From an uncultured Phycisphaeraceae bacterium (GTDB taxonomy: Bacteria > Planctomycetota > Phycisphaerae > Phycisphaerales > Phycisphaeraceae): a stretch of 64,000 bases of DNA. This document shows positions 1 to 64,000 of this stretch, one piece after another. The DNA lies in assembly GCA_964426135.1 (NCBI GenBank), contig CAYRPN010000018.1, forward strand, positions 65-64,064. Reading direction: 5' to 3'. Position numbers and translations under genes: made by a program. Position 1 is the first letter of the stretch, and the number at the start of each line of letters is the position of its first letter. The notes under the pieces are model-generated. The model did not search any database, was not told the origin of the DNA, and saw nothing but the letters and a program-made list of their open reading frames with translations.

Positions 1-60
1 CGCCCGTTTCAACCATTGTCAAGTACGCAGATGCCGGATGAGCCACTAATGATGCGTGAC

Positions 61-960
61 TCAGCCGTGGTAGTAGCGTTCGTTGATGATCTTGCCGTCT
101 TTCCACTCGGTGCGGACGACTTGCTCGAGGTTGATGGTCGAGCCATCCTTGACCTTCACGCTCAGCACAGCGTCGTAGAAGCTGACGTTGCCGTTGACCA
201 CCACGCTGCCGATCTTGTAAGCCACGAAGCCTGTGATGCCGACGGTCTCGCGGAACTTGCTCAGCCGATCGATCGCCGCCTGCTTGCCGAAGACCGGCGG
301 ATCGTTGCCTTCCTGCGTGACCACATCGTCGGCGAAATACTTCTCCTGCCCTTGCGTCATCTGGCCGATTTTGAGCATGGCGAGCATTTCCGTCAGCTTC
401 GCATGGACATCAGCATTTGAGGATTCCACCGCCTCGGCCTTGGGGAAGTCGATGTCGGTCTGGGCGACGTGGTTGAAATAGTTGGTGAAAAGATTCAGCG
501 CCACATTGGCGACGACTTCGGCGATGGCGGCGTCATCGACGCCGGCGGCGCGGACGGCCTGAAGATCCGCGTTCGTCGCACGGCCGCGCTGATCGACCAG
601 CAGCCGGGCGAAGCGTAGGAGTGCCTGCGTCGTGGCGTCACTCGCCGATGCCTGCCGACTGTCGTGGATCTGCTGCGGGCTCAGGCCGTTCATCTTGCCC
701 AGCACCGAGTGGGCGGCCAGGCAGTAATCGCATCCATTGGCCTCTGCGACGGCCAGAGCGATCTGCTCGCGGACCTTGCCGGAGAGAGCGCCCTTGCTCA
801 GCGCGCCGCTCAGGCCGACATAGCCTTGCAGCACTGCCGGTGAGTTGGCCATGACTCTGGCCATGTTGGGCACCATGCCCAGTCCCTTTTGCAAGGCTGC
901 GAAAATGTCCTTGTTCGTGCCCGTGGCGGTTTCGACGTTTTGAATCGGAAGGCGTGCCAT
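61..960 (-). CDS. Carboxymuconolactone decarboxylase/AhpD-like protein fused to a C-terminal SnoaL/NTF2-like domain
   Basis: ORF 61..1122(-), trimmed to the ATG at 958-960 (MARLPIQNVE...). The N-terminal ~190 aa carries the AhpD/CMD core with the GCDYCLAAHS CxxC motif. The C-terminal ~110 aa (..VVRTEWKDGKIINERYYHG) looks SnoaL-like. The 54 extra upstream codons read through a REP-like palindrome. Confidence 0.7.
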   Translation of the reverse strand: MARLPIQNVETATGTNKDIFAALQKGLGMVPNMARVMANSPAVLQGYVGLSGALSKGALSGKVREQIALAVAEANGCDYCLAAHSVLGKMNGLSPQQIHDSRQASASDATTQALLRFARLLVDQRGRATNADLQAVRAAGVDDAAIAEVVANVALNLFTNYFNHVAQTDIDFPKAEAVESSNADVHAKLTEMLAMLKIGQMTQGQEKYFADDVVTQEGNDPPVFGKQAAIDRLSKFRETVGITGFVAYKIGSVVVNGNVSFYDAVLSVKVKDGSTINLEQVVRTEWKDGKIINERYYHG

Positions 961-1080
961 GAAAAGCTCCTGATATCGGTGGTGTGTGCGACACCGGCAT
1001 CCGACGGAACATCCGTCGATGGCGGTCGGTCGCAAAGCGGATCGTTTGCGTTGTGCAAGTGCGGTCGAGTCGTATCCGAA

Positions 1081-1193
1081 CTCCCCTCCCTTCCAGGGAG
1101 GGGCAGGGGGAGGGTCGGGCAAACAGCCTGATTGGAGGCACCATCACGCAGTGCGCCCGACCCTCCCCTAACCCCTCCCTAAGAGGGAGGGGA
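1081..1193. repeat. REP-F palindromic element (CTCCCCTCCC..GGGAGGGG / GGGTCGGGC..GCCCGACCC), copy 1
   Basis: Nested inverted repeats are seen directly. A near-identical ~113-bp copy in the opposite orientation lies at 38396..38508. Confidence 0.8.
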
Positions 1194-1204
1194 ATCGGCG
1201 GCGA

Positions 1205-2272
1205 TCACTTGCCCGCCTTCTCCTGCATGAAGGCTCGAATCTTGCCGGCAATCACATCGCCCTGTTCCTCCAGGGCAAAGTGGCCCGTGTCCAGCAGATT
1301 GAAGTCGAGGTTCTTCAGATCGCGCTTGTACGGCTCCGCGCCCTCGGCGGGAAAGATGAAGTCGTTCTTGCCCCACACGATCAACGCCGGCGGCTGATGC
1401 TTGCGGAAATATTCCTGCCACTTCGGATAGAGCGGCGGATTGGTGGAGTAGCTCATGAAGAGCTGAATCTGAATGTCCTTGTTGCCCGGCCGATCCAGGC
1501 CCGCCTGATCGAGCGTCCAGGTGTCGGGGCTGATGGCGGTCTCATCCTTGACGCCGTGGGTCCACTGCCACTTGGTCGCGCCGACTTCGAGGAACTGCGC
1601 CAAGGCGGCGCGGTTGGGGGCGGACTGTTCTTTCCAGTAGGCCTTGAACGGAATCCAAAAATCGCGCAGGCCTTCGTCGTAGGCGTTGCCGTTCTGAATG
1701 ATCAGGCCGGTGATTCGCTGCGGGTGGGCGCTGGCGATGCGGAAGCCGACGGGAGCGCCGTAGTCCTGGACATAGAGTGCGAACTTCGTCGCGCCGACTG
1801 CCTCGGTGAACTTGTCGACCACCTTCGCCAGATTGTCGAAGCTGTAGTCGAAGTCCTTCACGCTGGGTGCCGAGCTGTGACCGTAGCCCGGATAGTCGGG
1901 GGCCAGGACGCGGTACTTGTCGGCGAGTGCGGGGATGAGGTTGCGGAACATGTGCGAGGAGGTGGGGAAGCCGTGGAGCAGCAGAATGGTCGGGGCATCC
2001 TTGGGGCCGGCCTCTCGGTAGAAGATGTCCAAGCCATCGATCTTGACGGTGCGGTGGTGGACGATCGGCGTGTTGCGGCCGGTGCCAGCAGTTGCACCGG
2101 CGTTCGAATTGACCTCGGCGGCGCGGCTGCGCTCCGCCACCCCGCTGAAGCCGGCACTGAGCAGAAGGAAAACGATGAGAGCCGTCACAATGCGGCTGAC
2201 GGGCCCGCAGTGCCGGAGCCGCGGTTCTGCGAGGTCGTTGTTGGCAAGTTGCATGGGTGTGATCTTGTGCAT
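1205..2272 (-). CDS. Alpha/beta-hydrolase fold protein (epoxide hydrolase / haloalkane dehalogenase-like), secreted or membrane-anchored
   Basis: ORF 1205..2323(-) starts at a TTG; the first ATG (MHKITPMQ..) is at 2272. A hydrophobic N-terminal segment is followed by [27 protein letters not shown] and a VQDYGAPVG nucleophile-elbow-like motif. Confidence 0.75.
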
Positions 2273-2324
2273 GCACGGATTCCTTTGAGAGAAGTTGGAC
2301 GAGCAACTGGATGTCGCACACAAG

Positions 2325-2344
2325 TATACTGACTAGTCAGTATA
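2325..2344. promoter_or_regulatory. Perfect 20-bp palindrome TATACTGACTAGTCAGTATA, candidate TetR operator
   Basis: Exact inverted repeat in the 187-bp divergent spacer between the hydrolase gene (-) and the TetR gene (+). Confidence 0.55.
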
Positions 2345-2459
2345 TGTCAAGGACCGGCTCTGATTTGCTTGATTTAAGACGAGTATCAGCTAGGATTTCG
2401 AAGCAGGACGCCTCTATAAATACTGCCCAATCAGTCTATTAGACCAACCGAGTCACCCC

Positions 2460-3056
2460 ATGCCAGCAAGCAAACGCGATGAACTGATCGATGCCGCCAT
2501 GCGGGTTTTCTACCGGCATGGTTTTCACGCCAGCGGCTTGGAGAGCATTCTGGAAGAGGGTGGCATCAGCCGAATGACGCTTTACAACCACTTCAAATCG
2601 AAGGACGAGCTGATCTTGGCCGCTCTGCGCCGTCGCGACGAGATTTTCCGCAATCGAATGATGAAATTCGTCGAAGCCAGTGCCGCCGCACCTGGCGATC
2701 GGCTGCTGGCGGTGTTCGACTTCCACGAGCAGTGGTTCACCGGCAAGGATTTCTGCGGCTGCATGTTCATCAACGCCGCCGCCGAATTCGCCGACCCCAG
2801 ATCGGCGGTGCGCGAATTGGCCGCCGAGCATAAGCGGGCAATTCTTCGGTATCTGATCGAACTCTGCCGCCAGGGTGGATTTGAAAATCCGCCGCACATC
2901 GCCCAGCAACTCAACCTCCTGATCGAAGGTGCCATCGTCACCGCGCAGGTCGTCGGCCAGGTTCAAGACGGCGGCGCAGATCCGGGAGCGCCGGCCAAAC
3001 TTGCAAGGGACATGGCGCGGCGAATCATGGCGGAGTGGAGCCTTGCTCGAAGATGA
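2460..3056 (+). CDS. TetR/AcrR family transcriptional regulator
   Basis: ATG start. N-terminal HTH (RDELIDAAMRVFYRHGFHASGLESILEEGGISRMTLYNHFKSKDELI) and about 200 aa in length, both typical of the TetR family. Confidence 0.85.
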   Translation: MPASKRDELIDAAMRVFYRHGFHASGLESILEEGGISRMTLYNHFKSKDELILAALRRRDEIFRNRMMKFVEASAAAPGDRLLAVFDFHEQWFTGKDFCGCMFINAAAEFADPRSAVRELAAEHKRAILRYLIELCRQGGFENPPHIAQQLNLLIEGAIVTAQVVGQVQDGGADPGAPAKLARDMARRIMAEWSLARR

Positions 3057-3193
3057 ATGACCGCGCCGGGTTCACGATCAGCCGCACCGTGCCGTGCCCG
3101 GCAGCCCCAGCATCCGCGTCGCGGTGAAACGCATCGCATCGATGAAGCTGACGCGCCGCACGCGGGCCATTTCACGAGAAATCTCAGCCATCC

Positions 3194-3472
3194 GTGGCCT
3201 CCTGGGTGTGGTGTCGCGAAGCAACACCAGCATCGCAGGAGGTCGAACTTTGCGCAAGTCAATCTAAGTTGTTTGTTGTCGCGGAGCTAGGGCTTAACCG
3301 AAGGGCATTCCAGAATGACCCCTTTTCTCCCTCCATTGTCGGCAACGAAGATTGGGAACACTATTGGTCCGTCTGGGAATCAATCAAGACGGAACTGCGT
3401 GAAGCGCAACAGGTGGCCGACGCGTTGAAGATGCGCGTCAAAGCGGAACTTGAAAAGCAAAAGGAGCGGTGA
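3194..3472 (+). CDS. Small hypothetical protein (start uncertain)
   Basis: ORF in a locally lower-GC patch. The C-terminal part (..EDWEHYWSVWESIKTELREAQQVADALKMRVKAELEKQKER) looks helical and protein-like. No recognisable family; GTG at 3194 and TTG at 3269 are possible starts. Confidence 0.25.
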   Translation: MASWVWCREATPASQEVELCASQSKLFVVAELGLNRRAFQNDPFSPSIVGNEDWEHYWSVWESIKTELREAQQVADALKMRVKAELEKQKER

Positions 3473-3533
3473 ATTGCCGGACAAATCCATGGTGCACGCG
3501 CGACGAAAGGTTTCGCGCCAATCGCACTTCACT

Positions 3534-3995
3534 TCACCGCACCTCCGCCATCATCTCCACCTCCACCGTCGCGCCCAGCGGCAGGGTGTTGACGCCCACG
3601 GCGGCGCGGGCGTGGCGGCCCGGTTCGCCGAGGAGTTCGCCGATCAGTTCGCTGGCGCCGTTGGCGACCTTGGGCTGGTCGGTGAAGGCGTCGTCGCTGG
3701 CGACGAAGACGCCCAGGCGGACGATGCGCACGAGGCGGGACCAGTCGCCGGCGATCTGGTCGCCGACGACCGCCAGGGCGTTGAGAGCGCACTGCCGGGC
3801 GGCGTGCTGAGCGGCTTCGAGCGAGACCTTCGACGGCACGGGGCCGGTCGCCAGGAGCTTGCCGTCCTTGAAGGGGAGCTGTCCGCTGATGACGACGAGG
3901 TTGCCGGTGCGGACGGCTGGGACATAGACGGCGACGGGTTTGGGAGCGGCGGGCAGTTCCAGGCCGAGCGATTTCAGTTTGGCGATGAGGTCCAT
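3534..3995 (-). CDS. RidA/YjgF/L-PSP family protein
   Basis: Trimmed to the ATG at 3993-3995 (MDLIAKLKSLGLELP..). It is ~150 aa with ..VRTGNLVVISGQLP.. and a C-terminal ..GVNTLPLGATVEVEMMAEV, as in the RidA family. Confidence 0.8.
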   Translation of the reverse strand: MDLIAKLKSLGLELPAAPKPVAVYVPAVRTGNLVVISGQLPFKDGKLLATGPVPSKVSLEAAQHAARQCALNALAVVGDQIAGDWSRLVRIVRLGVFVASDDAFTDQPKVANGASELIGELLGEPGRHARAAVGVNTLPLGATVEVEMMAEVR

Positions 3996-4098
3996 GCCGG
4001 CATGATCGCGGGGGCGGGTGAATGGGGCAACTGGGCGGGGCCCCCGCCCGGCGCGCTGCCGATCGGCGCAGACGCAACCTTCCACGCGATGGCCACGC

Positions 4099-7000
4099 TC
4101 ACTTCGCCGCCGTCTTCTCCGCCGCCGGCACTTCGAACTTCGCGATCTCCGCGCCGCTGACGCCGTTCCACACGTGGACGATGCTGGCCTGTCCGCCGGC
4201 GACGACGATTTTGCCGTCGGGCGTGGCGGCTGCGCAGTAGATGGCGTCGGTGGTGCCGGTGTAGGTGCGGACGCTGCCGCCGTTTTCCTTGATCTGCTTC
4301 ACCTGTCCGTCGCCGGCACAGACCACGGCGCTGTCGCCGACGCCGATGAAGCGGATGGCGGTGACTTCCTTGGGCGAGCCGTCGGTGGTTTTTTTCTGGC
4401 CGCCGGCGACGAAGTCCCAGGTCTTCAGTTTGCCGTCGGCGCCGGCGCTCATGAGCGTGCGGCCGTCCGCCATCCAGCTCACGCCCAACACGTGATGCGT
4501 GTGGCCTTCGAAGGACATGACGAATTTTCCGTCGGCGACGGTCCAGGTCTTGACGAATTTGTCGGCGGCGCAGGTGGCGAGGTGTTTGTCGTCGTAGGAG
4601 AACTCCAGGCCGAAGACGGTGTCGCTGTGCGGGTCTTTCAGTTCGCGGATCAGCGCGCCGTCGGCGGGGTTCCAGATTTTCACTTCGCCGCTGCGCGACG
4701 GGTTGCCGCCGCCGGTGGCGAGCATTTTTCCATCGGTGCTGAAGGCGAGGGAAATGACGCGGTCGACCAGCGGCGAATCGCTTTCGCCTGAGCCGATGAA
4801 GCGCTCCAGCGTCCAGTCCCCGCCGCTGCCCCATGCGATCGCCTTCTGATCGGCGGAGCCTGACACGATCGTGCCATTAGGCAGCATGGCGACGGCGAAC
4901 ACGGCGCCGCCGTGGCCCTTGACGACATCGATGGCGGCGCCGTCGTCGGCGCTCCACGTCTGCACCACGCCGGCCTCGTCGCCGGTGACGATGGTCTTGC
5001 CGTCGGCGGAGAACGCGATGGCGACGATGGGCTTGCCCGGTTCCGTCGCGGCCTTCTTCGCGGCGGCGGAATCCTCCGCGGCTTTCTTCTGCGCAGCCTC
5101 GGCGGCCTTCGCTTCGGCCTGCGCCGCCGCCAGCGCTTCCTCGGATTTTTTCTGGCTGTTCGTCGCGGCGATCACGGCGTTGGCGCTGCTGTCCTTGTTG
5201 CGCTGCGCCGCTTCGAAGGCGTTCTTCGCGTCCGTGTATGGCTTCTCCTGCGCCTTCACCGCGGTGTCGGCGGTGTTCTTCTTGTTCGTCAGGTCGGTGA
5301 CCAGCTTGTCCGCGTCCGCCTTGGCTTTTTCGGCGGCGGCGCGCTTGGCGTCGATGTCGGTGAATGCCTTGGCCGCGGCGGCCTTGGCGGCGGCCAGCGG
5401 CTCGAGCGCCTTGGCGGCTGCCGCCGCGTCGTCCTGCGCTTTCTTCAGCGCCGCCTGCCGCTTGGCCTGTTCGTCCTGCGCCGCCTTCAATGCGTCGGCG
5501 GCGGCTTTGTCCTTGGCGTCTTTGTCGGCGGCCTTCTTCGCCGCGGCGACCTTGTCGTCCTGCGATTTCACTTTCGCATCCGCGGCCTTTACCGCTTCGT
5601 CAGCCGTCGCTTTCGCCTTCTCCGCGGCCTTGGCGGCGGTGTCGGCTTCGGTCATCTTCGCCTGCGCCGCCTTCGCTTCCGCTTTCAACGGCTCCAGCGC
5701 GGCGGCGGCCGCCTTCTGATCCTCCGTCGCCTTGGCGAGCAGCGGCGTCACTTCCGCCAGCGGCTTGTCCGCCGCGTCCTTGGCCGCCTGTGCCTTCTTG
5801 AAAGCATCGTCCTTCACCTTCAACTCGTCTTCCGCTTTCTTCGCGGTTTCCTTGCTCTTGTTCACCGCTTCGCCTTCGCTCTTCTTGCGGGCTTCGGTGT
5901 CGGTGATCAGCTTCTTGTAGTACGCCACGTGCTGGTCCTGCAGCGCGGCGATGCGGGCTTTCTCCTCGACCAGGAAGGTGCCTTGCGGGCTGCCTTTCAG
6001 TTCGCCGGCGGCGCTGCCGCTGTCGGCTTTCCAGAGCTTGGCGCCGCCAGCGCCGCAGGAGGCGAAGCGCGTGCCATCGGGCCGCACCGCCACGCCGGTG
6101 ACCGGTCCGCCGTGCGCGATGCTCTTGATCGCCTTGCCTTTTTCGCCGTCGATATGGGCGAGGTTGCCGTCCTGGCTTCCGGTGAGGAACTGCGTGTCGG
6201 CGGCGGGCACGGTCGCCATCGCGGTGACGGGGCCTTTGTGCTGCGCGATTTCGAAGAGAGCTTTCGCGGGGGCGGCCGGCAGTTTCGCGTCGGCGGCGTT
6301 CCAGATGCGCACCTGGCCGTCGTTATGGCCCGTGGCGATTTTCGCGTCCTTCGCCAGCCAGGTCACCGCGGAAACTTCGCCCGGCGTGTCGAGCTGCGCC
6401 GCCTGCTTGCCGTCGGCGATGGTCCAGACGCGCACGCTCTTGTCGGCTGAGCCGGTGAGCAGCTTCGTGCTGTCGGCTGAGAATTTCAGATCCGTCACCG
6501 CGCCGCCGTGCCCGGCGAGATCCTTGGCGGGCTTGCCGTCGGCGGCGTTCCAGAGCTTGACGGTGTTGCCCGGGGCGACGGTGGCGATCCACTTGCCGTC
6601 CGCGCTGGCGGCGAGGTCGGTCACGGGCAGTCCCGCGCCCATCTCGGCGAGCTTGGCCGCGCCCGGCCGGCGCCAGAGCTTCACCGTGCGATAGCCGCCG
6701 GAAGCGAGCAGCATGCCGTCGGGGCTGAACGCCAGCGACTGCACGAGATCGCGCTCCGCCACGCCCGGCTGTTTCGCGAAGCCGCTCTTGAGCAGGTTCG
6801 GATCGGTGAGTCGCGTGACCAGCGTCTTGCTCGGAATGTGGTAGATGAAGATCTGGTTGGCACGCGCGGCGGCGAGGAACTGGCCATCCTGCGTGACGGC
6901 GATCGCGTAGATCGGATTCAGCCCGGCCGGCAGCGGTTGCCAGACAATCGGAATCTGCTGGATGACGACCTGGCCCTTGGCGCCCTGGTCGATCCAGAGT

Positions 7001-7416
7001 TTCAGCAGGCCGAGTTCCTCAGGCTTGAGGTTGGGGGCATTGGCCTTGTTGTTCTTCGGCGGCATGATCGGCTTGGCCTGGTGGGCGGCGACTTTCAGGA
7101 GCAGGCTCTCGCCGCTCTTGCCCGCCACGACGGCCGGGCCGCTCTCGCCGCCCTTGAGAATCGTCGCGGGCGTTTCCAGAACCAGGTCGCCCTTGTGATC
7201 GGTTGCGTTGTGGCATGCGGTGCAGCTTCGCTTGAGGATCGGCAGGATTTCCTTCTGAAAGTCCACCGTGTCCGTGCGCTTCAGGTCGGCGATGGGCAGG
7301 GCGGCGGATTTCTCCTTGTCCTTCTCGTCGGCGGCCAGCACCGGCGCCGGCGCGAAGCTCAGAACGAGGGCGGAAACAGCGAGAAGATGGGCCAGCAGGA
7401 ACCGGTGGTTCAACAT
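4099..7416 (-). CDS. Secreted PSCyt1-type cytochrome c domain / WD40-repeat protein with central A/K/E-rich coiled coil
   Basis: Signal peptide, then ..ILKRSCTACHN.. (a single CxxCH in a Planctomycete-cytochrome-C-like context). Many WD40-like units follow (..LASGGYRTVKLW.., ..GSADKSVRVW.., ..GHNDGQVRIW..). A ~280-aa alanine/lysine-rich segment comes next, then further WD40 units. Confidence 0.8.
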   Translation of the reverse strand: MLNHRFLLAHLLAVSALVLSFAPAPVLAADEKDKEKSAALPIADLKRTDTVDFQKEILPILKRSCTACHNATDHKGDLVLETPATILKGGESGPAVVAGKSGESLLLKVAAHQAKPIMPPKNNKANAPNLKPEELGLLKLWIDQGAKGQVVIQQIPIVWQPLPAGLNPIYAIAVTQDGQFLAAARANQIFIYHIPSKTLVTRLTDPNLLKSGFAKQPGVAERDLVQSLAFSPDGMLLASGGYRTVKLWRRPGAAKLAEMGAGLPVTDLAASADGKWIATVAPGNTVKLWNAADGKPAKDLAGHGGAVTDLKFSADSTKLLTGSADKSVRVWTIADGKQAAQLDTPGEVSAVTWLAKDAKIATGHNDGQVRIWNAADAKLPAAPAKALFEIAQHKGPVTAMATVPAADTQFLTGSQDGNLAHIDGEKGKAIKSIAHGGPVTGVAVRPDGTRFASCGAGGAKLWKADSGSAAGELKGSPQGTFLVEEKARIAALQDQHVAYYKKLITDTEARKKSEGEAVNKSKETAKKAEDELKVKDDAFKKAQAAKDAADKPLAEVTPLLAKATEDQKAAAAALEPLKAEAKAAQAKMTEADTAAKAAEKAKATADEAVKAADAKVKSQDDKVAAAKKAADKDAKDKAAADALKAAQDEQAKRQAALKKAQDDAAAAAKALEPLAAAKAAAAKAFTDIDAKRAAAEKAKADADKLVTDLTNKKNTADTAVKAQEKPYTDAKNAFEAAQRNKDSSANAVIAATNSQKKSEEALAAAQAEAKAAEAAQKKAAEDSAAAKKAATEPGKPIVAIAFSADGKTIVTGDEAGVVQTWSADDGAAIDVVKGHGGAVFAVAMLPNGTIVSGSADQKAIAWGSGGDWTLERFIGSGESDSPLVDRVISLAFSTDGKMLATGGGNPSRSGEVKIWNPADGALIRELKDPHSDTVFGLEFSYDDKHLATCAADKFVKTWTVADGKFVMSFEGHTHHVLGVSWMADGRTLMSAGADGKLKTWDFVAGGQKKTTDGSPKEVTAIRFIGVGDSAVVCAGDGQVKQIKENGGSVRTYTGTTDAIYCAAATPDGKIVVAGGQASIVHVWNGVSGAEIAKFEVPAAEKTAAK

Positions 7417-7553
7417 GATGCGTCGCTCCGTCGAGAGGAGAATGACTTTTCTCCAGCTCGTGAAGTATTGACGCGGCGGGTGTGGGAGTTAGCCAGAAGG
7501 GCGATTGGTCGGGGATAAGGAATGTGGGGGAGGGGCAGTCATGATTTGATCGC

Positions 7554-7728
7554 GGTTAGCGGAAACGCCGCAGGCGTCTGGACGAAGGACTGCGGGCATG
7601 CATCGTGCGTCGTGCGGACGGTACCGGGCACAAGCGCGGTCTGGTTTGCGTTCGCAAGCCACACGAGCCACACGCGAATCGGTGGCGCAGTGATGCTCGT
7701 CCAGACGCCTGCGGCGTTTCCGCTAACC
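7554..7728. repeat. REP-G palindrome pair (GGTTAGCGGAAACGCCGCAGGCGTCTGGACGA ... inverse)
   Basis: 32-nt arms at 7554..7585 and 7697..7728 are reverse complements. The right arm is identical over 32/32 nt to 45896..45927 inside the decahaem CDS. Confidence 0.85.
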
Positions 7729-7747
7729 GGGTTGCCGCGTTACCTAT

Positions 7748-8455
7748 TCACCGCAGCGCCGCCCGCTGCGCCTTCATCAACTGGCGAATCCCGCGCGACG
7801 CCAGGTTGAGCATCTCGTCGAGTTGCTTGCGTGAGAACGTGCCGCCTTCGCCGGTGCCTTGCACTTCGATGAACTGGCCCTTGCTGTTCATGGCGACGTT
7901 CATGTCGACATCCGCCTTGCTGTCGAGCGGGTAGTCCAGATCGAGGTGCGTGCGGCCGTCGATGACGCCGACGCTGACGGCGGCGACGGGGCCGATGAGC
8001 GGATCGCCCGCGATCAGGCCGGCGGCCTTCGCATGGGCCACGGCCTTGGCGAGCGCGACGTAGGCGCCGGTGATCGAGGCGGTGCGCGTGCCGCCATCGG
8101 CGCTGAGCACATCGCAGTCGCAGGTGATGGCGATGCCGGGCATTTTTTTCAGGTCGATGGCGGCGCGGAGGACGCGGCCGATGAGTCGCTGGATTTCCGT
8201 GGCGCGACCATCGGGGCCGCGCTTTTTGCGATCGCGCGTGGAGCCGGGCAGCATCGCGTATTCCGCCGTGATCCAGCCGGAGCGGGGCTGCCCCGTTTCC
8301 TTGTCGATGAGGAAGGCTGGCACCTCAGTGGAGATGCTGGCGGTGCAGAGCACGCGCGTTTCACCCTGCGTGATGATCACGCTGCCGGCGGCGGCGGAAG
8401 GGAACGGAGTGATCGAGACGAGGCGAAGTTCGTTCGGTTTGCGTGGGCGGAGCAT
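7748..8455 (-). CDS. rph: Ribonuclease PH
   Basis: Trimmed to the ATG at 8453-8455 (MLRPRKPNELR..). Full-length similarity to RNase PH (..AEYAMLPGSTRDR.., ..DCDVLSADGGTRTASITGAYVAL..). Confidence 0.9.
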   Translation of the reverse strand: MLRPRKPNELRLVSITPFPSAAAGSVIITQGETRVLCTASISTEVPAFLIDKETGQPRSGWITAEYAMLPGSTRDRKKRGPDGRATEIQRLIGRVLRAAIDLKKMPGIAITCDCDVLSADGGTRTASITGAYVALAKAVAHAKAAGLIAGDPLIGPVAAVSVGVIDGRTHLDLDYPLDSKADVDMNVAMNSKGQFIEVQGTGEGGTFSRKQLDEMLNLASRGIRQLMKAQRAALR

Positions 8456-8530
8456 TCTGAGATGAGAGCAGAGGCGTGGGTGCGCTGCAAGAGGAGCGGG
8501 TGAGTAGGTGAAGTGCTGACGGTGAAGGGA

Positions 8531-8650
8531 TTGCAAATTGAAAATTGAAAAATGCAAATTGAAAATTGTTAGGACAATGAGTGCCAATCGGGCAGTGGTC
8601 CCGGCAATCCGCAATTTTCAATTTTCACTTTTCACTTTTCAATTTTCAAT
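8531..8650. repeat. Foldback with AT-rich tandem-repeat arms (TTGAAAA/TTGCAAA units vs complement)
   Basis: The left arm at 8531..8568 and the right arm at 8612..8650 are imperfect reverse complements built from 7-8-nt repeats. Confidence 0.75.
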
Positions 8651-8674
8651 ATTCCGAATCTCGACTCATCCCGC

Positions 8675-9490
8675 CTACGGCTTCCCATACGCCGCCGGCG
8701 GCGGGGTCCAGGCGCCCAGGTCGTCCTGGTAGAAGTAGCCGATGCGGGCGGCGGGGTTCCAGGAGTGGATGAAGATGAGCTTGCTGAAATCGACCCACTG
8801 CACGGAGCCGTCGAGGTAAAGCTGATTGCCGCCGGCGGGATAGACCTGGCCGCCGGCCTTGTGTGCGGGCAGGCCGCCGTAGGCACTGGCGCGGCCGCCG
8901 CCCCAGACGCCGTCGATCTTCATGGCGGCGTCGGCGGCGAGAGTCCAGCGTCCGTTGCTCCGCAGCGAGACGGGGCTTCGCGACTTCATCGATCCGACAT
9001 ACGGATTCAGCCAGGTGTCGATCCCGCCCAGATACTGGTAGCCGACGACGAGCTGCGGGTAGCCGACTTCCCACTGGCTTTTGTAGGCGCGGCCGGGACA
9101 GTCCCACAGCGGCGACGCGTCGTAGTGCGTGATGCCGCCGCCCTGATTTTTCTTCGGTCCCACCGCCAGCCCCACCGTCGCCAGTGCGTCGACCCAGTCG
9201 ATGCTCGCATCCCACGAGCGATCGTTGTGCACCGACAGCCCGCCGGGGTTGAAGCATTTCTGCACGCTGCGGCCGCGGGCGATGAACAGCCGGCCGCTGT
9301 TGGCCGTGCCGTACTCAACCGCCGCCTGCCCGATGCCGGACATGTTGGAGGCGCACTTGGAGCGCGTCGCGCTGTCCCGCGCCGTGCGCAGCGAAGGCAA
9401 CAGCAGGCTGATCAGCAGCACGATGATCGCGACGACGACCAGCATCTCCACGAGCGTAAACGCACCGGATTTGCGAGCGAAATGCGACAT
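8675..9490 (-). CDS. Prepilin-type N-terminal cleavage/methylation domain protein (Planctomycete DUF1559-like pseudopilin)
   Basis: Trimmed to the ATG at 9488-9490. The N-terminus MSHFARKSGAFTLVEMLVVVAIIVLLISLLLPSL is the classic type IV pilin-like methylation motif. The ORF's upstream 86 codons run through REP-A. Confidence 0.75.
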   Translation of the reverse strand: MSHFARKSGAFTLVEMLVVVAIIVLLISLLLPSLRTARDSATRSKCASNMSGIGQAAVEYGTANSGRLFIARGRSVQKCFNPGGLSVHNDRSWDASIDWVDALATVGLAVGPKKNQGGGITHYDASPLWDCPGRAYKSQWEVGYPQLVVGYQYLGGIDTWLNPYVGSMKSRSPVSLRSNGRWTLAADAAMKIDGVWGGGRASAYGGLPAHKAGGQVYPAGGNQLYLDGSVQWVDFSKLIFIHSWNPAARIGYFYQDDLGAWTPPPAAYGKP

Positions 9491-9617
9491 GCAGTTGCAG
9501 GGATCAGGCTGAACCGGAGAACCAGGGCCAAACGAATGCTGGCCAGACTGCAACCATGATAGCACGAGGTGGCAAGATCGACGACTGCGAAATGTAAAGG
9601 GAATCCGCCGCTGCGGC

Positions 9618-9753
9618 GTAGGGTGGGCACCGCCCACCATGAACATGGGACGGCACAGAACGCACGAAAAGCCAGATCCGGCGCGGCGAGTGGGCGAACG
9701 AAACCTGCGTCTGGCGGCGCGGGGTTCACCGTGGTGGGCAGTGCCCACCCTAC
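9618..9753. repeat. REP-A palindrome pair (GTAGGGTGGGCAC(C/G)GCCCACC ... GGTGGGCAGTGCCCACCCTAC)
   Basis: Two self-complementary units sit in inverted orientation. The same unit recurs at 15619..15639 and 57271..57337. Confidence 0.85.
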
Positions 9754-9804
9754 GCTCGAATCACAGGTCTGCCGGCCCCCGCGTCTCGGAGTGCCGCGGC
9801 TACG

Positions 9805-10716
9805 TCACGCATCGAACCGGAACGCCCCCAGTTTCTCAATCGCCTTGGCGAGCGCTTGCGTGCCGAGTTTGCCGCCGTCGTGCGTCGCGTCCGCCTTGAC
9901 CGCGCGGAACAGCGATTCCGTCAGCGCCGTGGCGGGCAGCGGCAGCGCCACAGCGCCCGCCGCGTCGTGGACGATGTTCAGATCCTTGAGCACCAGGTCG
10001 ATCATGAAGCCCGGCGCGAAGTTGCCGTCGGCGATCTTGGGCCCAAGCGTGCCCAGTTGCCACGACGCGCCGGCTCCGCCGTTGACCACCTCGATCATTT
10101 TCTTCACATCCAGCCCGCTCTTTTTCGCCAGCGCCATCGCCTCGCACACGCCCAGCAGCGTGACGACGACCGCGACCTGATTGCATGCCTTGCACACCTG
10201 CCCCATGCCGGCGGGGCCCATGTGGCGGATCGTCTTGCCCATCGCGTTAAACAGCGGCAGGCAGCGCTCGAATGTCACCATCTCGCCGCCCACCATGATG
10301 CAGAGCGTGGCGTTGCGGGCGCCGACATCGCCGCCGGAGACCGGGGCATCAAGAAAGCCGATGCGTCTGGACGCCAGTTCCGCGGCGAAGCGCTGCGTCG
10401 CGGCGGGATTGATGGTGGAGTGATCGATGACGACGGTGCCCGGTTGCGCGCCGCCGGGCGAGGCGACGCCGCGCGGGCCGAAGATCACCGCCTCGACATC
10501 CGGCGTGTCGCTGACATTCACGCACACGGCCTCGCTGGCGGCGGCGACCTGGGCGGGTGAGTCGGCGACCGTCGCGCCGAGCTTCGCCAGTTCATCGCAC
10601 TTGCTCGCGGTGCGGTTCCACACCGTCAGCGCGAAGCCCGCCTTGATGAGATTGGCGGCCATGGACCGGCCCATGATGCCAAGGCCGACGTAGCCGACAC
10701 GCGTGATCGGTTGCAT
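9805..10716 (-). CDS. NAD(P)-dependent 3-hydroxyisobutyrate / tartronate-semialdehyde reductase family oxidoreductase
   Basis: ATG start. The Rossmann motif VGYVGLGIMGRSMAANL and ~300 aa length match the HIBADH family. Confidence 0.85.
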   Translation of the reverse strand: MQPITRVGYVGLGIMGRSMAANLIKAGFALTVWNRTASKCDELAKLGATVADSPAQVAAASEAVCVNVSDTPDVEAVIFGPRGVASPGGAQPGTVVIDHSTINPAATQRFAAELASRRIGFLDAPVSGGDVGARNATLCIMVGGEMVTFERCLPLFNAMGKTIRHMGPAGMGQVCKACNQVAVVVTLLGVCEAMALAKKSGLDVKKMIEVVNGGAGASWQLGTLGPKIADGNFAPGFMIDLVLKDLNIVHDAAGAVALPLPATALTESLFRAVKADATHDGGKLGTQALAKAIEKLGAFRFDA

Positions 10717-10734
10717 GGAGTGCTCGGGGGAAAA

Positions 10735-11010
10735 GGGTTTAGGGTTTAGGGTTTAGGGTCTAGGGTGTAGGGATTGCGGGATTCGCTTGCGCGCATGGCC
10801 TGTCGGTGTCAGACCAAACAAGTCAAAATAGCGAATGCAAAATGCAAAATGCAAAAGTCAGAGCAAAGCCACAACGCAACGTTGTCTGACTTTTGCATTT
10901 TGCATTTTGCATTGACTATTCCGACTTCCTCCGGATCGCCACGCTCAGGACAAAAGGCGACGATCAGAAAACCCCGCACCCTACACCCTACACCCTAAAC
11001 CCTAAACCCT
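10735..11010. repeat. Nested foldback: outer (TTTAGGG)n-like arms, inner (AATGCAA)n hairpin
   Basis: The outer G-strand at 10735..10772 (GGGTTTAGGGTTTAGGGTTTAGGGTCTAGGGTGTAGGG) pairs with the C-strand at 10977..11010. The inner hairpin arms are at 10833..10863 and 10886..10914. Confidence 0.85.
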
Positions 11011-12137
11011 CAGAACCTCACCCGCACGCCGAACGTCAGCGCCCCGAACGCATGCGTGCCGTTCTGGCCTTCGAACTGTCGGCTGAGCACGGTCTGCGAA
11101 TAGGTCGCGTGCAGGTCGAAGCAATCCGCCCGCCACGCGATGCCGATGCCCGCCTGCGCTTCGCCGACGAAAGTTTCCGCCTCGGCGCCGCGGCTTTTTT
11201 CGAAGTTGCTGCCTTCGATGAACATGTCGTGCTCGACGATCCGCCCACCGATCCGCGCGAAGCCATACACCGTCAGCGCCCCTGGCTGGCCAAAACCATT
11301 GGCGGTCAGGTCGGCGATGCGGCTGGGGCCGAAGTCGTCCGGCAAGTTCCAGCCGACGCGCACCAGCGCACCGCCTTCCAGATGCCGCTGCGCCAAACCC
11401 AGCGCCAGGCCCACCTGCGGAATCACCTGGAATTGCAGGGGATTGGCAGCACTTTCGCCGGCGGGCGTCGCCATTGGCGCAGGCGCGACGAAGCCCTGGC
11501 CGGTCCATGTCGGATACGCGGGCTTGTCGCCGAACTTCCATTTCTTGCGGAAGTAAAACTGGATCACCGGCTCGTCGCCCAACTGCGTGTCCCAGCCCTG
11601 CGGGTCCGGCTCATCGAAAAAATCATGCACGCCCGCCTGGATGTCGTCGGCGTACGACGATGGGCCGACCACGCCGGCGTTCACCTCGACATGGTCGAGC
11701 GTGTCCGCATTGGATCGCTCCCAGAAACCAGCGAGATACAGGTAGCCGGAGTAGGGATGATCGTTCAGCGGCGGATTGGCCTGCGTGATGTCGTTGGCGG
11801 TGTTGATGTGATGGCCCAGCGCGATGCCGAAGGCGCGGTGGCCGGCGGTGAAATCATCGAACGCCGGCAGGAGGTCGATCAGCTGCGCCGGCTCGGTGTC
11901 GCGCAGCGTGAAGCTGGCGACGAAGCCGTTGGTGTAGTAGCGATCGGTGTTGTGGTTGGGCTTGAGCACGGTGCCGTCGTTTTCCCAGTGCAGCGTGAGC
12001 AGCCAGAGCGTGTTCTCCGGCTTCTTCGATGCGACAGCCGGCGCGACATCCTCGGCCGCGGCGACGCCTGAAAGCAGCAACGTGACCATTCCGATTTGTT
12101 TCAGCACAGCAGCACCTCCAGATTCCCGGCGAAGCAT
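11010..12137 (-). CDS. Outer-membrane LpxR/DUF2219-like protein (putative lipid A deacylase family)
   Basis: Signal peptide. WENDGTV..NTDRYYTNGF resembles the END..DR.YT.G N-terminal signature I associate with DUF2219. The C-terminus ..FGVRVRF ends in Phe, as beta-barrel OMPs do. An alternative ATG lies at 12089. Confidence 0.5.
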   Translation of the reverse strand: MLRRESGGAAVLKQIGMVTLLLSGVAAAEDVAPAVASKKPENTLWLLTLHWENDGTVLKPNHNTDRYYTNGFVASFTLRDTEPAQLIDLLPAFDDFTAGHRAFGIALGHHINTANDITQANPPLNDHPYSGYLYLAGFWERSNADTLDHVEVNAGVVGPSSYADDIQAGVHDFFDEPDPQGWDTQLGDEPVIQFYFRKKWKFGDKPAYPTWTGQGFVAPAPMATPAGESAANPLQFQVIPQVGLALGLAQRHLEGGALVRVGWNLPDDFGPSRIADLTANGFGQPGALTVYGFARIGGRIVEHDMFIEGSNFEKSRGAEAETFVGEAQAGIGIAWRADCFDLHATYSQTVLSRQFEGQNGTHAFGALTFGVRVRF

Positions 12138-12197
12138 AGCAGACGCGCGCGAGACACGCGGATCGAGCGGCGTCCGCAGCGACAGCGCTGGAGCTCG

Positions 12198-12291
12198 ATA
12201 GCCCCCGGCGGAAGCCGGGGGTTGTCGCCGAACAACACTACGATTTCCGCATGGACGTCAGAGGCAACCCCCGGCTCCCGCCGGGGGCTAT
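12198..12291. repeat. REP-C-like palindrome pair (AGCCCCCGGCGGAAGCCGGGGGTT ... AACCCCCGGCTCCCGCCGGGGGCT)
   Basis: Inverted, self-complementary GC-rich units seen directly. Confidence 0.8.
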
Positions 12292-12348
12292 GGCGGGTGA
12301 CGCTGTCGCTTTGGGGAAAGAAGTACGACTCCAAATCGGGCATTCGTC

Positions 12349-13611
12349 CTACGAAGCAACAGCAGCAACAACATCGACCAACTGCCCCGGCGCATCATTC
12401 CGCAACACCTGCTCCAGCGCATCGACTTCGTTCGTCGGATCGAATCGAACATGCATCAGCGCCGCCAACTGACCGGCCGCCAGCGTGCCGCGACGATCGT
12501 GCCCCAGACTCAGCGCCATCGCGCCGTTGATCGTGGCCATTTTCAATAGCGTCCGCGGATCAGTCCGGTCCCGGCGAAACAGGTGCCGCATCTGCGGCAG
12601 GATGCCCAGCGGCTGCGGCTCATACGCGGGCTGGCAGATGATCGAGTCGGTCCCGAGGCAGACATTGATCCCCGCCGCGAGCATGTCGCGGTAGCGGTGA
12701 TCGCGATGGCCGAAGTAGTCGGATGCGATGGGGCAATACGCAACGGCGTGGCGGGTCTGCCGGAGCAGATCGAGATCGGCATCGCTGGTGTAGTTGCAGT
12801 GGGCGAGCACCCAGGGCTCGCAGCTTTGCTCGTGGGCGAGGTTGGTCAGGAAGTGCGAGATCGGCGATGTGTTCGTCGGCTGAATCGTCTCGTCCCATTT
12901 GCCCAGTCGCTTCAGCAGTTCCGCGAACGGCCCGGTCGCAGCGCGGACGAACATCGCCTCCTCCGGCGTCTCCGCCAGGTGCGTGCTGGGTATGCCGAAC
13001 CATGGATCATTCGCAAAACGGTAGACCTCCGCGCCGGCTGAGTACGGAGCGTGCGGCTGCAGGCCGATCTTGATCGTGCGCGGCAGGTTCGCTTTCGTCT
13101 GCTCCTCCAGGAGCGACATCTGCATCGCCCACGCGCGGCGGGCCGCATCCTGACCGGCCTTGCCGATGCCGAAGCACTCCAGCCAGCAAGTGCCCGCCAG
13201 CCACAGCGCCGGCTCGGCGAACATCCTCGCCCGCGCCGCAGCCGGGCTGCCCGCGATATCGCCGACGCAGTCCACGCCGGCTTCCTTCGATATTTTTAAT
13301 CCGTGCCGCAGCGCACTCGTGATGGCCGCATCGTCGCGCGGGCGCTGGCGAATCACCATCTCGATCCAGCCGATGAAATCGCCTTCGTACGGTTGGCGGG
13401 CAATGTCAGTCAGGTCGAGGTGTGCATGGGCATTGACCATCGCCGGCATCACCACGCTGTCGCGAAGATCAACCACGCGGTCCGGTGTGCCGACGATTTT
13501 TCGCACATCGCGTTCCTCGCCCACCGCCACGATGTGGCCGTCGCGCACGGCCAGTGCGCCTGGCCGAGCGCGGACATCGGCGGCGTCGAGAACCGCACCG
13601 GCGCGAATCAG
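12349..13611 (-). CDS. Amidohydrolase superfamily protein (chlorohydrolase/deaminase-like); start uncertain
   Basis: Metal-binding NAHAHLDL, HLAETPEE, HCNY and GTDS motifs are present. There is no ATG near the conserved N-terminus, so I place a tentative CTG start at 13611 (..LIRAGAVLDAADV). The ORF's upstream 96 codons translate tandem-repeat and REP DNA. Confidence 0.7.
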   Translation of the reverse strand: MIRAGAVLDAADVRARPGALAVRDGHIVAVGEERDVRKIVGTPDRVVDLRDSVVMPAMVNAHAHLDLTDIARQPYEGDFIGWIEMVIRQRPRDDAAITSALRHGLKISKEAGVDCVGDIAGSPAAARARMFAEPALWLAGTCWLECFGIGKAGQDAARRAWAMQMSLLEEQTKANLPRTIKIGLQPHAPYSAGAEVYRFANDPWFGIPSTHLAETPEEAMFVRAATGPFAELLKRLGKWDETIQPTNTSPISHFLTNLAHEQSCEPWVLAHCNYTSDADLDLLRQTRHAVAYCPIASDYFGHRDHRYRDMLAAGINVCLGTDSIICQPAYEPQPLGILPQMRHLFRRDRTDPRTLLKMATINGAMALSLGHDRRGTLAAGQLAALMHVRFDPTNEVDALEQVLRNDAPGQLVDVVAAVAS

Positions 13612-13616
13612 GATGA

Positions 13617-14019
13617 GCGGGGAAGGAGGCAAGGGGAGGGGAAGGGGGAAGCGGGAAGGAGGTAGAGAAGGTAGAGGAGGTAGAGAATACTCGAACGTGC
13701 GCGGTCGCCGTTTAGCGACGCGGCTTGCCGCGCTTCGGCGCGAGCGAATCAAGCAAATAGTAGACGTTTTCGACGGCAGACATCCGTCGATAGAATTGAA
13801 TCCAGGTGTTCTTCGCACCGATGGCGATGCGCCGATCACGAAGCGCGGCCGGCGAATCGCCGATGTGGGACGACTCGCTCGCCGCCGCAGGCGCGGCAAG
13901 CCGCGTCGCTAAACGGCGAGCCCGCGCATCCGAATATTCTTTAACTTCTTCTCCTCCTTTACCTCCTCTGCCTCCTCTACCTTCTCTACCTCCTCTACCT
14001 CCTTCTCTCCCCTTCCCCC
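13617..14019. repeat. 403-bp foldback / MITE-like element with ~95-bp terminal inverted repeats
   Basis: The left end is (GGTAGAGAA/GGAGG)n..TCGCCGTTTAGCGACGCGGCTTGCCGCG. The right end is its reverse complement, CGCGGCAAGCCGCGTCGCTAAACGGCGA..(CCTCCTCTACC)n. The element fills the divergent amidohydrolase/moaC spacer exactly. Confidence 0.8.
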
Positions 14020-14478
14020 ATGCCCGACCTCACCCATCTCGATTCGCAAGGCCAAGCCCACATGGTGGATGTGGGGCACAAGCCGGTCGTTCGCCGCACC
14101 GCCGTCGCCGCCGGTGATTTCGTGGCGGCCAAGGCGACGTTGGATCGGCTGCTCGCCGGCAATCTGCCCAAGGGTGAAGCGCTGGCGGTCGCGCGCATCG
14201 CAGGCATCGCCGCGGCCAAGCGAACCGACGAACTGATCCCGCTGTGTCATTCGCTGCCGCTGGATCAGGTGTCGGTGGATTTCGCACGTGTTGCCGACGA
14301 TCGCCTGCGCGTCACCGCCAGCGCATCGGTCAGCGCGAAGACCGGCGTGGAAATGGAAGCGCTCACCGCGGTGACGATCGCGTGCCTGACGCTCTACGAC
14401 ATGACGAAGGCGATCGACAAGGCGCTGCGCATCGAGGGCGTGCATCTGGTGAAAAAGACAAAAGAGAATGCCGTTTAG
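14020..14478 (+). CDS. moaC: Cyclic pyranopterin monophosphate synthase MoaC
   Basis: ATG start. ..LTHLDSQGQAHMVDVGHKP.., ..LIPLCHSLPL.., ..TGVEMEALTAV..LTLYDM.. are MoaC hallmarks. Confidence 0.9.
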   Translation: MPDLTHLDSQGQAHMVDVGHKPVVRRTAVAAGDFVAAKATLDRLLAGNLPKGEALAVARIAGIAAAKRTDELIPLCHSLPLDQVSVDFARVADDRLRVTASASVSAKTGVEMEALTAVTIACLTLYDMTKAIDKALRIEGVHLVKKTKENAV

Positions 14479-14550
14479 CGGTCGGGCCGAAGGCTCGGCG
14501 AAGGCCCACCTGTGGATTTCGGTCGGCGTGAGATTTGAATCGGCGTCGGC

Positions 14551-14677
14551 GTAGGGTGCGTCAAGGCTCGGCGCGGACGCACCGCAGTCGACGGATGCGC
14601 GCCGCAGTCTACGAAGACGCACCGCAGTCGACGGAGACGCAACAAGGTGCGTCCGCGCGGACTTGACGCACCCTACG
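14551..14677. repeat. REP-B palindrome pair (GTAGGGTGCGTCAAGGCTCGGCGCGGACGCACC ... GGTGCGTCCGCGCGGACTTGACGCACCCTAC)
   Basis: Inverted arms with internal CGCAGTCGACGGA direct repeats. A second copy lies at 26934..27020. Confidence 0.85.
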
Positions 14678-14721
14678 GCGAGACCGTGCGACCGTCAGTC
14701 ATCGGCGATTCCACGCTCGCC

Positions 14722-15363
14722 TCACCCTTCCCCTGCGCCATCCAGCTTCAATGCCACAATCACCCGCTCCACTGTTTCCTCGTCGTACCCGCGCCGCGCC
14801 AGCAGGCCCGCCAGCTTCCGGCCCCGGCTCGGCGGCGGCACGCGGCGCAGGCGCACCAGGCGCTGTTTCGCCAGGTGCAGCGCGTCCTCGAAACTGCTGG
14901 ATGCGGAATGCTCGCTGACCAGCTTGTCGATCAGCTTCTTGCCCAGCCCGCGCTCGCGCAGCTTCTGGCGGAGCAGGCGCGGGCCCGCGGACTTGTTGCG
15001 GATCAACTCGTCGATGAGCTGTCCGCCCAGCGCTTCATCATCCACCGCGCCGATGCCGCGAAGGCGCACCAACGCCCGGCCGATCAGTTCATCATCGATG
15101 CCCTCCTCGCGAAGTCGGGCGGTGAGCTGTGCTTCGGAGAGCGGCTTGCGGTTGATGAGCTTCAGGGCCTTCTTCATCGCTCCGTCGAACGCGGCGGCAT
15201 CTTCGACGCGCTGGCTGAGCGTTTCGGTCCATGCCAGATCGAGTTCGAGCCGCAGCGCTTCGACCTGCTGGCGTGAAAGGGTGGCGACGGATTTGCCGTC
15301 GACCTTGATGATGCGTCGGGTGGGATCGCTGCGACTGTGGGAGATGGCGGTAATTCGTTCCAT
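14722..15363 (-). CDS. recX: Regulatory protein RecX
   Basis: Trimmed to the ATG at 15361-15363 (MERITAISHS..). The repeated three-helix modules (..KALKLINRKPLSEAQLTARLREEGIDDELI.., ..GPRLLRQKLRERGL.., ..LLARRGYDEETV..) are typical of RecX. Confidence 0.75.
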   Translation of the reverse strand: MERITAISHSRSDPTRRIIKVDGKSVATLSRQQVEALRLELDLAWTETLSQRVEDAAAFDGAMKKALKLINRKPLSEAQLTARLREEGIDDELIGRALVRLRGIGAVDDEALGGQLIDELIRNKSAGPRLLRQKLRERGLGKKLIDKLVSEHSASSSFEDALHLAKQRLVRLRRVPPPSRGRKLAGLLARRGYDEETVERVIVALKLDGAGEG

Positions 15364-15372
15364 GGAGCGGGG

Positions 15373-15484
15373 CGAGGGACCGAGGGACCGAGGGACGAAG
15401 GGACGGAGGGACGGAGGGACGGAGGGACGGAGGGACGGAGGGACCAAGGGACGGAGGGACCAAGGGACCAAGGGACGGAGGGAC
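15373..15484. repeat. Tandem 9-nt repeat (GGGACNRAG) x ~12
   Basis: Direct reading. It abuts the recX start codon, so the mRNA-sense strand is C/U-rich. Confidence 0.9.
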
Positions 15485-15486
15485 AA

Positions 15487-15665
15487 GGCAAATGTCTAGT
15501 GTTTAGTGTCTAGTGTCGAATATCTAATCGCGAAGCAATCAAACGTCGCGTGATCGCCATTTGGGATTCGCCATTCAACATTCGATACTCGACATTCGAC
15601 ATTCGACATTTGCCTTTTGGTGGGCAGTGCCCACCCTACACCCTACACCCTAAACCCTAAACCCT
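15487..15665. repeat. Foldback (GGCAAATGTC..tandem TAGTGT/GAATGT units..GACATTTGCC) plus REP-A unit plus (CCCTAAA)n-like tract
   Basis: The foldback arms end at 15487 and 15614. REP-A sits at 15619..15639 and CCCTACACCCTACACCCTAAACCCTAAACCC at 15631..15665. Confidence 0.75.
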
Positions 15666-16531
15666 TTCTTCTTCAACCCATCATGCACGCTCATCGGCAC
15701 GCGCTGGCTGCCGAGCGCGACGGTTTTCCGCGTGCCATGATAATCACTGCCGCCGCTGGGCGTCAGCGCCAGTTTCGCCGCCAGTGCTTCGTATTTCTGC
15801 ACCAGCGCCGGCGTGTGGTCGCTGTGGCGGGTTTCCATGGCGTCGAGGCCCACATCGATCAGGCGGCGCACGGTGTATTCCAGTTCGTCGTCGCTTTGGC
15901 AACCCAGTTGCACCGGATGTGCCAGCACCGCGACGCCGCCGGCGCTGTGGATGGCGGCGATGGCGTCGCGCGGGTTCAGCCGATCGCGCCGGACATACGC
16001 GGCGCCGCGCGAGCCGATGTAGCGGTTGAACGCGTCCTGCATGCTCTTGACGTAACCCCGGGCAATGAGCACCTGCCCGATGTGCGGCCGACCCACGCTG
16101 GCGGTGCCTTCCTTGGCGGCGAGCGCCAGCACCTCGTCGTAATCGATGTTCACGCCCAGCGCCCGCAGCTTCGCGACGATGGCGGGATTGCGCTGCTCGC
16201 GGGCCCGCTGCATGTTTCGGCTGATCTCCTGCAGCGCTTCGTTCCCCGCATCCACGAACAGGCCCAGGATATGCAGCGTGCCCGATTGCCGCGGGTTGCC
16301 TTCGTCGTCGACCGGCTTGACCGCGGAAGGATCCGCGGAGACCTCGATGCCCGGGACGAACGTGATGCCCGCCGCGCGGCAACCTTCCGCCGCCTCGGCG
16401 AGGCCGGCGGTCGTGTCGTGATCGGTCAGAGCGATGGCGCTGACGCCGGCGGCGCGAGCCAGCGCGGCAAGATCGCGCGGAGCATCGGTGCCGTCGGACG
16501 CGGTGGAGTGCATGTGCAGATCGCAGAACAC
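15650..16531 (-). CDS. PHP-domain phosphoesterase (TrpH/YciV-like)
   Basis: The conserved N-terminus (V)FCDLHMHSTASDGT.. and ..IALTDHDTTAG.. are present. I place the start at the GTG at 16529-16531, because the longer ORF (to 16699) translates REP-C DNA. Confidence 0.75.
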   Translation of the reverse strand: MFCDLHMHSTASDGTDAPRDLAALARAAGVSAIALTDHDTTAGLAEAAEGCRAAGITFVPGIEVSADPSAVKPVDDEGNPRQSGTLHILGLFVDAGNEALQEISRNMQRAREQRNPAIVAKLRALGVNIDYDEVLALAAKEGTASVGRPHIGQVLIARGYVKSMQDAFNRYIGSRGAAYVRRDRLNPRDAIAAIHSAGGVAVLAHPVQLGCQSDDELEYTVRRLIDVGLDAMETRHSDHTPALVQKYEALAAKLALTPSGGSDYHGTRKTVALGSQRVPMSVHDGLKKKGFRV

Positions 16532-16592
16532 GCGGGAATGATAGTGGTGCGCACGGCGAGGGGCGACAGCGCTCCAATCGCGATGCCTTGCC

Positions 16593-16743
16593 GTTAGCCC
16601 CCGGCTCCGCCGGGGGAAACGGAATAGAGGAAGCGGGTCATCCCGCACGGCAGCGTCCGCATCTCCATCCGCATCTTTGCGGTCATCAAACGCGTGCATG
16701 GCGCGCCGCTCTCGGTCGTCCCCCGGCGGAGCCGGGGGCTAAC
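16593..16743. repeat. REP-C palindrome pair (GTTAGCCCCCGGCTCCGCCGGGGG ... CCCCCGGCGGAGCCGGGGGCTAAC)
   Basis: Arms at 16593..16616 and 16720..16743. The same pair recurs at 19258..19397. Confidence 0.85.
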
Positions 16744-16768
16744 GGCGCGATGCCTCGCCGCCAATCCA

Positions 16769-17905
16769 TCACACCACGCGGCCGCGGGCATCGACGCGCA
16801 GCGGCACCGGTTCCTGTCCCGGCTCGCGCCACCAGATTTGATCCTGCAGATTCACGCACACGCAGATGTGATTTGGAATCACGGTGACCCGCTCGCCCAC
16901 TTTCGGGGCGCGGTCGCAGGCGGAAAGATCGACCTGCCCGTGCTCTTCAGTGAGCTTGGTGATCTTCGCCTGCGGGTACTGAATGATGTGGCCGTGGCCG
17001 CTGTCGGGAGCGACGGCGTTGCGATCGCTGGACAGTGTCTTGCTTCCGGCATCGATGACGACCTGGCCCGGCACGGCATCGCTGACGACGGTGCATTCGA
17101 TGGTGGCGGCGACATCGTCGAACGTGCAGTACCCGCCGCGGACGCTGTTGAGGTCGTAGAAGATGTAAGTGCCGGGGCGAATCTCGGTGCCGCGCGTGAC
17201 CAGGTGGGACTGGAACGCGCTGGGCGTGGAGCCGCCGGTGACGATTGGCGCGGCGAGTCCCTGCTTTTTCCAGAGGTCGATCGTTTCACCGAGGATCGCG
17301 TCGACGCCGCGCAGCGCCTCGGCCTGCGTTTCAGGGCGGGACCAGATGAAGCCGGGGTAGTACATGATGCCGTCGAGGCGGACGGGCGCCGGTGCGCGGA
17401 CGGGCGGGGCCACTTCAAGCGGCCCCGCCGCGTGCGAGAGTTTGTCGATTTCCTGCGCGAGCTTGAGCGCCGCCTGCGGACCCTGCACGCCGGTGCGATG
17501 CAGACCCACATCGATATCCACGAGCAGGCCGATCGTGCTGCCTGCGGCGCGGGCGGCGGCGGCGAGGGTTTGCGCGGCAGTCAGCGAGTCGACGCCCACG
17601 CGGATTTTTTTCGTCCGCGCCAACGTCGCCAGCATGGTCGCCCGCGCTGCGTCGGCGATCGGGTACGCCACGAGAATGTCATCGCCCGCCTCGGCCATGA
17701 CCTGCGCTTCGCCGGCTTTGGCGACGGTCAGGCCCATCGCGCCGCCCTCGTTCAGTTGCATGCGGGCGAGCTTGATCGATTTGTGCGTCTTGGTGTGCGG
17801 GCGGAGTTTCAGGTCATGCGCGCGGGCGTACTCGCCGAGGCGGCGCAGGTTTCGCCGCACCTTGTCGGCGTCGATCACGAGGCTGGGGGTGGGAAGTGGT
17901 TGCAT
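16769..17905 (-). CDS. D-threonine aldolase / D-serine dehydratase-like PLP enzyme (alanine racemase N-terminal fold)
   Basis: ATG start. ..PSLVIDADKVRRNL.., ..LRPHTKTHKS.. (PLP-lysine context) and ~378 aa length fit this family. Confidence 0.8.
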   Translation of the reverse strand: MQPLPTPSLVIDADKVRRNLRRLGEYARAHDLKLRPHTKTHKSIKLARMQLNEGGAMGLTVAKAGEAQVMAEAGDDILVAYPIADAARATMLATLARTKKIRVGVDSLTAAQTLAAAARAAGSTIGLLVDIDVGLHRTGVQGPQAALKLAQEIDKLSHAAGPLEVAPPVRAPAPVRLDGIMYYPGFIWSRPETQAEALRGVDAILGETIDLWKKQGLAAPIVTGGSTPSAFQSHLVTRGTEIRPGTYIFYDLNSVRGGYCTFDDVAATIECTVVSDAVPGQVVIDAGSKTLSSDRNAVAPDSGHGHIIQYPQAKITKLTEEHGQVDLSACDRAPKVGERVTVIPNHICVCVNLQDQIWWREPGQEPVPLRVDARGRVV

Positions 17906-17927
17906 GATTTTGCAGTGGAATCCCGCC

Positions 17928-18150
17928 CTTCGGGCGGGCGCTAAACGGGGGATGATGCGTCGTGCGAAACGGCAGCGCGTGTCGCGCTTCGGGCGGGCGC
18001 TAAACGGGGGATGGCGCGTCGTGCGGAACGGCAGCGCGTGTCGCGCTTCGGGCGGGCGCTAAATGGGGGATGGCGCGTCGTGCGAAACTGGCAGCGCGTA
18101 TTGCGCTGGTTTTGGCGATAACGGGCGGCGCGTGTTGCGCTGGTTTTGGC
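17928..18150. repeat. Tandem repeat: 3 x 59 bp (starts 17928, 17987, 18046), followed by 2 x ~34-bp degenerate units
   Basis: The unit is CTTCGGGCGGGCGCTAAACGGGGGATG(AT)GCGTCGTGCGAAACGGCAGCGCGTGTCGCG. Copies are contiguous, with no unique spacers. Confidence 0.9.
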
Positions 18151-18214
18151 GCGGCACGGTGAAGCGCGATGGATCGTAACACGCGGCGCGAGTCCGGTGC
18201 TCGCTCCGCGCAAC

Positions 18215-18240
18215 GAAAAAACCCACCCTCGCGGGTGGGT
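18215..18240 (-). terminator. Intrinsic terminator downstream of the erpA-like gene
   Basis: On the minus strand, ACCCACCC-GCGA-GGGTGGGT is followed by TTTTTT. Confidence 0.7.
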
Positions 18241-18312
18241 TTGTGAATGGCATGTGATCGCAATCGTTGCCTGTTCTACAGACCACCGGTTGAACACCGG
18301 TCCTGCGCACGC

Positions 18313-18657
18313 TCACGCGCTGAACGATGAACCGCAACCGCACGAGCTGGTGGCGTTGGGGTTGTTGAACACAAAGCCCCGGCCCATGACTTCGTCGCGG
18401 AAGTCGATCGTGACGCCGTCGAGGTACAGGTGGCTCTTGGGATCGCAGACGACGGTGACGCCGTGCTGATCGAAGCGCTCAAAGGCGTTGTCGTCGGCTT
18501 CGGTGAGGTCGAGGATGTACGAGAACCCGGAGCAGCCGCCGCCCTTGACGCCGACGCGCAGACGGACCTTGCTCGGATCGAGTCCGCCGTCCTTGGCCTG
18601 GTCGTCAATGATGGACTTGATTTCCTTGGCAGCAACTTCAGTCAGAAAAATGGCCAT
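18313..18657 (-). CDS. erpA: Iron-sulfur cluster insertion protein (ErpA/IscA/HesB family)
   Basis: Trimmed to the ATG (MAIFLTEVAAKEI..). ..RVGVKGGGCSGFSY.. and the C-terminal ..SCGCGSSF are the three conserved Cys ligand contexts. Confidence 0.85.
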   Translation of the reverse strand: MAIFLTEVAAKEIKSIIDDQAKDGGLDPSKVRLRVGVKGGGCSGFSYILDLTEADDNAFERFDQHGVTVVCDPKSHLYLDGVTIDFRDEVMGRGFVFNNPNATSSCGCGSSFSA

Positions 18658-19074
18658 GCCTGTGATCTCCATTGATGTTCGAGTAAACGAGCCGACGCAT
18701 CATAGGGACTTGCGCGGGTGAAATTCAACTGGTATTTGTGAATTGCTACCGGACGAATCAATCCGAAGAAGTGCCGGTGTTGGCTTGCTCATTCAGCGGC
18801 TGATGATCGTCCCAGGTAGCCCAGGCCGCCGTGCGCCGAAGCGCCGGATCGAACATTCCCGGTTCATCGTGTCGCGCCTTTCACAGAGCCCTCAGCCCAG
18901 GCCCCAGCAAGTTTTCAGGCACGCAGCGCACGAGTCGCGCGGCTCGGCGGGCATCGTGGTTCGGGTGGAGACGGGCAACGTGATTTCGCCCCGCGGACCT
19001 CGCGCTGGGTCATTCTCAAACGCCACCGCCCGTGTGGCGATGGCCCCGGAACGGACGGTTCTGAAAAAGAAAAA

Positions 19075-19149
19075 TGCCCCCAAGGGGATTTGAACCCCTG
19101 TTTCTAGGATGAGAACCTAGCGTCCTAGGCCAGGCTAGACGATGGGGGC
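19075..19149 (-). tRNA. tRNA-Glu (anticodon CUC)
   Basis: The minus strand reads GCCCCCATCGTCTAGCCTGGCCTAGGACGCTAGGTTCTCATCCTAGAAACAGGGGTTCAAATCCCCTTGGGGGCA. It shows a 7-bp acceptor stem, anticodon stem CTAGG/CCTAG with loop TTCTCAT, and a T-loop GGTTCAAATCC. CCA is not encoded. Confidence 0.85.
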
Positions 19150-19163
19150 ATCGTTCGGGGGAA

Positions 19164-19192
19164 AGAATAGCGGGAGCAGCGCGAAAACTCAA
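19164..19192 (-). promoter_or_regulatory. Candidate sigma70-like promoter for tRNA-Glu (TTGAGT-17-TATTCT)
   Basis: Minus-strand hexamers with a 17-nt spacer; the -10 ends ~14 nt before the tRNA 5' end. Pattern match only. Confidence 0.3.
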
Positions 19193-19257
19193 CTTCACCG
19201 AGCGTGATCTCGGCGGCATTGTCAACCTGAGTTTTGGATCAGGCGCGGCTTCGCGCC

Positions 19258-19397
19258 GTTAGCCCCCGGCTCCGCCGGGGGAGGAGCGCGGTAGAGGTCG
19301 ATCGCGCAAGAACCGCACGGCAGAGTCCGCGCTTCGACGATCATCGACCGCAAATTGCCCGCCACCATCACCCCACCCCCGGCGGAGCCGGGGGCTA
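19258..19397. repeat. REP-C palindrome pair
   Basis: Same arms as at 16593..16743. It lies between ileS and the tRNA. Confidence 0.85.
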
Positions 19398-19457
19398 ACG
19401 GATTATCCGAAGCTCAGGTTGCCAGAGCCGCGGTGGCTCTGGCAACGCGATCGCTGG

Positions 19458-22400
19458 TCACGCCAGACCAACCGCCGCGGCGTCGCGGTCGCTGAGCATG
19501 CCTCCGGTCTCGCCTTCGCCGCGATGCTTCACGGTGCCGTCGCGCTTCCAGCTTCGCTCGCATCGCGGCTCGTTGCGAAGATCGATCACCTCGGCGACGC
19601 CGAAGGTCGCTTCGCTGTGGCCGTGACCCTCCGGGGCGCTGGGCTTCATGGCGACAAACTCGAATCGGCTGATGCCGCAGAGATCCGCCAGGTCCACCCG
19701 GCTGAACGCGTCGAGGCACGCATCCGCGCCGGTCACCCGCAGGCCCATGTCCAGCGGGTTGTCCACGCCCTGCGTCTGCCGCGCGGTTTCCAGCGATTTC
19801 ATCCAGGCCGCGCGACCGTCCATCAGGAGCGGCCAAAGCTCGAACACCGGCACGATCATCGGCTGCGGCAACAGCTCGAGATGCACGCTCTGCGCCGCGG
19901 TCACGTTCTTAAGCTCGCGCCCGTGCAGCGACGCCCACGCCTCCTCCGCCGTGTAAGGCAGGATCGGCGCGAACAGGCGAATCACCGCGCTGGCGATTTC
20001 GTACATCGCCGTCTGCGTGCGACGGCGGCGCGGGCTGTCGGGCTTGTCGCAATACAGGCGATCCTTCGTCGCCGCCAGATAAATCGCCGACAGCGTCTCA
20101 TTGCAGAAATGGAAGATGGATTCGCTGACGACGCCGTACTGGAAATGCTCGTAAGCGTGCCGGCACTTGCGGATCAGTTCGTTGAGCTGCTCCATCGCCC
20201 AGGCGTCGATGCTGGTGGCGTCCTCCAAAGCCCAGGCATGGCCATGCCTGGGCTTTTCAAAATCGCCCAGATTGCTCAGCAAGAACCGCATCGTGTTGCG
20301 AACCTTGCGATACTCTTCGCCCGCCAGGTCGAAGTAGCTCTTGTCCACCTTGATGTCGTTGTCCGTGTTCAGCGAGCACACCCACCAGCGACACACATCC
20401 GCGCCGTAGTCCTTGAGCAGCACATCGACTTCCAGCGTGTTGCCCAGCGACTTGCTCATCTTCTTGCCGTCTTTGTCCACCATGAACCCATGCGTGAGCA
20501 CCGTCTTGAACGGCGACCGCCCGGTCACGCCCAGGGCCGGCAGGAGCGAGCACTGGAACCAGCCGCGATGCTGGTCGGAGCCTTCGAGGTAGAGATCGGT
20601 GACGGGGCGCTGCTCTTTGACGGGATCGTGTGCCAGGCCGCGCTGCACCATGACAGCGTTCCAGGATGAGCCGGACTCGAACCAGACATCGAAGATGTCG
20701 GAAGCTTTGCGGAGCGCGGCAAAGCCCAGGCATGGCAATGCCTGGGCTTTGCCTTCGCAGCGCAACCACTGCGGCGCCGCGGGATCATTCGCCGAGTCGT
20801 ACTCCGCAAGCAGGTCTTTCGGCTCCAGTTTGAACCATGCGTCCGATCCATGCTTGCGCACGACATTGGCGACGGCCTGCACGCTGGCTTGCGTGAGCAA
20901 GAACTCGCCGGGTTTTTCGCCAAAGAACGCGGGGATCGGCAGGCCCCAGGCGCGCTGACGCGAGAGGCACCAGTCCGGCCGCGATTCGAGCATGCCGCGC
21001 ATCCGGTTGCGGCCCCATTCGGGGAGGAACTGCACGTCCTTTTCCGTTTCGTGCAGGGCGAGTTGGCGAAGGGTGCGCGATGTTGCGGCGTCCGCGCGGG
21101 GCAAAGCCCCGCGGCTAAACGCGGCAGGGGCGAACGGGGAATCCACGCCCACAAACCACTGCTCCGTCGCCCGGAAAATCACCGGCGTCTTGCTGCGCCA
21201 GTCGTGCGGATAACTGTGCGTGAACTTGTGATCCAGGAGCAGATGCCCGCTGGCGCGCAGCTTCTCCAACACGATGCCGTTGGCGTCCCACACGCTCTTG
21301 CCGCGCAGCCAGGTGGGCGCGGTGTCGTCGAAGGTGCCGTCGGCGAGCACGGGGCAGTAGATCGGCAGCTTTTCGCGCAGGCCGGTCTGGTAGTCCTCCG
21401 TGCCGTGGCCCGGCGCGGTGTGCACGAGGCCGCAGCCGTCTTCGATCGTGACATAGTCGGCGGCCATCACGGTGTAGAGCGCGTCGAGTGTGGCGCCGCC
21501 AGGGCCGGTCCCCTGGCCCTTGGCCCCTGGCCCCTGGCCCTCTTCCACAAACGGATGCACGTACCGCATGCCCACGAGGTTGAAGCCCTCCGTCACGCCG
21601 ACGATCTGCATCGCGTCGTCCTTCATCGACGCGGCAAGCTTGCCCGCCAGTTCCTCCGCGACGACCGCAAGCCTGCCCTTGATCCGCACCAGCGCGTAGC
21701 GATACGACGGATGCACCGCCACGCCCATGTTGGCCGGCAGCGTCCAGGGCGTCGTCGTCCAGATCATGAAATGCACCGGCTCGCTTCGCAGCGGCGAATC
21801 ATCGCCGACGAACTCATCGAACAAACCATCGCGCGACTGCGGCGCGACCTCGAACAGCACGTACACGCTCGTGTCCTCGCGGTCCTCGTATTCCAGTTCC
21901 GCCTCCGCCAGCGCGGTCTGATTCGCGATCGACCAGTGCACTGGTTTGAGCGCGCGATAAACGAGACCTTTGCCCACGAGGTCGGCGAAAACCTCCAGCG
22001 TCGCCGCCTCAAACTCCGGCAACATGGTCAGGTACGGATGCTCGTAATCCGCCAGCGTCAGCAGCCGCTGCATCTGGCCCATCTGCAGCTTGATGAATTT
22101 TTCCGCGTACTTGCGGCAGTCCCGGCGGACGGACATGGCAAAAGGAAGGGCCGAGGGAACAGGGCCGAGGGCCGAGGGGTCGGAGGATTTCGGATTTTGG
22201 ACTTCGGATTGCGGATCGGGCTTGGTGCCTTGCCCCTCGGTCGCTGGGTCGCTGGATCCCTCGGTCCCTTTCCCTTGGCCCTCGGCCCTCGGCCCTTGGC
22301 CCTTTTCTTGCCTTTCCTGCATCACCTTGTGCTCGATGGGCAGGCCGTGACAGTCCCAGCCGGGGATGTAGGGCACGTCGTAGCCGAGCATGGTCTTGCT

Positions 22401-22673
22401 GCGCACGACGAGATCTTTCAGGACCTTGTTGAGCAGGTGGCCCAGGTGAATCGAGCCGTTGGCGTAGGGCGGGCCGTCGTGGAAGACGAAGCGCTTGCTC
22501 GGATCGTCCGTCCCGCGGGCGGCGCGGATGGCTTCGTACAGCTTCTGCTCCTGCCATCGCTTCAGCGCGGCCGGCTCGTTCTGCACGAGATTCGCCTTCA
22601 TGCCGAAGCTGGTCTTGGGCAGGTTCAGCGTGTCCTTGAACGATTTCTTTTTGGGAGCGGTGGTGTCGGACAT
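19458..22673 (-). CDS. ileS: Isoleucine--tRNA ligase, carrying three low-complexity in-frame insertions
   Basis: ATG start. HIGH-type motif (..PYANGSIHLGHLLNK..), GWDCHGLPIE, KMSKSLGN and a C-terminal Zn-like region are present. Total length is 1071 aa including the inserts at 22140..22313, 21486..21545 and 21075..21137. Confidence 0.95.
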   Translation of the reverse strand: MSDTTAPKKKSFKDTLNLPKTSFGMKANLVQNEPAALKRWQEQKLYEAIRAARGTDDPSKRFVFHDGPPYANGSIHLGHLLNKVLKDLVVRSKTMLGYDVPYIPGWDCHGLPIEHKVMQERQEKGQGPRAEGQGKGTEGSSDPATEGQGTKPDPQSEVQNPKSSDPSALGPVPSALPFAMSVRRDCRKYAEKFIKLQMGQMQRLLTLADYEHPYLTMLPEFEAATLEVFADLVGKGLVYRALKPVHWSIANQTALAEAELEYEDREDTSVYVLFEVAPQSRDGLFDEFVGDDSPLRSEPVHFMIWTTTPWTLPANMGVAVHPSYRYALVRIKGRLAVVAEELAGKLAASMKDDAMQIVGVTEGFNLVGMRYVHPFVEEGQGPGAKGQGTGPGGATLDALYTVMAADYVTIEDGCGLVHTAPGHGTEDYQTGLREKLPIYCPVLADGTFDDTAPTWLRGKSVWDANGIVLEKLRASGHLLLDHKFTHSYPHDWRSKTPVIFRATEQWFVGVDSPFAPAAFSRGALPRADAATSRTLRQLALHETEKDVQFLPEWGRNRMRGMLESRPDWCLSRQRAWGLPIPAFFGEKPGEFLLTQASVQAVANVVRKHGSDAWFKLEPKDLLAEYDSANDPAAPQWLRCEGKAQALPCLGFAALRKASDIFDVWFESGSSWNAVMVQRGLAHDPVKEQRPVTDLYLEGSDQHRGWFQCSLLPALGVTGRSPFKTVLTHGFMVDKDGKKMSKSLGNTLEVDVLLKDYGADVCRWWVCSLNTDNDIKVDKSYFDLAGEEYRKVRNTMRFLLSNLGDFEKPRHGHAWALEDATSIDAWAMEQLNELIRKCRHAYEHFQYGVVSESIFHFCNETLSAIYLAATKDRLYCDKPDSPRRRRTQTAMYEIASAVIRLFAPILPYTAEEAWASLHGRELKNVTAAQSVHLELLPQPMIVPVFELWPLLMDGRAAWMKSLETARQTQGVDNPLDMGLRVTGADACLDAFSRVDLADLCGISRFEFVAMKPSAPEGHGHSEATFGVAEVIDLRNEPRCERSWKRDGTVKHRGEGETGGMLSDRDAAAVGLA

Positions 22674-22950
22674 GGCGAGAAGTCAGGAGTGAGGAGTGAG
22701 AATCGAGGAGTGAGGCGTAGTCGCCGGCGAGCCGGGCCGTGTCGGCCCGACGAATTTCGTTTGCAACTTCCAAAACGCAACAAGCCCCGCCGCGTGGGCA
22801 GGGCTTGCGAAGGATCGAACCACCATCGCGGAACCCTGCGGCTAGGGCGTGCTGATGATAATGCGAATGGCGGCGGGTTGTTGGGGAAGGCGCGGGAGCA
22901 TTGGTCGAAAGTGTAGGCGCCGTGGAGCATGTTCGCGAGTGCAGACACGG
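22674..22950 (-). promoter_or_regulatory. ileS 5' leader (~275 nt) with internal terminator-like hairpin; possible attenuator/T-box-like element
   Basis: The leader lies between the upstream gene's own terminator (22951..22982) and the ileS ATG. It contains ATTATCATCAGC, GATGGTGGTTCG and a hairpin followed by a U-rich tail. Confidence 0.4.
22768..22807 (-). terminator. Terminator-like hairpin inside the ileS leader
   Basis: On the minus strand, CAAGCCCTGCCCACGCGGCGGGGCTTG is followed by TTGCGTTTTGG, ~105 nt upstream of the ileS start codon. Confidence 0.45.
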
Positions 22951-22982
22951 AAAAAAGAAACCTCTCCCGAAGGAGAGGTTTC
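22951..22982 (-). terminator. Intrinsic terminator downstream of the PEP-CTERM gene
   Basis: On the minus strand, GAAACCTCTCC-TTCG-GGAGAGGTTTC is followed by TTTTTT. Confidence 0.75.
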
Positions 22983-23008
22983 GGTCTGCACTGGATTGTT
23001 GAATCGGA

Positions 23009-24328
23009 TCACGCGGCCCGCCTGCGACGCAGCAAGGCGGCGGCGCCCATCACGAGCAGGCTGGCGCTGGCGGGTTCGGGGACTGCCGTACGGAAGAGGA
23101 CGTTGAACTCGGACAGCACGATGTTGCCGTTGGCGCCGGGGAAGCCCACGGTGCCGCCGACCGGGAACACTTCGAGTCGGAATCCGGTCACATTGCGGAA
23201 CATGCCGTTGGCGAGGACGCGGTAGTTGTCGGTCGCGGCATTGCTGCCGGAGATCAGGATCGAGTTGTCACCCAGCAGAGAGCCCGCGCTGGCTGTCAAG
23301 GAGGTGTCGATCGAGTCGGCGGTGATCTGCGTCCACTTGATGCTCGGATCGGTCGCGGTCGGATTTGCATCCGAGGTGAACGACAAACGGAATTGTTGAA
23401 TCTTGTGGGCGAGGGTGCCTTGCTGATGGATCAGGTTGAATTCCAACAGGTCTGCATCGATCGGGCCGCTGGTCTGGAACACAGCGGTCTGGGCCCGGTT
23501 CTGCTGGCCATCGATGCCCCAGCCGTCGTTGCCGGTTTCCACGCCGTTGATCGCGCTGCCGATCGTGAACGCGCCGCCCTGGTCGAAGGTGGCGGTGGCG
23601 TTGGTGAGGACCGCGTCACGGACGTGACGCAGGCTGCTGTCGCCGCTGTCAGGCGTGAAGGCGGCGCTGAACTCAGTGACCACGGCGTTGCCGTTGCCGA
23701 AGTGCGGGGCTGCGGCGCTGCGACCGGCGAAGCCATCGGCGCCGGGTTGCACTTCAAGGCGCAGACCGGTGACGGTATTGATCGGCGCGCGAGCGACGAT
23801 GGTGTAGGTATCGAACGCGGCGTTGCTGCCGGAGACCTTGATCAGGCCGGTTGCGTCGGCGGTGAAAGTGGCGCCGCCGGTGCTGGACATGGACACGGGC
23901 TGGAGCACGCTGAAGAAGCCGGGCGCCGGGTCGATGTCGCCGCCGGGCGATTCGGTGCCGGTCGTGGGCAGGCCGTTCGCGAAGTCGGCGCGGTTGGCGC
24001 CGGTGGCGCCGAGGCGGAACTGCTGCAGCGTGTGGCCGACGCAGCAGTTCTGATTGATGGTGATGGTGAACAGTCCGGTGCCCACGACGTCGGCCTGTGT
24101 TTCCCACACGACCGTCGTGTTGCCCTGCCTGTTATTGAAGAAGCCCATGCCGCCGTTGACGGTGTCGCCGTCGATCGTCTGGGCGACCGAGCCGAAGTTG
24201 CCTTGGTGGAAAGTGGCGGTTGGCTGCTGAAGCGCGACGGTCACGGCCTCGGCGCGCGGGGACATCGGTGCAAGAACCACGGCCGCCGTTGAAAGCGATG
24301 CCGCAAGCAGGGAACGGAAATGAAACAT
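23009..24328 (-). CDS. Secreted PEP-CTERM-anchored protein with internally repeated ~130-aa domain
   Basis: Signal peptide (MFHFRSLLAASLSTAAVVLAPMSPRAEA). The C-terminal VPEPASASLLVMGAAALLRRRRAA is a PEP-CTERM sorting signal. Recurring ..QQFRL.. and ..TG(L/F)RLEV.. motifs indicate domain repeats. Confidence 0.7.
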   Translation of the reverse strand: MFHFRSLLAASLSTAAVVLAPMSPRAEAVTVALQQPTATFHQGNFGSVAQTIDGDTVNGGMGFFNNRQGNTTVVWETQADVVGTGLFTITINQNCCVGHTLQQFRLGATGANRADFANGLPTTGTESPGGDIDPAPGFFSVLQPVSMSSTGGATFTADATGLIKVSGSNAAFDTYTIVARAPINTVTGLRLEVQPGADGFAGRSAAAPHFGNGNAVVTEFSAAFTPDSGDSSLRHVRDAVLTNATATFDQGGAFTIGSAINGVETGNDGWGIDGQQNRAQTAVFQTSGPIDADLLEFNLIHQQGTLAHKIQQFRLSFTSDANPTATDPSIKWTQITADSIDTSLTASAGSLLGDNSILISGSNAATDNYRVLANGMFRNVTGFRLEVFPVGGTVGFPGANGNIVLSEFNVLFRTAVPEPASASLLVMGAAALLRRRRAA

Positions 24329-24486
24329 GTGGAATCTCCTCGAAATAACCAGGTGGGTGGGAATCTATTCTTCTCTGAAGGGGGTGAACTGAGCGAGGAG
24401 ACTACCACAAAAGGGGTTGGACATCAAGACGAGCAACATCGAAGAAAAAGGTGGGGTGTGCCACAATTCCGGGGGCGGCATTCCGG

Positions 24487-24643
24487 CCCCCTCTCCCTCC
24501 CAGGGAGAGGGCTGGGGTGAGGGTCGGGACGCACAAGTTTGCAATCGCCACCGTCGCGTGACGGATGCCGCAACCATCTGTTCGTCCCGACCCTCACCCG
24601 GCCTCGAAGACTCGGCCACCCTCTCCCTGGAAGGGAGAGGGAA
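24487..24643. repeat. REP-F-like palindromic element
   Basis: CCCTCTCCCTCCCAGGGAGAGGG..GGGTCGGGAC ... GTCCCGACCC..CCCTCTCCCTGGAAGGGAGAGGG. Confidence 0.8.
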
Positions 24644-24862
24644 TCAAGCCCCCCGAAAACTTGGCAGACCCAAAAGGTGCATCCTGCTCAGGCGTACATG
24701 TCTTGCCAGAGCCGGCGTGACCGATTTCGTCTCCGTTCAAGGCTCCGGCGTCCACTTCTCCATGATGATCGAGTCCGCGTTCGCCGGATGAACCTGAAGA
24801 TGAACCTGAAAATGCCCGGCCAGCGGGCTTTGGATCCGAGCTGCACGACGCGAAAGCGGAGT

Positions 24863-26704
24863 TCATCCGCCCGCTTTCAACCGCTTCTCCAACTCCACCA
24901 GTTCATCGCGCAGGCCCTGCGGGAGCTTGTTGCCGAAGTGGTCGAAGTAGTCGTGGATGTCGGGCAGTTCCTGGATGAACTTTTCCCGGTCCACTTGCAG
25001 GAGCACGTCGAGGTCTTCCTTGGGAATGGTCAGGCCCGTCAGATCGATCGAGCCGGGCGTGGGCAGCAGGCCGATCGGGCTGTCGATGACCGGCGTGGCG
25101 GCGGGATTCTTGACGCGCTGCACGACCCACTTGAGCACCCGGCTGTTCTCGCCGAAGCCCGGCCAGAGCCATTTGCCTGCCGCGTTTTTCCGGAACCAAT
25201 TAACGTGAAAAATCTGCGGCAGCGCGGCCCCAGGCTTCTGCCCGATCTTCAGCCAATGGGCCCAGTAGTCGCCCATGTGGTACCCGCAGAACGGCAGCAT
25301 CGCCATGGGGTCGTGACGCAACTGGCCGAGTTTTCCGGCGGCGGCGGCGGTCATCTCGCTGCCCATGATGGAGCCCAGGAACGTGCCGTGCTGCCAGGAG
25401 CGCGCCTGCAGCACCAGCGGAATCGTCGACGCCCTTCGCCCGCCGAAGAGAATCGCGCTGATCGGCACGCCGCTAGGGTCTTCCCATTCCTTGCCGATGA
25501 CGGGGCACTGTTTCGCCGGCGCGGTGAAACGGGCGTTGGGGTGGGCCGCTTTTTTGTCGGTGCCCGGAGCCCAGTCGTTGCCGTGCCAGTCTTTCAAATG
25601 TGCCGGCGGCGGGCCCATGTCTTCCCACCACACGTCGCCGTCGTCGGTCAGGGCGCAGTTGGTGAAGATCGTGTTTTTCGTGATGGACTTGAGCGCGTTC
25701 GGATTAGACTTCTCGCAGGTGCCCGGCGCGACGCCGAAGAAACCAGCTTCCGGATTGATCGCGAAGAGTCGGGTCACGCCTTTGTCGTCGGGGTGGAATT
25801 TCATCCACGCGATGTCGTCGCCGATGGTCTCCACTTTCCAGCCTGGAATCGTCGGCGTGAGCATGGCGAGATTGGTCTTGCCGCAGGCGGAAGGAAACGC
25901 GGCGGCGATGAAGATGGCGTCGCCGTCGGGCGGCGTGAGCTTGAGGATGAGCATGTGCTCAGCAAGCCAGCCCTGATCGCGCGCCATGACGGAGGCGATG
26001 CGAAGCGCGAAGCACTTCTTGCCCAGCAGCGCATTGCCGCCGTAGCCCGAACCGTAGGACCAGATTTCTCGCGTTTGCGGAAAGTGGCAGATGTACTTGT
26101 GATCGCCATCACAGGGCCAGGAAATGTCAGGCCGGCGTGAGCCGTCCTTGAGCACCAGCGGATAACCGACGGAATGCAGGCAGGGCACGAACGCACCCTT
26201 GTCGCCCAGTACGTCGAGCACCTTGGTTCCCACGCGGGTCATGATGTGCATGTTGACGACGACGTAGGGCGAGTCGGTGAGCTGCACGCCGATGTGGGCG
26301 ATGTGGCTGCCCACCGGGCCCATGCTGAAGGGGATCACGTACATCGTGCGTCCCTTCATGCTGCCGGCGAAGAGACCGGTCAGCGTCTTCTTCATTTCCA
26401 CCGGATCAGCCCAGTGGTTCGTCGGGCCCGCCTCCTCTTCCGTCGCTGAGCAGATGAAGGTGCGATCCTCCACGCGCGCCACGTCGCCCGGATCGCTCCA
26501 CGCCAGGTAACTGTGCGGACGCTTGGCGGGATTCAGCTCGCGGAACGTGCCGCTGGCGACCAGCCTTCGGCACATCAGGTCGTACTCGGCGGGCGAACCG
26601 TCGCACCAGTGCACGTGGTCCGGCTCGCACAGGCGCGTCATCTCATCGACCCAGGTCATCAGCTTCTGATTCCTGGTTGGGGGGGCGGTCAGGGTGGCGT
26701 TCAT
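24863..26704 (-). CDS. pckG: Phosphoenolpyruvate carboxykinase (GTP)
   Basis: Trimmed to the ATG at 26702-26704, which is preceded by AGGAGG (the ORF track start is a TTG). The kinase-1a loop FPSACGKTN and full-length GTP-PEPCK similarity are present. Confidence 0.95.
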
Positions 26705-26933
26705 CACAAACCTCCTGGCGAACAAAAATAGTGTGACTCACTCGATCAATCCTGTGAGATTGATCGGCTGGGCAGCGCCGCCATCTTGCTCGATTCGAGA
26801 TGACTAACCAACCGGGGATTCCCTGACCCAAACGCCGTGCCGCATCCGTCCGTCAGTCCCTCGCTTCGCCTGGGGACAAACGGGAAGTGAACTCGTGCAA
26901 GAACGACTGAGCTGATTGGCACATGGCCATTGC

Positions 26934-27020
26934 GTAGGGTGCGTCAAGGCTCGGCGCGGACGCACCACGGTGAACTGGAGATCGAAGAGGGTGCGTCCGC
27001 GCGGACTTGACGCACCCTAC
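26934..27020. repeat. REP-B palindrome pair
   Basis: Same arms as at 14551..14677. Confidence 0.85.
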
Positions 27021-27064
27021 GTCGAGAAAGCGGGAACGAACCCGCAATCAGTGCCGCGCCGCGG

Positions 27065-28489
27065 TCACGCATCGAAGAACGTCAAGTAACGTCCTCCGGC
27101 CCCGCCCGCCGCCATGCGCTTGATGAGCAGCGCTAGCTCCAGCGCGTGGTAATCGCCCCACATCGACGATTCGCCGCAGGGAATCTTCCGGCCGCGCGGC
27201 ACGTGATCCCAGCCGTTGGGCCGGTGATAGACGCTGTGCAGGAGCAGGCCCTGGTGATTCTTTTTCGTGGAGAGATACGGCTCGGCGAAAAGCGCGCGGG
27301 CGACCGTGAGGCCTGCCGCGAGATATTTCTTTCCCTTCTCTTTTCCAAGGTGATGGCCCAGGCGGATCAGCCCCTGCGCAGCGATCGCCGCCGCGGACGA
27401 ATCGACCGGCTCGTGATCGTTGAAAGGTTCCGCCGGTCGGTCGCGCCAATCGCCGAGTTTGTAAAGATTCGGCGCGCCGTCGTCCCAGTAGGGAATGCCA
27501 TCGGAAGCGGTGACATGCTGCGTGTAGTGCTCTGCCGTTTCTGCGGCGCAGCGCTCGAAGGTTTTCACAACGGAGGCGCGCGACAAACCGCACGCAGCCA
27601 TGAATGCGGCATCGTCGATCGTGTCGAAGAATTCAAGTTGCTCCGCGTAGCCCAGCATCGCCCACGCCAGGCCGCGCGTCCATGTGGAGAACGGCGAGAA
27701 TCCCTGCTGCGTCGCGCGACAGCGGAAGCTGCCGTCGTTGCGATTGAAGACCGCCTCATGCGCGGTGCGGCCGGGCACGTCGTATTCGTGCGACGAATCG
27801 CCGTGAAACACGACGTACTGACTGGTGCAAAGCCCGTGGAGCACACTGCGTTTCAGGAGGTTCGCGCTCTTGTCGTTCTCGTGCATCAGGACGTGACCAA
27901 GTTGCCACGACAGGCCGAGGCTGCGCGTGGTGCGCATGGTGTCCACGAAAAGCGAGTGCGGGCCGTTGAAGGAATAGATGTAGCCCAGTGCCGTGGCGTA
28001 GGCGGCGTGCGGCGAAGGCTCTTTCACCGCGACGCCGGACCACCGCGCCGCCTGCACCGCGCCGCTCGCCTTCAGCGCCATTTCGTAAAAGCGCAGTTCC
28101 CACGCGTTGTGCTCGATGCGGCCTTCGCGCATCAGGCGGCGCAGGTTGCCGTAGGTGGAGATGTTGTTGAAGCCGTGATCGTGCACACCCATGTGGGTGA
28201 CGTGCGGGGCCATGCGCTCGATGGTGCGCGTGCGTCCCAGTTCGAGCAGCTCGCGGTCATCCGTCGCATCGAAGCACAGCAGCGGGCAGCCGTACTGAAA
28301 ACCTTGCGTCCACTCCGTCCAGCCGCGCGTGGTGTACTTGCCGTTGACGGTGAAGACCGGCGTGCCGCGCTTGGGATCACCGGGGGACCACGTGCGATCG
28401 ATGTCGCGGACTTTCCCCTGCGCCAGTTCAAACAGGCGATCGCATGCGGGCAGCAGGTCGGCGGGTTTGAGAGTCAAGTCAACGCGCAT
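27065..28489 (-). CDS. Glycoside hydrolase family 88-like (unsaturated glucuronyl hydrolase-like) protein
   Basis: Trimmed to the ATG at 28487-28489 (MRVDLTLKP..). ..TRGWTEWTQGFQYG.. and ..VHDHGFNN.. resemble the GH88/GH105 (alpha/alpha)6 signatures. Motif-level call only. Confidence 0.5.
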   Translation of the reverse strand: MRVDLTLKPADLLPACDRLFELAQGKVRDIDRTWSPGDPKRGTPVFTVNGKYTTRGWTEWTQGFQYGCPLLCFDATDDRELLELGRTRTIERMAPHVTHMGVHDHGFNNISTYGNLRRLMREGRIEHNAWELRFYEMALKASGAVQAARWSGVAVKEPSPHAAYATALGYIYSFNGPHSLFVDTMRTTRSLGLSWQLGHVLMHENDKSANLLKRSVLHGLCTSQYVVFHGDSSHEYDVPGRTAHEAVFNRNDGSFRCRATQQGFSPFSTWTRGLAWAMLGYAEQLEFFDTIDDAAFMAACGLSRASVVKTFERCAAETAEHYTQHVTASDGIPYWDDGAPNLYKLGDWRDRPAEPFNDHEPVDSSAAAIAAQGLIRLGHHLGKEKGKKYLAAGLTVARALFAEPYLSTKKNHQGLLLHSVYHRPNGWDHVPRGRKIPCGESSMWGDYHALELALLIKRMAAGGAGGRYLTFFDA

Positions 28490-28510
28490 GCCAACAATGT
28501 ATCGTGCCCA

Positions 28511-28650
28511 TTTAGCCGGCGGGCTTGCCCGCCGAGGGCACACAGAAAGTGACCACCCCTGGCTGCGCCGTAGCGCTTCGTGCGGATGCGAAATCGAAAA
28601 AGAGCCACGCCGCGGCTGGTGGTTCGCGGCGGGCAAGCCCGCCGGCTAAA
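28511..28650. repeat. REP-E palindrome pair (TTTAGCCGGCGGGCTTGCCCGCC ... inverse)
   Basis: Arms at 28511..28533 and 28628..28650. A second pair lies at 35602..35742. Confidence 0.85.
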
Positions 28651-28697
28651 TGAAGAATGCGATGGGCGTCACGGAGTGCCACCGGCGACGGCCGCGT

Positions 28698-29492
28698 TCA
28701 CGCCGCCGCGATGCCCCGGCTGGCGTGAGGCAATTCTCGGAACACCGGCCGCGTCGGGTCCAGCGTGCTGATGCAATACGCCATGCGCTCCGTGTACGCG
28801 CCCAGGTGCCCCACATACCAGCCCGCCAGGCTCGGATGCCGGGACAGGCGGTTGATCTGTTCCATCATCGTCGCCTCAGGTCGGCCGTCGTCGTCGATCG
28901 GCACGCATTGAATCAGCAGAATGCCCGCGCGGTCCGCGGCTTCAAACAGCACGTCCGGTCCCCAATGCCCGCGCACAATCATCAGCGAATCGCCCGCCAC
29001 CGGCAGCAGGTTGCGCTCGTGGATCAGATCGACGGGCACGATCGCCGCGAGCTTGCATTCTTCGCCATTCACCAGCAGCACAGGATCGGCGCGCGATGCG
29101 TGGAAGTCCGGCGGACGCACGCTCGTCAAGCCCACCGTGCCCGACCAGTGATCGCTCACTTCGTCGTCCACCATCAGGCTCACGCCCAGCTTGTACAGCG
29201 GCTGCTCCCCCATGTTCGCCGGCCACCAGCGCCGCGGCTCCACGATCCCCATGCGCACGGAGCCGTGCGTCGCCTTGGGTTTGATCGCCGCGGACTCTTC
29301 GTCGTGGAAGCCATCGTCCGTGTCCACCTCCAGCAGCACGCGCAGTTCCTGCGGCCGCTTCCGTCCGCGCAAAGCAGGCACCGGCGGCGCCACGTCCACC
29401 ATCACCTCGACCACCGCCTGGTCCTTGTCCACATACCGCACCAGCGGACGAACGGAACCGAAACGCGCGAACGAGGGAAGCAGAGCAGTCAT
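28698..29492 (-). CDS. Short GH2 (beta-mannosidase/beta-galactosidase)-like protein, probably truncated or degenerate
   Basis: ..RRWWPANMGEQPLYKL.., ..LLVNGEE.. and ..EAADRAGILLIQ.. resemble the central region of GH2 enzymes. However, it is only 264 aa, with no sugar-binding N-domain or complete TIM barrel. Confidence 0.35.
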   Translation of the reverse strand: MTALLPSFARFGSVRPLVRYVDKDQAVVEVMVDVAPPVPALRGRKRPQELRVLLEVDTDDGFHDEESAAIKPKATHGSVRMGIVEPRRWWPANMGEQPLYKLGVSLMVDDEVSDHWSGTVGLTSVRPPDFHASRADPVLLVNGEECKLAAIVPVDLIHERNLLPVAGDSLMIVRGHWGPDVLFEAADRAGILLIQCVPIDDDGRPEATMMEQINRLSRHPSLAGWYVGHLGAYTERMAYCISTLDPTRPVFRELPHASRGIAAA

Positions 29493-29741
29493 GGCAAGCT
29501 CCTCAAGTCAGATTGTTCCAACTCCAACGCCCTCAAATCCTTCGAGCAGGGCTTCGGCCGGTCGTGCAATTCTACGAGCGGCTTTTTCTAGTCAATCGGG
29601 CCGGCAGCGCTTTTCTCAGTATTTTCCGACACGAACTTATCGGAAGCCGGAGCGCCGCTTTCAAGTTATCGGCTGATACCGCTATGGAGTTGTACGCGGA
29701 TTGCAGGAAATGCAGGGGGAGGCGCGGCGATGGTGCCCGTC

Positions 29742-29874
29742 GTTTAGCGACGGGGCTTGCCCCGCTCGTCCCGGCGCGCGATAGGTGTTTCGTCAGGCCC
29801 CGGTCCGCCGCCATCCGGTTCGCTGGCGGTATCCGTCCGTTGTCCAGAGAACGGGGCAAGCCCCGTCGCTAAAC
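29742..29874. repeat. REP-D palindrome pair (GTTTAGCGACGGGGCTTGCCCCG ... CGGGGCAAGCCCCGTCGCTAAAC)
   Basis: Arms at 29742..29764 and 29852..29874. A second pair lies at 31522..31598, and a variant forms part of the 13617..14019 foldback. Confidence 0.85.
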
Positions 29875-29886
29875 GAGTCATGCCTG

Positions 29887-29950
29887 CGTCTCTCCGTCTC
29901 TCCGTCTCTTCGTCTCTTCGTCTCTTCACCCCTCCGTCCCTTCTTCCACT
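29887..29950. repeat. Tandem 8-nt repeat (CGTCTCTY)n immediately 3' of sdhB
   Basis: Direct reading. It is roughly complementary to the GA-rich array 5' of sdhB (30738..30850). Confidence 0.85.
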
Positions 29951-30735
29951 CACTTCCCCATGAAAAACCGCTTGATCGCGTGCACCGTGGTCTGCCTGCC
30001 GATGGCCGCGATGGCTTCGGTCAGCGGGACTTCCTTCGGGCACACCTTGATGCAGTTCTGGGCGTTGCCGCAGTCGGTGATGCCGCCGGCGCCCATGACC
30101 GCGTCGAGGCGTTCGCCCTTGAGCGTGGCGCCGGTTTCGTGCATGTTGAAATAGAGCGCCTGTCCGAGCACCTGGGCGCCGACGAAATCGTTGTCGAGGG
30201 TGAACTGCGGGCAGGCTTCGAGGCAGCAGCCGCAGGTCATGCAGCGCGACAGGCCGTAGCGGAGCTCCTGCGAATCGGGCGATTCGTTGGGGCCGGCGCC
30301 CAGCGAATGCGTGCCGTCGATGGGGACCCAGCCCTTGATGCGGATCAGGTTGTCGAACATGCGCTGACGATCGACCCACAGATCGCGCACGACGGGGAAC
30401 TTGCTCATCGGCTCCAGCACGATCGGGTTGGCCGCGGTGCCGAAGCCGTCGCGCTCCAGTTCATGCACCAGCGTGGAGCAGCTTTGCCGGGCGCGACCGT
30501 TGATCACCATGGTGCACGCGCCGCACACCTCTTCGAGGCAGTTGCAGTCCCAGACCACCGGCGTGGTGCGCTCGCCGTTGACGGTCACCGGATTGCCGGC
30601 GATGGCGAGCAGGCAACTGATGACGTTCGCCTGCGGCCGGCGCGGCACGTCGAACTCCTGCACGTACGGCGAGCCGTCGGGCTTGTCCCGGCGAGTGATG
30701 CGGAAGCGGACGGTATTGGTCGTGGTGGCGGTCAT
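29950..30735 (-). CDS. sdhB: Succinate dehydrogenase / fumarate reductase iron-sulfur subunit
   Basis: ATG start. 2Fe-2S Cys context (..DCNCLEEVCGACTM..), CMTCGCCLEACP and CGNAQNCIKVCP cluster motifs are present. Confidence 0.9.
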   Translation of the reverse strand: MTATTTNTVRFRITRRDKPDGSPYVQEFDVPRRPQANVISCLLAIAGNPVTVNGERTTPVVWDCNCLEEVCGACTMVINGRARQSCSTLVHELERDGFGTAANPIVLEPMSKFPVVRDLWVDRQRMFDNLIRIKGWVPIDGTHSLGAGPNESPDSQELRYGLSRCMTCGCCLEACPQFTLDNDFVGAQVLGQALYFNMHETGATLKGERLDAVMGAGGITDCGNAQNCIKVCPKEVPLTEAIAAIGRQTTVHAIKRFFMGK

Positions 30736-30737
30736 GG

Positions 30738-30850
30738 GGAAGAGGACAGAGATCAGAGGTCAGAAGACAGAGGTCAGAGGTCAGAAGACAGAAGACAGAA
30801 GTCAGGAGTGAGGAGTGAGGAGTGAGGAGGTAGGAGGTAGGAGTGAGGAA
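30738..30850. repeat. Tandem GA-rich repeats (GAAGACA / GAGGTCA / GGAGTGA units) immediately 5' of sdhB
   Basis: Direct reading. It contains a 23-nt string (30797..30819) identical to one in the ileS leader (22678..22700). Confidence 0.85.
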
Positions 30851-30904
30851 TCGGGTTGTCTTGTCGTTTAGCGCGGGCCCGAAGGGCCCGGCTCGCCGCG
30901 TCCA

Positions 30905-31471
30905 TCACCCCGTCACCGGCCAGCGCACCTCAAACCCCACCTCGACCCGTTGCCGCAGCCAGCGCAGGAACGAGCGCGCTTCGTCCTGGTCGCCGATGTA
31001 GTTCAGGTCCAGGTGCGCCAGCGGTTTTCCATTCACATCGTAGAACCACAAACCCGCGGCGGCATCCGTGTCCTCGCGCCACTGGGCGTCCTTCACATCG
31101 GCGATGCGGAACTGCGAAACGCCGGCGGGCGTGGTGATGCGAAGGCATGGCGCGACTGGGTTGGCGCACTCGCCTGTTGCGACGCCGCCTTGCAGTGGTT
31201 CCGTCACCACCTCGACCTGCCGCCGGCGACCGCGGCGGATGTCGCCGGCGATGGAGACCCAGGTGATCCACGCGGTCAGGCCGATGAGCGCCATCGAGCC
31301 GTAACGCATCGTGGGATTCGACCACTGCAGCACGAGCCAGAACGCGAAGATCGCCGCCATGCCGACCGCGCCGAGCAACCGGGCCCGCACATATTGGCGC
31401 AGGCGCCCCGGCGGCAGCCAGAGGTGGCGCTCGTCGGCGGCGGGTGCGGGTTGGATCGTCGCGGTGTTCAT
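30905..31471 (-). CDS. Hypothetical two-TM membrane protein inserted between sdhA and sdhB
   Basis: ATG start. Two hydrophobic helices (..LLGAVGMAAIFAFWLVLQW.., ..MALIGLTAWITWVSIAG..) precede a soluble C-terminal domain. No family recognised. Confidence 0.5.
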   Translation of the reverse strand: MNTATIQPAPAADERHLWLPPGRLRQYVRARLLGAVGMAAIFAFWLVLQWSNPTMRYGSMALIGLTAWITWVSIAGDIRRGRRRQVEVVTEPLQGGVATGECANPVAPCLRITTPAGVSQFRIADVKDAQWREDTDAAAGLWFYDVNGKPLAHLDLNYIGDQDEARSFLRWLRQRVEVGFEVRWPVTG

Positions 31472-31521
31472 TTCCAGGCGTGTTCGTTCCCGGCGCGTTT
31501 GTTCCCAGTGTGGTCATTCCC

Positions 31522-31598
31522 GTTTAGCGACGGAGCTTGCCCCGTTTCGGACGGGTCACCCTGGAACCAACGGAGCGGGGCAAGCCCCGTCGCTAAAC
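31522..31598. repeat. REP-D palindrome pair
   Basis: GTTTAGCGACGGAGCTTGCCCCG ... CGGGGCAAGCCCCGTCGCTAAAC, directly downstream of the sdhA stop. Confidence 0.85.
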
Positions 31599-31609
31599 AT
31601 CGCAAGCGT

Positions 31610-33613
31610 TCACACCGTCACCGTCTTCTTCTCTTCCTTCTTCGGCCCATCCGTCTTGCCGTAGTTTCGCAGGCGCGGCTGCACCATGATCGCGGGCACC
31701 GGTTCGTAGGCGATCGTCGGCGAGCTGGTCGCCGCGTCGTACCTGGCGATGGTCGTGCGCATGAAGTTGTCGTCGTCGCGTTGCGGGTGGTCCGTGCGGT
31801 AGTGCGAGCCGCGCGATTCCTTGCGGAGGATCGCGCCGTGCAGAATCGCCTCGGCATAAATGAGCATGTCGCCCAGGGCGCGGGTGAAGCTGAGCGTCTG
31901 GTTCGTCCACATGCCGGTGTCGCTGAGCTTGATCTGCCTGTACTGCTGGCGGAGCTTGGCCACAGTGTCGATCGCCTGCTGCAAGCGCGGGCCGCTGCGG
32001 ACGACGGTGGCGGCCTCGGTCATTTCGTCACCCAGTTGTTGGTGAATCTTGTACGGATTCGCTTCGCCGTTGGTGCTGATGAGCGCCTGCATCTTGCTCT
32101 TTTCGCGTTCGACGAAGTGATCGAACAAGCCGGCGGGCGCGTCCGCCGCGCGGCTCTTGACCGTGTCGGTGACGTAATTGACGACGGAAAGACCGCAGAA
32201 CAAGCCGTCGAAAATGCAGTTGAGCAGGGCATTGGCGCCGAGTCGATTGGCGCCGTGATAGTTGTAATTCACTTCACCGAAGGCGTAGAGCCCGGTGATG
32301 TTGGTCATCATGTTGTTGGGCGCGCCGAGTTTCATGCCCACGACCTTCGACATCGGCTCGTCGGTGAACTCGCCCGGCTCAGCGCCGGGGACGCGCGTCT
32401 TGGGGAGATCGCCCGGTTTGAGCGCGCGTTTTTCTTCAGTGAAGGTCGTGTACAGACCGCCCATGGAATAGTGCACGGCTGGGAAGATTTTCATCGGGAC
32501 TTCGACGGGGCTGTCGCCGGTGAATTTCTCGTAGATTTCCAGGATGGCGTGGAGTTTCTTTTTCGTGTCGGCAGGCAGATGGGAGACATCGAGATAGACC
32601 TGCCTGCCGCCGGCAACGCCGAAGCCTTGGACGACGACTTCAAAGATTTCTCGTGTGGCGACATCGCGTGCCACGAGGTTTTTGTACTTCGGATATTTCT
32701 CTTCAAGGAAGTACCAGCGTTCGCTGTCGGGAATCTGCGCGGGCGGCTTGTCGCTGTTTGGGTGCGGCTTCCACTTGCCGTCGGCGCCCTTGATGGCGGG
32801 CACCCAGACCCGGCCGCCTTCGCCGCGGGCGGATTCGCTCATGAGCCTGCACTTGTCTTCGCCGGGGATGGCGGTGGGGTGGACCTGGATCATTTCCGGG
32901 TTGCCCAGCCACGCGCCAGCCTGGTAGCAGCGTGACGCCGCGCCGCCGGTGCAGATCACGGACATGGTGCTCTTGCCGTAGACCATGCCGCACCCGCCGG
33001 TCGCCATGACGACGGCATCGGCGCGGAAGGCCTTGATCTCCATCGTTCGCATGTCCTGGGCGACGATGCCCTTGCACACGGGCGCGCTACCGCCGGGGCC
33101 GTCGGAATCGCTGGTCACCGGCCAGAGGAATTCCCAGAACTCGTACTTCTTCACCTTGCCTTCCGCTTCGTAGCGGCGGACCTGTTCATCCAGTGCGTAG
33201 ATGAGTTGCTGCCCGGTCGAGGCGCCGGCGAAGTGGGTGCGTTTGAAGAGCGAACCGCCGAAGAGGCGCAGATCGCGCTGGCCTTCCCTGGTGCGGTTGA
33301 AGGGCACGCCCATGCGGTCGAGCAGGTCGATGATCTTCGGCGCCCAGTGGCACATCTCGTAGATGGGTGGCTGATGGGCGAGGAAGTCGGCGCCGTAGAT
33401 GGTTTCATCCACGTGCTCCCACTCGGAGTAGCCCTGCTGGCGCGCGACCTCGTTGCAGGCGTTGATGCCGCCCTGGGCGCAGACGCTGTGCGAGCGCTTG
33501 ACGGGCACCATGCTGAAGAGATCGACGGGGGTGCCGGCCTCGGCGATGCGGATGCTGGCAGCGAGGCCCGCGAGGCCGCCGCCGATCACGATGACACGTG
33601 GTTTTTCTGCCAT
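31610..33613 (-). CDS. sdhA: Succinate dehydrogenase / fumarate reductase flavoprotein subunit
   Basis: Trimmed to the ATG at 33611-33613 (MAEKPRVIVIGGGLAGLAA..). ..KRSHSVCAQGGINA.. is the covalent-FAD His context, and full-length SdhA/FrdA similarity is present. Confidence 0.95.
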   Translation of the reverse strand: MAEKPRVIVIGGGLAGLAASIRIAEAGTPVDLFSMVPVKRSHSVCAQGGINACNEVARQQGYSEWEHVDETIYGADFLAHQPPIYEMCHWAPKIIDLLDRMGVPFNRTREGQRDLRLFGGSLFKRTHFAGASTGQQLIYALDEQVRRYEAEGKVKKYEFWEFLWPVTSDSDGPGGSAPVCKGIVAQDMRTMEIKAFRADAVVMATGGCGMVYGKSTMSVICTGGAASRCYQAGAWLGNPEMIQVHPTAIPGEDKCRLMSESARGEGGRVWVPAIKGADGKWKPHPNSDKPPAQIPDSERWYFLEEKYPKYKNLVARDVATREIFEVVVQGFGVAGGRQVYLDVSHLPADTKKKLHAILEIYEKFTGDSPVEVPMKIFPAVHYSMGGLYTTFTEEKRALKPGDLPKTRVPGAEPGEFTDEPMSKVVGMKLGAPNNMMTNITGLYAFGEVNYNYHGANRLGANALLNCIFDGLFCGLSVVNYVTDTVKSRAADAPAGLFDHFVEREKSKMQALISTNGEANPYKIHQQLGDEMTEAATVVRSGPRLQQAIDTVAKLRQQYRQIKLSDTGMWTNQTLSFTRALGDMLIYAEAILHGAILRKESRGSHYRTDHPQRDDDNFMRTTIARYDAATSSPTIAYEPVPAIMVQPRLRNYGKTDGPKKEEKKTVTV

Positions 33614-33637
33614 TTTGACGACACTCAAAAAGCCCGA

Positions 33638-33759
33638 ATTGAACCACAAAGACACAGAGACACGAAGAATAAGCAGAAAGGGAGAATGACGAAACGGACG
33701 TTGTGGCGAGTCGAACTGATTCGCTGTTTTCTTTGTGCCTTTGTGTCTTTGTGGTTCAA
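33638..33759. repeat. 122-bp foldback filling the sdhC-sdhA spacer
   Basis: ATTGAACCACAAAGACACAGAGACAC... at the left end pairs with ...GTGCCTTTGTGTCTTTGTGGTTCAAT at the right end (~26-nt inverted ends). Confidence 0.8.
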
Positions 33760-33769
33760 TCCGGTTTGA

Positions 33770-34597
33770 TCACTTGCTGTTCCATCCGGGCAACACGAAC
33801 TTCAAGACTTCCTTCTGTGCCTCCGTGGTGTCCTTGTTCAGGTCGTACTTCAACGTGCCCACGAGGGCGACGAGCATGAACACGGTCAGCGCCGCGCCCA
33901 GGCCGATGCACACCTGGCCCCAGCGTTTCTGGGCGGTTTTGGTGATGGTCAGGCCCCAGGAAATCGCGGCGGTCCACAAGCCGTTGCACCAGTGGTAGAT
34001 CGCCGCGCTGACGCCGACGAGATAAAACGCGACGATGAGCCAGCTCTTCTGCAGGGCGTAGGCGGTCAGCGGCGTGGTGAGCGGGACCTCGGCGAGCTTG
34101 TGATCGAGGCCCGGCACATCTTCGCCACGCCAGTAGAAGGGCGTGAACCAGCCAAAAATATCCCAACGCCAGCGCAATGTGGCGACGTGGATGAAAATGA
34201 AGATGAGTGCGATCCAGGCGGTCAAGCGCTGCAGCATGTATCGCCTGGCGGACCAGTACGGATAATTCGCCACGTTCTTCACCGGCGACTCGGTGCCCAC
34301 GACCATGTAGACGACGCCCAGAGCCGCGTGAAAAGCGATGGCGCTCCACAGGGCGATCTCGACCCAGAGCAGGGCGGGCATGGAGTGGATGAAATCGACT
34401 TCGTGCTGGAAGTGGTCCGCGCCGCCGGGGCCGTTGGCACTGAAAAAAATCTGCGAATTGGTGAACAGGTGGACGATCACGAACAGGCCGATGGGCACGA
34501 TGCCCGACAGCGAGTGCAGCCGGCGAAGCAGAAAGTGGTGCCGGGTCAGGAACGACTCGGCGGGCGGATGGACGGCGGCGGATGCGTGGTCAGACAC
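33770..34597 (-). CDS. sdhC: Succinate dehydrogenase cytochrome b (b558-type, five-helix) subunit
   Basis: GTG start. A polytopic membrane protein (..HSLSGIVPIGLFVIVHLFTN..) positioned upstream of sdhA. Confidence 0.8.
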   Translation of the reverse strand: MSDHASAAVHPPAESFLTRHHFLLRRLHSLSGIVPIGLFVIVHLFTNSQIFFSANGPGGADHFQHEVDFIHSMPALLWVEIALWSAIAFHAALGVVYMVVGTESPVKNVANYPYWSARRYMLQRLTAWIALIFIFIHVATLRWRWDIFGWFTPFYWRGEDVPGLDHKLAEVPLTTPLTAYALQKSWLIVAFYLVGVSAAIYHWCNGLWTAAISWGLTITKTAQKRWGQVCIGLGAALTVFMLVALVGTLKYDLNKDTTEAQKEVLKFVLPGWNSK

Positions 34598-34640
34598 GGG
34601 GGCCTCGTGGGGATGGCGAAGGATGAAGTCGGGGGTTGTG

Positions 34641-35031
34641 GAATGCCGAATGTCGAATGTCGAATGTCTAATGTCGAATGTCTAATGAATGACGAATGCC
34701 CCAATGTCGAATGACGAATGACGGAATATTCGACGAACGTCCATTCTTGTATCGCAACTCATCGATGGCAGCGGAAACGCCACCGACCTCAACTCCGTCA
34801 TTTGGCATTCGACATTGACCCATTCGTCATTTATCAGGGAACTCTGAATATCCCACGAGGATCGCGCGCCAAGGCGCAAAGCACGCAAAGAGGGAGGCGT
34901 TTCTTTGCGAGCTTTGCGCCTTGGCGCGAGACTGCTTTGGTTTTTCAGAAGTCCCATTAGACATTCCGTCATTCGTCATTGGGTTTTCGTCATTCGTCAT
35001 TCATTCGTCATTTTGATTTCGTCATTTGTCA
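34641..35031. repeat. Compound foldback: (GAATGTC/GAATGAC)n arms vs (GTCATTC)n arms with a central 65-nt hairpin
   Basis: The left array is at 34641..34725. Right arrays are at 34795..34830 and 34955..35031. The central palindrome at 34864..34928 reads CGCGCCAAGGCGCAAAGC..GCTTTGCGCCTTGGCGCG. Confidence 0.8.
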
Positions 35032-35042
35032 TTGCGCCGCGA

Positions 35043-35489
35043 TCACCCGCCCTTGCGCTGCTCGCGCTGGGCGGTGAGAATCTGGATGTACGCCTGGCGC
35101 AGTTCGTAAAGCGTGGAGTTGATCAGTTCGTTTTCCTGCGGCGTGAGGTTGCCCTTGGTCTTGGCTTCGAGCATGCCGAGGATGTCGATGTTGTGCTTGG
35201 CGAGTTCGGGGTGGACGACGCGCTGGCCGGTGCGGGGGTCGGGGAAGGCGCCCAGGAACAGCAGCGCCTGCGACGCCATGGTGGAGACGAGGGTCTCGAA
35301 GCTGGCGGGGGGCAGTTCACGTCCGCCGGCACTGACGCCGGCGGGGCGACTTGAAGTCGCCACGCCTTGGGTGCCGCGCGAGGTTTCGGCGGCCTTGACC
35401 TTTTCCTCTACGCGGTGCTTCTCCGCCTGGAGTTCCGCTTTCCAGTCGTCGTCCACGTGCAGCTTCGGTCCTTGCGGTGCGTCGGGCAT
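35043..35489 (-). CDS. DUF1844 domain protein
   Basis: Trimmed to the ATG at 35487-35489 (MPDAPQGPKL..). ..FETLVSTMASQALLFLG..P.TG......LAKHNIDILGMLEAKTKGNLTPQE..L....LYELRQAY.. matches the DUF1844 pattern as I recall it. Confidence 0.7.
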   Translation of the reverse strand: MPDAPQGPKLHVDDDWKAELQAEKHRVEEKVKAAETSRGTQGVATSSRPAGVSAGGRELPPASFETLVSTMASQALLFLGAFPDPRTGQRVVHPELAKHNIDILGMLEAKTKGNLTPQENELINSTLYELRQAYIQILTAQREQRKGG

Positions 35490-35601
35490 GGTGGCTGTCC
35501 TTTGCGGATTCGCCGCGGTTAGTCGATCGGGGAAGCAAGTATAGTGCCCGCGCGAAATCGGTGCCAAGCGGGGAATCCCCGTGCGGCGATCCGTGTCGAC
35601 A

Positions 35602-35742
35602 TTTAGCCGGCGGGCTTGCCCGCCGTGGGCGCTCGTTCGAGCTTCTTCGCGAGTATTGAACCAGTTGTTCGAAGAGGCGACGAGGGAGAACTGGATGCAA
35701 GCGTTTGCCGACGGTTCGCGGCGGGCAAGCCCGCCGGCTAAA
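35602..35742. repeat. REP-E palindrome pair
   Basis: Same arms as at 28511..28650. Confidence 0.85.
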
Positions 35743-35744
35743 TG

Positions 35745-35835
35745 GTTCAATCTCTTCGTCTCTCCTTCTCTCCGTCTCTCCTTCTCTCCGTCTCTCCTTC
35801 TCTCCGTCTCTCCGTCTCTTCCTCCTTCCCTTCCC
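35745..35835. repeat. Tandem CU-rich repeats (CTCTCCGT/CTCCTT units) in the hisI leader
   Basis: Direct reading. It is followed by TATAAT (35841..35846) and the hisI ATG at 35870. Confidence 0.85.
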
Positions 35836-35869
35836 TCACTTATAATCCGCGCCCCCTGGAGCACCCCCC

Positions 35870-36274
35870 ATGAGCGACAACGCCCGCGAAACCAGCCTGA
35901 CCCTCGACGTGAAGTTCGACGACAAGGGACTCGTGCCCGCCATCGTGCAGAACATCGACACCGGCGAGATCCTGATGGTCGGCTGGATGAACGACGCTGC
36001 GCTGAAGCAAACCCTGGCGACCCGCAAGGCCACGTTCTATTCGCGGAGCCGAAACAAGATGTGGGTCAAGGGCGAGGAGAGCGGCCACATCCAGGAAGTG
36101 GTCGACGCCCGCGTCGACTGCGATCAGGACGTCATCCTCCTCCGCTGCAAGAGCCACGGCCCATGCTGTCACGTGGGCTATCCAAGCTGCTTCTATCGCT
36201 CGGTTGATCCGGCGGGCGGACTCAAAGTGGTCGCAGAAAAGTCCTTTGATCCCAAGTCGGTCTACAAGAAGTGA
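35870..36274 (+). CDS. hisI: Phosphoribosyl-AMP cyclohydrolase
   Basis: ATG start. ..GLVPAIVQ....GE.LM.GWMN..AL..T......FYSRSR...W.KGE.SGH.Q.....R.DCD.D..L.. is the HisI signature, including the C-terminal Cys cluster. Confidence 0.9.
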   Translation: MSDNARETSLTLDVKFDDKGLVPAIVQNIDTGEILMVGWMNDAALKQTLATRKATFYSRSRNKMWVKGEESGHIQEVVDARVDCDQDVILLRCKSHGPCCHVGYPSCFYRSVDPAGGLKVVAEKSFDPKSVYKK

Positions 36275-36555
36275 ATCAAGTTCAGATGGAGTCAAAAACT
36301 GCTCGGCGCGTGCGATTCCACTGGTTTTCCACAATCCGCGGAAAAATCACCCGGCTTGACGACGTCGAGTGACGGTTTGGACGTCATCTCTCAAGTTGTT
36401 TTGAGACAAGGATTTGCGTCGAATGATCGCCTCTCGACAATCGGCGGATCGCACGATTTATAATATCGCTCTCGAAATATTTACAAAATACCATGAATTT
36501 TTGAATTCGCGCGCAGGGGCATTGACAACGAAATCTTTCATGTTATTCTTACACA

Positions 36556-36652
36556 CGATGGCTCAGGGAAAACCCTGATCCAGAAGTAGTTCAACCTAGG
36601 CCCCCGGAAGCCCGCGTTGCAGGAGTTCTCCTGTAGCGCGGGTTTTATTTTT
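36556..36652 (+). ncRNA. Candidate small RNA (~95 nt): 5' hairpin, single-stranded middle, intrinsic terminator
   Basis: An upstream TTGACA (36522..36527), a 16-nt spacer and TATTCT (36544..36549) resemble a promoter. A hairpin TCAGGG-AAAA-CCCTGA sits at 36563..36578 and a terminator at 36611..36652. No convincing ORF is present (only MAQGKP*). Confidence 0.35.
36611..36652 (+). terminator. Intrinsic terminator (plus strand)
   Basis: CCCGCGTTGCAGGAG-TT-CTCCTGTAGCGCGGG (with G-U pairs) is followed by TTTTATTTTT. Confidence 0.75.
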
Positions 36653-36758
36653 CAGGCAACTGGGGCTTTCACTGGTGACTCGTTGGTGACTCGTTTGCTC
36701 TCCCCACCTTTCGGGTGGTGAATCGATCTCACTTCTGAACACCGATCATTGAGCCTGC

Positions 36759-38177
36759 TCAGTGATGCTGAAGCTTGTTCACCCCGTTGAGCGCCGCGAT
36801 CTTGTAAGCCTCCGCCAGGGTCGGGAAGTTGAAGACGTTGTTGATGAAGTAGTCGGCGGTGCCGTTGAACGCCATCACCGCCTGCCCGATGTGGACCAGT
36901 TCCGTTGCTCCGGTGCCGATCGCGTGGATGCCCAGGATGCGGCGGTCCTCCTCGTGCATCAGCAGCTTGAGCATGCCGATCTCATCGCCCAGCAGTTGCC
37001 CGCGGGCGATCTCTTTGTACTGAGCGATGCCCGCTTCGTACGGAATGCCTTCGTCGGTGAGCTGTTTCTCGGTCTTGCCCACCATGGAGATTTCCGGCAC
37101 GGAGTAGATGCCGAACGGGAAGAGCTGCGGCATCGACTTCACTTCCACGCCGAACATATGGCACACCGCCAGCCGACCCTGCTCCATCGCCGTCGACGCC
37201 AGCGCGGGGAAGCCGATCACATCGCCCGCCGCGTAGACGTGCGGCACTTCCGTCTGGTAGTGCTCGTTCACTTTCAATCGCTCGCGATCGTCGAACACCA
37301 GGCCCACGTTGTCCAGGCCCAGTTCCTTGCAAACGCCCTTGCGGCCGATGCAGTAGAGCAGCGTCTGCGCTTTCAGATGCTTGCCCGATTCCAGCGTCGC
37401 CTGCACGAGCCTGCCTTCGCCATTCGAGCTTTCGCCGTTCTGCGGATCGAGCAGTTCGATCTTCTCGACCTTCTCGCCCAGCCGCAGCGTGATGCCCTTC
37501 TGCCGCATGAAGTATTGAAACGCCTCGGCGATTTCGTGATCGAGGAAGCCCAGCACGTGGTCGCGGCCTTCCACCAGGATCACGCGCACGCCCAGCATGC
37601 TCATGATGCAGGCGTACTCGGTGCCGATGACGCCGCCGCCGACGATGATCATCGACTTGGGCAGTTTCTCCATTTTCAGCAGCGAGTCGGAGCAGAACAC
37701 GTTCTGATCGTTGAACGGGACATCCTCCGGCCGGGCGGGCCGGGTGCCCACCGCAATGACGAAGTTGTCCGCCGTGATCAGTTCCACTTCTTGCCCACGG
37801 GTGATGTGCAGCAGGTTGGGGCCTTCAAAGCGGGCGTGGCCCCAGATCAGGTCGATGTTGTTGCGGTCGAAGGCGTCGCCGATGACGCCCCATTCGTGCT
37901 GGCTGACGTTGTGGCTGACGCCGATCAGGTCGCTGACGAGAATGTGGCGCTTGATTCGGCCGTGGTGCCCGAACGCCCCGCCTCGGCCGGTGCCGGTGAA
38001 GTGAATCGCCGCCTCGCGCATCGCCTTGCTCGGCAGCGTGCCCGTGTTCACCTGCGCCCCGCCGATCACCGGCTCGCGCTCGATGATGCAAACCCGCTTG
38101 CCGAGCTTGGCGCCCTGAATGGCCGCCTTTTGCCCCGCCGGGCCCGTCCCGATAACCGCCAGATCGTAATGTCGCAT
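36759..38177 (-). CDS. sthA: Soluble pyridine nucleotide transhydrogenase (SthA-like flavoprotein disulfide-reductase fold)
   Basis: Trimmed to the ATG at 38175-38177 (MRHYDLAVIGTGPAGQ..). ..GTLPSKA.. and the C-terminal ..FNFPTLAEAYKIAALNGVNKL closely parallel E. coli SthA (..[21 protein letters not shown]). No CxxxxC redox disulfide is present (GGAQVNTGTLPSK). Confidence 0.85.
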   Translation of the reverse strand: MRHYDLAVIGTGPAGQKAAIQGAKLGKRVCIIEREPVIGGAQVNTGTLPSKAMREAAIHFTGTGRGGAFGHHGRIKRHILVSDLIGVSHNVSQHEWGVIGDAFDRNNIDLIWGHARFEGPNLLHITRGQEVELITADNFVIAVGTRPARPEDVPFNDQNVFCSDSLLKMEKLPKSMIIVGGGVIGTEYACIMSMLGVRVILVEGRDHVLGFLDHEIAEAFQYFMRQKGITLRLGEKVEKIELLDPQNGESSNGEGRLVQATLESGKHLKAQTLLYCIGRKGVCKELGLDNVGLVFDDRERLKVNEHYQTEVPHVYAAGDVIGFPALASTAMEQGRLAVCHMFGVEVKSMPQLFPFGIYSVPEISMVGKTEKQLTDEGIPYEAGIAQYKEIARGQLLGDEIGMLKLLMHEEDRRILGIHAIGTGATELVHIGQAVMAFNGTADYFINNVFNFPTLAEAYKIAALNGVNKLQHH

Positions 38178-38395
38178 GGGCGCACCCTCGTCTTGGTAAG
38201 TCCCCGTCTGACTGTATCGTCGCAATGGTCTGTACGGATTAGGCAACATGGGAGGTCAGTCGATCCTTCTGGCCCCGGGACGGTGCCTTCTTCAGGACGG
38301 GTGTCGGCACAAGTCAGTCGCACAGCGCGATTGTCACAGCGTTTCGACCTTAAGGATCGTGACCGAAATAACCTCCCGACTTGGCCGTTTCCGAT

Positions 38396-38508
38396 TCCCC
38401 TCCCTCCTAGGGAGGGGTTAGGGGAGGGTCGGGCGCACTGCATGATTGTGCATGAAATCAGGCTGTTTGCCCGACCCTCCCCCTGCCCCTCCCTAAAAGG
38501 GAGGGGAG
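38396..38508. repeat. REP-F palindromic element, copy 2 (inverted relative to 1081..1193)
   Basis: The reverse complement matches copy 1 except for the central ~25 nt. Confidence 0.8.
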
Positions 38509-38634
38509 TCCGAACCTTGCGAATCGGGAAGTTGTTTCGCTCCGATTCCTAAGCAATGACGGCATGAATGAGACAGGCCCCGGTCGCACGAACCGGGGCC
38601 TGTTCACTCTTGGTCTGTCTCCTCGGCGTGCAGG

Positions 38635-40059
38635 TTACGCCACGCGATGGCGGCGACGGCGACCCGCCAGCAGGCCGGCGACGATCGCGCCGAGGCTCGC
38701 CGTGGCGGGCTCGGGGATGGTCGTCAACTCCAGCAGGCGGTCGTTGCCGCTGCTGGGGTGCTGGATGTTCACGTAGGCGACATTCGGGTCGAACGGGCTG
38801 AAGTACAGACCCGTCAATTCCGAACCCAAGGTCCCGTTGCTGGCCCAGCGGCCGATGGACTCGGCGACGCCGTCGTTGTTCGTGTCGAACACGAACCAGA
38901 TGTCGTTCTCCACGCCGCCGTTGGTGTCTTCAATGACGTAGAGGTTGCCGTCGGCGTCGAGCGCCAGGTTGTCCGGGTTGTTGAACGCGCTGCCGACCGC
39001 CAGTCCGGTGGCGGCGTTGATCGTGCCGGTGCTCAGGAAGCGGTTGATGTTGCCGGTGGTCAGGTTCATCTGCCACACGTCGTCGGTGGTCGTCGCGGTG
39101 AAGTAGAGCACTTCATCGCCGTTGGCCAGGCGCTTGATCTGCATGTCCTCGGGGCGTTGGTAGTCGGTGCCGACGAACGCGGCGAGGTTGGCCGTGGCGC
39201 GGGCATCGACGGAGGAAATGCCGTTGGGATCGGTGATGGTCACCGCGCCGGGCAGGCCGGCGCCGGTCGTGTCGGTGAAGGGAATCCAGGTGAACGCGCC
39301 CTGCGCGTTGGCCGCGTTCGCGCCCAGGCCGTCGCCGACGCGGAGGACCGAGGTCTGGCCCGCGTCGAAGAACGTGGGGACGCCGGGGGTCTGCGAGGTG
39401 TACTTGTAGATGTTGCCGCCGTTGAGTTCATCGATGAAGTACATGTTGCCGGCAGCGTCAAACTGAATGCCTTCATGCGACGTGCGCGGAATCACGTTGC
39501 GGTGCAGCGTGTTCGCTTGCGCGACAGCCGGGGCCGCCAGCGGCGTGGTCAGTTCGAACAGCCGGCCGAAGGGAGAGGCGTTGTTGTTCGGAACGCTGTT
39601 CCAGCTTTCCTCAGCCGTGATGAACGTGCCCCACGGCGTCCAGTAGGAGGCGTCGAACGCGACGTGGCTGTTGATCGCCGGCGCCGTGCCGGGGCTTTGG
39701 AAGATCGTCTGCGTCACGCCGGTTTGCAGATCGGTGCGCTGGATGCCGGACGAGCCCGTCTCGAACACGGTGAACAGGAACCGACCCGCCTGCGGGCCGG
39801 TCTCGTTCAACGTGATCATGTCCCAGTTGCCGCTGTTGGGCTGGCCGGCCGCCAGTTGCTCGTTGCGGCTGGCGATGGACCGCTGCGCGAAGTTGCCCGC
39901 CGAGAGCGTCAGCGGAGTCGCTTCGTTGCTGGTCGGGCCGGCCGACGCCGGCAGCGGCGTGAAGTTGTCGAACTGGGTTGCGTTGATCGCCAGAGCGGGC
40001 GACACACAGGCGGGCACACAAAGTCCCACCAAAGCCAACAGATTGCGTCTCTTCAACAT
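38635..40059 (-). CDS. PhoX/DUF839-like beta-propeller protein with PEP-CTERM anchor
   Basis: Trimmed to the ATG at 40057-40059, preceded by GAGGAGG. Signal peptide present. ..TPWGTFITAEE.. resembles the PhoX/DUF839 core. The C-terminal IPEPATASLGAIVAGLLAGRRRR is a PEP-CTERM signal. Confidence 0.6.
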   Translation of the reverse strand: MLKRRNLLALVGLCVPACVSPALAINATQFDNFTPLPASAGPTSNEATPLTLSAGNFAQRSIASRNEQLAAGQPNSGNWDMITLNETGPQAGRFLFTVFETGSSGIQRTDLQTGVTQTIFQSPGTAPAINSHVAFDASYWTPWGTFITAEESWNSVPNNNASPFGRLFELTTPLAAPAVAQANTLHRNVIPRTSHEGIQFDAAGNMYFIDELNGGNIYKYTSQTPGVPTFFDAGQTSVLRVGDGLGANAANAQGAFTWIPFTDTTGAGLPGAVTITDPNGISSVDARATANLAAFVGTDYQRPEDMQIKRLANGDEVLYFTATTTDDVWQMNLTTGNINRFLSTGTINAATGLAVGSAFNNPDNLALDADGNLYVIEDTNGGVENDIWFVFDTNNDGVAESIGRWASNGTLGSELTGLYFSPFDPNVAYVNIQHPSSGNDRLLELTTIPEPATASLGAIVAGLLAGRRRRHRVA

Positions 40060-40446
40060 GATCAAACCTCCTCAAACAGGGTGAAAGAAATTGCCCTTGA
40101 CACGTTTCCCACCGCACTCGTCACTGAGTCCGATCAAAGGGAATTGGGCGAGCGGGGATTAGAACGAGGCTGCGTGAGCGGCGCGCTTCGCCTTGGTGAT
40201 AACCGCGTGTCCAAAGGGTCAGGATTCGATTGGCGCCCGGCCGGGGAGGAAGACCCGCAGCACGTTTTTTGATGGAAAGACAGCCGCTGGTGCGGACAGG
40301 TGGCCGTGGGGGATCTGCTGCGCGGAGAGTTGAAAGGTGACGGCCGGGTCAAGCACGCGATCGCACCAGACGTGCCCGCGATCGGCGATGATGGGTTCGA
40401 GGTTGTCGCCGGCGAGCAGGGTGTGCCCAATTTTCCGGGGGCTTGG

Positions 40447-40581
40447 TCCCCTCTCCCCCAGTCTGCTGGGGGAGAGGGTTAGGGTGAGGGGGACGGTGAA
40501 CCTTGGGCGTCCATTTGTCGCTCGACATCGCAAACCCCCTCACCCCAACCCTCTCCCCCGCAGAGCCGGGGGCGAGGGGGC
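40447..40581. repeat. REP-F-like palindromic element
   Basis: CCCCTCTCCCCCAG..CTGGGGGAGAGGG..AGGGTGAGGGGG ... CCCCCTCACCCC..CCCTCTCCCCCG. Confidence 0.75.
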
Positions 40582-40785
40582 CGATCCACCGTCCCCGGAA
40601 AATTTGGCAGACCCGGCGAGCACCGAGCCGAGGTTGCGCTTGATTCGCCGCACCGCGGCGCGGATACTGGCCATCCGTGGCCGCTTGGATTGAGGCTGTC
40701 GTGAAAAACAACATCATCACAGGAGGCTGCCCCACGTCATGACCGACTCGCGATCGGCGCCGCACATTGAACCAGGATCGTTCCC

Positions 40786-41298
40786 ATGCTTACATTCCGC
40801 CAATCCTCCCGTACGGTCAACACTTTCTGGGTCTGTGTTGCCTTGCTCGGCACCGGCCTCCTGGGGGTCGCCTTGCCGGCCTGGTCACAGCCGCGCGGCG
40901 TGAAGGATGGCGAAGTGATCGAGGAAGCGCCAGCCGTCGCCCCCAATCTCTATCGGGCGACCGCCGTCAAACAAGACGGCGAAGTGGTGATTCGCATCAG
41001 CGCCCGAGAAACCCGACTCAAGAAGAGAGAACCCGGCAACAAGGAATCCAAAGACTGGATTGACTGCTGGACCGAGATGGATCCACTCATCTTCGGCCAG
41101 CAGATTCGAGCATACAAACCGTCGGGCGAAAGTATCAAAGAAGCGGCGCTCCTAGAGGCTCTGGCAAAACCGGTCGCGGTTGTGTGTTTCCAGCGGGCCC
41201 ACATCAGCGATCCAGAAAAGCCCGATTCGTTTTACATGGGACTGTTTCGCGACGATGTTGTGATCCTTGTCTTTGAGGCAAAATACTGGCTTCGATAG
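40786..41298 (+). CDS. Hypothetical secreted protein
   Basis: ATG start and a signal-like N-terminus (..FWVCVALLGTGLLGVALPAWSQ). Local GC is lower than the surroundings. No family recognised. Confidence 0.5.
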   Translation: MLTFRQSSRTVNTFWVCVALLGTGLLGVALPAWSQPRGVKDGEVIEEAPAVAPNLYRATAVKQDGEVVIRISARETRLKKREPGNKESKDWIDCWTEMDPLIFGQQIRAYKPSGESIKEAALLEALAKPVAVVCFQRAHISDPEKPDSFYMGLFRDDVVILVFEAKYWLR

Positions 41299-41413
41299 GC
41301 CAAGCGAAATGGCATTGGGGATAAGCACAGAATGCCAACGGAAACCGGGGAGAACCAATGGACTCATCCGCTTTTCTGCTTCCGTTTCCTTCTCCGACGA
41401 CCTCTTTCCTCAA

Positions 41414-42430
41414 ATGAACATCTCTCCCGTCACCCAAACCATCGGCAACGTATGCGTTGTTCTCGCCGCGATCGTATTCCTGTTCCGGCTGCAACGTCTG
41501 CTGTGGGACTACGCGAGCCAGTACTTGAGCGACAATCGCTGGGCGAGGCCTGTTCTCTTCGCTTTGGTTCCGATGTGGCTGCTGCTCATGGGCGGAATGC
41601 TCTGCATGACCGCCGGCGGCGGATTTGACTCAATGGGCCTGGGCCGGCCTGTGCTCTATGCGCTCACCGTCGCTGCGAGCGTCGCGCTGGCGGCCGTTAC
41701 CTTCGTGTTCATCGCCCTGTACATTCGGCCGGGATTCACGCCGCGCGCCATCTATGCCCCGGTGATCTATCTCGTTCCCCTGGCCACCGGGTTGCTGGCG
41801 GTGCTGACCCTCAACCAAAAATACGTACCGGGGCTTCCCATTCAATGGTTGCGTTGGCCGTGGACCCTTTTTGCCGCCTTGAGCCTCGTCGCGTGCGGGC
41901 TGTTCTTTGGACGGCGTCTGGCCAACATGGGTTCTCGCGGCCTGGCTGACTTTGCGCGCCGAATCGTGGACGCCCGAAATGCGGCTCCGGAGCACCTCGC
42001 CCGAATCGCCGCGCTCGATCCGCAACGCGACTTCGCGGAACTGCTGGATCTCGCCCGACCCGTTCGAAGCCGGGCTGTGCGGAACGCCGCCATGGTCCGC
42101 CTCCGCACGAATCCCGCCTTCGCTGAAACACTCGCTGCCGAGCTCGAATCGCCAAGCCCGTCCACCGCGCTGGAGATTGTGCTTGGCGCCGCGTTTTCGC
42201 CGCAAGAGCAGAAGCGTCTGGCACTTGCGGCCCGTACCGCGCTGGAGCGATTCATCGCCGAGATTCCTGCGCCCAACGACATGCCTCGCGCCCGCCAGAA
42301 ACAATTATTGAAGTGGGGACGCAAGACATTCCCGGCCATCATCGGGAAGTTCTCCGCCGCAGACGTTGATTTCTCCAAGGTGATGCCCACGTTTGAGGCC
42401 GCGCTGCACCCCGACGACACCCGCCGATGA
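41414..42430 (+). CDS. Hypothetical polytopic membrane protein with soluble helical C-terminal domain
   Basis: Trimmed to the ATG at 41414 (MNISPVTQTIGNVCVVLAAIVFLF..). It has 5-6 hydrophobic helices followed by an alpha-helical repeat-like tail. No family recognised. Confidence 0.5.
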   Translation: MNISPVTQTIGNVCVVLAAIVFLFRLQRLLWDYASQYLSDNRWARPVLFALVPMWLLLMGGMLCMTAGGGFDSMGLGRPVLYALTVAASVALAAVTFVFIALYIRPGFTPRAIYAPVIYLVPLATGLLAVLTLNQKYVPGLPIQWLRWPWTLFAALSLVACGLFFGRRLANMGSRGLADFARRIVDARNAAPEHLARIAALDPQRDFAELLDLARPVRSRAVRNAAMVRLRTNPAFAETLAAELESPSPSTALEIVLGAAFSPQEQKRLALAARTALERFIAEIPAPNDMPRARQKQLLKWGRKTFPAIIGKFSAADVDFSKVMPTFEAALHPDDTRR

Positions 42431-42529
42431 ACCGGGAAGACCAAAGAAGCCGAAAAGGGGAAGCCGGAAGACGAAGACGAAAAGGGGACATTCTTGAACG
42501 CCATTCGGTTATCTGGGTAGCTGATTGAC

Positions 42530-43207
42530 TCAAGTCCGGTCGACGGGTGTTGGTTTGGAGACGTAGAGGGCTTTCACTGCTGGGGGCCGCGTGGTCACGG
42601 CTTGTTGCATGAGCCGGTAGAAGAGCTTGCCTCGATGCTGCGAGAGGCGGCGATTGAAACGGAAAGAGAACTCGTCCAGGTACGCTTGGAGATGACCGGG
42701 TGTGACCGCTCCTTGATGGGTTCCGCCCAGCCAGCGTTTGAGCAGGGAGATCACCAGATGGACATGGTCGAGTTGCTCACGCGCCGCCGCGACGCCGGTG
42801 GTCTGGACATGCGGATGATGATCGAACCCCGCCGCTTGGAGGTGATCGTCGACCGACAGGCCATCGGTCACCACCTGGGCTCCGGGTTCGACACAATCCC
42901 CAACGAATGATTCGGCGCCAGCCCGGTCGATGGTCTTGACGCAGCGAAAACGAACCCGCCCCAGCCTCTTCTTGGCATCCCCTTCCACCGCCACAAGAAC
43001 CAAGGTCTTGCCCTCTGCTCCACGCCCCCGAGTTCCTTCCTGTTGCCCACCTACATAGGTTTCGTCCACTTCCACTCGCCCGGCCAGACGGTCGCGGCCG
43101 GGGCGGACCATGACGCTGCGGAGTTTCCGCAGCCAACCCCAGGCGGTCTGGTAGCTGCCAAAGCCGTAGGTGTCGCACAGGTTCTTGGCGCTCAGTCCCG
43201 TCTTCTG
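42530..43207 (-). pseudogene. IS1595-family (ISXO2-like DDE) transposase, 5'-truncated
   Basis: ..QKTGLSAKNLCDTYGFGSYQTAWGWLRKLRSVM..VEVDETYVGG..TLVLVAVE.. matches the central and C-terminal IS1595 transposase. The N-terminal Zn-ribbon region is absent. The reading frame continues upstream of the tracked ATG to ~43207, where 27-bp direct repeats begin. Confidence 0.7.
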
Positions 43208-43305
43208 AACCCGCTTACTTCGTGCGCGGCTCCTTTCGTAAGCCGATCAAGTTGCGGCGGTGCGTCGATCAATTTGCCGAACCCGCTTACTTCGTGCGCG
43301 GCTCC
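43207..43305. repeat. Two 27-bp direct repeats (GAACCCGCTTACTTCGTGCGCGGCTCC) 72 bp apart
   Basis: Copies at 43207..43233 and 43279..43305. A related CCCGCTTACTTCG lies at 44399..44411. Confidence 0.8.
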
Positions 43306-43340
43306 CTTCGCGGCCCACGCGGCTGCACCGCCGTGAGCCT

Positions 43341-44345
43341 TCACTTCGCCGTGATCGACAGCTTGTCGAAGCAGGCCTCGAACTCACCGGTGCCGACGCA
43401 GGTGGCCGACACGTGCGTGGCGGCCGGGTACGTGCCCAGTTCCGACTCCACGCTTTGCTCGGCCCAGTCGCCTTCGGTCACGTCAGTGCCGAAGGTGGAA
43501 CCGAGCCAGGTGTCGCCTTCGAAATAATCGATCTTGATCTGGGCCGTGCCCGACTTGGCGCGGACGGAACCGGTGAGCGTGTAGGTCTTGGTCTTGTCGA
43601 CCTTGATTTTCTCCAGCGTCGCCACAGCCCAGTCGGCGTTGCCCTTCAGGTGCAGGCAGGCTTTGCCGTCCTTCGGTTTGTCCTCGCTGATTTTCGCGTC
43701 GACCTTGCCGCCCTCGGCTGCGCCGGTCCAGAGCTGCGCGGGCTTGTCGCCGATGCGGTTTTCGAAGCTGCCGTTGGTCAGCAGATTGCCGCCGGCCGCC
43801 GGTGCTTCCAGCGCGATCAGTTCCAGGTCATCGAACCACGCGCTGCCTTTGCCGGCCAGCGCCGCTGCCACGCTCACGAATGTCGCCTTGGGAAAATCGC
43901 CAGCGCGGTCGGTCAGCGACACGGCGATCCACTTGCCGGCCGTGTCCCCCGCATCGCCCGGGGTGGTGGAGCCGACGTAGTTGTGCCCCTCGTCGAAGTA
44001 ATCGAACTTGATGGTGGCCTTGACGCCTTGCCCCTCCGCTTTGACGTAACCGCGAAGCAGATGCGATTTCTTGCGATTGATCTCCAGCCTCTGCACGGCG
44101 ACCACGCCCCAGTCGCCCTCACCCTTGATCGCCAGCGAACGCTTGCCGGTGCGGCCGTGCTCACCGATCCACGCCTTGAAACCCTCGGCGGGCTTGGCGT
44201 TCATCGTGAGCCCGTCAGGCAGCGCGCCGGCCTCGTACTCCTCGAACGACGGCTTGGCGAGCAGGTTCTTTTCCTCCGCCGGCGCAGCGGCAGAAAGGAT
44301 GAAAGTCAAAGCCATTGCGATCACATTTCGCGTGAACGTGAACAT
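43341..44345 (-). CDS. Secreted protein with two carbohydrate-binding-module (CBM4/9-like) domains
   Basis: Trimmed to the ATG at 44343-44345, preceded by AGGAGGG. Signal peptide present. There are two ~150-aa repeats, each opening with NLL..(P/G)SFE. Confidence 0.55.
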   Translation of the reverse strand: MFTFTRNVIAMALTFILSAAAPAEEKNLLAKPSFEEYEAGALPDGLTMNAKPAEGFKAWIGEHGRTGKRSLAIKGEGDWGVVAVQRLEINRKKSHLLRGYVKAEGQGVKATIKFDYFDEGHNYVGSTTPGDAGDTAGKWIAVSLTDRAGDFPKATFVSVAAALAGKGSAWFDDLELIALEAPAAGGNLLTNGSFENRIGDKPAQLWTGAAEGGKVDAKISEDKPKDGKACLHLKGNADWAVATLEKIKVDKTKTYTLTGSVRAKSGTAQIKIDYFEGDTWLGSTFGTDVTEGDWAEQSVESELGTYPAATHVSATCVGTGEFEACFDKLSITAK

Positions 44346-44431
44346 GAGAACCCTCCTGGGATGCGGTGAATTGTGGAAGTGTACCTCGGACAGGTCATCC
44401 CGCTTACTTCGAGCCTGCGAACCTCTTGCGG

Positions 44432-44591
44432 GGGTGTAGTCCACTTTTCCGGCGACTGCCTGCAAGTGTGGCATGGGTAAGCGCAGGCTCGGCGGAGCTT
44501 ACCCGTGCGCCTTGCGTCACCTTGGCAAGGGTAAGCTCCGAAGACTCCGCTTACCCATGGCACCCAGCATCGCCGGAATGATGGACTACAC
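44432..44591. mobile_element. MITE-like nested foldback (~160 bp) flanked by a 9-10-bp direct repeat
   Basis: Terminal inverted repeats GTGTAGTCCA (44434..44443) and TGGACTACAC (44582..44591). Inner stems are CATGGGTAAGCG/CGCTTACCCATG and GGAGCTTACCC/GGGTAAGCTCC. It is flanked by CCTCTTGCGG at 44422..44431 and 44591..44600. Confidence 0.5.
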
Positions 44592-44834
44592 CTCTTGCGG
44601 AGTGGCCGGGGCAGGAGGCTCTGCGGATGCCCCGGAACCCGTTCACCTTGCGCGCTAGTTGCGGAACTGGCGAGCGTCCTCGCGCCCGTTCCGGGGCTTC
44701 CGCGGACTTCAGCCCCGGCCACCCGACCACCGGCCGCTCGGCCCCTCCGCCACCCGGTCGCGGACCCAGACAAGCGGGGTGTCCGCGCGGGGCAAGGCCC
44801 CACGGCTAAACGGTGGAGGCGGGCGGGTTCGGGT

Positions 44835-48784
<3,950 letters not shown>

Positions 48785-48788
<4 letters not shown>

Positions 48789-49609
48789 GGCATCCTCCCC
48801 ATGAAGGCGTGGACGATGATGACGTGGGCCGCCACGCAGGTGAGCAGGCTGTAGGTCACGGCGATGTGGACGAACAGCCAGCCCTTGAGCGTCTTCTGCA
48901 AGGCGCGCTGGTAATCCAGTTCATCCTTGACGTAGACGAGCTGCGCCAGTTGGCCGGCCAGTTCCTTTTCGCGGTCGTTCAGATAGCGGTCCAGGTCGCC
49001 GAATTCCGTCTCGTAATTGTGCCGCGGGCGCTTGGATTCGACGATGTGGAACCAGTAGTTGCGGAAGCCCGCGAAGTACTGGTTCAGCCGGCTGCGGTAG
49101 TAGTCGGCGATGGTGGTGGTGCCCGTCTCGGCGACGGACTCGACGACGAGCTTTTCGGCGGCCTCGTGCAGGTTCCGGCGATAAATCGGCATGCGCTCGA
49201 ACATCAGCTCCTCAGCGCACACCGCCAGCCGGCGCGGGAACGACCGGGTGATGAAGATGCCCACCAGGCCGCTGCCGACGACGAGGATGAACAGCACGGT
49301 GATGAGCGTTTCCAGTCCGCCGTTGGGCACCCGGAAGCCGGCATGGGCGCCGAACATGGGAATGGTGAGCAGGCCCAGGTACAGGTGAATCTGAAGCCAG
49401 GTGGAGGATCGCAGGATCGGGAGAAAGGAGAGCTTCTTCCTCAGGTTGTAGGCGGTGAGCACCAGCATGACCGTCAGCAGGCTCCATCCCGTGAAGAACG
49501 CGGTGCGGTTGAGCGACTGGGCCCTGGCCCAATAAAACACCACCACCACCAGTGCGGCAAGCACGGTGAGCAGAATGGCGACTCGGCGACGTTCGGCGAA
49601 GGTACGCAT
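48785..49609 (-). CDS. Five-TM membrane protein with paired His-14-His motifs (candidate dihaem b-type cytochrome)
   Basis: ATG at 49607-49609 (the tracked start is a TTG one codon upstream). TM3 is ..[17 protein letters not shown].. and TM5 is ..[21 protein letters not shown]... In each helix, two His are exactly 14 residues apart. Confidence 0.6.
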
Positions 49610-49660
49610 CAATGATCCTGCAATGCCAATCTGACAAATCGGGCTTTGTGTTCTGATTGA

Positions 49661-50152
49661 TCATTCGTCGGCGCGAAAGCGGATCGTCCCATTTTCCCGC
49701 GCCCAACGTTCGCTAAAGCCAACATGAGAAATCTGATTCTTGCTCTTGTCGAGTTTTCGATCGGCCTCTGCCGCTACGACTTCTGGTTCCAACTCATAAA
49801 CCACTTTAAGTTTCATAGGATCGGATTTGTAAAAGACCGCAAAGTATATTTTCTGGTTTCGGCGCAGTCTTTCAAGCGACTGTTTTCGCTCTGCGGGTGG
49901 ACTGCTATAAACCCTGTCAAGCTGTCCCGTACCACCCTCTTGGCATGATAGGTATTCATAGACCATCTTGCTGTTGGGGTCTCGGGCATCGGGACCGTGT
50001 TTCGACGGCAACAACTCGTGTTTCAGTTGTGTGGCAACGATCAATTCCTTAACAAGTCCAGGCTGCAACAGATTAGGGATGCCTATTCCGCGTGCCAGCG
50101 CTGCTGCCTGTTGAACCAAGTCAATGATTTTGAGATGTGCCTCCCGGCTCAT
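49661..50152 (-). CDS. Candidate type II restriction endonuclease (small, PvuII-like by eye)
   Basis: ATG at 50150-50152 (MSREAHLKII..), overlapping the methyltransferase 3' end by 32 nt, in low-GC DNA. ..GIPNLLQPGLVKELIVATQLKHELLPSKHGPDARD..VYEYLS.. and ..VVYELEPE.. parallel R.PvuII ..[41 protein letters not shown].. and ..IYRLEPK.., recalled from memory. Confidence 0.4.
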   Translation of the reverse strand: MSREAHLKIIDLVQQAAALARGIGIPNLLQPGLVKELIVATQLKHELLPSKHGPDARDPNSKMVYEYLSCQEGGTGQLDRVYSSPPAERKQSLERLRRNQKIYFAVFYKSDPMKLKVVYELEPEVVAAEADRKLDKSKNQISHVGFSERWARENGTIRFRADE

Positions 50153-50945
50153 TGGAAAGCTCCAATAGTGGATGCCAATCTCGCTCTTCAAGCCTCAATT
50201 GACCAAGCTCGACGAAATTCGCATCGAGCTCAAACGCAATGAAATCGCGACCGTGGCGCTTGCAGACAACCGGGCACGTTCCGACCCCCGCGAAAGGATC
50301 CAGAACCAGATCGCCCGGACTGGAACTGGCAAGCACAAGCCGCTCGATCAGACGGATCGGTTTCTGGATCGTGTTCAACGCATCGCGACTGACCAGTTCT
50401 TTGGACTTGTAGGTGAGCTGCTTGATGTCGCCCCATACGTCGCCGGGATTCTTGCCGTCATGATTGAACTTCGTTTTTCCATAGGTGCCGTTGCGCACCG
50501 AAGGAACACGCTCGCAGCGCATGCGATGCTCCAACTCCACCAGTTGCGGCACGCGAATCGCGTCGAGGTTGAAAACGCGAGGGCGCTGTCCCTTGATGAA
50601 ATAGCAAATGATGTCGTGGTTGTTGGTGTAGCTCAACCTGCCCTGCGAAAGTCGGCTGGGTTGGTACCAGACGATTCGGGACCGCAGGTTCAGAAAGGGT
50701 CGATAGTCGATGAAATCAACGCAGTCGTGCTTGCCGAAAAGATAAAGCGCGCCGCCGGGCTTGAGCTTGGATGCGAACCGGCGAATCAACCCCAGGTTGA
50801 ACTGCTGAATGTCGTCGACCTGATCCCAATCATTGGCCGTGACGCCATAGGGTCCGTCGCACACGACGAGATCGACCGATTCGTCATCGATCTGCTCGAT
50901 CAGTTCGAGCGCGTCGCCATGATGGATGGTGTTTCGCTCGATCAT
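50121..50945 (-). CDS. Site-specific DNA methyltransferase, beta-class N4-C/N6-A family
   Basis: ATG start 3 nt after the upstream gene's stop. Motif IV-like DGPYG (..LVVCDGPYGV..) precedes motif I DPFAGVGT, which is the beta-class permutation. ~274 aa, in low-GC DNA. Confidence 0.85.
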   Translation of the reverse strand: MIERNTIHHGDALELIEQIDDESVDLVVCDGPYGVTANDWDQVDDIQQFNLGLIRRFASKLKPGGALYLFGKHDCVDFIDYRPFLNLRSRIVWYQPSRLSQGRLSYTNNHDIICYFIKGQRPRVFNLDAIRVPQLVELEHRMRCERVPSVRNGTYGKTKFNHDGKNPGDVWGDIKQLTYKSKELVSRDALNTIQKPIRLIERLVLASSSPGDLVLDPFAGVGTCPVVCKRHGRDFIAFELDANFVELGQLRLEERDWHPLLELSNEPGGTSQNH

Positions 50946-50948
50946 GGT

Positions 50949-52724
50949 CTACCTCGACAGCCATCCCGCAAAGTTCTCCGTGTTCCGCATGTCGATGCGC
51001 TTCAGCGCGTCGTGCGGGCAGGCTCGTTCGCAGCTTGGCGTGACGAGCTGCTCGACGCACAGATCGCATTTGGTGGCCTTGACGATGGGGGCGTTGTTCT
51101 TGTCGAGGACAAGGCCGCCGGACTCGTCGCGGATTTCCACCATGCGGATGTTGTTGTACGGGCAGCTGTTGGCGCAGGTGGCGCAGCCGATGCACGTCAG
51201 GTCGTTGACCACGACGCTGCCGGTGGACGCCTCGCGGCCGATGGCGCCGGTGGGGCATCCGATCATGCAGACCGGGTCGGAGCAGTGCATGCACGCGTTG
51301 GCGACCATGTAGTGGTCGTACTTGGGGCCGTGGCGGATGAACTTGGGGTTGTTCTCGTGGGCGGCGGCACAGGCTCGGACGCAGTCGTCGCAGCGGGTGC
51401 AGCGGTCCAGGTCGATGATCATCGTGGCGGTGCCGTTGATGAAGCGGTTCTCGACGAGGAACTCGAGCAGGCCGGTGTCGATCTGCTTGCGGGTATTGAC
51501 GCGGGCGACGGGCAGCGACAGTTCGCGTTCCGGCCTGGGCTTGTCGCCGTCCTTTGCGTGCTCGGGGTCGGGCGTCCTCGCCTGCACCTGGACCATCGCG
51601 GGCAACTGCTCGGGCTTGAGCATTTCCAGCACGTACTTCTCGACGATCGGCGACGGCACGCGCAGGATGTCGACATAGCCCACCGCGCGGAGCGTGTTCT
51701 GCAGCGGCACCACGTCCTTGCTGCGCCAGTTGTGGGCCAGTTCCTGGAACCCGTAGATTCCGCCGGCTCCGGTGTAACTGAGCGTGCGGTGGCCGTTGCC
51801 CTCGCGCTTCGAAACGCGGGCGAAACCGGAGCGGATCAAGATCAGGCCGTTGGGATAATCGCCTTCCGACGCGATGACCGGTTCCTGCGCCAGGCGTTCG
51901 GCGGCGCCCTGCTGGGCGAGCGTCTTGTACGTGGCGTACCACTCGAATCCGCCGTGCGTTTCGAACTCCGTCTCGTCGGCGACTTCCTTCAGTTGCTTTT
52001 CATCGAGGTGGGCGAAGATGGGCGTGTCGCGCAGGAAACTCTGCAAAGCGTTCTTGCGGTAGAGCGCGTCGATGTGGCGCTTCAGCGCCTCGTCGCGGCG
52101 ACGGATGTCGCGCAGGCCCTGCCAGCGGATCTCCAGAAGCTCCGCGTCGCTCTCGGCCACGATCGTCGCCGTGCGCGGGATGCGCCCCAGCGCCGCCAGT
52201 TCGCCGAAAAGCGAACCCTCGCCAAGCTGCACCGTCTTGTGCTTGCCGATGACGCCCGGCACGTCCTGCAGGAACACGCGCACCGTGTCGCCGCTGCTGC
52301 GCTGAGCGGTGCCGTCGGCCTTGGCCTGCTCGTACTTTTTCAGGTTGCGCACTTCGGGCAGGCGCGGGTTGGCCCACCACTGCGACAGCGCCTCCCACCA
52401 GCCCTTGCGCTTGCGCGTCTGCCGGCCCAGCACCGCCGGCGGCAGACTTTCGAGCACCACGCGCACTTTCCCCTTCAGAACCAGAAACGCCGAGTGCCCG
52501 TAGTCGCCTTCGCGCACCACCAGGTCGCCCGTCTTGTATTTCACCAGTCGCGTGTCGTTGGCGAGGATGCCCGACAGCGGCGTCGACTCGGGGAACTTGT
52601 TCGGATCGATGCTCTTGAACGGCTCGACCTTGAGCAGGCGATTGACATCCGCCTCGGTCATGTCGGGACCGAACGGCACGTCCCACCGTTGGGGTCGATC
52701 GATGGCGATGAGCGTTTCAGCCAT
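50949..52724 (-). CDS. Cytoplasmic protein with two cyclic-nucleotide-binding domains and a DmsB/NrfC-like four-cluster [4Fe-4S] domain
   Basis: ATG start and no signal peptide. cNMP-like beta-rolls (..GDLVVREGDYGHSAFLVLKGKVRVV.., ..VIASEGDYPNGLILIRSGFARVS..). Cluster motifs are CTRCDDCVRAC, CMHCSDPVCMIGC, CIGCATCANSC and CDLC..C..C. Confidence 0.8.
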   Translation of the reverse strand: MAETLIAIDRPQRWDVPFGPDMTEADVNRLLKVEPFKSIDPNKFPESTPLSGILANDTRLVKYKTGDLVVREGDYGHSAFLVLKGKVRVVLESLPPAVLGRQTRKRKGWWEALSQWWANPRLPEVRNLKKYEQAKADGTAQRSSGDTVRVFLQDVPGVIGKHKTVQLGEGSLFGELAALGRIPRTATIVAESDAELLEIRWQGLRDIRRRDEALKRHIDALYRKNALQSFLRDTPIFAHLDEKQLKEVADETEFETHGGFEWYATYKTLAQQGAAERLAQEPVIASEGDYPNGLILIRSGFARVSKREGNGHRTLSYTGAGGIYGFQELAHNWRSKDVVPLQNTLRAVGYVDILRVPSPIVEKYVLEMLKPEQLPAMVQVQARTPDPEHAKDGDKPRPERELSLPVARVNTRKQIDTGLLEFLVENRFINGTATMIIDLDRCTRCDDCVRACAAAHENNPKFIRHGPKYDHYMVANACMHCSDPVCMIGCPTGAIGREASTGSVVVNDLTCIGCATCANSCPYNNIRMVEIRDESGGLVLDKNNAPIVKATKCDLCVEQLVTPSCERACPHDALKRIDMRNTENFAGWLSR

Positions 52725-52738
52725 GGTGAAGCGATGAG

Positions 52739-52869
52739 CCGTTAGCCGTTAGCCGACGTCGGAAACTTCCAGACAAACCTGTATCGTCGGCCACAAAAGC
52801 TAACGGCTTATGGCTAACGGCTGTCGGCTTTGTTTCGTAAACACAACCCCCGGCTTCCGCCGGGGGCTG
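52739..52869. repeat. Foldback (GCCGTTAGCCGTTAGCC ... GCTAACGGCTTATGGCTAACGGC) plus a REP-C-like palindrome (AACCCCCGGCTTCCGCCGGGGGCT)
   Basis: Direct reading, between the tetrahaem and cNMP/Fe-S genes. Confidence 0.8.
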
Positions 52870-52887
52870 TGCAGATGAATCGTTTGA

Positions 52888-53892
52888 TTACGGCTGCGGC
52901 TTGCCCTTGTAGGCGTCGGCCTTGGGGATCAGCGGATCCACCGCCGCCAGCTTGCTGCCGTCGTGGTTCTCCACGAACTTCTTGGCGACCTCGGCCACTT
53001 TGCCGGGCAGTTGCTCCAGCAGTTCCTGGCTCAGCTTCAGCGAACCGTCGTCGCGGCGCTCCAAGCCCTTCATCAGAGCGGAAAGCTCGGCGATGTCCAC
53101 AGCCTTGACCACCGCATCCAGATCATCCACCCGGGTGCGGATGCGGTTCAGAATGGCGGCGCGATAGTTGCCCTTCTCGGTGATCTTGCCCGCCGCGTAA
53201 AGCGACATTTCCAGGTCGACCACCCGGCCCACCACGTACATCACACGCTTGCGCTCCTGCGTGGTGTCCTTGTTCTCCGGGCCGGCGAAATAGTTGTGCT
53301 TCACTTCGCCGTGCGACCACGACACCAGTTCAAAGTCGCTGCTGGCCTTGTGGCCGCCGACGTTGACCAGTTGCTCGTTGGGCACGAGGTGGCAGGACAG
53401 GCAGTTCTTGGCGATCAGGTAGACGCGGTCCTTGCGGATCATGCCGGCCGCATCCGCCTTCTCGTGGCGCATCTTCTTGTTGTCGGCGCTCTCGTCTTCC
53501 TTCTTCTTGCCGGCGCCGTAGTCGTTGTGAATCTTGACCCAGTCGGCGGCGGCGCCGTGGCACGATTCGCAGGACACGCCGGAAATCGTGGTCAGATCCT
53601 TCGGATCGGCGCCCTTGGCGGTCGAGTGGCACTCGACGCAGAAGCCCGTCTGGCGATAGCTGCGGGACAGGCCCAGCTTCTCAGCGATGGGCCGGCCTTC
53701 CTTCAGCTTGTCCAGGGTGCGGAAGTGGTGCGTCTTGCTCCAAGCTTCCGTTTCCTTCTGGTGGCAGTTAATGCAGTTGCCGCCCTTCTCATCGTTGCCG
53801 ATCACCTTGGAGTGATCGATCGAGATGATCTGAGCCTGTGCGGCAACCGCAAACATCAACATAACGGCAGGGACGAGCATACGGGAGATCAT
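52888..53892 (-). CDS. Periplasmic tetrahaem c-type cytochrome (c554-like)
   Basis: ATG start, signal peptide, and four CxxCH motifs (CINCH, CVECH, CESCH, CLSCH). Confidence 0.8.
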   Translation of the reverse strand: MISRMLVPAVMLMFAVAAQAQIISIDHSKVIGNDEKGGNCINCHQKETEAWSKTHHFRTLDKLKEGRPIAEKLGLSRSYRQTGFCVECHSTAKGADPKDLTTISGVSCESCHGAAADWVKIHNDYGAGKKKEDESADNKKMRHEKADAAGMIRKDRVYLIAKNCLSCHLVPNEQLVNVGGHKASSDFELVSWSHGEVKHNYFAGPENKDTTQERKRVMYVVGRVVDLEMSLYAAGKITEKGNYRAAILNRIRTRVDDLDAVVKAVDIAELSALMKGLERRDDGSLKLSQELLEQLPGKVAEVAKKFVENHDGSKLAAVDPLIPKADAYKGKPQP

Positions 53893-53916
53893 GGTGCGAC
53901 CTCGAAAAGGGGTGAT

Positions 53917-54078
53917 GAGTTCTGAGTTCTCGTTTCTGAGTTCTGAGTTCTGGGTGAGTTCTGCGTGAGTTCTGGGCTCTGGGGTTTGGGTAGGGTGGGT
54001 TGAGGCTTTGCGAAACCCACCACGCGGTCACTTTTGGTTCGCCAATGGTGGGTTTCGCCGAGCCTCAACCCACCCTAC
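53917..54078. repeat. Heptamer array (GAGTTCT x ~8) plus REP-A-like palindrome pair
   Basis: The array is at 53917..53972. GTAGGGTGGGTTGAGGCTTTGCGAAACCCACC (53990..54021) pairs with GGTGGGTTTCGCCGAGCCTCAACCCACCCTAC (54047..54078). Confidence 0.8.
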
Positions 54079-54082
54079 GTCG

Positions 54083-55396
54083 TTACGCATCCAACACGAC
54101 TTTCGTTTTCGGCTGCCCCACGCAGGTGAGGCAGGAGCCCTTGTCCGGGGCAGCGCCCGGCGGGTTAGCGTAACCGACTTCGCCTTCCTTCACCGCGACG
54201 ACACAAGTGCCGCAGTTGCCGGCCCGGCAGCCGGAGTCCAGCGTCACACCGTTCGCCTCGCCCAGTTCCAGCAGCGAGGTGACGGCACCGGTCCACTTGC
54301 AGGTCTTGCCGCTCTTGGCGAATACGACTTCCAGCACCGCCCCGGTCGGCGCTGCTGCAACTTCCGCAGCCGGCGCCGCCGCCTTGTTCACCTTCTTGAC
54401 GCTGGCGGGTCCGAACGCTTCGAAGTGAACGCGCTCATCGGGAACGCCCCATTTTTCCAGGTCGCCCACGATGGATTCCATGAACGGGCCGGGGCCGCAC
54501 ATGTAGTAATCGAAGTTATTGGAGGGCAGCGTTTTCTTGAAGAGCTCGACGCTGACGCGCTCGGCGTGCTGGTAGTCGCGCTCCAGCACGTCGGTCTTGC
54601 CGGGCTTGCTGTAGCACACGTGCAGGTGCAGCTTGTCGTGCTGCTTGGCCAGGGCTTCGATGTGGTCCTTGAAGGGATGCTCGCTGCGGTCGCGCACGCC
54701 CAGGAACCAGTACACATCGCGCTTCAGCGTGCCGTCGGCGGTGAGCAGGTTGATCATCGACAGCACCGGCGTGATGCCGATGCCGCCGCCGATGAGCACG
54801 ATCCCGCCCGGCGTGTTCTCGACATCCAGGAAGAAGTGGCCTCCCGGCGCCTTGCAGTCGAGGATGTCGCCTTCCTTCACGAAGTCGTGGAAGAAATTGG
54901 AAACGAGACCCGGCGGCACTTCCTTGTCCTTCGGAGCCGGCACGCGCTTGATCGACACGCGGTAGTAGTCGGAGCGCGGGGCGTCCGACAGCGAGTAGCA
55001 GCGGATCGTCGCCTTGTCCTTGCCGGGGATCTGGAGTTGAAAGGTGAGATACTGCCCGGGCTTGAACAGCGGCAACGGCCGGCCGTCGTGAGGCTTCAGA
55101 TAGAAGGAACAGATATCGCCGGGCTCCGGCACCCGCTTGGCGACCTCGAACTTGCGGATGCCGCTCCAACTGGCGACCTGCTGCTCCGCCTTCTTGCGCT
55201 GGGCGCGGGCGGCTTCGATGCGCTCCTCCAGCAGGCGGATCGACAGGTCCTGCTGCCGAGCCTCGCGGCGAGTGCGCGTGAAGTTGCCGAACACCAGCAC
55301 CAGCGCCTGCAACAGCACCAGCGCCACCAGGGCCCCGCCTGCCAACATCATGAGACTGTGTGCACTCACAAAAACCCCTGTTCGTCTCGACAACAT
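54083..55396 (-). CDS. Membrane-anchored FNR-type flavoprotein with C-terminal plant-type [2Fe-2S] ferredoxin domain
   Basis: I prefer the ATG at 55394-55396 (the tracked start is a TTG at 55471; further ATGs lie at 55351 and 55348). N-terminal TM (..LAGGALVALVLLQALVLVF..), RCYSLS (FAD), GGGIGITP (NAD(P)H) and the C-terminal ..CRAGNCGTC...C.. are present. Confidence 0.8.
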   Translation of the reverse strand: MLSRRTGVFVSAHSLMMLAGGALVALVLLQALVLVFGNFTRTRREARQQDLSIRLLEERIEAARAQRKKAEQQVASWSGIRKFEVAKRVPEPGDICSFYLKPHDGRPLPLFKPGQYLTFQLQIPGKDKATIRCYSLSDAPRSDYYRVSIKRVPAPKDKEVPPGLVSNFFHDFVKEGDILDCKAPGGHFFLDVENTPGGIVLIGGGIGITPVLSMINLLTADGTLKRDVYWFLGVRDRSEHPFKDHIEALAKQHDKLHLHVCYSKPGKTDVLERDYQHAERVSVELFKKTLPSNNFDYYMCGPGPFMESIVGDLEKWGVPDERVHFEAFGPASVKKVNKAAAPAAEVAAAPTGAVLEVVFAKSGKTCKWTGAVTSLLELGEANGVTLDSGCRAGNCGTCVVAVKEGEVGYANPPGAAPDKGSCLTCVGQPKTKVVLDA

Positions 55397-55500
55397 TTCA
55401 CAACTGGGCAGTTGCGCCGATCTTAACTCACGACCCGCGCCGATGAAAGGCGAATCGATCCGGTCCTTCAATGTCGGCGTTTTCGCCGAGCAAATTCCGT

Positions 55501-55618
55501 CAGCCGTCAGCCGTCAGCCGTCAGTTCCACAGGCTAGCGGTCGGGCCGAGTCCGCGAGGCCCACCCGTGTCTTGAGCGCTGAAGCAGGTGGGCCTCGCGG
55601 ACTCGGCCCGACCGCTAA
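55501..55618. repeat. Heptamer array (CAGCCGT x3) plus 32-nt palindrome pair
   Basis: CTAGCGGTCGGGCCGAGTCCGCGAGGCCCACC (55534..55565) pairs with GGTGGGCCTCGCGGACTCGGCCCGACCGCTAA (55587..55618). Confidence 0.8.
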
Positions 55619-55635
55619 CCGCACGACGCGATTTC

Positions 55636-57216
55636 TCAGAACTTGAACCGGTACTCCGCACGGATGCCGGACAAATCATCCGCCGCTTCGCGCAGGGCGT
55701 ACATGGCGTCCACGCGGAAGATCATGGCGTTGTTGATCGGAATCTGGAAACGGACGCCGAAGCCCAGTTGATCGCCCGGGGCGCTGGCGTCGTTGCCGTG
55801 TTTGCGGAGGCCGGCGATTTCGAAGACGAGCTGCTTGTCCAGGTTGAACAGCAGTTCGAGTCCGGCTGCGAAGCCCACGACGTCCCGGCCGGTGTCGTCC
55901 ATTTTGGGGAAGCCGGTCAAGCCGTCCGTCTCGAAGAGGATGCCGGTGTTCTTGAGGATGCCGCCGGCGCCGGCGTCACGCGCGAGGGACTGCGGCCGGT
56001 CCTTGCTGAAGAAGAGGTTGACGTAAGGAATGACGGTGGATGGATTCTCGGTGATGAAGGAGTTTTCGAGCAGCAGGATGACGCCGTCGGCCGTGCGGGC
56101 CGCGCCGCCCGCCGGATCCTGGCCCACCGCCGCCACCACGCGGACGGAGTTGCTCAGCCAGCCGAAGTATCGCTTGGTGAACGCGCCGGTGAAGTTGTGG
56201 TAGCTCAGGTCGGCGCCGGTGTTGTCGTCGATGTAGCCGTAGCCGAACTCGTAGTAACCTTCGGACGCCTCGATGAAGGTGGTGATGCCGTAGAGATGGA
56301 CGCCGTGGTTGGCGCCGGGGACGGCATCGGTGGTGACGCGGTCCCACGCGGCGAAGAAGGTGATGTCGAAGTTGCTGATGTCGAGCGCGGTGGAGTGCAT
56401 GGCGGGCAGCGTGATCGCCATGCCGGCAAACGCGTCCTCAACCCACACGCCGTTCTGGAACAGCAGCGGAATGATGCCCAGGGCGATGGGCATGTCGAAC
56501 TGGGAGTAGGTGTTGCTGAAGCTGGAGAGGATGCTGCCGACGTCGCCTTCAAAGAAGATGGTGTCGAGGTTGCCGTCCAGTTCCCACTCGGTGCCTTCGT
56601 TCTTGGTGCCGCCGAGTTCGACGCGGCTGAAGTTGCCGTTCTTGTCCAGCGGGCGCATGAAGGCGTGGATGCGCTCGGTGCTGGTGATCTTCAGATCGAG
56701 GTCGAGATTGAGGCGGGCGGCGATGATGGCCTGCTCGTCCCTGCCGTTGTCGTTGTAGGCGATGGCGGTTCGGAAATCGCCGGAGGCGAGGAACTGCGGC
56801 TCGACCGGGTTGGTCTCGCCCAGGAACGTCATCGGTTTCTGGAACGGGCCGAAATTGTACATCTCGCGTCCCAGTTCCAGGAGCGGGCGCTGGGTGGCGT
56901 TCTTGTACTTGGCGCCGTAGATGTCTTCCTGCGCCTTGGCGTCGTAGGGGACGTCTTCGTACTTCGGATCGCTCTTGAACACGTCGGGGTTGAAGGGCAC
57001 CTTCTTCGCCTCAGGCGACATGTCCAGCCCGGCGCCGCCGTGGCCGGCGCCGTGATCGCCGCCCTTGGCGTCCGCCAGCGCGAACAGGCCGGGGTAGGAC
57101 ACCGGGTCGCCTTCATCGGCGCGCACCGCCGAAGGAGCGACAGCCAGCGCTGCCGCGATTGAACAGGTGCGAACGAAACGGCTTCGACGAAGCCCCGACA
57201 GTTCCCTGGTTGTCAT
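55636..57216 (-). CDS. Putative outer-membrane beta-barrel protein (porin-like)
   Basis: ATG start, signal peptide ending ..APSAVRA, and alternating hydrophobic patterns throughout. The C-terminal ..GIRAEYRFKF ends in the aromatic signature of OMP beta-barrels. No named family recognised. Confidence 0.55.
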   Translation of the reverse strand: MTTRELSGLRRSRFVRTCSIAAALAVAPSAVRADEGDPVSYPGLFALADAKGGDHGAGHGGAGLDMSPEAKKVPFNPDVFKSDPKYEDVPYDAKAQEDIYGAKYKNATQRPLLELGREMYNFGPFQKPMTFLGETNPVEPQFLASGDFRTAIAYNDNGRDEQAIIAARLNLDLDLKITSTERIHAFMRPLDKNGNFSRVELGGTKNEGTEWELDGNLDTIFFEGDVGSILSSFSNTYSQFDMPIALGIIPLLFQNGVWVEDAFAGMAITLPAMHSTALDISNFDITFFAAWDRVTTDAVPGANHGVHLYGITTFIEASEGYYEFGYGYIDDNTGADLSYHNFTGAFTKRYFGWLSNSVRVVAAVGQDPAGGAARTADGVILLLENSFITENPSTVIPYVNLFFSKDRPQSLARDAGAGGILKNTGILFETDGLTGFPKMDDTGRDVVGFAAGLELLFNLDKQLVFEIAGLRKHGNDASAPGDQLGFGVRFQIPINNAMIFRVDAMYALREAADDLSGIRAEYRFKF

Positions 57217-57270
57217 CGCACGAGCCTCCAGCGGCCACGAAAAGCAGCCGCGAATACATTCATGTCACTC

Positions 57271-57337
57271 GTAGGGTGGGCGTCGCCCACCACAATCAAT
57301 CTTGCGCGTATTCCGTGGTGGGCAGTGCCCACCCTAC
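57271..57337. repeat. REP-A palindrome pair
   Basis: GTAGGGTGGGCGTCGCCCACC ... GGTGGGCAGTGCCCACCCTAC. Confidence 0.85.
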
Positions 57338-57357
57338 ACGCTCCAACTTCTTCCCGA

Positions 57358-59385
57358 TCACTTCACTTCGAACTCGACCGTGTACGGATGGATGTCGATC
57401 ATCCACTCGTTCATTGCCTGTTCCATTTCCTTCGTCGCGCCGACGAACTTCATGAAGTAGATCGGCTCCGCCCGGCTTCGCAGCCGGACCGCCAGCCTGT
57501 ACACGCCAGGCTTCGTCAGCAGCTTGCCCGGCACCGAGTAATTCGCTTTCCGCGTCCCCAGCGGGGGAATCGAACGAGCCTCCATGCGAACCGTCGGCGG
57601 GTGGTTGATCACTGTCGTCGGCGTGCCCGCCGGCCGCAGGAACGGAATCTGGTCCGCGTCCACGTTCACGGGCAGGTACATTTCGCGGTCGGTGCCCTTG
57701 ACGTTCGTCGTGAGGAACTTCGACTGCAGATTCACCAGTTGATCGTCGTGGGCCAGCTTGCCCGCGCGGACATCGAACGAGTGCAGGTCCGCCATGTCGC
57801 CGTGGCTGTCCACGTAACCCGTTTCCCAGATGTTCTTGCCTTCGGGATCGATCAGGGCGACGTTCAGCCAGATTTCAGGCTGGGCGCCCAGCGAACCGGA
57901 GGGCAGGTTGTGGCCCGGGTCCGTGTTCGTGATCTTGTACTGGAAGCTCAGGCCGCGGCCGAGCGCCGGCTTGCTGTCGAAGAACGGGCCATCGATGCGC
58001 GAGCCGTTCTCCATGACCGCCAGGCGATCCTTCTTTTTCTTTTCCAGGAGCTTGATGTTCTCATCGAGGATCGCGCGGGCGTCTTCGCGGTCGAACGAAT
58101 CCTTCCAGTCATCGGGGAACGCAACCTTCAGCGTGCCCTTGTCCACTTTCTCTTCAAACTCCGGCGTTCCCCAGCCCGCGCGGAAATCGAAGCGGAGCCA
58201 CTGCTCCATGGTCCACTTTTCCGCCTTGGGGTTGTGCGGGAAAATGCCGGGGTGGGCAATCGGGTAGCCGGGGCCGTAGAAGGAGTGGTTCGCGTGCTTG
58301 CGCTTGGCGGTGGGCTTGCCGCCGACGACCGCCGCCGGAGCCTCGGCATAACCGGCGGGCACGCCGGGGGTGTGGCCCATGTGGCAGTCCTGACACTGGA
58401 TGCCCTGTTTCTTGGCGGGCGATGCGCGGTACTGATCCCATACCACTTCGAGCTTGATGCCGATGTTCACCGCGACCTGGTGGCAGGAGACGCAGAACTC
58501 GCTCTTGTCCAGTTGCTCGAACTTGATGGCCTGGGCGTGGACCTTGATGCCGGGGCCGGTCTTGTCGCCCTTGGGGTCCAGCGTGGTGATGTTCTTGATC
58601 GCTTCCTGCAGGCCGGCGCCGTCGCTGGTGCCGAGCACCGCCGCGTGGATGTTGCCCACTTCGATCCGGCGTTCGCCGTTGACCTTGGCGTACTGCGACT
58701 CGACGCGGTGGCAGGTGATGCAGGTGATGCCCTCGCGCGACACCTTGGTGCGCTTCCACAGGGGCAGATCGCGCTCTTCCTTCAAGGCTGTGCCGACGCT
58801 GGCGTGACACCGCATGCAGAAGTAACCGATCGTGCCCTGCGCCAGGTCGTTGATCTTCTGCTCGAACTTATGAAACATCGGAGAGATGGAGGCGTAGGCA
58901 TGGTTGCTGACGCGCCACTCATCGTAAATCTGCTGATGGCAGGCGGCACACTTGCTGGCGCTGGGGTAATTGTCTTCCGCATAGAGAGCCGTGTGCGGAT
59001 CGCCTTCCACAGCCGGCGTCACCTTGCTGCCGTCGGGCAGCGTGGTGGGCTGTGCCTTGGGCGGCGCGGGCTTGGGCGGGTTCTTCGCGTCATCCTCGTC
59101 ATCGAGGAGCGCGCCGGGCTTGGGCTTGGCGGGCGTGGCGGGTGTGGCGGGCGTCACCGGCTTGGCGGGGACATCCTCGTCATCGAGCAGGCCGCCCTTG
59201 GCCTCGGGCTTCTTGGGCTCGGGGGCCTTGGGTGCTGCCGGCGTGGCGGGCTTCTTGGGCACGTCCTCGTCGTCGAGCAGGCCGCCCTTGGGCTTCTCCT
59301 GCGCGAACGCCAGGCCGCCGGCGAAGAGCGCGGCGATGGCCGCGATGCTGAGGCAGTACCGGAAAAACGAAGTGCGGGTGCTCAT
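57358..59385 (-). CDS. Secreted pentahaem c-type cytochrome with N-terminal Pro/Lys + acidic repeats and a ~300-aa non-haem C-terminal domain
   Basis: ATG start and signal peptide. Three GG(L)LDDEDVP.KP-type repeats are present, with five CxxCH (CAACH, CMRCH, CITCH, CVSCH, CQDCH). Confidence 0.8.
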   Translation of the reverse strand: MSTRTSFFRYCLSIAAIAALFAGGLAFAQEKPKGGLLDDEDVPKKPATPAAPKAPEPKKPEAKGGLLDDEDVPAKPVTPATPATPAKPKPGALLDDEDDAKNPPKPAPPKAQPTTLPDGSKVTPAVEGDPHTALYAEDNYPSASKCAACHQQIYDEWRVSNHAYASISPMFHKFEQKINDLAQGTIGYFCMRCHASVGTALKEERDLPLWKRTKVSREGITCITCHRVESQYAKVNGERRIEVGNIHAAVLGTSDGAGLQEAIKNITTLDPKGDKTGPGIKVHAQAIKFEQLDKSEFCVSCHQVAVNIGIKLEVVWDQYRASPAKKQGIQCQDCHMGHTPGVPAGYAEAPAAVVGGKPTAKRKHANHSFYGPGYPIAHPGIFPHNPKAEKWTMEQWLRFDFRAGWGTPEFEEKVDKGTLKVAFPDDWKDSFDREDARAILDENIKLLEKKKKDRLAVMENGSRIDGPFFDSKPALGRGLSFQYKITNTDPGHNLPSGSLGAQPEIWLNVALIDPEGKNIWETGYVDSHGDMADLHSFDVRAGKLAHDDQLVNLQSKFLTTNVKGTDREMYLPVNVDADQIPFLRPAGTPTTVINHPPTVRMEARSIPPLGTRKANYSVPGKLLTKPGVYRLAVRLRSRAEPIYFMKFVGATKEMEQAMNEWMIDIHPYTVEFEVK

Positions 59386-59622
59386 ACGAAACCTCCACTG
59401 TCATCAGTCTGTTGGTAGCTTGACCCAGATTCCGATCAGATGCGATCAATCCTTAACAAAAACAGACCGCCACGATCCCGGCGGAAAGGCCCGACAACGG
59501 ACAGTTGACTTGCCGACTCCACATGCACGGGCGCCCGGAATCACTTGAGGCCCCCAGGCCAGGCCCGACAGCCTGACTCCTTGAAAACCTGATTCTTTCG
59601 CCAGTGTACTCATGACGAATCC

Positions 59623-59651
59623 TTGTGCAAGCGCAATTCAACTCTGCACAA
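59623..59651. promoter_or_regulatory. Inverted repeat TTGTGCA-N15-TGCACAA in the divergent control region
   Basis: 7-nt perfect arms in the 521-bp spacer between the pentahaem gene (-) and the SurA-like gene (+). Function unknown. Confidence 0.25.
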
Positions 59652-59906
59652 TCCCACGTGAGACACATTCTCAATGCGGCACGCCGCGGGATGCGAATCC
59701 TCGACCTCACGCACAACCCGTGCCCAAACGCCATCACCGCGGGTCTCGCTTTCTCATCGGCTGTGACCCCGCCTGACGATTGAATATCGGCCCGACACGC
59801 GCCCAATCACACCAGGCCCCCACCCAGTGCTGCGCCAACCCGCGCGCGTCGGCGCCCCGGGAATCTCATTGCTCCACCACCGCCGTCCACTTACACTGCG
59901 CCGCTT

Positions 59907-61289
59907 ATGAAGACCTCTTTCCGCATCGTCGTCGGCGCCGCCCTGGTTTATGCCGGCGGATGCAGCACTTTCTCGGCGAATAAAGATGACCGCGAAGTGA
60001 TCCAGCCCGCCGACTTCGCCGTCAAGCCCGCCACGCCGGTGGAAAGCGATGGGCCCGCTCCGGCACGGGCGATTGAAGCCCCCGTGCCTGCACCCGCGCC
60101 GGCCCCCGTCAAACCCACGCCCGCGCCAACCACCGCGCCCGTCGCCGGCACGCAGACCGATCCACCCATCAACCCGGAACTGGCGAAAGAACTGGACAAG
60201 ATCAAGCCCCCCACCATCACCGCCGCCGCCCCCCTGAAAGACGGCACCACCCTCACCGTCAACGCCATGATCGGCCAAGTCAACGGCCGGCCCCTCTACG
60301 CCAGCGAAGTCCTCCAGCCCCTCGAAGGCCAGTTCCGCGTCGTCGCATCCAAGACCACCAGGAACGAATTCCGCGCCGTGGCCGACAAAGTCATCGGCGA
60401 TCGTCTTTTTGAAATCCTTTTTAACATCCTTTACCTGGGCGAAGCGGAACGCAATCTCACCGAGCAGGAACGATTCAGCGTCAAGGTCGTCATCCGCCTC
60501 AACCGCGAGGAACTCGTCCGCAAGCACGGCGGCGGCTCCGAAGCCCGCGCGGATGAAGAACTGAAACGCAAGACCGGCAAGAACATGGAGGAAACCCTCG
60601 AAGGCATCCGCCAGCGCATGCTCGTGGAGAAATACCAGAACGACATCGTCTTCCCCAAGATCAGCGTCAGCCGCCGCGACATCGAGCGCTTCTACAACGA
60701 GCCGGCGAACTACGAGAAATTCAACCCCAAGCCCGGCCGCAAGATTCGCGTCATCCGCGTCGCCAGACGCGAAGGCGACAACCAGGCGTCCCTGCAGGCC
60801 AAGGTGGAGCGCATCGAGAAGGCGCTGGCGGAGGGCAAGCCGTTCGCCGAGGTCGCGTTGGACCAGGCGAATCTCTTCAACCGCGAAGGCGGCGGCAAAT
60901 TCACCGTCACCGAAGGCGAGAAAACCATCGACGTCATCCAGGGCACCAAGCTCTTCGGCCCCGAACCCGTCAACGAAGCCATCGCCAAACTCGCCGCCGG
61001 CCAGCGCAGCGAACGCATCACCATCGGAGCCGCCGAGAACGTCAACCACTGGTGGGTCTTCGTCGAAGAGATCATCACCGGCAAATCCCGCAGCCTCCAG
61101 GACGCCCAGCTCGAAATCGAGCAGATGCTCAAGGCCCAGCAATACCTCATCATCGAAACCCGCTACCGCAAAAAACTCTTCGACGACGCGGGCTACAACG
61201 TCGACCCGGCCAACCTCAACGACCCGATGAACATCATGCGCCGCAGCCTCGTCGACATCGCGATGAACCTGCATGCGACCGGGTCGTGA
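59907..61289 (+). CDS. SurA/PrsA-like periplasmic chaperone lipoprotein (SurA N-terminal-like plus degenerate parvulin-like region)
   Basis: ATG start and lipobox-like ..LVYAGGCS. A Pro/Ala linker is followed by ..VNAMIGQVNGRPLYASEV.. and ..KIRVIRVA.. patterns, as in SurA/PpiD-type chaperones. The long antisense ORF 59754..61457 is rejected. Confidence 0.6.
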   Translation: MKTSFRIVVGAALVYAGGCSTFSANKDDREVIQPADFAVKPATPVESDGPAPARAIEAPVPAPAPAPVKPTPAPTTAPVAGTQTDPPINPELAKELDKIKPPTITAAAPLKDGTTLTVNAMIGQVNGRPLYASEVLQPLEGQFRVVASKTTRNEFRAVADKVIGDRLFEILFNILYLGEAERNLTEQERFSVKVVIRLNREELVRKHGGGSEARADEELKRKTGKNMEETLEGIRQRMLVEKYQNDIVFPKISVSRRDIERFYNEPANYEKFNPKPGRKIRVIRVARREGDNQASLQAKVERIEKALAEGKPFAEVALDQANLFNREGGGKFTVTEGEKTIDVIQGTKLFGPEPVNEAIAKLAAGQRSERITIGAAENVNHWWVFVEEIITGKSRSLQDAQLEIEQMLKAQQYLIIETRYRKKLFDDAGYNVDPANLNDPMNIMRRSLVDIAMNLHATGS

Positions 61290-61462
61290 GAAATTGAGTG
61301 AACGAGATGGGATCGAAAGAGTGGAACGGCCCCTTCCATCCCATTCCCGCCTGCTTTTTCTCCCCAATCCCTTCTGCCTTCTCCCTTCTGCCTTCTCTCC
61401 CGCCAGAAATGTCCCTTTTCCGCCTTCGCCGGCGGCGACCAAGGCGAACCGAGTCAACGACC

Positions 61463-61987
61463 ATGAGCATGTCCCGGAAAATCCGCCACGAAGTCAAGGC
61501 TGTGCTCATCGCCACCGCGTTCTTCGCTGCCTGGTTCGGCACGCTCATGTTGCTGAAACGCCTGATCCTCGCGGAATACCAGATCGAGTTCCGCGGCTTG
61601 GCCTCGGCCCTGCTGGGTGCCCTGGTCGTCGCCAAGGTGGTGCTGATCCTTGAGCACGTGCCGCTGGGCGGGTGGGTGCGCCGGCAGCCCGCGTGGGTCG
61701 ATCTGATCGCCCGCACCGCGCTCTACGCCGCCGGCGCTTTCGTCGCGATGCTCATCGAAAAAGCCTTTCACGGCAGACACGAATACGGCGGCTTCGGCGA
61801 ATCGCTGGTCAAGGTCTTCCAGCACACGGATATTCACCACGTCTGGGCGGCGGCGATCGGCGTCACGGGAGGCCTGCTCCTGTTCAACATCGCCTCCTTG
61901 CTGAGAAAGCGCGTCGGCGGCGAAGCCCTGGGGCGAGCGTTCCTCACGCCGATGGAACCTTCGCCCCCATCGCAATCCCACCAATGA
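61463..61987 (+). CDS. Hypothetical four-TM membrane protein
   Basis: Trimmed to the ATG at 61463 (MSMSRKIRHEVKAVLIATAFFAAWFG..). No family recognised. Confidence 0.5.
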   Translation: MSMSRKIRHEVKAVLIATAFFAAWFGTLMLLKRLILAEYQIEFRGLASALLGALVVAKVVLILEHVPLGGWVRRQPAWVDLIARTALYAAGAFVAMLIEKAFHGRHEYGGFGESLVKVFQHTDIHHVWAAAIGVTGGLLLFNIASLLRKRVGGEALGRAFLTPMEPSPPSQSHQ

Positions 61988-62550
61988 CCTTGCCGCCAAC
62001 CGGCGCCATGCGGGTCCCGCCGCAGGCGATCCTCGCCGGCGGCTCCACGCTCCCCGAAGAAGTGCAGGCCGACCGCGATTTGAACGTTGGCAATCATCAA
62101 GAGGAAAAACAAGAATGTCCCATTCTTCTTTCGTGTCCCTTTATTCTTTCGCCGGGCCACTACCGCCTGCGCGTTCCTGGCGGCTGACTGTTACCTTCCG
62201 TACCGATCGGACAATGTAAGGTAGCTATGCCGCCGGGCTGCTGGCGGGGCTGGGCTGTTCTTTGAGCAGTCTGCGCTCGACTTGCGGAGGAGAACGGCGG
62301 AGGCGGGAAGTGGCCGGAAAGTGTCCTACCTTTCTGGCAGTCAAAAGGTAAGTGTCTGCTTTGGCGATGGTTAAGGCCGATTTTCACCGCCAGGGGTAGG
62401 TGGCCGGCCACTGGGGGGCGATGCTGGGCAGGACATGGACGCCAAGCGAGGCATAGAATCCCGGCATCGCCTGACCTGAAACTCGCCGGCGATTTGACCC
62501 GACCTTGGCCGGCGAGACAATCCACTCACCCTAACCACAGGAGGTTTGCC

Positions 62551-63105
62551 ATGACACGGAATCTGTCACTGATCGCGGCGCTGGTGCTTGGTTTGGCGGG
62601 CGTCGGCTTCGTTGGCGGCTGTGCCGACACGCCCAAGTCGGAACTGGGCAAGGCGGAACTGCACTCGCAGACCATGGACGCCATCGCTCGGGTGAAGGCG
62701 GCCGACCCCGGCACGACCACGTTCTTTAACAGTGCGGTGGGCTATGCGGTGTTCCCCACCGTGACCAAGGGCGGCGCGGGCATCGGCGCGGCGCACGGCA
62801 TCGGCGAACTGTTCGAGGGCGGCAAGGTCGTGGGCCTGTGCGAAGTCAGCCAGGCGACCATCGGCCTGCAACTGGGCGGGCAGGAATACACCGAGGTGAT
62901 TTTCTTCCAGACCAAGGAAGCGCTCGCCAGCTTCAAACGCGGCGACTTCGAATTCTCCGGTCAGGCGTCCGGAGCCGCCATCAAGGCGGGCGGAGCCGCC
63001 AACGCCAAGTACGAAGCGGGCGTGCTGGTGATCACGCTGACCAAGGGCGGCCTGATGGGCGAAGCCAGTGTCGGCGGGCAGAAGTTCTCGGTGACGCCGA
63101 AGTGA
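62551..63105 (+). CDS. SYLF (Ysc84-like) lipid-binding domain lipoprotein
   Basis: ATG at 62551, preceded by AGGAGG. Lipobox ..GFVGGCA. ..GYAVFPTVTKGGAGIGAAHGIGELF..G......V.QATIGLQLGGQ.Y..VIFF.. matches the SYLF/DUF500 pattern. Confidence 0.7.
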   Translation: MTRNLSLIAALVLGLAGVGFVGGCADTPKSELGKAELHSQTMDAIARVKAADPGTTTFFNSAVGYAVFPTVTKGGAGIGAAHGIGELFEGGKVVGLCEVSQATIGLQLGGQEYTEVIFFQTKEALASFKRGDFEFSGQASGAAIKAGGAANAKYEAGVLVITLTKGGLMGEASVGGQKFSVTPK

Positions 63106-63229
63106 GGCGGTGACCACCGGATCAGGTTGTCGTCATTGCCGGTGAGCTTGATGCGTTCCGTTCCAGGCGCTCCACGACCCGTCTGGGTCTGCAGGCGATG
63201 CTGTGCGGGAAAGGCGCTTGTAAATCAGA

Positions 63230-63889
63230 ATGTCCCCTTTGATCGTCCCAAAAGCGGCTACTCCAATGAGGATCGCCATAATTGACGGGCTAAGCGAGTG
63301 GAATCGATTTGCCTACGCGATGGGCGATAGAGTTCGCTTGTATAGCTTTGCCAATGAACTAAGAAGTGCCGGCCATTCCGTAATTCTAATAAATGGCGCT
63401 GTAACCGAATATGAAATGATAAACATTCTGAATTCGCATCAGATGGTGGTCGTTGTAGCACACGGCGGCGAAGACTATTATGACGCTAACAAGACGCCGC
63501 AGGCAATGTTGGTGCTTGGCGGTATCACCCAGTTATCCATCGATCAGACATTTCCGGCTCCGCCAGGCGGCGGAGGCCCAGTCGGTCCAAGCCAAGGAAC
63601 TCTATTTCCAGAAGTAATTTCAGCCAACGAGTTGGATGGCATGGTAAACAATCCAACCCTCGAACTGCTTGTAGCAGGCTGCCGAACGGGAAGAACATCT
63701 CGTCTGCGCGATGCGGTTAGACCTAAGACATTTGTAGGCTCAACAGGCGATATCAATTCAGTCGGCGTCGACTGGATACTACAATATGTTGTCGATAGGC
63801 TGACAAGCGGCGAGGCTGTCGCACAAGCAACGTACTTAGCAAGGAGCAAACGCAATGTCGTTAATCCCACAAACAAAGACTTCCGTTAA
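63230..63889 (+). CDS. Minimal caspase/CHAT-like (clan CD His-Cys dyad) protein
   Basis: Low-GC DNA. A beta-strand plus His-Gly (..QMVVVVAHGG..) and a beta-strand plus Ala/Gly-Cys (..LELLVAGCRTG.., compare caspase QACRG and CHAT ..LSAC..) occur in the expected order and spacing. An alternative ATG lies at 63266 (MRIAIIDG..). Confidence 0.45.
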   Translation: MSPLIVPKAATPMRIAIIDGLSEWNRFAYAMGDRVRLYSFANELRSAGHSVILINGAVTEYEMINILNSHQMVVVVAHGGEDYYDANKTPQAMLVLGGITQLSIDQTFPAPPGGGGPVGPSQGTLFPEVISANELDGMVNNPTLELLVAGCRTGRTSRLRDAVRPKTFVGSTGDINSVGVDWILQYVVDRLTSGEAVAQATYLARSKRNVVNPTNKDFR

Positions 63890-64000
63890 TAGCCGTTGGG
63901 CAAATGCGAGTATTGTAATACCAATTATATTGACTGCGCTCTTAGCGTTTATATTCCAGCCGATGGAGTTTACTGGCTTAACATTCGAGCGACAAAAACA
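63855..64000 (+). CDS. Partial ORF (runs off the window): small membrane protein, 5' end only
   Basis: Not in the ORF track because no stop is reached. AAGGAG (63841..63846) is followed 8 nt later by an ATG. The translation MSLIPQTKTSVNSRWANASIVIPIILTALLAFIFQPMEF.. includes a TM helix. It overlaps the preceding gene by 35 nt. Confidence 0.35.
   Translation, partial: MSLIPQTKTSVNSRWANASIVIPIILTALLAFIFQPMEFTGLTFERQK

Follow-up and report, generated by a model that had tools for sequence, protein, structure and literature searches.

The locus described here raises the question of how electrons would reach a decahaem cytochrome whose gene begins on the stop codon of a small membrane protein gene, and what part that membrane protein plays. 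The window, i.e. the whole stretch of DNA that was analysed (64,000 nucleotides of contig CAYRPN010000018.1, assembly GCA_964426135.1, from an uncultured Phycisphaeraceae bacterium), had attracted notice for two pairs of histidines in this protein, in TM3 and TM5, with the 14-residue spacing of di-haem b-type cytochromes, and for the apparent translational coupling of its gene to the decahaem gene. In this study, we conclude that the protein, PtdF, is probably a divergent transmembrane di-haem b-type cytochrome of the ptdABCDEFG cluster, which would pass electrons from cytoplasmic redox proteins to the decahaem cytochrome PtdG. Seven co-oriented redox genes, all on the minus strand, make up the cluster in the window:

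57358..59385, minus strand: ptdA, a secreted pentahaem c-type cytochrome of 675 aa with five CxxCH motifs
55636..57216, minus strand: ptdB, a secreted protein of 526 aa without a Pfam match, in the 'porin' position of the cluster
54083..55396, minus strand: ptdC, a TM-anchored FNR-like flavoprotein with FAD_binding_6 and NAD_binding_1 domains and a C-terminal 2Fe-2S domain
52888..53892, minus strand: ptdD, a secreted, Cytochrome_C554-like tetrahaem c-type cytochrome of 334 aa with four CxxCH motifs
50949..52724, minus strand: ptdE, a cytoplasmic protein of 591 aa with cNMP-binding domains and two C-terminal 4Fe-4S motifs
49661..50945, minus strand: an R-M pair between ptdE and ptdF, comprising an N6/N4 methylase (50121..50945) and a 176-aa ORF (49661..50191)
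48785..49609 (stop included), minus strand: ptdF, with its ATG at 49609 and its stop at 48787..48785, a 5-TM protein of 274 aa, as defined by translation and homologues
44835..48788, minus strand: ptdG, a decahaem c-type cytochrome of 1317 aa with ten CxxCH motifs

The start of ptdC is uncertain, being either the ATG at 55396 or a TTG at 55471. As called, the seven ORFs from ptdA to ptdG span 57361..59385, 55639..57216, 54086..55471, 52891..53892, 50952..52724, 48788..49609 and 44838..48788, respectively.

The name ptdABCDEFG was given in a 2024 preprint (bioRxiv 10.1101/2023.11.21.568154) to a cluster with penta-, tetra- and decahaem cytochromes, found in ODZ Alphaproteobacteria and reported also for Gammaproteobacteria and Planctomycetes, as well as for nitrite-oxidising Nitrospirales and other lithotroph-like MAGs. 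The window agrees with it gene by gene (pentahaem cytochrome, porin-position protein, FAD/NAD(P) oxidoreductase, tetrahaem cytochrome, cNMP-binding protein with two 4Fe-4S motifs, membrane protein and decahaem cytochrome), so that gene order and content are identical, the comparison being one of gene order and annotation. The full order and the penta-, tetra- and decahaem counts are present with the R-M pair as the sole interruption, and the PtdF position, flanked by the cNMP/2x[4Fe-4S] gene on one side and the decahaem gene on the other, is taken by a polytopic membrane protein. Alphaproteobacterial loci with the same gene context encode proteins of 42-46% identity to PtdF. The preprint labels PtdF 'ferric reductase-like' at the level of annotation and calls the function completely unknown; it holds no ligand, topology or packing analysis, and its supplements give no detail on PtdF. 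A second paper using the ptd name was not found in the literature searched, and a preprint on EET in peat mentions no inner-membrane b cytochrome. The porin-MHC cluster of Verrucomicrobia (PMC5615132) was considered as a match and rejected, as it combines an octahaem cytochrome with a porin of at least 20 strands.

The connection between ptdF and ptdG proved to be as close as originally predicted. The ATGA overlap with the decahaem ATG (48788..48785) is real, exactly ten CxxCH motifs were counted in the downstream ORF, and tight coupling of the two genes is kept across phyla: the PtdF stop and the PtdG start overlap by 4 nt in 47/75 loci and by 1 nt in nine more (56/75 in total). Additionally, a GGAGG Shine-Dalgarno-like motif lies inside ptdF, 5 nt 5' of the ptdG ATG. 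The neighbourhood is similarly constant, with a downstream ORF of exactly ten CxxCH motifs in 65 of the 67 fetched loci and an upstream ORF with exactly two CxxCxxCxxxC motifs in 68 of the 73 fetched loci. PtdG consists of an N-terminal cytoplasmic domain with eight invariant cysteines, a membrane-spanning helix and, in the periplasm, a haem domain that is interrupted by a long repeat-rich insert; since a cytoplasmic 8-Cys domain is thus followed by a single TM helix, PtdE, PtdF and PtdG would meet at the inner membrane. An ORF at 48809..49615 on the plus strand, antisense to ptdF, is read as the usual shadow frame of high-GC DNA, because homology and synteny back the minus-strand gene only.

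The features of ptdF, with the evidence on which they rest, are as follows:

49517..49588, minus strand: TM1 (residues ~8-31), running from inside to outside, peripheral and packed on the back of TM3 (AlphaFold2, topology, DCA)
49433..49504, minus strand: TM2 (residues ~36-59), a flanking helix with the invariant G41, followed by a basic cytoplasmic loop (AlphaFold2, alignment, DCA)
TM2-3 loop, minus strand: the basic, invariant cytoplasmic residues R57-K58-K59 (alignment)
49340..49408, minus strand: TM3 (residues ~68-90), with W71, His75 and His89 (alignment, topology)
49387..49385, minus strand: codon of His75, on the cytoplasmic side of TM3
49345..49343, minus strand: codon of His89, on the periplasmic side of TM3
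49238..49318, minus strand: TM4 (residues ~98-124), a flanking helix whose invariant glycines, G114 and G117, lie level with the inner His pair (AlphaFold2, alignment, DCA)
48893..49237, minus strand: cytoplasmic helical insert (residues ~125-239), with FERIP, LDRYL and KDxLDY motifs and the near-invariant His188
48803..48892, minus strand: TM5 (residues ~240-269), with K242, W244, His248 and His262
48868..48866, minus strand: codon of His248, on the cytoplasmic side of TM5
48826..48824, minus strand: codon of His262, on the periplasmic side of TM5
48785..48788, minus strand: ATGA overlap of the ptdF stop and the ptdG start

The translation bears out both histidine pairs, His75/His89 and His248/His262, each at i/i+14, with the numbering of their helices as TM3 and TM5 given by AlphaFold2 and hydropathy. 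A first homologue search returned 189 proteins, all of about 270-280 aa and either unnamed or 'hypothetical', mainly from MAGs of Phycisphaerae, Planctomycetota and Verrucomicrobiota. All four histidines are invariant in alignments of 44 and of 120 homologues (37-94% identity), and in a wider set of 347 sequences, distant paralogues among them, every sequence (347/347) has His75, His89 and His262 while 346/347 have His248; the four-His pattern is thus well beyond anything that chance would give. The fifth histidine of TM5, His267, is not conserved. Other invariant or near-invariant positions are G41, R57-K58-K59, W71, G114, G117, FERIP, KDxLDY, K242 and W244. An HMM search of 1.84 billion representative proteins yielded 3104 clusters at E<=0.001 (521 at E<=1e-30), and a scan of species genomes confirmed the family in 214 species genomes (loci), among them Planctomycetota, Verrucomicrobiota, Alpha- and Gammaproteobacteria, SAR324, Myxococcota and Hydrogenedentota. 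The majority of the hosts found are heterotroph-like PVC bacteria, relatives of PtdF also occur in records labelled Pedosphaera, Rariglobus and Hwanghaeella, and among 151 Planctomycetota genomes sampled 35 gave a match at E<=1e-5, ~11 of these being full-length orthologues.

The family, not recognised at the outset, was compared with curated models, DUF4405, cytochrome b561 and the ferric reductases having been suggested for comparison. Pfam and NCBIfam scans of the window's PtdF returned no match (Pfam at E<=1). When the 44 members were scanned singly, sub-threshold matches recurred to DUF4405 (29/44), Ni_hydr_CYTB (20/44) and Ferric_reduct (10/44), which we take to form one Pfam clan of di-haem cytochromes, and very weak ones to Cytochrom_C_asm (3/44, best E 0.019); the weak family matches cover the TM2-TM3 hairpin or TM5. 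For PF14358 the window's protein scores 13.9 bits and its best relative 23.6 bits against a gathering cut-off of 26.7; for PF01794 the orthologues reach at most 17.9 bits and one paralogue 26.1, the cut-off being 28; and for PF01292 no member exceeds 16.7 bits, where 30.1 is required. Weak matches thus fall on the families suggested for comparison, but none is at threshold. In the genome scan, PF14358 also scored cytochrome b genes of the same genome above threshold, and the weak DUF4405 match is accordingly read as clan-level evidence only; two of these genome matches (L087 and L089), tried as canonical DUF4405 comparators, were rejected as cytochrome b genes.

More sensitive comparisons gave the same picture. 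Alignment by hhalign of PtdF profiles built from 120 and 347 sequences with 11 planctomycete ferric-reductase-domain proteins gave probabilities of 3.1% and 8.3%, with a coherent alignment of one His helix only. A Foldseek search of the whole PtdF model against the PDB found nothing at E<=0.001, and a profile search of PDB sequences yielded nothing beyond coiled-coil noise, which lay in the cytoplasmic insert. A search of the same genome with the PtdF profile (--max) retrieved no cytochrome b or ferric-reductase-domain ORF, and there was no Pfam cytochrome b match. Since curated-model, profile-profile and structure searches gave nothing significant, PtdF is filed in no curated family; judged by its sequence it is a separate, unmodelled family outside any curated one, probably related at a distance to the di-haem b cytochromes.

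AlphaFold2, run on the 44-sequence alignment, produced a model with a pLDDT of 92.5 and a pTM of 0.83, in which helices span residues 2-31, 36-59, 68-90 and 98-129, the insert is helical over 137-209, and TM5 forms part of a long helix that spans 212-269. Counted across the alignment, Lys and Arg are abundant at the N-terminus (3.0), in the TM2-3 loop (3.7) and in the large insert, and scarce in the TM1-2 and TM3-4 loops and at the C-terminus. This distribution places the N-terminus inside, the C-terminus outside and the 115-residue insert in the cytoplasm. By this charge-bias topology the histidines lie, as anticipated, near opposite ends of their helices, His75 and His248 by the cytoplasmic face and His89 and His262 by the periplasmic face.

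Helix packing was assessed by mean-field DCA on 347 sequences, taking the top 150 couplings from an alignment whose effective depth (Meff 282) makes DCA noisy. Couplings exceeded the numbers due to chance between TM2 and TM5 (13; 3.0 by chance), TM3 and TM4 (10; 2.6), TM2 and TM3 (7; 2.3), TM1 and TM3 (6; 2.3) and TM4 and TM5 (5; 3.4). TM3 and TM5 shared a single coupling (2.9 by chance), L80-L256, which lies mid-membrane between the two His levels, and many further couplings were internal to the cytoplasmic insert. The coupling registers are antiparallel for the four pairs of a TM2-TM3-TM4-TM5 ring and parallel for TM1-TM3, in agreement with the predicted topology. Measured from His248, the TM5 residues that couple with TM2 centre at about +86 degrees, whereas the TM4-coupled ones are found near -108 degrees. 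On TM3, the contacts with TM4 centre at +72 degrees, the mid-helix contacts with TM2 fall at -60 to -100 degrees and those with TM1 at ~180 degrees. The His faces, at 0 and -40 degrees, thus lie between the faces that touch the flanking helices, from which it follows that they point to the core of the TM2-3-4-5 ring and that the two His helices stand diagonally across it. A lipid-facing placement of the histidines, which would have spoken against a di-haem protein, is at odds with these couplings and angles. PtdF thus displays what is generic to bis-His di-haem b bundles, namely invariant His pairs spaced by ~14 residues on parallel TM helices which, by DCA, are diagonal and core-facing; the couplings point, indirectly, to the TM3/TM5 arrangement of such bundles.

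Several known systems share parts of this design. DUF4405 proteins bind haem b, as determined by pyridine haemochromagen, and have six TM helices with four central histidines (PMC11334425). PtdF resembles them in the four conserved TM histidines of its central bundle and in weak HMM similarity at the TM2-TM3 hairpin, but has five TM helices instead of six, carries the 115-residue cytoplasmic insert and scores only 13.9-23.6 against 26.7 bits; furthermore, the partners of DUF4405 proteins are ApbE and flavinylated proteins, whereas those of PtdF are Fe-S and multihaem c proteins. Proteins of the ferric-reductase domain (NOX, FRE, MsrQ, STEAP) have a cytoplasmic N-terminus, His pairs at 13-14 spacing in TM3 and TM5 and a basic TM2-3 loop, and are served by an NAD(P)H/FAD donor on the cytoplasmic side. 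These traits of PF01794 are shared by PtdF (N-in, bis-His pairs in TM3/TM5, basic cytoplasmic TM2-3 loop, proposed NAD(P)H/FAD donor module in the cytoplasm), which nevertheless lacks the sixth helix and any significant profile-profile match. In the PtdF system the flavin module stands apart as a protein of its own, supplemented by Fe-S relays, or in one paralogue is fused N-terminally, and the acceptor would be a multihaem c cytochrome and not O2, Fe(III) or MsrP.

Cytochrome b of the bc1 and b6f complexes carries its i/i+14 His pairs on two helices that run parallel within a bundle of four, the flanking helices bearing conserved glycines. PtdF is similar in its His spacing, its parallel His helices and the conserved glycines of its flanking helices, yet differs in its opposite orientation, its lack of Qo/Qi-site elements and its partners. 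Counterparts in architecture are the Tmc, Hmc and DsrMKJOP complexes of sulfate reducers and Geobacter CbcL, in which a periplasmic multihaem c cytochrome, a membrane b-type cytochrome and a cytoplasmic Fe-S protein are combined. The ptd system matches this arrangement, and PtdF would work like their membrane subunits; these, however, are of the NarI/HdrE or FdnI type, with no sequence relation to PtdF detected, and the cytoplasmic partners are HdrD-like there as opposed to a cNMP-binding ferredoxin and FNR in ptd.

On the proposed mechanism, TM2-TM5 would form a four-helix ring holding two haems. The inner haem, near the cytoplasmic face, would be ligated by His75 and His248, and the outer haem, near the periplasmic face, by His89 and His262, at a predicted ~21 Å from the inner (14 residues x 1.5 Å); the haem-haem distance in cytochrome b matches this value. 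Electrons are proposed to enter from PtdC (NAD(P)H/FAD/2Fe-2S) by way of the two C-terminal [4Fe-4S] clusters of PtdE. The basic TM2-3 loop, together with the cytoplasmic insert of 115 residues, would be where PtdE docks, and we infer that this insert acts as a docking platform for the Fe-S donor. From the haems of PtdF they would pass to the membrane-anchored periplasmic decahaem cytochrome PtdG and onwards to PtdD, PtdA and the PtdB porin. Two points favour outward flow in this scheme, namely the help of the membrane potential and the strength of NAD(P)H as a donor.

The neighbouring genes and the paralogues of PtdF bear on the identity of the donor. Distant paralogues of 262-340 aa keep the four histidines at i/i+14 and are encoded directly upstream of 7- to 12-haem cytochromes. 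One such locus lies in the same genome (C1:176841..179544), where an FNR-like FAD/NAD/2Fe-2S protein (380 aa) is followed by a PtdF-like protein (262 aa) and then by a heptahaem cytochrome. In another planctomycete (L108), a continuous ORF of 877 aa unites FHA, FAD_binding_6, NAD_binding_1 and Fer2 domains with a C-terminal PtdF-like domain, and a decahaem gene follows it; a word-based database search for further FNR-PtdF fusions returned the query itself only. A PtdE-PtdF fusion of 843 aa (P0199, a single representative) is joined exactly at the C-terminus of PtdE and is weighted lightly, because it may be a lost-stop error at overlapping genes. Each type of fusion is known from one sequence. 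An apparent PtdF-cytochrome fusion (G067, locus L113) was rejected, its frame being bridged by an N/X run, and long open frames in G054 and G021, which lack domain evidence, were not accepted as fusions.

These neighbours are of particular relevance in deciding whether PtdF takes its electrons from quinol. It could be a di-haem b quinol dehydrogenase or quinone reductase, comparable to NarI, FdnI, PhsC or CbcL, which exchanges electrons between the menaquinone pool and PtdG and leaves PtdE and PtdC as regulatory or separate proteins. Quinol oxidases account for most of the inner-membrane entry points to multihaem conduits that have been characterised, the weak Ni_hydr_CYTB matches in 20/44 members favour a quinol-linked role, and one homologue carries the JGI annotation 'thiosulfate reductase cytochrome b subunit'. 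We nevertheless regard this role as unlikely: almost every locus has a cytoplasmic Fe-S or FNR plus 2Fe-2S neighbour (68/73), a PtdF-like membrane domain is fused to an FNR-Fer2 module in one case, the most conserved surface of PtdF is cytoplasmic (RKK loop, FERIP, K242, W244), and no quinone-site motif was recognisable in PtdF, as judged without site-specific modelling. The same di-haem wire could also be run inwards, with periplasmic or extracellular donors feeding the multihaem cytochromes, and these in turn the cytoplasmic Fe-S and FNR proteins for the reduction of NAD(P)+ or ferredoxin. The direction is not fixed by the parts themselves, and ptd occurs in nitrite-oxidising Nitrospirales and other lithotroph-like MAGs (bioRxiv 10.1101/2023.11.21.568154). 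Inward flow is, however, distinctly improbable in our assessment, as an inside-negative potential and the uphill step to NAD(P)+ would call for an energy module, of which none is present, and the hosts found are mostly heterotroph-like PVC bacteria.

The least probable reading, to which we assign only a very small chance, is that the four histidines hold no redox haem and that PtdF either handles or exports haem for the maturation of the cytochrome encoded next to it, in the manner of CcsA/CcmC, or transports a metal. Its gene adjoins a multihaem cytochrome gene nearly always, and Cytochrom_C_asm was matched very weakly in 3/44 members (best E 0.019), as a haem-handling role might predict. Against this, the periplasmic loops comprise 8-11 residues only and so leave no room for a WWD haem-handling domain, the conserved extra domain of PtdF is cytoplasmic, and the FNR/Fe-S fusion and adjacency fit electron transfer better than haem export. 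The two bis-His levels, ~21 Å apart, make a single metal site impossible and thus argue against a metal transporter. The reading of PtdF as a di-haem b-type cytochrome fed from the cytoplasm agrees best with this evidence, and that FNR or Fe-S modules accompany the family again and again points to a quinone-independent route from NAD(P)H to multihaem cytochromes. A more far-reaching proposal, which we advance tentatively and which may well not hold in full, is that PtdC-PtdE-PtdF-PtdG constitute an NAD(P)H:multihaem-cytochrome c oxidoreductase of NOX-like type that does without quinones, draws directly on the cytoplasmic pyridine nucleotides, feeds a porin-cytochrome conduit across the inner membrane and is gated by cyclic nucleotides via PtdE, and that the pair of four-His protein and downstream multihaem cytochrome is a general, modular inner-membrane entry to EET in many phyla, distinct from CymA, ImcH, CbcL and NetBCD.

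Transmembrane di-haem b proteins are known as a kind, and the preprint had already described the cluster and labelled the gene in one line. What is new is the set of ligands, stated explicitly, together with the topology, a bundle backed by coevolution, the combination of five TM helices with a cytoplasmic insert, and the finding that no curated model reaches threshold; the repeated pairing of PtdF-like proteins with FNR or Fe-S modules is likewise new. PtdF stands nearly always between cytoplasmic Fe-S/flavin proteins and a multihaem c cytochrome; to our knowledge, the known routes into bacterial multihaem conduits begin at the quinone pool. Should the two predicted b haems be bound, PtdF would represent a widespread, uncharacterised inner-membrane electron gate. 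The ptd cluster would gain a testable core mechanism, and site-directed work is made straightforward by knowing which ligands, which topology and which putative docking surfaces to target.

The window differs from the ptd cluster of the preprint in two respects, namely the R-M cassette within it and the enlargement of PtdG to 1317 aa. The R-M pair is a foreign type II insertion that separates ptdE from ptdF in this strain.

The genome that contains the window encodes a second, minimal module, and a natural fusion that includes a PtdF-like domain occurs in another genome:

contig C1:176841..179544 (= L111:2842..5545), minus strand: second minimal module, own genome
L108:4758..7391 (G098:C37), minus strand: natural fusion, 877 aa

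Three genes that overlap at their ends make up the minimal module. The first product is an FNR-like FAD/NAD/2Fe-2S protein of 380 aa; the second is a 262-aa four-His protein that resembles PtdF, the predicted di-haem membrane protein, and matches the family profile at E 1e-12; the third is a 308-aa heptahaem c cytochrome. The fusion, a singleton in the protein database, combines N-terminal TM segments with FHA, FAD_binding_6, NAD_binding_1 and Fer2 domains and a PtdF-like membrane domain, and is followed by a 690-aa decahaem protein. Its layout is that of a NOX-like single chain in which the dehydrogenase precedes the haem domain. The frame at L113:2776..5073 (plus strand; G067:C24), which looks like a PtdF-cytochrome fusion, owes its continuity to a stretch of N that translates as X; it is an assembly or masking artefact rather than a fusion.

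The Pfam model DUF4405 (PF14358) matches cytochrome b genes of the genome that contains the window:

L087:1294..2097 (contig C3), plus strand: cytochrome b gene
L089:1369..2418 (contig C2), plus strand: cytochrome b gene, flanked by a Rieske-like ORF and a CxxCH-containing ORF

Since these score 29.3 and 27.1 bits, respectively, exceeding the gathering cut-off, the model is not specific within the di-haem clan.

Additional features were observed in the proteins presumed to act alongside PtdF in the window:

54083..55471, minus strand: PtdC, FNR-like flavoprotein, with an N-terminal hydrophobic helix
48500..48788, minus strand: residues 1-96 of PtdG, the decahaem c cytochrome; cytoplasmic N-terminal domain with eight invariant Cys
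within 44835..48788, minus strand: repeat-rich region of PtdG, residues ~350-1150

The start codon of PtdC is ambiguous (TTG 55471 or ATG 55396), and its N-terminal helix, LMMLAGGALVALVLLQALVLVF, means that this NAD(P)H module is itself anchored in the membrane. The Cys residues of PtdG (C25, C34, C44, C50, C61, C71, C81 and C88) precede its single TM helix and are retained in four phylogenetically distant orthologues. This domain, which has no Pfam match, may coordinate Fe-S or Zn where the complex faces the cytoplasm. PtdG comprises 1317 aa, as opposed to 575-755 aa in the three orthologues with called genes; haem motifs 6 (residue 342) and 7 (residue 1160) are set apart by repeats, Pro/Thr-rich ones among them, that span ~800 residues. 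The PtdG of the 94%-identical relative measures 1277 aa.

Between ptdF and ptdE, the gene for the cNMP-binding 4Fe-4S protein, lies a cassette:

49661..50945, minus strand: N6/N4 DNA methylase and 176-aa ORF (the latter without a Pfam match)

Because the closest relative (locus L103, PtdF 94% identical) has only a 196-bp spacer at this position, the cassette represents an insertion specific to the window's strain, in which it interrupts the usual abutment of ptdE and ptdF. The GC content of the methylase gene and the ORF is 0.556 and 0.50, respectively, compared to 0.62-0.68 in neighbouring genes.

Follow-up and report, generated by a model that had tools for sequence, protein, structure and literature searches.

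A probable horizontally acquired type II restriction-modification unit within a multihaem cytochrome operon of an uncultured Phycisphaeraceae bacterium

Our analysis makes it likely that the two genes lying between ptdE and ptdF in an uncultured Phycisphaeraceae bacterium form a type IIP restriction-modification (R-M) unit, which was acquired horizontally and is probably read through by the operon in which it sits. The unit comprises a methyltransferase gene (M) and an endonuclease candidate gene (R), hereafter the cassette. The multihaem operon ptdABCDEFG and PtdE are defined in bioRxiv 10.1101/2023.11.21.568154. All coordinates refer to the window, i.e. the whole 64,000-nt stretch of DNA that was analysed, and the features are as follows.

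50949 to 52724, minus strand: ptdE-like gene, the upstream host gene, with two cNMP-binding domains and a 4Fe-4S dicluster (Pfam cNMP_binding 7e-24, Fer4 families)
50946 to 50948, minus strand: left junction, 3 nt (acc) from the ptdE stop TAG to the M start ATG, read directly from the sequence
50121 to 50945, minus strand: M, methyltransferase gene, encoding a 274-aa beta-class amino-DNA methyltransferase
50121 to 50152, minus strand: overlap of M and R, 32 nt
49661 to 50152, minus strand: R, endonuclease candidate gene, 163 aa, with an ATG start that agrees with the family N-terminus
49610 to 49660, minus strand: right junction and spacer, 48-51 nt between the R stop and the ptdF start
48785 to 49609, minus strand: ptdF-like membrane gene, the downstream host gene, four-His and ferric-reductase-like
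44835 to 48788, minus strand: ptdG-like decahaem cytochrome gene, overlapping the ptdF stop (Pfam multihaem families; orthologue in genome G038, synteny in nine further operons)
49848 to 49875, minus strand: sigma-70-like match TTGAAA-16-GAAAAT (9/12 positions), inside R

Junctions, composition and empty sites

A preliminary description of this DNA had placed the M start 3 nt past the stop of the cNMP/Fe-S gene and had given the two R-M genes a 32-nt overlap. Both figures were reproduced when the coordinates were re-checked. It had also let R end 49 nt before the membrane gene; here the near-zero gap stands and the exact figure does not, the distance being 48 nt to a TTG at 49612 or 51 nt to the ATG at 49609, which is the ptdF start in public gene calls. 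The M ATG is taken as the true start because the N-terminus MIERNTIHHGD agrees with that of the family. Shine-Dalgarno-like motifs precede M (GAGG, within the end of ptdE and 6 nt before the M ATG) and ptdF (AGGA, in the right spacer and 6 nt before the ptdF ATG). The overlap of 32 nt compares with a family norm of 11 nt (junctions of seven cassettes compared). A GC-ward synonymous change of R codon 3 from CGT to CGG abolishes the family-typical M stop TGA, and M is therefore 7 codons longer in this copy.

The composition of the cassette is foreign to its host. Its GC content, 0.534, falls below a genome mean of about 0.633 (sd 0.027; 1336-nt windows), and the GC and GC3 profile, which confirmed the earlier remark that the R-M genes are AT-richer than their surroundings, puts it at the 0.5th percentile of genome windows, i.e. 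only 0.5% of them are as low. GC3 is 0.69 in M and 0.52 in R, and 0.84-0.89 in the five flanking genes. Among 401 genomes of the phylum just 2 carry the R family, and no M homologue above 31% identity was found in 40 relatives. The proposal of a foreign selfish or defence cassette is thus upheld by anomalous composition and by the distribution of both genes. A tblastn search against 72,556 plasmids gave no match that could indicate a plasmid source. The M GC3 value and the CGT-to-CGG change that removed the M stop can be read as signs of amelioration.

At the junctions themselves neither flanking direct repeats, terminal inverted repeats nor a target duplication were detected (local alignments did not exceed shuffles, p 0.66-0.86). 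No repeat family bridges both junctions and no integrase or recombinase adjoins the cassette, just as had been remarked before. No recombination footprint accounting for the entry of the cassette was found at the junctions.

The host genes on both sides are intact. From ptdC to ptdG all genes are open and syntenic. PtdE shares 51-76% identity with its orthologues in ptd operons, and its C-terminus is complete to the last residue (...WLSR* aligns with ...WVSR* and ...WLNR* of relatives). PtdF is 47-66% identical to the protein encoded immediately downstream of ptdE in relatives. That the unit was inserted inside a co-oriented operon, as first suggested, is corroborated by 12 other ptd-type operons, which supply the empty sites: in all of them, including those of the two nearest Phycisphaeraceae MAGs, ptdE is joined straight to ptdF without the cassette. 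It had been allowed that the same two genes might occupy this position with native composition in all relatives, and this is clearly not what we found. In 8 of the 12 cassette-free operons ptdE and ptdF overlap, by TAATG in G038 and by ATGA in seven operons of Planctomycetia and Verrucomicrobiota. Two remote operons have 2-3 nt at the junction, and in L039 and L040, whose PtdE is 74% identical, it is a hairpin-rich spacer of 181 nt and 160 nt, respectively. Local alignments of the spacer between cassette and ptdF with the L039 and L040 spacers did not rise above shuffles.

The methyltransferase M and the endonuclease candidate R

M matches PF01555 over its whole length (E 2.4e-33), the PADLOC model MTase_II (1e-46) and the NCBIfam adenine-specific methyltransferase model PRK11524 (3.7e-36, under that model's cut-off). 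Its closest solved relative in the PDB is M.MboIIA (4e-30, full length), and M.RsrI matches at 6.5e-21. The motif order is permuted, with motif IV (DGPY) N-terminal and motif I (DPFAGVGT) C-terminal. DGPY, a variant of (D/N/S)PP(Y/F), is present in 7/7 aligned members of the M family; it differs from canonical DPPY and SPPY alike, and a literature search on this motif returned nothing relevant. With adenine enzymes as its closest solved and curated relatives, M is probably an N6-adenine (m6A) enzyme.

The case of R is less direct. Searches with R itself (Pfam up to E 10, NCBIfam, PADLOC, PDB by phmmer) gave no match, the precomputed PF09225 label for R is 'weak', and close R homologues reach 17.5-20.6 bits against PF09225, below the 25-bit gathering threshold. 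The likeness to PvuII emerged only from the family profile and the predicted structure. A profile built from 44 R homologues matches PvuII chains with an E value of 1.2e-13 (positions 8-161 vs 11-158), and in a Foldseek search with the AF2 model of R (pLDDT 97.2, pTM 0.90) the top 12 PDB matches are all PvuII (TM 0.61-0.78, probability 1.00). Taken together, profile and model show a predicted PvuII fold of the PD-(D/E)XK type.

Of the PvuII catalytic triad D58/E68/K70 the R family retains the first two residues and not the lysine. D55 and E66 of R align with D58 and E68, and each of them is conserved in 42 of 44 diverse homologues. The K70 position is occupied by Leu68 in R and is hydrophobic in 44/44 aligned homologues, so that activity would call for a basic residue placed elsewhere or for an unusual mechanism. 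The missing positive charge could come from the conserved residues K35, K51, R95 or R98. We infer that R acts as a nuclease.

M and R travel together. Of 69 R loci, drawn from many phyla, 66 carry a member of the same M family next to R. In 64 of the 69, counting loci whose upstream sequence is long enough, M immediately precedes R in the same orientation; two further loci have M adjacent to R, one across a 250-nt gap and one in convergent orientation. Database gene calls likewise show the pair in contigs of Verrucomicrobiota, Gammaproteobacteria, Chloroflexota and others, and in nearly all of the 66 loci the cassette has a lower GC content than the DNA around it. As for the neighbouring genes, our greedy ORF caller and the database gene calls disagree on orientation in high-GC loci (e.g. 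L052), and we therefore make no statistical claim of a cassette preference for operon interiors. A methyltransferase with motifs I and IV, an adjacent nuclease-fold gene and joint travel across unrelated genomes are among the marks of a type II R-M pair; the assignment first proposed from the two genes thus agrees with the PF01555 and PADLOC matches of M, the PvuII fold of R and the linkage of both. The R family numbers over 1,200 sequences, which Pfam thresholds, NCBIfam and PADLOC miss and which are called 'hypothetical' in every case where the source gives a name. We raise it tentatively, as a possibility we doubt somewhat more than we trust, that all members of the family are PvuII-fold restriction enzymes whose active site is rearranged, with the positive charge supplied from elsewhere, and whose specificity is new, and that this leaderless copy has become wired into the ptd operon, with restriction, modification and the downstream cytochrome genes on one shared transcript.

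No recognition site was inferable from palindrome-avoidance analyses. Among words in carrier flanks, depletion is most consistent for CTCGAG (O/E 0.31-0.47 vs 0.55-0.81 in controls), a figure that comes from only 25 observed sites, with most palindromes at ~0.5 under the same estimator; as a recognition site it is a weak lead. Site avoidance within 63 cassettes gave no specific signal. In this genome no palindrome is more depleted than CAGCTG (O/E 0.19). Its depletion was rejected as evidence for the target, being just as strong in cassette-free relatives (O/E 0.29) and no more than ordinary (0.52, rank 12/63) in the flanks of 78 other carriers.

Transcription and rival scenarios

In the scenario we favour, a minimal type IIP R-M unit would have been gained horizontally and would have landed at the ptdE-ptdF junction of ptdABCDEFG, which in most lineages is a 4-nt start/stop overlap. 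M, a beta-class amino-methyltransferase that most likely forms m6A, would shield the host copies of the recognition site, and R, a small PvuII-fold enzyme and presumably a homodimer like PvuII, would cut unmodified copies of the same site. The R gene would be co-transcribed with M because it begins inside the M 3' end, and its translation would probably be coupled to that of M. A terminator scan of the coding strand from the M start to the ptdF start revealed no terminator-like hairpin. Because there is no 5' leader (3 nt) and no internal terminator, the ptd promoter most likely drives M and R, and transcription that continues through the cassette most likely accounts for ptdF and ptdG expression. 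Every gene retains a Shine-Dalgarno-like motif of its own. The cassette would thus probably be co-transcribed with the ptd operon.

Fortuitous promoters often arise when AT-rich foreign DNA enters a GC-rich host, and a promoter carried or created by the cassette would make ptdF and ptdG independent of ptdA-E, and M and R independent of the ptd promoter. The leader of 24-250 nt that precedes the cassette in most other hosts could house such a promoter; in this copy there is none, and since ptdE ends 3 nt before M, a promoter for M could lie nowhere but inside ptdE. R does contain a weak -35/-10 match 240 nt ahead of ptdF, yet a single match on the cassette coding strand is at chance level (1.1 expected in shuffles), in a scan that says little on Planctomycetota promoters. 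Also given the continuity of the genes, which no terminator-like structure separates, we consider an internal promoter unlikely. Still less probable in our view is the scenario in which R is not an active restriction enzyme at all, R having decayed or been repurposed into a DNA-binding protein of PvuII fold, with M acting as a solitary epigenetic methyltransferase. Such a scenario could draw on the leucine in place of the ExK catalytic lysine, at a position that is hydrophobic family-wide, on the failure of the REase models of Pfam, NCBIfam and PADLOC to recognise R directly, and on orphan R copies that lack the M family, in a 134-kb viral contig and beside an IS1595 transposase. It would, however, have to explain why the family is so strongly conserved (55-65% identity across phyla, 40 invariant columns in 24 sequences), why D55 and E66 are retained, and why R is so regularly linked to M, with its start overlapping M, which is the arrangement expected if R is toxic without it. 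The conserved lysines and arginines could provide the missing charge, and the third catalytic position reportedly varies in other PD-(D/E)XK restriction enzymes as well, namely BamHI, BglII and BstYI.

Any scenario in which the cassette is ancestral at ptdE-ptdF and was lost from the relatives is already contradicted and can hardly be maintained. The only observation in its favour is that no empty allele appears in the population, all seven public contigs with an identical PtdE carrying the cassette. In sharp contrast, the cassette lies 10 GC points and 20-35 GC3 points below its host and R is so rare in the phylum. The start-stop overlap of ptdE and ptdF is moreover common to operons of two phyla, and the uninterrupted junction is therefore the older state.

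Significance and relation to known systems

The seven-gene cytochrome operon is otherwise conserved, and the cassette accounts for its sole compositional break; the operon is interrupted and not broken. Expression studies of ptd in this organism must reckon with ~1.3 kb of foreign sequence separating ptdE from ptdF. The R family is widespread and left 'hypothetical' by standard libraries, and defence-system finders would call M solitary; a profile made from the family would recover more than 1,000 complete R-M pairs. The family also offers a natural test of PD-(D/E)XK action without a lysine at the usual place. Insertions of this sort are familiar, and there is no novelty in the general idea. 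What is less ordinary is the hydrophobic residue at the PvuII catalytic-lysine position throughout the family and the lack of a 5' leader in this copy.

Compared with PvuII (PDB 1PVI, 1F0O, 1NI0; PF09225), R is of similar size (163 vs 157 aa) and has the same predicted fold (TM 0.68-0.78 for the best PDB matches), conserves Asp and Glu at the D58 and E68 positions family-wide and is likewise encoded beside a beta-class amino-methyltransferase. It differs in sharing about 20% identity, in scoring under the Pfam gathering threshold and in having Leu at the K70 position. The positions of the His83-85 segment and of N140/N141 also carry other residues in R, and its specificity is probably not CAGCTG, because these are the positions at which PvuII reads DNA. 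The cassette has no gene for a C (control) protein, unlike the PvuII system. Whereas M.PvuII is an m4C enzyme, M resembles m6A enzymes, and M.PvuII (1BOO) matches only its C-terminal 58 residues (3.7e-8). With the beta-class N6-adenine DNA methyltransferases M.MboIIA, M.RsrI and YhdJ-type enzymes M has PF01555 and the order of motif IV before motif I in common; its family differs from them in carrying DGPY and not DPPY as motif IV in every member examined.

The host cluster has the gene order of ptdABCDEFG (bioRxiv 10.1101/2023.11.21.568154), i.e. FAD/NAD oxidoreductase, tetrahaem, cNMP/4Fe-4S, membrane ferric-reductase-like and decahaem genes, and this copy is split between ptdE and ptdF by the cassette, as are 0/12 of the other operons. 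The insertion of R-M units, as mobile elements, into operon-like gene clusters was described by Furuta, Abe and Kobayashi 2010 (PMC2853133). The present case resembles theirs: a type II R-M pair sits where one host gene stops and the next starts, both of these are intact and co-oriented, and no mobility gene is linked to the pair. The long target duplication that is the hallmark of that study is absent here, and the cassette fits its larger 'indel, others' class, with a junction of 3 nt that is unusually tight.

Layout and composition of the cassette

The genes at the cassette and its junctions, taken from the ORF map and the sequence (for R, from the start that matches the N-terminus of its family), are:
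50949-52724, minus strand: ptdE, 591-aa cNMP-binding and 4Fe-4S protein, upstream host gene
50121-50945, minus strand: M, 274-aa ORF, methyltransferase
49661-50152, minus strand: R, 163-aa ORF, endonuclease candidate, start at the family-matching ATG
48785-49609, minus strand: ptdF, 274-aa membrane protein, downstream host gene
44835-48788, minus strand: ptdG, 1317-aa multihaem cytochrome

The ATG of M lies 3 nt from the TAG of ptdE, M and R overlap by 32 nt, and R ends 48 nt before the TTG, or 51 nt before the ATG, that may start ptdF; the gap, overlap and spacer of the preliminary description are accurate within 1-2 nt. For R, a TTG 39 nt upstream of the ATG is a possible alternative start, which is not conserved. 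The GC content of the cassette (1336 nt) is 0.534, compared to a mean of 0.633 (sd 0.027) in 1336-nt windows of the 6.25-Mb assembly, and only 0.5% of these windows are as low. GC3 is 0.69 in M and 0.52 in R versus 0.84-0.89 in five neighbours. The two genes had been described as AT-richer than their surroundings and a GC and codon-usage profile had been proposed as a check; the sliding profile confines the dip to about 49.4-51.0 kb.

Identity and linkage of the two genes

M was matched by PF01555 (N6_N4_Mtase; 2.4e-33), by PADLOC type II methyltransferase models (best 1.2e-46) and by the adenine-specific NCBIfam model PRK11524 (3.7e-36, under its equivalog cut-off). Among solved structures it scores best with M.MboIIA (4.3e-30 over the full length) and M.RsrI (6.5e-21); the m4C enzyme M.PvuII matches just the last 58 residues. 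Motif order is that of the beta class, with motif IV toward the N-terminus and FAGVGT toward the C-terminus; motif IV reads DGPY, not DPPY, in all seven family members aligned. Judged by these sequence features, M is probably m6A-forming.

Single-sequence searches of R against Pfam (E up to 10), NCBIfam, PADLOC and PDB returned no match. Relatives are nevertheless numerous: a 90%-clustered collection contains 1,239 proteins with an E of at most 0.001, the best 120 of which share 55-65% identity and have lengths of about 165 aa, and a 50%-identity representative library contains 155 clusters. The source names shown were "hypothetical protein" every time, and the named sources include Verrucomicrobia, Gammaproteobacteria, Planctomycetes, Poribacteria, Flavobacteriales and Chloroflexi. 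A profile built from 44 diverse family members matched PvuII along its entire length (E 1.2e-13), while close homologues of R scored 17.5-20.6 bits against the PvuII family PF09225 (cut-off 25 bits). The AlphaFold2 model of R, computed from the alignment of the 44-member profile, reached a pLDDT of 97.2 and a pTM of 0.90, and the top 12 Foldseek matches in PDB were all PvuII chains (probability 1.00, TM 0.61-0.78). The profile alignment places D55 and E66 of R on the PvuII catalytic residues D58 and E68, and each of the two is present in 42 of 44 sequences. The position of the third catalytic residue, K70, is occupied in R by Leu68 and is hydrophobic in 44 of 44 sequences. Further strongly conserved polar positions are K/R35, E36, H45, K51, R95, R98 and N99.

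Public gene calls show M and R as a two-gene unit, in which a 264-274-aa PF01555 protein is followed by a 163-166-aa R relative, usually with an 11-nt overlap. We counted linkage over loci from public gene calls, 80 metagenome-scan loci and two viral contigs, wherever at least 850 nt lay upstream of R (n=69). The M family was found directly upstream of R on the same strand in 64 of the 69 loci and adjacent to R in two others (one with a 250-nt gap, one convergent). M proteins at the compared loci are 63-80% identical to that of the window, and at nearly all loci the GC content of the cassette is below that of the flanks. Three loci lack an adjacent M: in one, R directly follows an IS1595-type transposase, and the other two are copies of a 134-kb viral contig. 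In the first (L117:56-1370), 28 nt separate the R homologue from the IS1595-family (ISXO2-like) transposase gene in front of it, and the 900 nt upstream contain no methylase. The viral copy (L140:4004-4489, a 134.8-kb IMG/VR contig, and L141; 49% identity) adjoins genes for a dUTPase, a destabilase-like lysozyme and a family B DNA polymerase, and no homologue of the partner methylase occurs within 4 kb.

The genomic contexts of the unit in public gene calls are unrelated to one another:
L032-L035: adjoins transposase fragments and an RHS-type gene
L036: adjoins a HicA gene
L051: 5.9-Mb genome, flanked by Usp-domain genes
L052: gammaproteobacterial MAG, flanked by cobalamin and sarcosine-oxidase genes
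L054: on a Chloroflexi contig
L056 (2850-4780): verrucomicrobial MAG, between two BMC shell genes of a microcompartment operon, with flanking gaps of 64 nt (upstream) and 3 nt (downstream)

L056 is a second case of the pair inside an operon with tight flanks. Another methylase gene lies less than 3 kb from the cassette at L054:7320-8495 and L051:7070-8501, fused at L054 to Mrr_cat and NA-iREase1 domains, which suggests that these two copies, unlike that of the window, sit in defence islands.

Insertion into the ptd operon

The host cluster is the ptdABCDEFG operon (bioRxiv 10.1101/2023.11.21.568154), and the cassette is flanked by ptdE (cNMP and 4Fe-4S) and ptdF (a ferric-reductase-like membrane protein). 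Of 401 genomes drawn from across the phylum, 2 contain a member of the R family, and a search of 40 relatives (same family and order) gave no methylase more than 31% identical to M. The comparison with cassette-free relatives, also proposed earlier, yielded empty ptdE-ptdF junctions.

Cassette-free ptdE-ptdF junctions
Same-order relative G038 (L031): PtdE identity 64%, TAATG overlap
Seven operons of Planctomycetia and Verrucomicrobiota MAGs (L042-L048): PtdE 51-55%, ATGA overlap
Two remote homologous clusters: PtdE about 30%, 2-3 nt between the genes
First of the two nearest relatives, Phycisphaeraceae MAG, L039:2399-2579: PtdE 74%, 181-nt spacer with many inverted repeats, without R-M genes
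Second of the two nearest relatives, Phycisphaeraceae MAG, L040:1883-2042: PtdE 74%, 160-nt spacer with many inverted repeats, without R-M genes

Since other operons have this junction without the cassette, the uninterrupted state is the older one and the cassette an insertion. All seven public contigs encoding an identical PtdE carry the cassette, so the empty allele was not seen in the same population. Taken together, the identity of M and R, their linkage, the foreign composition and the empty junctions uphold the initial finding of an R-M cassette inside a redox operon, and its reading as a type II R-M pair that was acquired horizontally and sits where ptdE meets ptdF in a conserved multihaem operon is well supported. 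Three of the operons compared (L044, L046, L048) come from MAG contigs whose titles give Klebsiella sp., Akkermansia muciniphila and Klebsiella pneumoniae. The three operons are nearly colinear with operons from Pedosphaera and Limisphaerales MAGs, and the organism labels appear to be mistakes of binning or naming.

Of 10 ptd operons from Planctomycetia, Verrucomicrobiota and the same-order relative, 8 have a ptdE stop that overlaps the start of ptdF (ATGA or TAATG), which implies that translational coupling is ancestral. By implication, this predicted coupling would have been lost in the window genome and its two nearest relatives. The spacers of L039 and L040 are unrelated and REP-like or MITE-like in look, and small insertions seem to have landed at this junction repeatedly in this lineage. 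As previously noted for direct repeats and integrases, the junctions of the cassette show neither target duplication nor terminal inverted repeats, and no recombinase gene adjoins it. The 48-nt spacer before ptdF has no similarity to those of L039 and L040. Because the nearest relatives have a spacer here, one may speculate that the cassette entered or replaced such a spacer, with trimming afterwards.

Expression, recognition site and comparison with known systems

Elsewhere M is usually preceded by a leader of 24-250 nt, compared to 3 nt in the window. Shine-Dalgarno-like motifs precede M (GAGG, 6 nt), R (GGAG, 7 nt) and ptdF (AGGA, 6 nt). A consensus scan found no terminator-like hairpin on the coding strand from the M start to the ptdF start; the single weak promoter-like match, inside R, is a chance number under a sigma-70 consensus that says little for Planctomycetota. 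In the simplest reading, a single transcript would run from ptdE through M, R and ptdF to ptdG. Codon 3 of R is CGG where relatives have CGT, a synonymous, GC-ward change that destroys the usual TGA of M, thereby extending M by 7 codons and the overlap from 11 to 32 nt. This suggests that the cassette has been resident for long enough to ameliorate to some degree.

Among 4- and 6-nt palindromes, CAGCTG is the most strongly depleted in the window's genome (285 observed, 1480 expected, O/E 0.19). As a sign of the cassette's target this depletion was rejected, given an O/E of 0.29 in about 226 kb of cassette-free relatives (control loci L002-L050) and of just 0.52 (rank 12 of 63) in about 207 kb of flanks of 78 other carriers. 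Going by these word counts, the depletion is a property of the lineage and not of the cassette, and suggests long exposure to CAGCTG-specific restriction, or another constraint, unrelated to it. CAGCTG specificity is also not expected for R, because its segments aligned to the DNA-reading residues of PvuII differ from them. Of the words depleted in carrier flanks, CTCGAG was the most consistent, but on thin numbers, and site avoidance within the cassettes was uninformative about the target.

As an event, the insertion of an R-M pair into an operon is of an already known kind. Less ordinary are the complete lack of a leader in the window copy, an endonuclease family that is widespread yet unnamed by standard libraries, and, throughout that family, the loss of the canonical catalytic lysine from a PvuII-fold protein whose tight linkage to a methylase persists.
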